Source of the DNA: Cyanothece sp. SIO2G6
GTDB lineage: Bacteria > Cyanobacteriota > Cyanobacteriia > CAKZMO01
Length of the DNA: 13,521 nt
NCBI GenBank assembly: GCA_010672345.1
Contig: JAAHGY010000096.1
Coordinates: 1 to 13,521 of the forward strand
Direction: 5' to 3'
Shown: positions 1 through 13,521 of the stretch, piece by piece
Numbering within the stretch: position 1 is the stretch's first letter
Layout of the letters: every line of letters starts with the position of its first letter
Made by a program: the position numbers and the translations under genes
The notes under the pieces: generated by a model
What the model was told of the DNA's origin: nothing
What the model saw: the letters and a program-made list of their open reading frames with translations, nothing else
The model's database searches: none

Positions 1-804
1 TCTGTTGCGAACCGCAACAGTGTGGTAATTGCTTTGCCTCAACCTAATGGAGTATCCCCAAAGGCAATTGTAAGTTTTCTGAATAGTAAGTTAGTTCGCT
101 TTTACTACTTGACCAGACTAAGACCTGGAGTATTAGAAGGGTCATCGAGATCTCATATCTATCCTCGCGTACTTGAGGCATTACCTTGGGTCAGGACACT
201 TGATTTAATGTCTGAACAACAGTTGGTAGAAGGCTACAACGAACTGGCTCGACTCGCAGCGATCGCCAAAAATAATCCCGATGAATGGTTACTCGCTGAA
301 GTTGAAACCCGCATTGAAACCAGTCGATACAAGTTGAGCGATCGCAATTTAGGGATCAATTTCTCCACTTGGACTCCTGATGATGTTTTGGTGACAGTAC
401 TCACCTTGGATGGTAATTTTATTCGAGCCGAATTATTTTCCCTAGACCTGGGTAATGCCGATATTGCTGAACTTGTTTATAAGCTCCTTATCCTCAATTC
501 TGATGAAGAGGCAACCATTCCTAAATCCATTATTCAGAAACTGGTTATTCCCCAAGATTACGCCAACTTAATGCAAACCTATCGGCAGAAATTAGCTGAT
601 TTTCACCAGGTTGAAGCTGATTTCTTTGCAGTGCTTCAGCAAATTGATGACACTGTTTATACAATGTTTGGTCTAGCGGATCAGAAAGCTTACATAGAAA
701 GCCGTCTCGCTAGTTTTCCACTCAATAAACTTCAGCCTCGCTATCCCTGGCAAACTGTCAAACCTAGACCAATTAAAGCGTATACGAGCGATCGTTTTGC
801 ATGA
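1..804 (+). CDS. 5'-partial CDS running off the left edge: C-terminal target-recognition region of an N6-adenine DNA methyltransferase, type IIG R-M enzyme or BREX PglX-like enzyme (TaqI-C/Eco57I-type specificity domain)
   Basis: Frame 1 is open from base 1 (tct gtt gcg aac cgc aac agt GTG...), so the GTG at 22 in the ORF track is probably internal. The pattern ...IVSFLNSKLVRFYY...SHIYPRVLEALPW... and the tail ...IDDTVYTMFGLADQKAYIESRL match my recollection of the TaqI-like C-terminal specificity domain. No catalytic motifs (NPPY, FxGxG) fall inside the window, so the call rests on the specificity domain alone. Confidence 0.5.
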   Translation, partial: SVANRNSVVIALPQPNGVSPKAIVSFLNSKLVRFYYLTRLRPGVLEGSSRSHIYPRVLEALPWVRTLDLMSEQQLVEGYNELARLAAIAKNNPDEWLLAEVETRIETSRYKLSDRNLGINFSTWTPDDVLVTVLTLDGNFIRAELFSLDLGNADIAELVYKLLILNSDEEATIPKSIIQKLVIPQDYANLMQTYRQKLADFHQVEADFFAVLQQIDDTVYTMFGLADQKAYIESRLASFPLNKLQPRYPWQTVKPRPIKAYTSDRFA

Positions 805-885
805 TGTGATCAAAAGTTCTGACCAACAGAGAGCGATTGGAGTTGTGGCCGCATAACGTTAGACGATACCCAACATACTCCATAT

Positions 886-1137
886 CTAAAAAACTGTCGG
901 CTCTGGCTCCTGGGCTTTTACAGCTTGTGTAATTGTCTCCACATCACGGTTGTGTCCAATGAAGACCAGACGAGTTTTACGGGGTTCATCGGGATGCCAG
1001 TGGCAAAGTTGCAGGAGGTGCAAACAAACAAAGTGTGCTGAGACATAGGATTTACTTGTAGGACTGCATGTTTCAAATTTCCATGAGAGTACGATAACGA
1101 TTATCATTATCATAGTATGTGCTGGTATCGGACTCAC
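886..1137 (-). pseudogene. Remnant of a CobW/COG0523 (G3E GTPase metallochaperone) gene; only the C-terminal domain is present
   Basis: The C-terminal 40 aa (...CHWHPDEPRKTRLVFIGHNRDVETITQAVK...) look like the conserved end of the CobW C-terminal domain (W..de.r.trLVFIG.nld). No P-loop GTPase domain is present. The N-terminal part (MSPIPAHTMIMIIVIVLS) looks like out-of-frame decay of a His/Asp-rich linker. Only 58 bp separate it from the divergent cysS start. Confidence 0.4.
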
Positions 1138-1195
1138 TGTGGTTTCAATTGTCTAGAACAATCCTCACCTTTTAATTTGTCCATCTCTTTCGGTT

Positions 1196-2656
1196 ATGAC
1201 TTTATCTATCTACAACACCCTGACTCGCCATAAAGAACCGTTTGCGACCATTGAACCGGATAAAGTCACAATGTATTGCTGCGGGGTGACGGTGTATGAC
1301 GACTGCCACTTGGGTCATGCCCGGTCGTACATTGCCTGGGATGTGCTGCGGCGGTATCTGCAATGGCGGGGATACACGGTGCGTTACGTGCAGAACTTTA
1401 CGGATATTGACGACAAGATTCTCAATCGTGCTAGAGCAGAAGGCGCGACGATGCAAGCGGTAAGCGATCGCTACATTGATGCTTATTTTCGAGATATTCA
1501 ACGACTGAACATTCTGGATGCCAGTGAGTATCCCCGTGTGACAGAGCATATCCCTGATATTCACGCTCTAATCCAGGGACTCGTAGAAAAAGGCTATGCC
1601 TACGCGACCGATGGCGATGTCTACTACAACGTGGAGCAGTTTGGGGATTATGGCAAGCTCTCTGGACGACAGCTTGAGCAAATGCAGGCGGGTGCAGGGG
1701 GACGAGTTGATCCGAATGATCCAGATCGGAAGAAGCGAAACTCCTCTGATTTTGCCCTATGGAAATCGGCCAAGCCGGATGAACCTGCTTGGGAATCTCC
1801 TTGGGGCATGGGCCGACCAGGATGGCACATTGAATGCTCCGCGATGATCTGGGCACGATTGGGCGAAACCATTGATATTCATGGGGGTGGAGGTGACCTG
1901 GTGTTTCCTCACCATGAAAACGAAATTGCTCAATCAGAAGCGTTGACCGGGCAACCCCTCGCTCGCTACTGGATGCACAACGGTATGGTGACAGTGGGGG
2001 GAGAGAAGATGTCCAAATCCCTGGGCAATTTCACCACGATTCAAGCCTTGTTGGATGGGCAGTGGCCTGATTATCCCCAGCCCGTTGCGCCGATGGCGAT
2101 TCGTCTCTTTGTGTTGCAAGCGCACTACCGCAAACCGCTGGATTTTACTCCGATGGCGATCGCCGCCGCTGAGAAGGGTTGGCATACCTTAAATTCTGCG
2201 TTAACCGCAGAATTGCCCTCCCATGAGCTATCTGGGAATACCCTGGAGGCTGAATCGGTTCAACGATTTCAAGCGGCGATGGATGATGACCTCAATACTG
2301 CCGCTGCGTTGGCGGTGCTGTTTGAATTGGCGAAGTCAATTCAGCGCGAAGTGAACCGCCGCACCCACCAATCGACTCGGCAACTATCGGACCCCCAACT
2401 GATCACCACCTGGCAAACGTTAAGCCAACTTGCCAGCGTCCTGGGATTAGAAGCTCAGCCAGAATCCACAGCTTCCTCCCCAGATTCGTCCCTGGATCTG
2501 GATGTTGCTTGGGTAGAAACGTTGTTGCACCAGCGCCAAGCCGCACGGCAGGAAAAGCACTATGCCGAGAGCGATCGCATTCGTGATGAATTGCAAGCAG
2601 CAGGCATCACCGTAGTGGACCTTCCCGGTGGCAAAGCAGAATGGCACCGTTCATAG
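1196..2656 (+). CDS. cysS: Cysteine--tRNA ligase (class I aminoacyl-tRNA synthetase)
   Basis: 486 aa. The N-terminus is MTLSIYNTLTRHKEPF. It carries the class I HIGH motif (HLGHARSY), the KMSKS motif, and the Zn ligand context (YCCG, WHIEC, HGGGGDLVFPHHENE). Length and order are typical of bacterial CysRS. Confidence 0.97.
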   Translation: MTLSIYNTLTRHKEPFATIEPDKVTMYCCGVTVYDDCHLGHARSYIAWDVLRRYLQWRGYTVRYVQNFTDIDDKILNRARAEGATMQAVSDRYIDAYFRDIQRLNILDASEYPRVTEHIPDIHALIQGLVEKGYAYATDGDVYYNVEQFGDYGKLSGRQLEQMQAGAGGRVDPNDPDRKKRNSSDFALWKSAKPDEPAWESPWGMGRPGWHIECSAMIWARLGETIDIHGGGGDLVFPHHENEIAQSEALTGQPLARYWMHNGMVTVGGEKMSKSLGNFTTIQALLDGQWPDYPQPVAPMAIRLFVLQAHYRKPLDFTPMAIAAAEKGWHTLNSALTAELPSHELSGNTLEAESVQRFQAAMDDDLNTAAALAVLFELAKSIQREVNRRTHQSTRQLSDPQLITTWQTLSQLASVLGLEAQPESTASSPDSSLDLDVAWVETLLHQRQAARQEKHYAESDRIRDELQAAGITVVDLPGGKAEWHRS

Positions 2657-2669
2657 CAGGGAGAGGATA

Positions 2670-3743
2670 ATGCAGGTTAAGCCGTTGCTGGCCGAACAAC
2701 TCCGGCTCACACTCTCGGAATATGTCACCGCGATCGCCTGGTCGCCGACGGGTAACTGCCTGGTTGCCGCCACTGGCAGGGGTGAAATCCAATATATTCA
2801 GGATTTCACCCCTGAACAACTCCAGGCTCCGACCGAACAATCCATTGATGCGATCGCATTTTCAGCCGATGGTCGTTGGCTGGCAGCAGGAGGACAAGCA
2901 GGCTGCATTACCCTATGGAAGCTGCCGTTACAACCGCTGATCGGTCCTGCCCACACCTTAGATTGTGGCTCGACCTGGATTGAGCAGATCAGTTGGCATC
3001 CCATCCACCGCTACCTGACATTTCCCCAGGGCAAAACTCTACGAATTTGGGATGCAGAACAAGCAGAAATCGGGCGGGAGATCGAACTGACAGAGCGCCC
3101 CCAGACTATGCAGTGGTCTCCAGCCGGGGATGTGTTGGCGATCGCGTTCAAAACCAACGTCCAAATCTGGCAGCCACTCCAGAGCGCTGAGCCACTTTTT
3201 CAGTGGGAACTCACCGCGACCCCTTTTACCCTCAATTGGTCTATCGATGGTAATTATCTTGCCTGTTCTATTTATGATAGAAGTGTCGGTATTTTGCACT
3301 GGTCTAAGTTGCGCCATGCCAACCTAGAGGCTCCCGATCCCCAAGATTTGCCCGTTCAGATCCGGGGGTTTCCCGGAAAAGCTCGTGCCCTTGCTTGGGC
3401 CGATATTCCCGATAGTGATACATCCCCGATGCTGGCCGTTGCAACCCGCGAAGTGGTGGCAATGTGGTTGTTCGTTCCAGAAGAGGGATGGCAAAACTGG
3501 GTCCTGGATTTGCACAGTGAACTAGTTTTAGACATCGCATTTCAACCTAAAACCGGAAGGCTCGCGTCTTTATCGGACGATGGCTGGCTCATTCTTTGGC
3601 AACTGGCGATCGAAGCGGAGCAGATCTTAGAAGAGGCCGCAGAGGGGTTTTCTTGCCTAGCATGGCATCCATCAGGACAATGGCTAGCGGCAGGTGGGCA
3701 ACAGGGAGAACTCCTGATTTGGTCACTCGCTCCAACAACATGA
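2670..3743 (+). CDS. WD40-repeat (beta-propeller) protein
   Basis: About eight repeats of the type AIAFSADGRWLAAGGQAGCITLWKL, MQWSPAGDVLAIAFKTNVQIWQ and LAWHPSGQWLAAGGQQGELLIWSL. I prefer the ATG at 2670, which is preceded by GGAGAGGA (2660..2667). The track's GTG at 2628 would overlap cysS by 29 nt. Confidence 0.85.
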   Translation: MQVKPLLAEQLRLTLSEYVTAIAWSPTGNCLVAATGRGEIQYIQDFTPEQLQAPTEQSIDAIAFSADGRWLAAGGQAGCITLWKLPLQPLIGPAHTLDCGSTWIEQISWHPIHRYLTFPQGKTLRIWDAEQAEIGREIELTERPQTMQWSPAGDVLAIAFKTNVQIWQPLQSAEPLFQWELTATPFTLNWSIDGNYLACSIYDRSVGILHWSKLRHANLEAPDPQDLPVQIRGFPGKARALAWADIPDSDTSPMLAVATREVVAMWLFVPEEGWQNWVLDLHSELVLDIAFQPKTGRLASLSDDGWLILWQLAIEAEQILEEAAEGFSCLAWHPSGQWLAAGGQQGELLIWSLAPTT

Positions 3744-3752
3744 GGTTCCGGT

Positions 3753-3782
3753 GCCATGAATATAGTTGCCATGAACATAGTT
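3753..3782. repeat. Tandem 15-bp direct repeat (gccatgaaTatagtt / gccatgaaCatagtt)
   Basis: Read directly from the sequence: copy 1 is 3753..3767 and copy 2 is 3768..3782, 14/15 identical. It starts 10 nt after the WD40 stop codon. It overlaps a possible -35 (TGAACA, 3772..3777), with TATAAA at 3794..3799 as a possible -10 for the 62-aa ORF. Confidence 0.85.
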
Positions 3783-3855
3783 AAAAATCATGATATAAAC
3801 CTGCTATTGAGTCCTTTGTAAAACGAGTCTAAACATCCAATAGGAGATTCAGAAA

Positions 3856-4044
3856 ATGACAACCATCCAGCATTATGCAACAAACTATATCGAAAATGCC
3901 AAGGTGACTTTGATTACTCCATTACAAGTAATAGAGGCAAAATCAGTGGAGTACTGCATTTCCAGCGGGTATGTCAAAGTGGTCACTCAAGATGACCGGA
4001 CGTTGATTACCCACATTAGTAATGTGGTGATTGAAGTAACCTGA
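3856..4044 (+). CDS. Small hypothetical protein (62 aa)
   Basis: ATG start preceded by a good Shine-Dalgarno AGGAG (3842..3846, 9-nt spacer). The stop is followed immediately by a 7-bp stem-loop. The sequence (MTTIQHYATNYIENAKVTLITPLQVIEAKSVEY...) looks beta-rich and belongs to no family I recognise. Confidence 0.5.
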   Translation: MTTIQHYATNYIENAKVTLITPLQVIEAKSVEYCISSGYVKVVTQDDRTLITHISNVVIEVT

Positions 4045-4247
4045 TGTGGCAAGGGCAATGTCCTTGCCTTGATGATGGTGGTGTAGCTGTCTGGTCGTTC
4101 CATGCCAGTTTCACCCCTGGAAAGTCGCGATCGCTTTTATTGGAGGGCAGAAGGGCGGAAGTGCTGAATGGGCTGCAAGCTGGGATTGCTGGCCCATTCC
4201 ATCAAGCCTTTGTGCAGGAGTTGGTGGAGCGATCGCTCCTTGAATGA
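4044..4247 (+). CDS. Doubtful 67-aa ORF, hypothetical or a remnant of native sequence
   Basis: The ATG overlaps the previous stop (TGATG), which could indicate coupling. However, the stem-loop at 4048..4068 lies inside its first codons, there is no Shine-Dalgarno, and the protein has no recognisable features. It contains two HIP1 copies (4127..4134, 4229..4236), so the DNA is native-like. Confidence 0.2.
   Translation: MWQGQCPCLDDGGVAVWSFHASFTPGKSRSLLLEGRRAEVLNGLQAGIAGPFHQAFVQELVERSLLE
4048..4068 (+). terminator. Stem-loop just after the 62-aa ORF (GGCAAGG-n7-CCTTGCC); possible terminator without a real U-tract
   Basis: Perfect 7-bp inverted repeat at 4048..4054 and 4062..4068 with a 7-nt loop. 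It starts 4 nt after the TGA stop at 4042..4044. Only TT follows, so intrinsic-terminator status is uncertain. Confidence 0.25.
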
Positions 4248-4737
4248 AGCCTGTTAGTTGAGCCGCAAACCCTGAGTGTGCGATCGCCCATCAGCAAAAC
4301 TATACCTCTCTTGAATGCCCTTGGTCATACGCCCCATCTGGAAATTTGGGGGCACGTCCTCTTTCAGATTTAAATATCCCAATTTCAAGCGAATCGCCTA
4401 CTCCAAATGACTCATAGCCCCAAGGTTCATCTCCCTTGAATGTGATATTTTTCGTGGATCTTATCTTAAGAGTTGTAAATCTATGCCCTATCTACTGAGC
4501 AAGATGTGTTACCCCAATGGCCTTGAACTGAGTGGTGCGGCAAACGTTTTCGGCAAAATGGTCAACTTTTTATCTCGTAGCATTCACTCTAGTGAATTGT
4601 TAGGTTTCCAAATGTTTGTGGGCATTAGTTTGCGTGGACGCATCTGCCCACTATACGGTTTGTACTCAAAAGCTTGTACTACTAGTCCAACTTGCAAGAT
4701 TATTTGAGTGCACTTCTGAACAAGAGGAAGTTGTCCA

Positions 4738-5904
4738 TCAGGCATCACCCTTGAATCGCGCTTCTGGCAGATCCTTAAAGGCATCACCAACACCTACCCA
4801 TATCTGGTTTGAAAATAGGGTTGGTTGCTCTCCATGCGTTGGATCGGGTATGGGTATGGGAGGGTAATTGCCCCTCACGCCCAAGAAGAATACGCGGCGT
4901 CTCTTCTGCGGTGCCCCGTAGTCAGCCGCGTTCAGGAGGTTCACATTAACTGTGTAGCCTATATCCTCTATAGAGTCCTGTATTTCCTGGTAGAGCTTGC
5001 CCCCACCAACTCCCCGTAGGTTACTTACATTTTCTAAAATGAAGAACCGTGGCTGCATTTTTTCAATGATCCTCAAGTATTCTCCAATAAGTTGTCCACG
5101 CGGATCGTTGATGTGTTTCTGGCGACCACATTGACTAAAGGCTTGACAAGGTGGCCCCCCATAAAGAATATCAGGCAGAGTATCGTGATTGCTATACTTT
5201 TGCCAGAAGCCAATTGGGTCGTCCAACTGCTGAATGTCGGATAGAACAACAGAACAACGACTTCCATACCAGCCTGATAGGGTAGAAACAGCATCTTCCC
5301 AAATATCCGAAGCCAAAAGGGTGCGGATTTTATACCCTTTGTACTCAGCTTGATCGGCCCCGATATCTAGACCACCCGCTCCAGAAAAAAGAGACATGGC
5401 AGTTAAGTCTTTGTTTGCGAGTCCCTGCTTATAAGCATATGCCAGAACTGCCTGGAAAATAGCCTTACCAAGCGGCACAGGAACAGCATTGCCAACCTGC
5501 AACTGCGTGCTTGTCAAGGTACCGTAGAATATTAAGTCGTCGGGGAAGCCCTGCAAGCGTGCAGCTTCTCGAACCGTAATGTACCTGTTCTCTGTCGGAT
5601 GGACAAACTTGTTGAAGATATAGGCCGTAACAGTTAGAGAGGGCTTCCGAGGATCTAGACGAATGATCCTCATATTCGGTCCTCCTTTACGATTAGGATC
5701 TTCCTTAAGATAGTAGCGGAACGACTCGTGCCATAGCTCCTCAGGAAGATCTTGCATCTTCTGCCCAATCTTGAGTGCGTCGATCCTTGCCTGGACTTCC
5801 GGGCCAACTTTCCTTGCTATGTGGTTCTCAGCAGCTTGGAAATGCTGTCGGCGGCTCTTTATTTGTTTTTCAGGTGAAGTTGAAGAGATTTGCAACCCAC
5901 TCAT
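4738..5904 (-). CDS. DNA (cytosine-5)-methyltransferase with circularly permuted motif order (IX, X, then I, IV, VI, VIII)
   Basis: 388 aa. Order of motifs in the translation: RYITVREAARLQGFPD (motif IX, aa 107-122) and QVGNAVPVPL (X, aa 136-145), then SLFSGAGGLDIG (I, aa 171-182). These are followed by GGPPCQAFS (IV, catalytic Cys, aa 249-257), FILENV (VI, aa 288-293) and QKRRRVFFLG (VIII, aa 333-342). The ATG at 5904 overlaps the upstream ORF by 35 nt. Confidence 0.93.
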   Translation of the reverse strand: MSGLQISSTSPEKQIKSRRQHFQAAENHIARKVGPEVQARIDALKIGQKMQDLPEELWHESFRYYLKEDPNRKGGPNMRIIRLDPRKPSLTVTAYIFNKFVHPTENRYITVREAARLQGFPDDLIFYGTLTSTQLQVGNAVPVPLGKAIFQAVLAYAYKQGLANKDLTAMSLFSGAGGLDIGADQAEYKGYKIRTLLASDIWEDAVSTLSGWYGSRCSVVLSDIQQLDDPIGFWQKYSNHDTLPDILYGGPPCQAFSQCGRQKHINDPRGQLIGEYLRIIEKMQPRFFILENVSNLRGVGGGKLYQEIQDSIEDIGYTVNVNLLNAADYGAPQKRRRVFFLGVRGNYPPIPIPDPTHGEQPTLFSNQIWVGVGDAFKDLPEARFKGDA

Positions 5905-7105
5905 CCCTCGCTATTGATTTTGTAAACGATATAATGCCATCGAATAGATTGTACAGGGGCTTGTCCGGATCTAGGTCTCGTCCAAGATGAACCCCAGTGT
6001 CCTTCTCTGAAGTCCAAATAATATCTCGCACTGCCTCCAGATATTCATCGAAATGACGCACGGCATGAATATTCGACAACAACCCAGTCTTAACGTGGAA
6101 ATGGGTAACATCGGGCTTCAATTCAGCACTAAGTTTCAGAACTTGGTAGGTTCCTTTCTTAATGTCATCTGTCCGATCCATACCGACGCTAGTCTTGCTA
6201 TCGCTCACGCTCTCATATCCAGATGCACCACGTCCACGGCTGGGCCAATTATCAGGTAATGGAAATGGCTGACCGCAGGCGTTAGTAAACCAATAGATGT
6301 TGTCACTGCGATTTTTTTCTGAGTATGCGTCTAGGGCACGAATCCAGTAGGACGAGAAGGTCTTGAAGAAGTCCTTGTTTGACGTAACGAGATTAAGCAT
6401 GGCTGCTTGGCTCCATCCATCACTGCCTGGGGTTCCGTAGACATAGGTCTTGTGTGACCAGCCATCTCCATCGGCTTGAGGAATGAAGAGACTGATGGGT
6501 GTGTGTCGTAAAGCAGTATGATCAGTTTCCGTGTGCTCCATGCCTATAATCTCACCATCTTCAGCTAGTTCCGTCAGCTCATCACTTTCAAACACGAGTG
6601 GAAGAGTAGCCAAAGGTGCAGCCTTTATTTCGGCAAACAAGACGGTTTTGGTGCCAGCCTCATAAGTTACGAGGTCTATCGGTTCTTTCCCCTTGAAAAC
6701 TTGAACATTCCGGCCATGCCGTACGAACAGGCGTTCATAGAACAAAGCAAGCCATCGACTGGATGCACGACCAATCACTCCGCTCTGAGGCTTATTGGCT
6801 TTGTGGAAAACAAAGATGTCATTCAGGATACACCGAGGGCATATATTAACGTAGGGATAGAGCATCATCGGGGGATGCGTCGGGCAATATAGCCATCCTC
6901 TATTTGCTACTAACCCATAGTATTCAGACATGATGCACATATCAAAGGCCATCGCTAGAGCGGTACCCACGCCAATGTCGGTTTCTTCAGCGTGGGTGTA
7001 GGCTGCTTCAATAAGTGTGTCGCAGAGCATTACATCATTGGGGCTAGCAACAATACTTGTCGCTGTGTCGAGTATGGCTTGTACTCGCTCATCGAACTCG
7101 TTCAA
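5870..7105 (-). CDS. Uncharacterised 411-aa protein; candidate PD-(D/E)xK restriction endonuclease partner of the m5C methyltransferase
   Basis: Long ORF co-directional with and overlapping the methyltransferase gene. It has the motif EPIDLV-x12-FAEIKAAP (P142, D144, E159, K161; nt 6623..6682) and the cluster CPTH-x11-CPRC (C74, H77, C89, C92; nt 6830..6886). The start is a TTG at 7105 with AGGTGAG 8 nt upstream. The next in-frame ATG is at codon 26 (7030). I recognise no family. Confidence 0.8.
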   Translation of the reverse strand: MNEFDERVQAILDTATSIVASPNDVMLCDTLIEAAYTHAEETDIGVGTALAMAFDMCIMSEYYGLVANRGWLYCPTHPPMMLYPYVNICPRCILNDIFVFHKANKPQSGVIGRASSRWLALFYERLFVRHGRNVQVFKGKEPIDLVTYEAGTKTVLFAEIKAAPLATLPLVFESDELTELAEDGEIIGMEHTETDHTALRHTPISLFIPQADGDGWSHKTYVYGTPGSDGWSQAAMLNLVTSNKDFFKTFSSYWIRALDAYSEKNRSDNIYWFTNACGQPFPLPDNWPSRGRGASGYESVSDSKTSVGMDRTDDIKKGTYQVLKLSAELKPDVTHFHVKTGLLSNIHAVRHFDEYLEAVRDIIWTSEKDTGVHLGRDLDPDKPLYNLFDGIISFTKSIARDEWVANLFNFT

Positions 7106-7142
7106 AACATCATCTCACCTAAAGGTTATGTCCATTACCATT

Positions 7143-7202
7143 CAGCAGATCTCAGTAACTCAACACCAGATTCACTGGATAATGCCATTATGCAGCAGAT
7201 CT
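7143..7202. promoter_or_regulatory. Two copies of CAGCAGATCT, 50 bp apart, upstream of the 411-aa ORF; possible operator/promoter elements
   Basis: Exact 10-mers at 7143..7152 and 7193..7202, each containing the palindrome AGATCT and each preceded by CCATTA. They lie 38 to 97 bp upstream of the TTG start on the minus strand. Confidence 0.3.
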
Positions 7203-7342
7203 AGCGGATAACACCCAGTTTTCAAAATTCATAAAACAACTTTAACGGTTTAACTCTGGCATCAGTTCGCAAAGGTAGACGACTGCTAAAATTGCTGAAC
7301 CCAATACGGTCAGCTTGTTCCGGTGCAAATTCTCACAGGTGC

Positions 7343-7501
7343 TTATCTAGCCAGGGTATTGTTTCTCTGTCTGGTGATAGTGCTGGAATACTGAGTTGCC
7401 AATCGAGCAATGTCAGTTGCGCTGTCGAGAGCGAGTAAATCGCCAAACATGAGGGTTGTCTTTTCGGGAGGGGCGATCGCCACAAGCCGACCTCTGACCA
7501 T
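7343..7501 (-). pseudogene. 52-codon ORF, possibly the displaced 3' tail of the upstream ABC ATPase gene
   Basis: My own translation gives MVRGRLVAIAPPEKTTLMFGDLLALDSATDIARLATQYSSTITRQRNNTLAR. It is too short for the ORF track. It contains an in-frame HIP1 read as A-I-A, typical of native cyanobacterial coding sequence. It is preceded by tgc tga aat gcg, which repeats the end of the ATPase gene at 8341..8346. Confidence 0.25.
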
Positions 7502-7542
7502 CGCATTTCAGCATCCAGACCCAAATTGTAAGAGTTAAGACT

Positions 7543-7857
7543 TCATCTGACACTAGCAATGACTTGTCCAATCTCCTCAGTTGAGGCTCCTGTCGCTAAA
7601 ATTGCTCGGATTAGCAACTCGATGGATACAGAAGCATCACCATTTTCAGCATTCGCAACACGCGGTTGACTAGACTGTATTTTTTCAGCTAAGTCCGATT
7701 GTGTCATTAGTGACTGTCTTCGCTCTTTGAGACTGCGGCTCAGTGCCAGCTTTATTTCGACAAGAATTGCCTCTTCTGGACTTAGCTCTAGAAAATCTGA
7801 AACCGTACCGACTTTCCAGCCTTTATCTTCCAGTTTTTTGCTAGTTTTTTGATCCAT
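7543..7857 (-). CDS. XRE-family helix-turn-helix antitoxin (HigA-like)
   Basis: 104 aa. The HTH core is RRQSLMTQSDLAEKIQSSQPRVANAENG. It lies 4 nt downstream of a RelE/HigB-like toxin gene in toxin-first order. Confidence 0.8.
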   Translation of the reverse strand: MDQKTSKKLEDKGWKVGTVSDFLELSPEEAILVEIKLALSRSLKERRQSLMTQSDLAEKIQSSQPRVANAENGDASVSIELLIRAILATGASTEEIGQVIASVR

Positions 7858-7861
7858 CCTG

Positions 7862-8203
7862 TTAACCTTGCTTATCTTGCTCGTACTTGCTTAATCGCTT
7901 CTTACAAATATCAATAATGCTCTGGGGTGTTGTCTGAGTCTTTTTGCTAAAGACTTGCAAAATCAAGATGGCATCGTTGTCAATGCGATATACGATTCGC
8001 CAATTTTGCTCTGCATCCCTGATTCGCAGTTCATGACAGCCTACTCCTATACTTGGCATGGGCCTTGACTGAGGCAGACCTAAACATTCACCCTGTTGCA
8101 GTCGCCTTAATAGAAACCCTGCCTCAAGTCTGGACACTTGACTAAAAGGAGGGGTTTTAACCTCACCATGAAGCCAAACTAGAGGTTTATCATTTTTACT
8201 CAT
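7862..8203 (-). CDS. RelE/ParE-superfamily toxin, HigB / phage Gp49-like
   Basis: From the internal Met: MSKNDKPLVWLHGEVKTPPFS...GVGCHELRIRDAEQNWRIVYRIDNDAILILQVFSKKTQTTP, the typical Gp49/HigB-like pattern. I use the ATG at 8203 (113 aa) rather than the track's start at 8326. The extra 41 codons cover the probable promoter and have no toxin-family similarity. Confidence 0.75.
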   Translation of the reverse strand: MSKNDKPLVWLHGEVKTPPFSQVSRLEAGFLLRRLQQGECLGLPQSRPMPSIGVGCHELRIRDAEQNWRIVYRIDNDAILILQVFSKKTQTTPQSIIDICKKRLSKYEQDKQG

Positions 8204-8206
8204 GTC

Positions 8207-8224
8207 TATATCATATCTGATATA
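8207..8224. promoter_or_regulatory. Inverted repeat TATATCA-n4-TGATATA immediately upstream of the toxin start; candidate toxin-antitoxin operator
   Basis: The 7-bp arms are at 8207..8213 and 8218..8224, read directly. The repeat overlaps a TATGAT -10-like hexamer on the minus strand. A TTGACG (plus strand 8284..8289) followed 17 nt later by TCGAAT is another promoter candidate. Confidence 0.3.
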
Positions 8225-8340
8225 TCCTGCTATGCTAGCACCATACAGTAATATCAATGGATTCGATTTTGCTCTAAGCAATTCGTCAACAGGATCAGAT
8301 TGGCACCACCCTTCCGTCCCAAGCATTCAGTCCGATCGCC

Positions 8341-8937
8341 TCAGCAGGGGATCACCTGCCCTTGACACAATTGCCCCAGCAATGATTTGTCGTGGCTGAT
8401 CACCATTAGCCCCATGTTATGGTCACGGGCAAAGTCCAGCACCACCTGCCAGATCAGGGCTTGGGTATTGGCATCTAACATAGCGGTCATTTCATCGGCA
8501 ATCAGATAACGGGTGTTGGGGTTGAGGATACGAGCGATCGCCACTCGCTGTAATTCCCCACCGCTTAATTCATGGGGATAACGGGTCATCCAGCCGGGAT
8601 GAATGCCGAGGGCTTTGAGGTAGTGGGGGCGGGGGACGTATCCTTCTCGCAAAATTTGGTCAATGCGCCAGCGGGGGTTAACCGACAATTCGGGATTTTG
8701 AAAGACGAGCTGAACCGGGCAGTAACCTTGGCTGGGGAGCAACTGGTCATCTAGCGTGATCTGTCCTTGGGTGGGAGTGAGATAGCCTGCTAGCAGTTTA
8801 CCCAGAGTGGTTTTGCCGTGGCCCGATGGAGCCATGAGGCCGATCACTTCTCCCGGTGCAATGGAGAGGGTGCGATCGCGCACTACCCAGGGCAATTTTG
8901 CCCCATAACGAAACCAGAGTCCTTCACCGTTCAGCAT
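8341..8937 (-). CDS. ABC transporter ATP-binding protein (DppF/NikE-like), unusually short at 198 aa
   Basis: Walker A is APSGHGKTT, Q-loop VFQNP, signature LSGGELQRVAIAR, Walker B YLIADEMTAMLD and H-loop ISHD. Only 16 residues follow the H-loop His. The gene overlaps the upstream ATPase gene by 14 nt. Confidence 0.9.
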   Translation of the reverse strand: MLNGEGLWFRYGAKLPWVVRDRTLSIAPGEVIGLMAPSGHGKTTLGKLLAGYLTPTQGQITLDDQLLPSQGYCPVQLVFQNPELSVNPRWRIDQILREGYVPRPHYLKALGIHPGWMTRYPHELSGGELQRVAIARILNPNTRYLIADEMTAMLDANTQALIWQVVLDFARDHNMGLMVISHDKSLLGQLCQGQVIPC

Positions 8938-9853
8938 GGATACACCTCACCCAACCTTGACGAATAAACTGGGATGGGGGACGGGCTTCCCGACATGCCT
9001 CTGTCACCCAGGAACAGCGATCGCCATACAGACATCCCCTGGGCAAGTTCTCCGGACTGGGCTGGTTTCCCGGTACGGGCACAAAGTCGTTTTGGGGGAG
9101 TGATCGCCAGAGCGCCTGGGTGTAGGGATGGCGGAGATTTCCCCCAGCAAAATCCTGGACATCAGCAATTTCAACCGTCGTTCCGGCGTAGAACACTGCC
9201 ACCCGATCGGCGACCTGGAGCGCGGCTTCGATGTCGTGGGTAATCAGAATCACGCCCCGTCCTTCCTGGGCCAGTTCCCGCAGGTGGTTTAGGGTTTCAG
9301 TCACCACATCAGGATGTAGCCCTGGGGTGGGTTCATCCGCAATCAATAGGTGGGCTTGGGTCATCACGGCAGTGGAAACCAACACCCGTCGTGCCATCCC
9401 CCCCGACAGTTGAAATGGGTAGTGGCGCGATGCCGTTGGTGGTAAGTCGTAGCGGGTAAAGGTGCGATCCCGGAGCCTCCGGGCAGCAGGTGCAGAGAGG
9501 CCATTAAGCTGTCCCACTCGCTGGACTTGCCGCCCCACGGTCATCAGTGGGTCGAGGTAGCCGATGGATTGGGGAATGAGGGCGATGTCCTTGCCTCGCA
9601 GTGCCTTGCATCGTTTGGGGGTCAGCCGTTCCCCATGAAACTCCATCGTGCCCGATACCTGGGCATTGTCGGGCAAAATTCCCAGAATGGCATGGGCCAG
9701 CAGGCTCTTGCCGGAGCCACTCGCTCCCACCACGGCCACTACTTCCCCCGGCTGGACCGTTAAATCCAGATCGGTGATCACAGTGAGTTGTTTACGCCGC
9801 AGCCCTTGATCGTATTGAGTAAAGGTGACGCTGAGGTTGGAGATGGTGAGCAT
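8924..9853 (-). CDS. ABC transporter ATP-binding protein (DppD/OppD/NikD-like) with a Cys-rich C-terminal extension
   Basis: 309 aa. Walker A is GASGSGKS, signature LSGGMARRVLVSTA, Walker B LLIADEPTPGLH and H-loop ITHD. The C-terminal region (HPYTQALW...GCLYGDRCSWVTEACRE) is typical of the oligopeptide/dipeptide ATPase C-terminal domain. Confidence 0.92.
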   Translation of the reverse strand: MLTISNLSVTFTQYDQGLRRKQLTVITDLDLTVQPGEVVAVVGASGSGKSLLAHAILGILPDNAQVSGTMEFHGERLTPKRCKALRGKDIALIPQSIGYLDPLMTVGRQVQRVGQLNGLSAPAARRLRDRTFTRYDLPPTASRHYPFQLSGGMARRVLVSTAVMTQAHLLIADEPTPGLHPDVVTETLNHLRELAQEGRGVILITHDIEAALQVADRVAVFYAGTTVEIADVQDFAGGNLRHPYTQALWRSLPQNDFVPVPGNQPSPENLPRGCLYGDRCSWVTEACREARPPSQFIRQGWVRCIHAER

Positions 9854-9860
9854 TTTGGAA

Positions 9861-9898
9861 AAGGCAGAAGGCAGAAGGCAGAAGGCAGAAGGCAGAAG
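9861..9898. repeat. Heptanucleotide tandem repeat (AAGGCAG x5.4; TTCTGCC on the coding strand), STRR-like
   Basis: Five exact copies at 9861..9895 plus a partial copy. The repeat ends 8 nt from the ATPase start codon (9851..9853, minus strand). Confidence 0.9.
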
Positions 9899-9948
9899 TA
9901 GGGGCAGCGCCCCCGTGCTTGCCCCTTGCCCTGTTTAAGGAATGGAGG

Positions 9949-9992
9949 TGGGGGCGTTTTGGGTTTTGAGTGGGGGCGTTTTAGGTTTTGAG
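9949..9992. repeat. Tandem 22-bp direct repeat (tgggggcgttttGggttttgag / tgggggcgttttAggttttgag)
   Basis: Copy 1 is 9949..9970 and copy 2 is 9971..9992, 21/22 identical. It lies in the 184-bp gap between the permease and ATPase genes. Confidence 0.9.
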
Positions 9993-10037
9993 TTTATTTC
10001 TTCATTCTTCCGTCCTCGTTCCTCGTTTTTTGTACTG

Positions 10038-10898
10038 TTATCCCTGGCTGGTTTTGGGGTCGAGGAGGGCGCGGACGTTTTCGCCGAGCCAGTCAAAGGC
10101 TTTGACGGAGAGCAGCAGCAGGACTCCTGGCATCACGCCGAGCCACCAGTATCCGGTGGAGAGGTGGCGCATGGATTCGGCTAGGATGATGCCGATGGCG
10201 GGAATGTGGGGTGAGAGGCCAATGCCAATGAAGGACAAGGCGGCTTCGTGCAAGATGGCGTGGGGAAAGAGCAGAATCAGTCCGACTAAGAGTTGGGGGA
10301 TGATGTGGGGCACCATGTGATGGGAGGCAATCCAGAGAGGCGATCGCCCAAAGCGATGGGACAGCTTTACATAGTCGGAGCTGTTGACCTGTAAGGTTTC
10401 GGCCCGGATCACCCGTGCTAGGCTGGTCCAGTGGGTAAAGGCCACGGCGATGATGACCCCGGTGGTGCCGCCTCCGACGGCAAAGGCGATCAAAATGAGC
10501 AGGACGAGGTGGGGCAAGCTAAAAAAGACATCGATAATCCAGGTGATGACGGCATCAACCCAACCTCCCAAGGTGCCAGCTGCTAATCCCAGGCCAGTGC
10601 CAATCAGAGCGCTCATGGTGGCGGCCAGCAGACCAATGCGTAAACTGAGGGACATGCCGTGGAGAGAACGGCTGAGCATATCTCTCCCGATCCAGTCGGT
10701 GCCGAAGGCATGGGCCAAGGAGGGCGGCTGATTGCGCTGGGGCAGTACCGGACTCAGTCCTGCATCACCCATGACCCAAGGGCTGAGAATGATCACCAGC
10801 AAAAACAGCACACAAAGGGTAATGCCCCAGAAAGTCCGCTGCCGTCGATTACTGTGGAGTCGTTGGATAGGGAGAGCCACAAATACAGGGGTGGTCAT
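10038..10898 (-). CDS. ABC transporter permease (DppC/OppC/NikC-like)
   Basis: 286 aa with multiple hydrophobic spans. The C-terminal end ...FDWLGENVRALLDPKTSQG is typical of the family. There is a 4-nt ATGA overlap with the upstream permease gene. Confidence 0.9.
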   Translation of the reverse strand: MTTPVFVALPIQRLHSNRRQRTFWGITLCVLFLLVIILSPWVMGDAGLSPVLPQRNQPPSLAHAFGTDWIGRDMLSRSLHGMSLSLRIGLLAATMSALIGTGLGLAAGTLGGWVDAVITWIIDVFFSLPHLVLLILIAFAVGGGTTGVIIAVAFTHWTSLARVIRAETLQVNSSDYVKLSHRFGRSPLWIASHHMVPHIIPQLLVGLILLFPHAILHEAALSFIGIGLSPHIPAIGIILAESMRHLSTGYWWLGVMPGVLLLLSVKAFDWLGENVRALLDPKTSQG

Positions 10899-11881
10899 GA
10901 TTGACTGCCTCCAATGCGAATGCGGGGGTCAACAATGGGATAGGCCAGATCCGCCAAGGTGTTGCCGCTGTAAACAAAGAGGGCACTGAAAAACACAATC
11001 CCCACCAGCAGCGGAATATCACTTCTTAGCGCTGCCTGCACCGTGGCCTCGCCCAAACCGGGATAGGCAAACACCTGCTCCACCAATACAGAACCGCCAA
11101 ACAACTCGCTTAGGGAGGCAAATTGCAGGGTGAGGGCGGGCAAAATCAAGTTGCGAAAACCGTGATACCGGATCACCCCCCAGAGGCTTTCGCCTTGGGC
11201 ATGAGCAAACAGGATATAGTCGCTGTGCAGTACGTCAATCAGCTTTTGGCGGGTGTGCAGGGTGATGTTGGCGATGCCGATGATGCTGAGGGTGATGGAG
11301 GGCAGCAGCAGGTGGTGGAGATGCTGCCAGATCGTGACATCTGCTGCCAGCACGCCGGGAGGGGCAGCACAGCAAATAGGCGTGACCTTTAGCGACACGG
11401 AAAAGGTAATCAACAGCAACAGGGCCACCCAAAAGGTGGGAGATGAGGCCAGGGTGTAAGCATAGAGCCGAATGATCCGGTCGGTCCATGACCCTGCTAA
11501 TGCACCCGCCAGAATGCCGAGTCCCAGTCCGAGAATGCCGGAAAGTAACCAGGCGATCGCCAGCATTTGTAGCGAGACCCAAAACCGAGTGGCAATCACC
11601 TCCCCCACGGGTTGGTTGTACACCATTGATGTGCCCAAATTACCCTGGAGCAGTTGCCCCAGCCAATCCCCAAATCGCAGGATCAGCGGCTGATCCAGAC
11701 CCCAGCGTTCAGCAATCAGTTGCCGCTGTTCTGGGCTAATCTGCAACATGTCCGCCCCAATGTAAGCCCGCACGGGGTCAATGGGAGAAAAACTCAGCAG
11801 CACAAAGGTGAAGATCGCCACCGCCAGCAGTAACAGTCCCAGCCGCAGCAGTTTTTGAATAGTAAAAGTGAGGATGGACAT
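10895..11881 (-). CDS. ABC transporter permease (DppB/OppB/NikB-like)
   Basis: 328 aa. The N-terminus is MSILTFTIQKLLRLGLLLLAV... and the C-terminus is ...GNTLADLAYPIVDPRIRIGG, a DppB-type signature. There is a 1-nt TAATG overlap with the substrate-binding protein gene. Confidence 0.9.
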   Translation of the reverse strand: MSILTFTIQKLLRLGLLLLAVAIFTFVLLSFSPIDPVRAYIGADMLQISPEQRQLIAERWGLDQPLILRFGDWLGQLLQGNLGTSMVYNQPVGEVIATRFWVSLQMLAIAWLLSGILGLGLGILAGALAGSWTDRIIRLYAYTLASSPTFWVALLLLITFSVSLKVTPICCAAPPGVLAADVTIWQHLHHLLLPSITLSIIGIANITLHTRQKLIDVLHSDYILFAHAQGESLWGVIRYHGFRNLILPALTLQFASLSELFGGSVLVEQVFAYPGLGEATVQAALRSDIPLLVGIVFFSALFVYSGNTLADLAYPIVDPRIRIGGSQS

Positions 11882-13521
11882 TAGTTACAGGTCCACTCCC
11901 ATGCCGCAATGTTGGCGGTAATCGGCCAGCCATGCCCGTGAGGTTCCACTTGGGGCTGACCAATCTCCAGACAGTCGCTGACAAAGTAGGTGTGATCCAG
12001 GTTTACCAACCAGGCCCAGGCCGCATCCCCTTTGGCAGTAAAGCCCGTTTCCCCATCCCATTGGGCTGCTTGCCAAAAGGCGATCGCCTCTGCCTCAGAA
12101 GGGGCACCCATTGCCAAATCCAGGGTGTTATCAATGGCTTGATTGGCGTAATAGCCTGCGTTGTAGAAATCTCCCTGGGCCGCTTGGCTGTGGTAGAGGT
12201 TGTACATCTCCGTTTGGTCATGACTACCCCAGCCGAATAGAACGACATTGCTGTGCATGGCGGGTTCAATTTCATCCCAGCTCTTGCCCTCCACATTGGC
12301 CTGAATACCAATGGGTTGCAGCATTTCCGCCACCGATAAGGCCAGGGCTTGGCGAGTGCTATCGTTGGCGGGATAGAGGAGGGTAAATTCAGCCATGAGA
12401 CCGTCTTTTTCTAACACACCATCGCCATCGCTATCGGTCCACCCTCCCGCTGAAAGAATCTCCTGGGCTGCTTCGGGTTGGGCATCCTCAATCGCTGCCC
12501 TGGGTTCCTCCCAGGCCAGTCCACTAACGGGACCGTAGGCCACCGATCCATAGCCTTCCAGCACCCCTTCAACCAGAGCTTGACGATCAATGGCATAGTT
12601 CACGGCTTGGCGAATGGCCGGATCTGCCGTCACATCATCGCCAATGGGGTCGCCATCAGGGGTCGTTGCCCCTGCTGAAGCTGGAACATAGGGAAACATC
12701 AATCCTCGGTTATCGACGCTATCCACGTCGTAGAGGGTCATCCCCTCAACGGTTTGTACTGCGAGGGATTGAGGTACACTTGCTACCTGAGCTTCGCCAG
12801 CTTTGGCTGCTGCAAAGGCGGCATCTTCCTCCACAAACAGGAACACGAGGCGTTCAATCCCAGGCGCATCGCCATAGTAATTGGGATTGGCTTCTACAAT
12901 GAGTTGCTGCCCTTCATCCCACTGCACCAGTTGATAGGGACCAGAGCCGATGGGATTACGGGCATAGGCGGGACCGTGGACATGTTCTGGCACAATCCCC
13001 AACGTAATCAGGCGATTGACAAAGGTGCTTTGGGGTTGATTCAAGCGGAGTTCGACGGTGGTGTTATCGATGGCGATCGCCTCCTCCAGCACCGTCACAT
13101 CGGTCAGCCCTCCACTTTCTCCGGCCTGGTTGAAGGTGTAGGCCACATCCGCAGCGGTCAGGGGTTCGCCATCGGAAAAGACCGCATCCTCCCGAATCGT
13201 CACCGTCCAAGTTAGACCGTCGTCACTGACGCTGTAGTCCGTTGCCAAATCACTGACGATATTGAGGTCTGCGTCTCGCCTCAGCAGCGTGCTTTGGAAC
13301 AGGGGTGAACCATAGCGTCCCCAACCCAACGTCGGGTCGTACCCCTCTTCACTCTCGCCCCCGATCGCCAGTACGATTTGCTCCGCTGAACCCGACCGAG
13401 GCGAGGCAGTAGATTCTGATACATCGGTAGACTCTGTTGGACCGGAATCACAACTGACTAACATCATCCCGCACAGAACAATGCCTAAGCTCCCCAGAAA
13501 TGACTGGTTTTTACGACTCAT
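11881..13521 (-). CDS. ABC transporter substrate-binding lipoprotein, family 5 (peptide/nickel; DppA/OppA/NikA-like)
   Basis: 546 aa. The signal peptide has a lipobox (MSRKNQSFLGSLGIVLCGMMLVS-C24). The body is typical of SBP family 5 (...LVQWDEGQQLIVEANPNYYG...). The ATG is the last three bases of the window, so an upstream extension cannot be excluded. The signal-peptide geometry supports this Met. Confidence 0.9.
   Translation of the reverse strand: MSRKNQSFLGSLGIVLCGMMLVSCDSGPTESTDVSESTASPRSGSAEQIVLAIGGESEEGYDPTLGWGRYGSPLFQSTLLRRDADLNIVSDLATDYSVSDDGLTWTVTIREDAVFSDGEPLTAADVAYTFNQAGESGGLTDVTVLEEAIAIDNTTVELRLNQPQSTFVNRLITLGIVPEHVHGPAYARNPIGSGPYQLVQWDEGQQLIVEANPNYYGDAPGIERLVFLFVEEDAAFAAAKAGEAQVASVPQSLAVQTVEGMTLYDVDSVDNRGLMFPYVPASAGATTPDGDPIGDDVTADPAIRQAVNYAIDRQALVEGVLEGYGSVAYGPVSGLAWEEPRAAIEDAQPEAAQEILSAGGWTDSDGDGVLEKDGLMAEFTLLYPANDSTRQALALSVAEMLQPIGIQANVEGKSWDEIEPAMHSNVVLFGWGSHDQTEMYNLYHSQAAQGDFYNAGYYANQAIDNTLDLAMGAPSEAEAIAFWQAAQWDGETGFTAKGDAAWAWLVNLDHTYFVSDCLEIGQPQVEPHGHGWPITANIAAWEWTCN

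Follow-up and report, generated by a model that had tools for sequence, protein, structure and literature searches.

A predicted BssHII-family type IIP restriction-modification system on a small low-GC island of Cyanothece sp. SIO2G6

Two overlapping genes in a 13,521-nt stretch of DNA (the window) from the Cyanothece sp. SIO2G6 MAG raised the question of whether they encode a new kind of defence or a restriction-modification (R-M) system that is already known. The original prediction, made from the sequence alone, described the pair as a candidate novel system of compact, type II-like build. The ORF listing confirmed the two reading frames on which it was based. Both were intact and arranged head to tail on the minus strand, encoding proteins of 411 aa (R, 5870..7105, TTG start) and 388 aa (M, 4738..5904, ATG start) and overlapping by 35 nt (5870..5904). 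By homology, the upstream gene encodes a restriction endonuclease of the BssHII family (type IIP) and the downstream gene its cognate m5C methyltransferase, in agreement with the type II-like part of the prediction. Our preferred reading, with a probability of about 90%, is that the locus encodes a functional BssHII-family type IIP R-M system on a small, horizontally acquired island. Novelty was not borne out: with identities of 46% (R) and 62% (M) to the BssHII pair and a matching gene order and overlap, the two genes are, as judged from these similarities, an unremarkable cyanobacterial representative of the BssHII system, which has been known for a long time, and not a new defence system.

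Sequence comparison of the 411-aa protein with the prototype R.BssHII (AAC45756.1/O30876) revealed 46% identity (194/420, E 8e-138) between residues 1-410 and 1-417, respectively. R.BssHII is a biochemically characterised type II endonuclease in commercial use. The PADLOC REase_II model PDLC03440 was matched by residues 9-410 over positions 11-417 of 417 (E 1.3e-122, 408 bits), whereas the sibling model PDLC03413 scored 82 bits and covered only the C-terminal domain (residues 299-409). Pfam and NCBIfam scans of the protein gave no match, and searches of PDB sequences, started from the protein alone and from a profile of 35 sequences, returned nothing meaningful. The earlier statement that the protein fits no family was therefore correct for Pfam, NCBIfam and PDB sequences and incorrect for the PADLOC/REBASE-derived models and the prototype R.BssHII. 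Homology to a non-nuclease family, which had been named as a test of the prediction, was not found for the 411-aa protein. When each member of the R family was scanned against Pfam (E up to 1), scattered weak matches to HSDR_N_2, YaeQ and DUF234 appeared (E ≥0.006, not significant), which suggests a PD-(D/E)XK nuclease. The sequence is the same as that of NEQ96500.1 from the Cyanothece sp. SIO2G6 MAG, an entry annotated as a “hypothetical protein”, for which the name BssHII-family type II restriction endonuclease can now be used. Its family has hundreds of members in Cyanobacteria, Chloroflexota, Bacteroidota, Bacillota and archaea. Most of the named members found in the searches were labelled hypothetical because neither Pfam nor NCBIfam has a model for the family, an annotation gap, and one Nostocales entry was named “alpha-amylase family protein”. 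The BssHII R-M system itself was cloned in 1997 from Geobacillus (Bacillus) stearothermophilus H3 (Xu et al. 1997, Nucleic Acids Res 25:3991, as cited in PMC5944983), a thermophilic member of the Bacillota, unlike the cyanobacterial host of the window pair.

The downstream protein matched PF00145 (E 1.8e-65, 222 bits against a cut-off of 22) and TIGR00675 (E 3.6e-58, 197.8 bits against a cut-off of 100.65), each in two stretches. Its motifs were found in the order IX (residue 112), X (138), I (173), IV PCQ (252), VI ENV (291) and VIII QxRxR (333), which is a circularly permuted arrangement; this order and the PF00145 match bear out the predicted permuted cytosine-5 methyltransferase. Motifs IX (REAARLQGF) and X (GNAV) were encoded at 5482..5571 on the minus strand, before motif I, and motifs I (FSGAG), IV (PPCQ, with the catalytic Cys253), VI (ENV) and VIII (QKRRR) at 4894..5388 on the same strand. 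M.BssHII is a classic permuted m5C methyltransferase of the same permutation type (PMC5944983), with motifs IX-X placed before I-VIII. This “type H” permutation, in which the new N-terminus lies between motif VIII and the target-recognition domain, is also shared with the naturally permuted m5C methyltransferases M.Alw26I, M2.Eco31I, M.Esp3I and M2.BsaI (PMC5944983); these are, however, type IIS enzymes with asymmetric sites and different endonucleases, and the window M is closest to M.BssHII. It was 62% identical (E 2e-175), with homology over the full length, to the methyltransferase of Brevibacillus borstelensis L001 (L001:7223-8350), which is 100% identical to the prototype M.BssHII (AAC45757.1/O30877), and its best named database matches were from Brevibacillus. 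The N-terminal target-recognition-like region (residues 27-105, 5590..5826, minus strand) was 84% identical to that of M.BssHII, against 58% for motifs I-VIII. The N-terminal extension of the window M was 13 residues longer than that of M.BssHII and was not conserved.

The arrangement of the two genes also followed the BssHII pattern. In L001, where M is identical to the prototype M.BssHII and R falls in the ≥90% cluster of R.BssHII, the gene order R-then-M on one strand and the overlap matched those of the window, and M starts within the terminal RDEW codons of R. The M ATG of the window lay inside the same conserved R-D-E-W codons (5870..5904, minus strand), although the overlap was 35 nt instead of 32 nt. 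The RDEW-embedded 32-nt overlap was found in 25 related loci, including L001 and Nostocales, and the R-M overlap is a family trait. The possibility that the overlap was an artefact of longest-ORF calling was ruled out. The conserved N-terminal block of the M family (“NHIAR...”) started at M residue 27 and was preceded by just two possible start codons, ATG 5904 and TTG 5895, both of which are within the R gene, so the overlap is genuine. The TTG start of R, another difference from BssHII, placed the N-terminus in line with residue 1 of the prototype R.BssHII, and a Shine-Dalgarno-like AGGTGAG (7114..7120, minus strand), which may serve in its translation, was located 8 nt upstream. R and M are probably co-transcribed. 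Promoter and terminator scans around the cassette gave matches no more numerous than in shuffled sequence, with no convincing promoter, and tRNA and Rfam scans of the same region gave no matches. Because the M start codon falls within R, 35 nt before its end, translation of M is probably coupled to that of R. In the proposed mechanism, both genes would be expressed from the same strand, with R ahead of M; the 388-aa M would methylate a cytosine in the recognition sites of the host, most likely GCGCGC, and the 411-aa R, presumably a Mg2+-requiring homodimer, would cut incoming DNA wherever that site is unmethylated. Activity and site are predicted here from the identities of 46% (R) and 62% (M).

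Conservation of the gene neighbourhood, and of the co-occurrence of R with this type of methyltransferase, had been proposed as a check on the pair. Synteny was analysed in the best 80 of 194 stretches encoding R relatives, which were taken from a species-representative genome collection with one genome per species. A DNA methyltransferase was located directly 3' of the R homologue and on the same strand in 80/80 of these loci; it was a permuted m5C enzyme in 67/80 and a PF01555 amino-methyltransferase in 13/80. No other partner was conserved beside R and the methyltransferase in the 80 loci. The check thus came out in favour of the pairing, and the alternative offered with the original prediction, that the methyltransferase marks self for a different effector, was rejected because all 80 loci paired the endonuclease with a DNA methyltransferase. 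The exchange of the partner in 13 of the best 80 loci shows that the family is evolutionarily plastic, and it is a clear example from nature of one methyltransferase being replaced by another, with an amino-methyltransferase in the place of a permuted m5C enzyme.

Conserved residues of R, putative catalytic ones among them, were identified from two alignments, A1 with 35 R homologues and A2 spanning both sibling REase families. A1 contained 60 invariant columns, all present in the window R by construction, including E141, D144, E159 and K161, and A2 contained 19, all carried by the window R; D55, C89, K105, D144, K161, K304, R311, D313 and K317 were among the invariant residues retained. The nuclease-like catalytic signature predicted for the 411-aa protein was present as a putative PD-(D/E)XK-like motif, E141-P-I-D144 ... 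E159-I-K161 (6623..6685, minus strand), which was invariant in the 35 homologues; across both sibling families, D144 and K161 were invariant and E159 was at least 90% conserved. A Cys cluster, C74 ... C89-P-x-C92 (6830..6886, minus strand), was invariant in A1; in A2 this held for C89, and C74 and C92 reached at least 90% conservation. The cluster may form a metal-binding knuckle. The most conserved block, G296-YESVSDSKTSVGMDRTDDIKK-317 (6155..6220, minus strand), was located at the start of the C-terminal domain and contained K304, G308, R311, D313 and K317, which were invariant across both families; it may have a role in DNA recognition. Features common to the window R and the sibling family PDLC03413 are D144, E159-x-K161, the Cys cluster and the K304/R311/D313/K317 block.

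In the AF2 model of R (pLDDT 88, with low pLDDT at residues 290-310), D144 was located at the start of the strand 145-149 and the ExK at the end of the strand 154-160, preceded by the helix 108-129. This modelled placement of the invariant D...ExK on consecutive β-strands after a long helix would resemble that in PD-(D/E)XK REases such as HindIII (PDB 3A4K), and the motif would fit a PD-(D/E)XK nuclease. The similarity was not significant by Pfam (E ≥0.006) or by structure. The Foldseek comparison recommended for the AlphaFold model was run against PDB and BFVD and gave no match with E <0.001; HindIII and several PD-(D/E)XK / Cas4 entries appeared at E 0.6-3 only, with HindIII as the second-ranked match at E 3.1. 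The 2008 survey by Orlowski and Bujnicki (PMC2441816) assigned no fold to BssHII, and a search of the available literature for more recent structural studies of BssHII, AscI or MluI found none. It is doubtful, but conceivable, that the BssHII-family endonuclease, including this member, has an architecture absent among solved structures (a very divergent PD-(D/E)XK core, a Cys3 metal knuckle and an undescribed C-terminal CGCG-recognition domain around the invariant SDxK...DRTDDxKK block), a specificity other than GCGCGC, or both. An unrepresented architecture is worth considering because a model of pLDDT 88 had no Foldseek neighbour at E <0.001 and the 2008 survey had left BssHII unassigned, and the family, for which no solved structure was found, could be a useful structural target. 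The proposal of a new endonuclease fold variant or specificity was nevertheless not supported, since R and M are clear homologues of the BssHII pair.

The prototype BssHII cuts at G^CGCGC and AscI at GG^CGCGCC. From the homology of both proteins, the window system most likely recognises GCGCGC or a close variant with a CGCG core. The counts of the site itself added little: GCGCGC was observed 0 times in the window against 2.5 expected, which has no statistical power, and the observed/expected ratio of 0.27 over 579 kb from 69 related loci was not specific because other GC-rich palindromes were equally depleted. The most durable alternative, which we consider rather unlikely, is that R belongs to the same BssHII family and is an endonuclease for another CGCG-core site, such as the 8-bp AscI site GGCGCGCC, instead of GCGCGC. 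Pingoud et al. 2014 (PMC4081073) point to a clear sequence similarity between BssHII (GCGCGC) and AscI (GGCGCGCC), on which the comparison with AscI is based here; R, at just 46% identity to R.BssHII, could therefore have a related but different site. The C-terminal domain shared with the sibling family PDLC03413 and the exchange of the methyltransferase partner described above are in keeping with such a shift. Against it, the score of R with the BssHII-type model, over the full length, was 408 bits and that with the sibling model 82 bits. In M, the recognition-like region was closer to M.BssHII than the catalytic core was (84% against 58%), which argues for an unchanged methylation target. 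GCGCGC stays the preferred site.

The pair is part of a low-GC island (3750..8335, no strand assigned) that was delimited by the GC profile, HIP1 and the flanking genes and lies between a WD40-repeat gene and an oligopeptide ABC-transporter operon. GC content was 41-48% over about 3500-8250, against 52-61% for the adjacent genes on either side (1250-3750 and 8250-13521); at the very start of the window, up to position ~1250, it was again ~43%. HIP1 (GCGATCGC) was present in 19 copies in the window, none of which was in 4288-7472 or 7481-8533 and one of which was in 4288-8533. The GC content and the scarcity of HIP1 confirm the compositionally foreign block noted earlier, and on these grounds the island was most likely acquired horizontally. 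The search for flanking repeats marking an insertion found only HIP1-based matches and short two-copy matches, which are probably due to chance. The low-GC, HIP1-poor state suggests a recent acquisition with little time for decay.

R genes are commonly inactivated after acquisition. A decaying or domesticated system, in which M is active as an orphan or epigenetic methylase and R is inactive despite its intact ORF, is accordingly a further alternative, and the weak TTG start codon of R and the fact that the activity of both proteins is predicted from sequence are compatible with it. We regard it as improbable: R had no frameshift or premature stop, it kept every family-invariant residue, including D144, E159 and K161, and the composition of the island points to a recent arrival. 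Last comes the alternative of a novel defence linked to methylation, with the 411-aa protein as an effector of a new type or with the methylase marking self for a separate one. It draws on the missing Pfam, NCBIfam and PDB sequence matches and on a confident AF2 model with no significant structural neighbour, but it is effectively refuted, as far as sequence comparison goes, by full-length homology to the characterised type II endonuclease R.BssHII, by the PADLOC type II REase match (E 1e-122) and by the invariable pairing with a DNA methyltransferase and no other conserved partner in the best 80 of 194 loci. In annotation, the two genes may be listed as a probable R-M system with GCGCGC specificity, located on an island of recent acquisition.

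In a further difference from BssHII, the window pair adjoined a HigB/HigA-like toxin-antitoxin (TA) pair (7543..8326, minus strand), which is context and not part of the R-M system. A toxin-antitoxin module had been predicted beside the pair, and it was confirmed as a Gp49/HigB-like toxin (7862..8326, minus strand; PF05973, E 3.2e-11) and an HTH_3 antitoxin (7543..7857, minus strand; PF01381, E 1.5e-08). As also predicted, no Vsr, helicase or ATPase gene was found in the island, and no controller (C) protein accompanied the pair. The order R before M with no controller counts against the preferred reading, since a new host would have to escape self-restriction on arrival of the system. The antitoxin gene was the sole HTH gene, located 437 nt upstream of R, and matched the PADLOC “Control_protein” at E 0.02 only; it was rejected as an R-M controller, being paired with the toxin gene and absent from related R-M loci. 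No small HTH controller gene immediately upstream of R and co-oriented with it was found in the window, and the related loci L001 and L003 also had no upstream HTH gene. In the closest R-M relative (86% identity), which had no adjoining TA pair, the genes were found in a different genomic context, beside surE.

The gene pair comprised R, a 411-aa ORF with a TTG start (5870..7105, minus strand), and M, a 388-aa ORF with an ATG start (4738..5904, minus strand). M matched PF00145 (E 1.8e-65) and TIGR00675 (E 3.6e-58), the domain being matched in two stretches, and its motifs ran in the order IX (residue 112), X (138), I (173), IV PCQ (252), VI ENV (291), and VIII QxRxR (333). In agreement with the original prediction, M was therefore unambiguously assigned, from its sequence, as a circularly permuted cytosine-5 DNA methyltransferase. 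The passage of PMC5944983 that cites Xu et al. 1997 and Bujnicki 2000 presents M.BssHII as the earliest described natural enzyme of this permuted m5C kind. In Brevibacillus borstelensis, the gene adjoining an R homologue encoded a 375-aa protein that was 100% identical to the prototype M.BssHII (AAC45757.1/O30877) and 62% identical to M (E 2e-175). The identity was 84% over residues 27-105, the N-terminal region that in enzymes permuted this way corresponds to the target-recognition domain, 73% over motifs IX-X, and 58% over motifs I-VIII.

R had no match in Pfam, NCBIfam, or PDB sequences, which was why it had initially been placed in no family. That statement held for these three collections, but R matched the PADLOC type II restriction enzyme model PDLC03440 over its whole length, residues 9-410 aligning with positions 11-417 of the 417-position model (E 1.3e-122). 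Among 5.8 billion proteins searched, 662 relatives were found, and the named ones among the matches listed were mostly labelled 'hypothetical'. The member listing of one 417-aa cluster of these relatives (P0013) included UniRef O30876 / AAC45756.1, 'BssHII restriction endonuclease [Geobacillus stearothermophilus]', and direct comparison of R with R.BssHII gave 46% identity over the full length (E 8e-138). With both proteins homologous to the BssHII pair, permuted motifs in M, the same gene order and overlap, and intact invariant residues, the pair is best assigned as a member of the known BssHII R-M family and not as a new system; of the candidate novel R-M system proposed earlier, the R-M system stood and the novelty did not. 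Neither Pfam nor NCBIfam has a model for the R.BssHII family. A Nostocales RefSeq entry in another cluster (P0100), 44% identical to R, carried the name 'alpha-amylase family protein', probably in error.

The residues E141-P-x-D144 and E159-x-K161 were invariant in a 35-sequence alignment of the R family, bearing out the nuclease-like signature noticed in the 411-aa protein. When the sibling REase family PDLC03413 was added, D144 and K161 were still invariant and E159 was at least 90% conserved. In the AlphaFold model of R, which was confident (pLDDT 88.3, pTM 0.89), a long helix (residues 108-129) was followed by strand 145-149, with D144 at its beginning, and by strand 154-160, with the ExK at its end. 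As modelled, this placement would fit the canonical PD-(D/E)XK layout, and E141-P-x-D144 ... E159-x-K161 likely forms the active site of R. A cysteine cluster, C74...C89-P-x-C92, was also invariant in the alignment. The most conserved block of R, G296-YESVSDxKTSVGMDRTDDIKK-317, lay where the C-terminal domain begins and fell within the only low-confidence part of the AF2 model; this domain and its SDxK...G..R.DD.KK block were common to family PDLC03413.

The 35-nt overlap of the two minus-strand ORFs (5870..5904) was confirmed. The N-terminal block conserved among methyltransferases of this family ('NHIAR...') began at M residue 27, and the only start codons 5' of it in the window were the ATG at 5904 and a TTG at 5895. 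An artefact of taking the longest ORF was ruled out because both of these start options fall within R. In the closest relative, the gene caller placed the M start at a GTG just past the R stop codon, a GTG that the window lacked. The TTG start of R was preceded by AGGTGAG at 7120..7114, and the resulting N-terminus was collinear with residue 1 of the prototype R.BssHII. Among the related loci, the M start ATG lay within the codons of the conserved R-D-E-W of R in 25, each with a 32-nt overlap, from Bacillota, Cyanobacteria, and Chloroflexota (including L001, L003, L012, L016, and many Nostocales); in other loci the M start was instead only a few nt from the stop codon of R. L001, the B. borstelensis locus, whose M was identical to the prototype and whose R fell in a cluster of R.BssHII at the level of at least 90%, had this RDEW-type overlap. 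In the window the embedding was at 5893-5904, with GAT GAR TGG read as ATG ARt GGn. The window pair thus shared gene order, overlap type, and permuted M with the BssHII system, and its overlap was 35 nt instead of the 32 nt of L001 because R was longer by one C-terminal residue. The overlap is a family trait, and translation of M may be coupled to that of R through it. A promoter scan around the pair gave no more matches than expected by chance.

With one genome per species, the 194 stretches encoding an R relative spanned Cyanobacteria, Chloroflexota, Bacteroidota, Bacillota, Acidobacteriota, Planctomycetota, and archaea. Synteny was read in the best 80, where a permuted m5C methyltransferase lay directly downstream of the R homologue on the same strand in 67. 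The other 13 (L025, L038, L039, L046, L049, L050, L052, L058, L063, L067, L068, L072, and L082) had there instead a protein of 560-600 aa carrying the PF01555 N6/N4 amino-methyltransferase domain (e.g. L038:3256-5028), so a DNA methyltransferase followed the endonuclease homologue in 80 of 80, and the lack of co-occurrence that would have told against the original prediction was not seen. Within a single endonuclease family, the protective methyltransferase has been swapped naturally in these 13 loci. The pair most similar to that of the window (86% identity in R, 88% in M) adjoined surE and no TA module, which is consistent with a mobile cassette. Sequenced plasmids and phages rarely carry a member of the R family, each collection giving one distant relative of about 31% identity: one at 254-1144 of a 12.4-kb Acinetobacter indicus plasmid (NZ_CP044453.1), and one at 1370-3555 of Vibrio phage 1F53_PE004 (L087, PQ189389.1), a tectivirus-like element (Vinavirales, 14.4 kb) from Vibrio cyclitrophicus in which a type II methyltransferase lay directly downstream. 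The mild interest that remains lies in the annotation gap, the unsolved fold, the exchange of methyltransferase partners, and the M start conserved within the RDEW motif of R.

The prototype BssHII site is G^CGCGC (PMC4081073). Since the recognition-like region of M was highly identical to that of M.BssHII, the best guess for the target of the window pair would be the same GCGCGC. A related CGCG-core site for R is conceivable at only 46% identity to R.BssHII, given that BssHII and AscI (GG^CGCGCC) are reported to be clearly similar (PMC4081073), and was considered unlikely. The site-avoidance statistics were compatible with the GCGCGC target and not decisive: in 579 kb of related loci the observed/expected ratio of GCGCGC was 0.27 (rank 2 of 64 palindromic hexamers), with GGCGCC, CTGCAG, and CGCGCG depleted to an equal degree, and the window contained 0 copies against 2.5 expected.

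The GC content was 41-48% at about 3500-8250, against 52-61% in the genes adjacent on either side (1250-3750 and 8250-13521); GC was low as well, at ~43%, in the opening ~1250 bases of the window. The cyanobacterial HIP1 octamer GCGATCGC, a palindrome, had 19 copies in the window where 0.19 would be expected and was absent from 4288-7472, which holds the R-M pair, and from 7481-8533, which holds a TA pair. The HIP1 gaps and the GC dip together mark a foreign, recently acquired island of ~4.6 kb carrying both pairs, as the original prediction of a foreign block beside a toxin-antitoxin module had it. The TA pair consisted of a Gp49/HigB-like toxin gene (7862..8326, minus strand; PF05973, E 3e-11), whose translation probably begins in fact at the internal Met, residue 43, and, downstream of it, a gene for a 104-aa HTH_3 antitoxin (7543..7857, minus strand). 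This HigB/Gp49-HTH_3 pair was not beside the closest R-M relative. Also as predicted, the island contained no Vsr, helicase, or ATPase gene, and no controller protein accompanied the R-M pair, the nearby HTH gene being part of the TA pair. The island lay between two genes, cysS and a WD40-repeat gene, and an oligopeptide-type ABC transporter operon. At its left edge, a 15-nt direct repeat in tandem (TGCCATGAATATAGT / TGCCATGAACATAGT; 3752-3781) immediately followed the WD40-repeat stop codon and might be the remnant of an insertion site. At 3856-4247 on the plus strand, two ORFs of only 62 and 67 aa had no significant family match. In the 440-490 nt on either side of the R-M pair (4250-4737 and 7106-7542), no gene, RNA family, tRNA, or promoter was convincing. 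These ORFs and stretches may be remnants of the island or regulatory regions.

Follow-up and report, generated by a model that had tools for sequence, protein, structure and literature searches.

A predicted BssHII-type restriction-modification operon with a circularly permuted cytosine-5 methyltransferase in a cyanobacterial metagenome-assembled genome

Introduction

The closest described relative of the locus reported here is the BssHII system of Geobacillus (Bacillus) stearothermophilus H3, which comprises the methyltransferase M.BssHII (AAC45757.1 / O30877) and the restriction endonuclease R.BssHII (AAC45756.1 / O30876). M.BssHII is the prototype of the permuted m5C methyltransferases, according to Xu et al. 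1997 as that work is cited in PMC5944983. A catalogue published in 2018 listed 27 natural permuted C5-methyltransferases in REBASE, cyanobacterial BssHII-like proteins included (PMC5944983). Three of the latter, M.Tbo1301ORF214495P, M.Afl2012ORF16135P and M.Ski73ORF33040P, appear as permuted in the S5 Dataset of that paper and are putative enzymes, described there as biochemically uncharacterised (PMC5944983). Judging by its name, M.Ski73ORF33040P probably stems from Sphaerospermopsis kisseleviana NIES-73, the organism in which one of the related loci considered below (L014) originates.

Canonical enzymes of this class have their termini at motifs I and X. Like the protein described here, M.AquI and the plant DRM enzymes depart from that single-chain, I-to-X order. 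M.AquI consists of two polypeptides, with the split in the variable region, while the DRM enzymes are opened at a different breakpoint, between motifs V and VI, so that motifs VI–X lie ahead of I–V. The origin of such permutation is a matter of long-standing discussion.

Here we describe a locus on the minus strand of a 13,521-nucleotide stretch of DNA (‘the window’), positions 4738–7105, in which a gene for an M.BssHII-like methylase is adjoined by a cognate R.BssHII-like gene. On the basis of that pairing, we regard the locus, with high confidence for an assignment made from sequence, as a two-gene Type II restriction-modification (R-M) operon of the BssHII family. Unlike the BssHII system, which belongs to a thermophilic Bacillus, it resides in a cyanobacterial metagenome-assembled genome (MAG).

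Results

The methylase (M) gene occupies positions 4738–5904 of the minus strand and is a single ORF that begins with ATG, contains no internal stop codons and encodes 388 amino acids. Its product is 100% identical to a GenBank protein from the MAG of Cyanothece sp. SIO2G6, and was assigned as a permuted DNA (cytosine-5) methyltransferase, orthologous to M.BssHII, from its matches to PF00145 and AAC45757.1. An initial reading of the same DNA from its sequence alone (‘the sequence-only reading’) had placed the gene at the correct coordinates, without giving a strand, and had proposed that motifs IX and X come ahead of I to VIII. The ORF translation agrees with it on both the position of every quoted motif and their order, which is IX, X, I, IV, VI, VIII. 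Motif IX (TVREAARLQGFPD, residues 110–122) and motif X (GNAVPVPL, residues 138–145) are followed by motif I (FSGAGGLDIG, residues 173–182), motif IV (GPPCQAFS, residues 250–257, including the catalytic Cys253), motif VI (ENV, residues 291–293) and motif VIII (QKRRRVFFLG, residues 333–342), and the chain ends with ...DAFKDLPEARFKGDA (residues 374–388). Each motif is present exactly once.

The polypeptide can be divided into six consecutive segments (all coordinates on the minus strand). Residues 1–26 (5827–5904) form an N-terminal tail on one side of the breakpoint; this tail is poorly conserved and mostly disordered in the AF2 model, with pLDDT below 50 for residues 1–22, and many homologues begin to align at about residue 26. 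Residues 27–104 (5593–5826) constitute the main target-recognition (variable) region, including R86 and T91-V92-T93; R86, T91 and V92 sit in the sequence DPRKPSLTVT. This segment matches the stretch between motifs VIII and IX of canonical-order relatives, contains many invariant positions, and resembles M.BssHII more closely than any other part of the protein does (83% identity, versus 56–60% for the catalytic core). Motifs IX (R112 E113 ... Q118 G119 F120 P121) and X (G138 N139 A140 V141 P142) lie within residues 105–152 (5449–5592), and residues 153–168 (5401–5448) form a helix and linker that lead from motif X to motif I and bridge the points at which canonical enzymes have their C- and N-termini. 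The catalytic core spans residues 169–346 (4867–5400) and carries motifs I (F173–G178), IV (P251 P252 C253 Q254), VI (E291 N292 V293) and VIII (Q333 R335 R337). Finally, residues 347–388 and the stop codon (4738–4866) correspond to the start of the variable region, turned into a C-terminal tail on the other side of the breakpoint; they match the segment that directly follows motif VIII in M.HaeIII and canonical relatives. Among 42 family members, the residues of the catalytic and SAM-binding motifs are invariant or nearly so.

We compared the methylase with M.BssHII using two sources for the latter, the AAC45757.1 deposit and the S5 Dataset of PMC5944983. The alignment with the deposit is colinear from end to end (62% identity over 381 amino acids, E = 2e-175), and that with the published sequence is gapless (64%, 355 amino acids). 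Both proteins are permuted alike, with the recognition region first, IX and X next and I–VIII last, and have their termini at matching places. The cyanobacterial protein has eight extra residues at its N-terminus and about five at its C-terminus, and the two diverge in the tails and in the X-to-I linker (27% identity for the N-terminal tail, 36% for the C-terminal tail and 38% for the linker). M.BssHII, cited in the sequence-only reading as a precedent, is an orthologue of this enzyme. The methylase also has the features that define ‘Type H’ in PMC5944983, with motif X (138) ahead of motif I (173), termini in the variable region and colinearity with M.BssHII. The three cyanobacterial proteins listed in REBASE belong to the same sub-family and have the same block order, and their sequences nearly coincide with it across motifs IX, X and I as well as the recognition region; they come from species other than the host of the methylase.

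The adjoining R gene (5870–7105, minus strand) encodes a 411-amino acid protein, labelled ‘hypothetical protein’ in GenBank, that we assign as a Type II restriction endonuclease orthologous to R.BssHII. It aligns over its full length with the BssHII endonuclease AAC45756.1 (46% identity, E = 8e-138) and with the PADLOC REase_II model PDLC03440 (E = 1.3e-122). It was recognised only through PADLOC and by aligning it directly with AAC45756.1; searches of PDB, Pfam and NCBIfam returned zero matches for this protein. A candidate PD-(D/E)XK site (E141 P142 D144 ... E159 K161) is invariant in 30 homologues.

At its 3' end the R gene shares 35 nucleotides with the M gene's 5' end, as read from the sequence (5870–5904, minus strand), and this overlap suggests co-transcription and translational coupling. 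A scan for promoters and terminators across positions 4300–7700 gave match counts at or under shuffle expectation, with none that stands out. An HTH protein encoded at 7543–7857 was considered as a controller (C) protein and rejected: its match to a control-protein model is marginal (E = 0.02), and we do not assign it to the R-M system because it is better paired, as an antitoxin, with an upstream Gp49/HigB-like toxin. The R-M pair and this toxin-antitoxin module share a segment of lower GC content, at about 3750–8340 (GC is 0.43–0.49 over about 3600–8400, with flanks at 0.55–0.60). The lower GC and the toxin-antitoxin neighbour suggest that the pair was acquired horizontally. A search for repeats flanking the low-GC island found short ones at chance level and HIP1 palindromes only, and an Rfam scan of the window found zero RNA families.

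The gene layout recurs across the family. Of 80 related loci, 76 have a detected R gene, which in every such case lies directly upstream of the M gene on the same strand, abutting or overlapping it. At two loci (L001 and L077) the upstream room is present and the R gene is absent, indicating that some family members have lost it.

The sequences suggest how the system might work. The folded methylase would adopt the usual two-domain form of a methyltransferase, by analogy with C5-methyltransferase chemistry, and would differ only in the connectivity of its chain, which starts in the variable region and runs through most of the recognition region, motifs IX and X, the helix and linker and then motifs I to VIII, before re-entering the variable region and ending there after about 40 residues. 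As in other enzymes of the class, motifs I and X would hold SAM and Cys253 of the PPCQ motif would attack C6 of a flipped-out cytosine, assisted by ENV and QxRxR. Methylation of this kind is expected to shield the host DNA, while the partner endonuclease would cut unmethylated incoming DNA. Because the recognition region is so similar to that of M.BssHII, the predicted target of both enzymes is probably GCGCGC, as for BssHII.

A different outcome, in which this BssHII-family system has shifted from GCGCGC to another target or is decaying (with a dead endonuclease and a lone methylase), appears unlikely. In its favour, identity to R.BssHII is only 46% for the endonuclease and identity to M.BssHII only 36% for the methylase's C-terminal tail, itself part of the variable region, and the R gene is missing at L001 and L077. 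The depletion of GCGCGC is likewise undistinctive: there are zero sites in the window where 2.5 ± 1.8 are expected, too few to be informative, and the hexamer has an observed-to-expected ratio of 0.39 when pooled over the 80 related loci, ranking only 10th of 64 hexamer palindromes. Site avoidance discriminates too little to count as evidence on specificity. Against this different outcome stands the 83% identity of the main recognition segment. Both ORFs are intact and of full length, the endonuclease retains all family-invariant residues (E141, P142, D144, E159 and K161 among them), and the R-then-M layout is the conserved one of the family. We retain the prediction of a BssHII-type system that probably recognizes GCGCGC.

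The permuted architecture of the methylase was examined with profile searches and an in-silico rearrangement. PF00145 matches the protein strongly (E = 1.8e-65, 222 bits, cut-off 22) but in two swapped stretches; TIGR00675 also matches (197.8 bits, threshold 100.65). Using phmmer, residues 3–186 of M.HaeIII (PDB 1dct) align with methylase residues 169–369, and residues 243–318 with 79–151, again in swapped order. When methylase residues 166–388 were placed before residues 1–165, the rearranged chain matched PF00145 in one stretch (residues 3–376 on profile positions 2–322 of 324, E = 1e-67) and aligned across the artificial junction with canonical relatives. Motif VIII is separated from the C-terminus by about 40 residues, and the rest of the variable region corresponds to N-terminal residues 23 to about 104. 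As gauged from these alignments, the permutation is far beyond chance. The methylase is a single-polypeptide, circularly permuted C5-methyltransferase with its termini in the variable (target-recognition) region; the breakpoint proposed in the sequence-only reading is upheld by the single colinear match of the rearranged chain to PF00145.

The AF2 model of the methylase (pLDDT 87.6, pTM 0.87) was superposed on M.HhaI and M.HaeIII with Foldseek, giving 180–196 aligned columns with an rmsd of 2.7–4.0 Å (E ~4e-14) over the I–VIII half only, a limit that arises because the aligner is sequential. The TM-score normalised to the query (0.38–0.39) is likewise that of a sequential alignment. The superposition on M.HhaI envisaged in the sequence-only reading to confirm a contiguous fold was obtained for the I–VIII half, and the rearrangement described above was used in place of a permutation-aware superposition of the whole fold.

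Comparison with other methyltransferase types further defines the enzyme. The canonical proteins M.HaeIII, M.HhaI, P0162 and P0193 agree with it in having all ten motifs, in their catalytic residues and in how the I–VIII half folds; in the methylase, by contrast, a linker joins motifs I and X, and the opening of the chain falls in the variable region. The search for unpermuted relatives proposed in the sequence-only reading was answered by P0162 and P0193, which have canonical order and a homologous recognition region. The rearranged methylase aligns colinearly from end to end with P0162, also through the recognition region (33% identity, E = 8e-59), and likewise with P0193.

The permuted Type IIS methyltransferases (M.Alw26I, M2.Eco31I, M.Esp3I, M2.BsaI, M.BsmBI and M.BsmAI) share its topology, in that motifs IX–X come ahead of I–VIII and the chain ends lie in the variable region, but are much more distant in sequence. 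Several of them make up the C-terminal half of proteins some 1000 amino acids long (P0169, P0198, P0203 and others), and their systems have asymmetric targets, whereas the methylase described here is a stand-alone protein of 388 amino acids with a BssHII-type endonuclease. Permuted representatives in long proteins match it with E-values of ~1e-39 to 1e-44, compared with 1e-129 for BssHII-like ones. Membership in the Type IIS group (Alw26I / Esp3I / BsaI) was rejected, as the methylase groups with M.BssHII in the published alignment. A DRM-type order was also rejected, given that motifs VI and VIII come after motif IV in the methylase.

The split type, that of M.AquI, was considered in the form of two separate polypeptides for which the single ORF would be incidental, and is highly improbable. 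A methionine (M170) does lie three residues ahead of motif I, and there are known cases of split C5-methyltransferases with mutual complementation (PMC5944983). That methionine is, however, unconserved, with Phe at the M.BssHII position, and there are zero stop codons between the two parts. The X-to-I junction is modelled by AF2 as a confident link from a helix (143–159) to a strand (166–172), with a mean pLDDT of 96–98 in 10-residue blocks across residues 141–170. The listed relatives are all single ORFs of 360–415 amino acids, and published work treats M.BssHII as a single permuted enzyme. The possibility, raised in the sequence-only reading as a way to overturn its own claim, that motifs IX and X belong to a separate ORF is excluded by the uninterrupted frame.

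The single-chain permuted enzyme has many relatives. At least 120 homologue clusters (at 90% identity) share the permuted architecture; its order is consistent in all 120 listed clusters, 114 of which display the full IX-X-I-IV-VI order, and the relatives are spread over many phyla, with at least 128 species genomes encoding them. The distribution includes cyanobacteria, Chloroflexota, Firmicutes, Bacteroidota, Latescibacterota and one archaeon, and we regard the architecture as widespread and horizontally mobile. These numbers, together with the 2018 catalogue, contradict, in absolute terms, the earlier description of the architecture as rare.

That the motif order is an artefact of assembly in the MAG, or arose there when a canonical gene was locally duplicated in tandem, has next to no probability: the source is indeed a metagenome-assembled contig of ~14 kb and tandem double methyltransferases are known among distant relatives, but M.BssHII from a cultured Bacillus has a matching, colinear full-length sequence, the same order is found in all 120 listed clusters with detectable motifs and in 80 independently assembled loci, complete chromosomes included, and the single occurrence of each motif in the ORF indicates that no duplication is present. 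This independent recurrence effectively disposes of the objection that the sequence-only reading had itself raised.

Discussion

A permuted methylase of this kind is already known, the prototype dating from 1997. The sequence-only reading had attached significance to the gene as potentially informative about how permuted methyltransferases arise; what we find is an ordinary M.BssHII orthologue beside a matching endonuclease gene. Taken alone, the locus raises no new question and makes the origin of the permutation no more testable. Its use lies in annotation: the 411-amino acid ‘hypothetical protein’ becomes a BssHII-type restriction endonuclease, and the locus a complete Type II R-M system with a predicted target that is probably GCGCGC.

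The sequence-only reading had also viewed the gene as a swapped fusion of an AquI-like pair. Tandem double methyltransferases such as P0136, P0140 and P0149 contain an X-to-I junction that is colinear with that of the methylase, and these doubles, together with the canonical relatives, fit an origin by duplication and truncation equally well. A rooted phylogeny could separate duplication and truncation from the fusion of split halves. There is a slim chance that the family holds enough intermediates for the origin of the permutation to be reconstructed, with a target other than GCGCGC for the cyanobacterial copy as a minor second possibility. The relatives that can be retrieved are of three kinds, namely canonical-order, tandem double and stand-alone permuted proteins.

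A predicted permuted methylase of the BssHII type

The methylase is encoded by a single, uninterrupted ORF (4738–5904, minus strand) that begins with ATG and specifies 388 amino acids; its product is 100% identical to a GenBank ‘DNA (cytosine-5-)-methyltransferase’ from the Cyanothece sp. SIO2G6 metagenome-assembled genome. Along this chain the motifs run in the order IX (TVREAARLQGFPD, residues 110–122), X (GNAVPVPL, 138–145), I (FSGAGGLDIG, 173–182), IV (GPPCQAFS, 250–257), VI (ENV, 291–293) and VIII (QKRRRVFFLG, 333–342), and the protein ends in ...DAFKDLPEARFKGDA. All catalytic and cofactor-binding residues are conserved. The coordinates and peptide motifs quoted in an earlier, sequence-only reading were all found where that reading placed them and, since the ORF is unbroken, the IX/X segment does not belong to a separate one.

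Four agreeing lines of evidence show that the predicted enzyme is circularly permuted, as that reading held. The PF00145 profile matches it strongly (222 bits, E = 1.8e-65), with the match split into two stretches. Against the sequence of the solved M.HaeIII, residues 169–369 correspond to HaeIII 3–186 and residues 79–151 to HaeIII 243–318, in swapped order. In a direct test of permutation, residues 1–165 were placed after residue 388; the rearranged sequence matched PF00145 in one stretch (profile positions 2–322 of 324, E = 1e-67) and aligned with M.HaeIII in normal order. It was also colinear over its full length with two canonical-order methyltransferases, P0162 (33% identity, E = 8e-59) and P0193 (32% identity), and in both alignments the match ran on through the recognition region and across the artificial junction. 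Because the rearranged sequence aligns colinearly, the natural termini lie within the variable region, as proposed from the sequence alone, in a loop with little conservation: the C-terminus has about 40 variable-region residues after motif VIII, and the N-terminus has the remainder (residues 23 to ~104, among them R86 and T91-V92-T93).

A confident AlphaFold2 model (pLDDT 87.6, pTM 0.87), computed from an alignment of 42 family members, has residues 1–22 disordered and joins motif X to motif I through a helix (143–159) and then a strand (166–172), with mean pLDDT of 96–98 for 10-residue blocks across residues 141–170. The best Foldseek matches were M.HhaI and M.HaeIII (180–196 columns superposed, rmsd 2.7–4.0 Å). 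The anticipated superposition on M.HhaI was thereby borne out for the I–VIII half; the IX–X half stayed unaligned, since a sequential aligner was applied to a permuted chain.

Permuted C5 methyltransferases were already known: a 2018 survey (PMC5944983) counts 27 in all, naming M.BssHII, M.Alw26I, M2.Eco31I, M.Esp3I, M2.BsaI and 22 further REBASE entries, each opened within the variable region. The S5 Dataset alignment of that survey includes M.BssHII and several cyanobacterial BssHII-like entries, and our methylase is 64% identical to its M.BssHII sequence over 355 residues without gaps. We also retrieved the original deposits by cluster look-up: M.BssHII (AAC45757.1, 375 aa; 62% identity over 381 aligned positions, E = 2e-175) and the BssHII restriction endonuclease (AAC45756.1, 417 aa), to which the 411-aa ORF upstream of the methylase is 46% identical over its full length (E = 8e-138). 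By these alignments the methylase is an orthologue of M.BssHII, the prototype permuted enzyme, and lies beside its predicted cognate endonuclease.

The upstream ORF and the operon

The 411-aa ORF (5870–7105, minus strand) is annotated ‘hypothetical protein’ in GenBank and had no match in Pfam, NCBIfam or PDB; a PADLOC Type II endonuclease model matches it over its full length (E = 1.3e-122). Among 30 family members, E141, P142, D144, E159 and K161 are invariant, suggesting a candidate PD-(D/E)XK nuclease site. The cysteines C74 and C89 (also invariant) and C92 (nearly so) could form a metal-binding cluster. The window endonuclease retains every family-invariant residue. Its assignment as a BssHII-type endonuclease is the sole new item here; the methylase itself is an orthologue of the prototype, in a widespread family.

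The endonuclease stop codon (5870–5872) lies 35 nt inside the methylase gene, whose start is at 5904. At the level of sequence, the R and M genes, in that order, form a BssHII-family operon that is complete and intact, and their overlap suggests co-transcription and translational coupling. A promoter and terminator scan of 4300–7700 returned nothing convincing. A GAGGG immediately abuts the annotated methylase ATG (5893–5904, minus strand); codon 4 is TTG, 9 nt downstream of GAGGG, and could be an alternative true start. Either candidate falls within the 3' end of the endonuclease gene.

Distribution of the family

A protein search returned at least 120 homologue clusters at 90% identity (56–88% identity, >91% query coverage, 359–415 aa) from cyanobacteria, Firmicutes, Chloroflexota, Candidatus Pacebacteria and others. 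Regular expressions recovered the full IX-X-I-IV-VI order in 114 of the 120 listed clusters; in the remaining six they missed one or two motifs, and the motifs detected follow this order too. When one genome per species was scanned with pattern seeding, at least 128 genomes proved to contain relatives, complete chromosomes and one archaeon among them. This recurrence, on complete chromosomes as well, excludes an assembly artefact. The 150 most similar representatives at 50% identity include at least 14 stand-alone permuted enzymes, eight longer proteins (689–1100 aa, seven of them ~1000 aa) with a C-terminal permuted module, as in the Alw26I/Esp3I/BsmBI type, several tandem double methyltransferases and 69 canonical enzymes. 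The permuted architecture is a minority among C5 methyltransferases, but in absolute terms it is not rare, contrary to the sequence-only reading, and it is not new; cyanobacterial family members were catalogued as permuted in 2018 (PMC5944983).

Of the 80 loci kept, 76 have an R.BssHII homologue directly upstream of the methylase gene and in the same orientation, and in most of these the ends of the R and M alignments overlap or are no more than ~50 nt apart. For two loci, the upstream sequence available is too short for a judgement. The other two, L001 and L077, have room upstream, yet no R gene was detected; they resemble orphan or decaying systems, and in L077 the best tblastn match to the methylase spans only query residues 22–250. 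A complete R–M pair in a Methanomassiliicoccaceae archaeon (L063) points to transfer between domains.

Origin of the permutation

Fusion of an AquI-like split pair in swapped order, as first proposed from the sequence, is a possible origin. The recognition regions of the canonical-order relatives P0162 and P0193 are homologous to that of our methylase, and the X-to-I junction of tandem double methyltransferases (P0131–P0141, P0149 and P0159) is colinear with it; these proteins fit duplication and truncation too, a route discussed in the literature. Both groups are candidate material for reconstructing the permutation's origin. Circularly permuted M.HaeIII variants have been made in a directed-evolution study, according to PMC5944983.

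Proposed mechanism and target

Following the established C5 methyltransferase mechanism, motifs I and X would bind SAM, Cys253 would attack the flipped-out cytosine at C6, and ENV and QxRxR would assist catalysis. The recognition domain would be built mainly from residues 27–104, with the C-terminal tail packed alongside. Identity to M.BssHII is 83% for residues 27–104, as against 56–60% for the catalytic core. Recognition regions are usually the fastest to diverge between enzymes of differing specificity; this conservation therefore points to the same target as that of M.BssHII, GCGCGC. Site-avoidance statistics gave no help toward the target sequence.

Genomic context

The R–M pair and a toxin-antitoxin module lie within a segment of lower GC (0.43–0.49, roughly 3600–8400), flanked on one side by cysS and a WD40 gene and on the other by a peptide/nickel-type ABC transporter operon (GC of the flanks, 0.55–0.60). 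The lower GC and the patchy spread of the family across phyla fit horizontal acquisition of the segment. The island that carries these genes spans ~3750–8340. At its right edge, a NikE/OppF-like ABC ATPase ORF (8341–8937, minus strand; only 198 aa) follows the NikE profile (265 positions) no further than position 220, and its 3' end may have been truncated by the island.

The toxin-antitoxin-like pair (7543–8326, minus strand), upstream of the R–M operon, comprises a Gp49/HigB-like ORF (7862–8326; PF05973, E = 3e-11) followed by an HTH_3 protein (7543–7857), whose match to R–M controller-protein models is marginal (E = 0.02). In the ~1 kb downstream of the methylase (3744–4737) the ORFs are all short (62, 67 and 74 aa), and none matches Pfam or NCBIfam. 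Genes for vsr-type mismatch repair are frequent companions of C5 methyltransferases; none was identified within the window.

An ORF leaving the window at its left edge (1–804, plus strand; GC 0.42) is annotated ‘N-6 DNA methylase, partial’ (267 aa) in GenBank. It has homologues of up to 450 aa, mostly unnamed. The TaqI_C specificity domain matches it weakly (E = 0.003), and it may belong to a second R–M or Type IIG gene.

A 15-nt unit, TGCCATGAATATAGT, occurs as a head-to-tail repeat (93% identity; 3752–3781, plus strand) just past the WD40 stop codon, at the left edge of the low-GC island. The octamer palindrome GCGATCGC, the HIP1 element typical of cyanobacteria, recurs in several copies, visible as inverted-repeat arms (3599–3612, 4122–4140, 4228–4241, 4280–4299, 7461–7480 and 8528–8548), and their presence fits a cyanobacterial origin of the contig.
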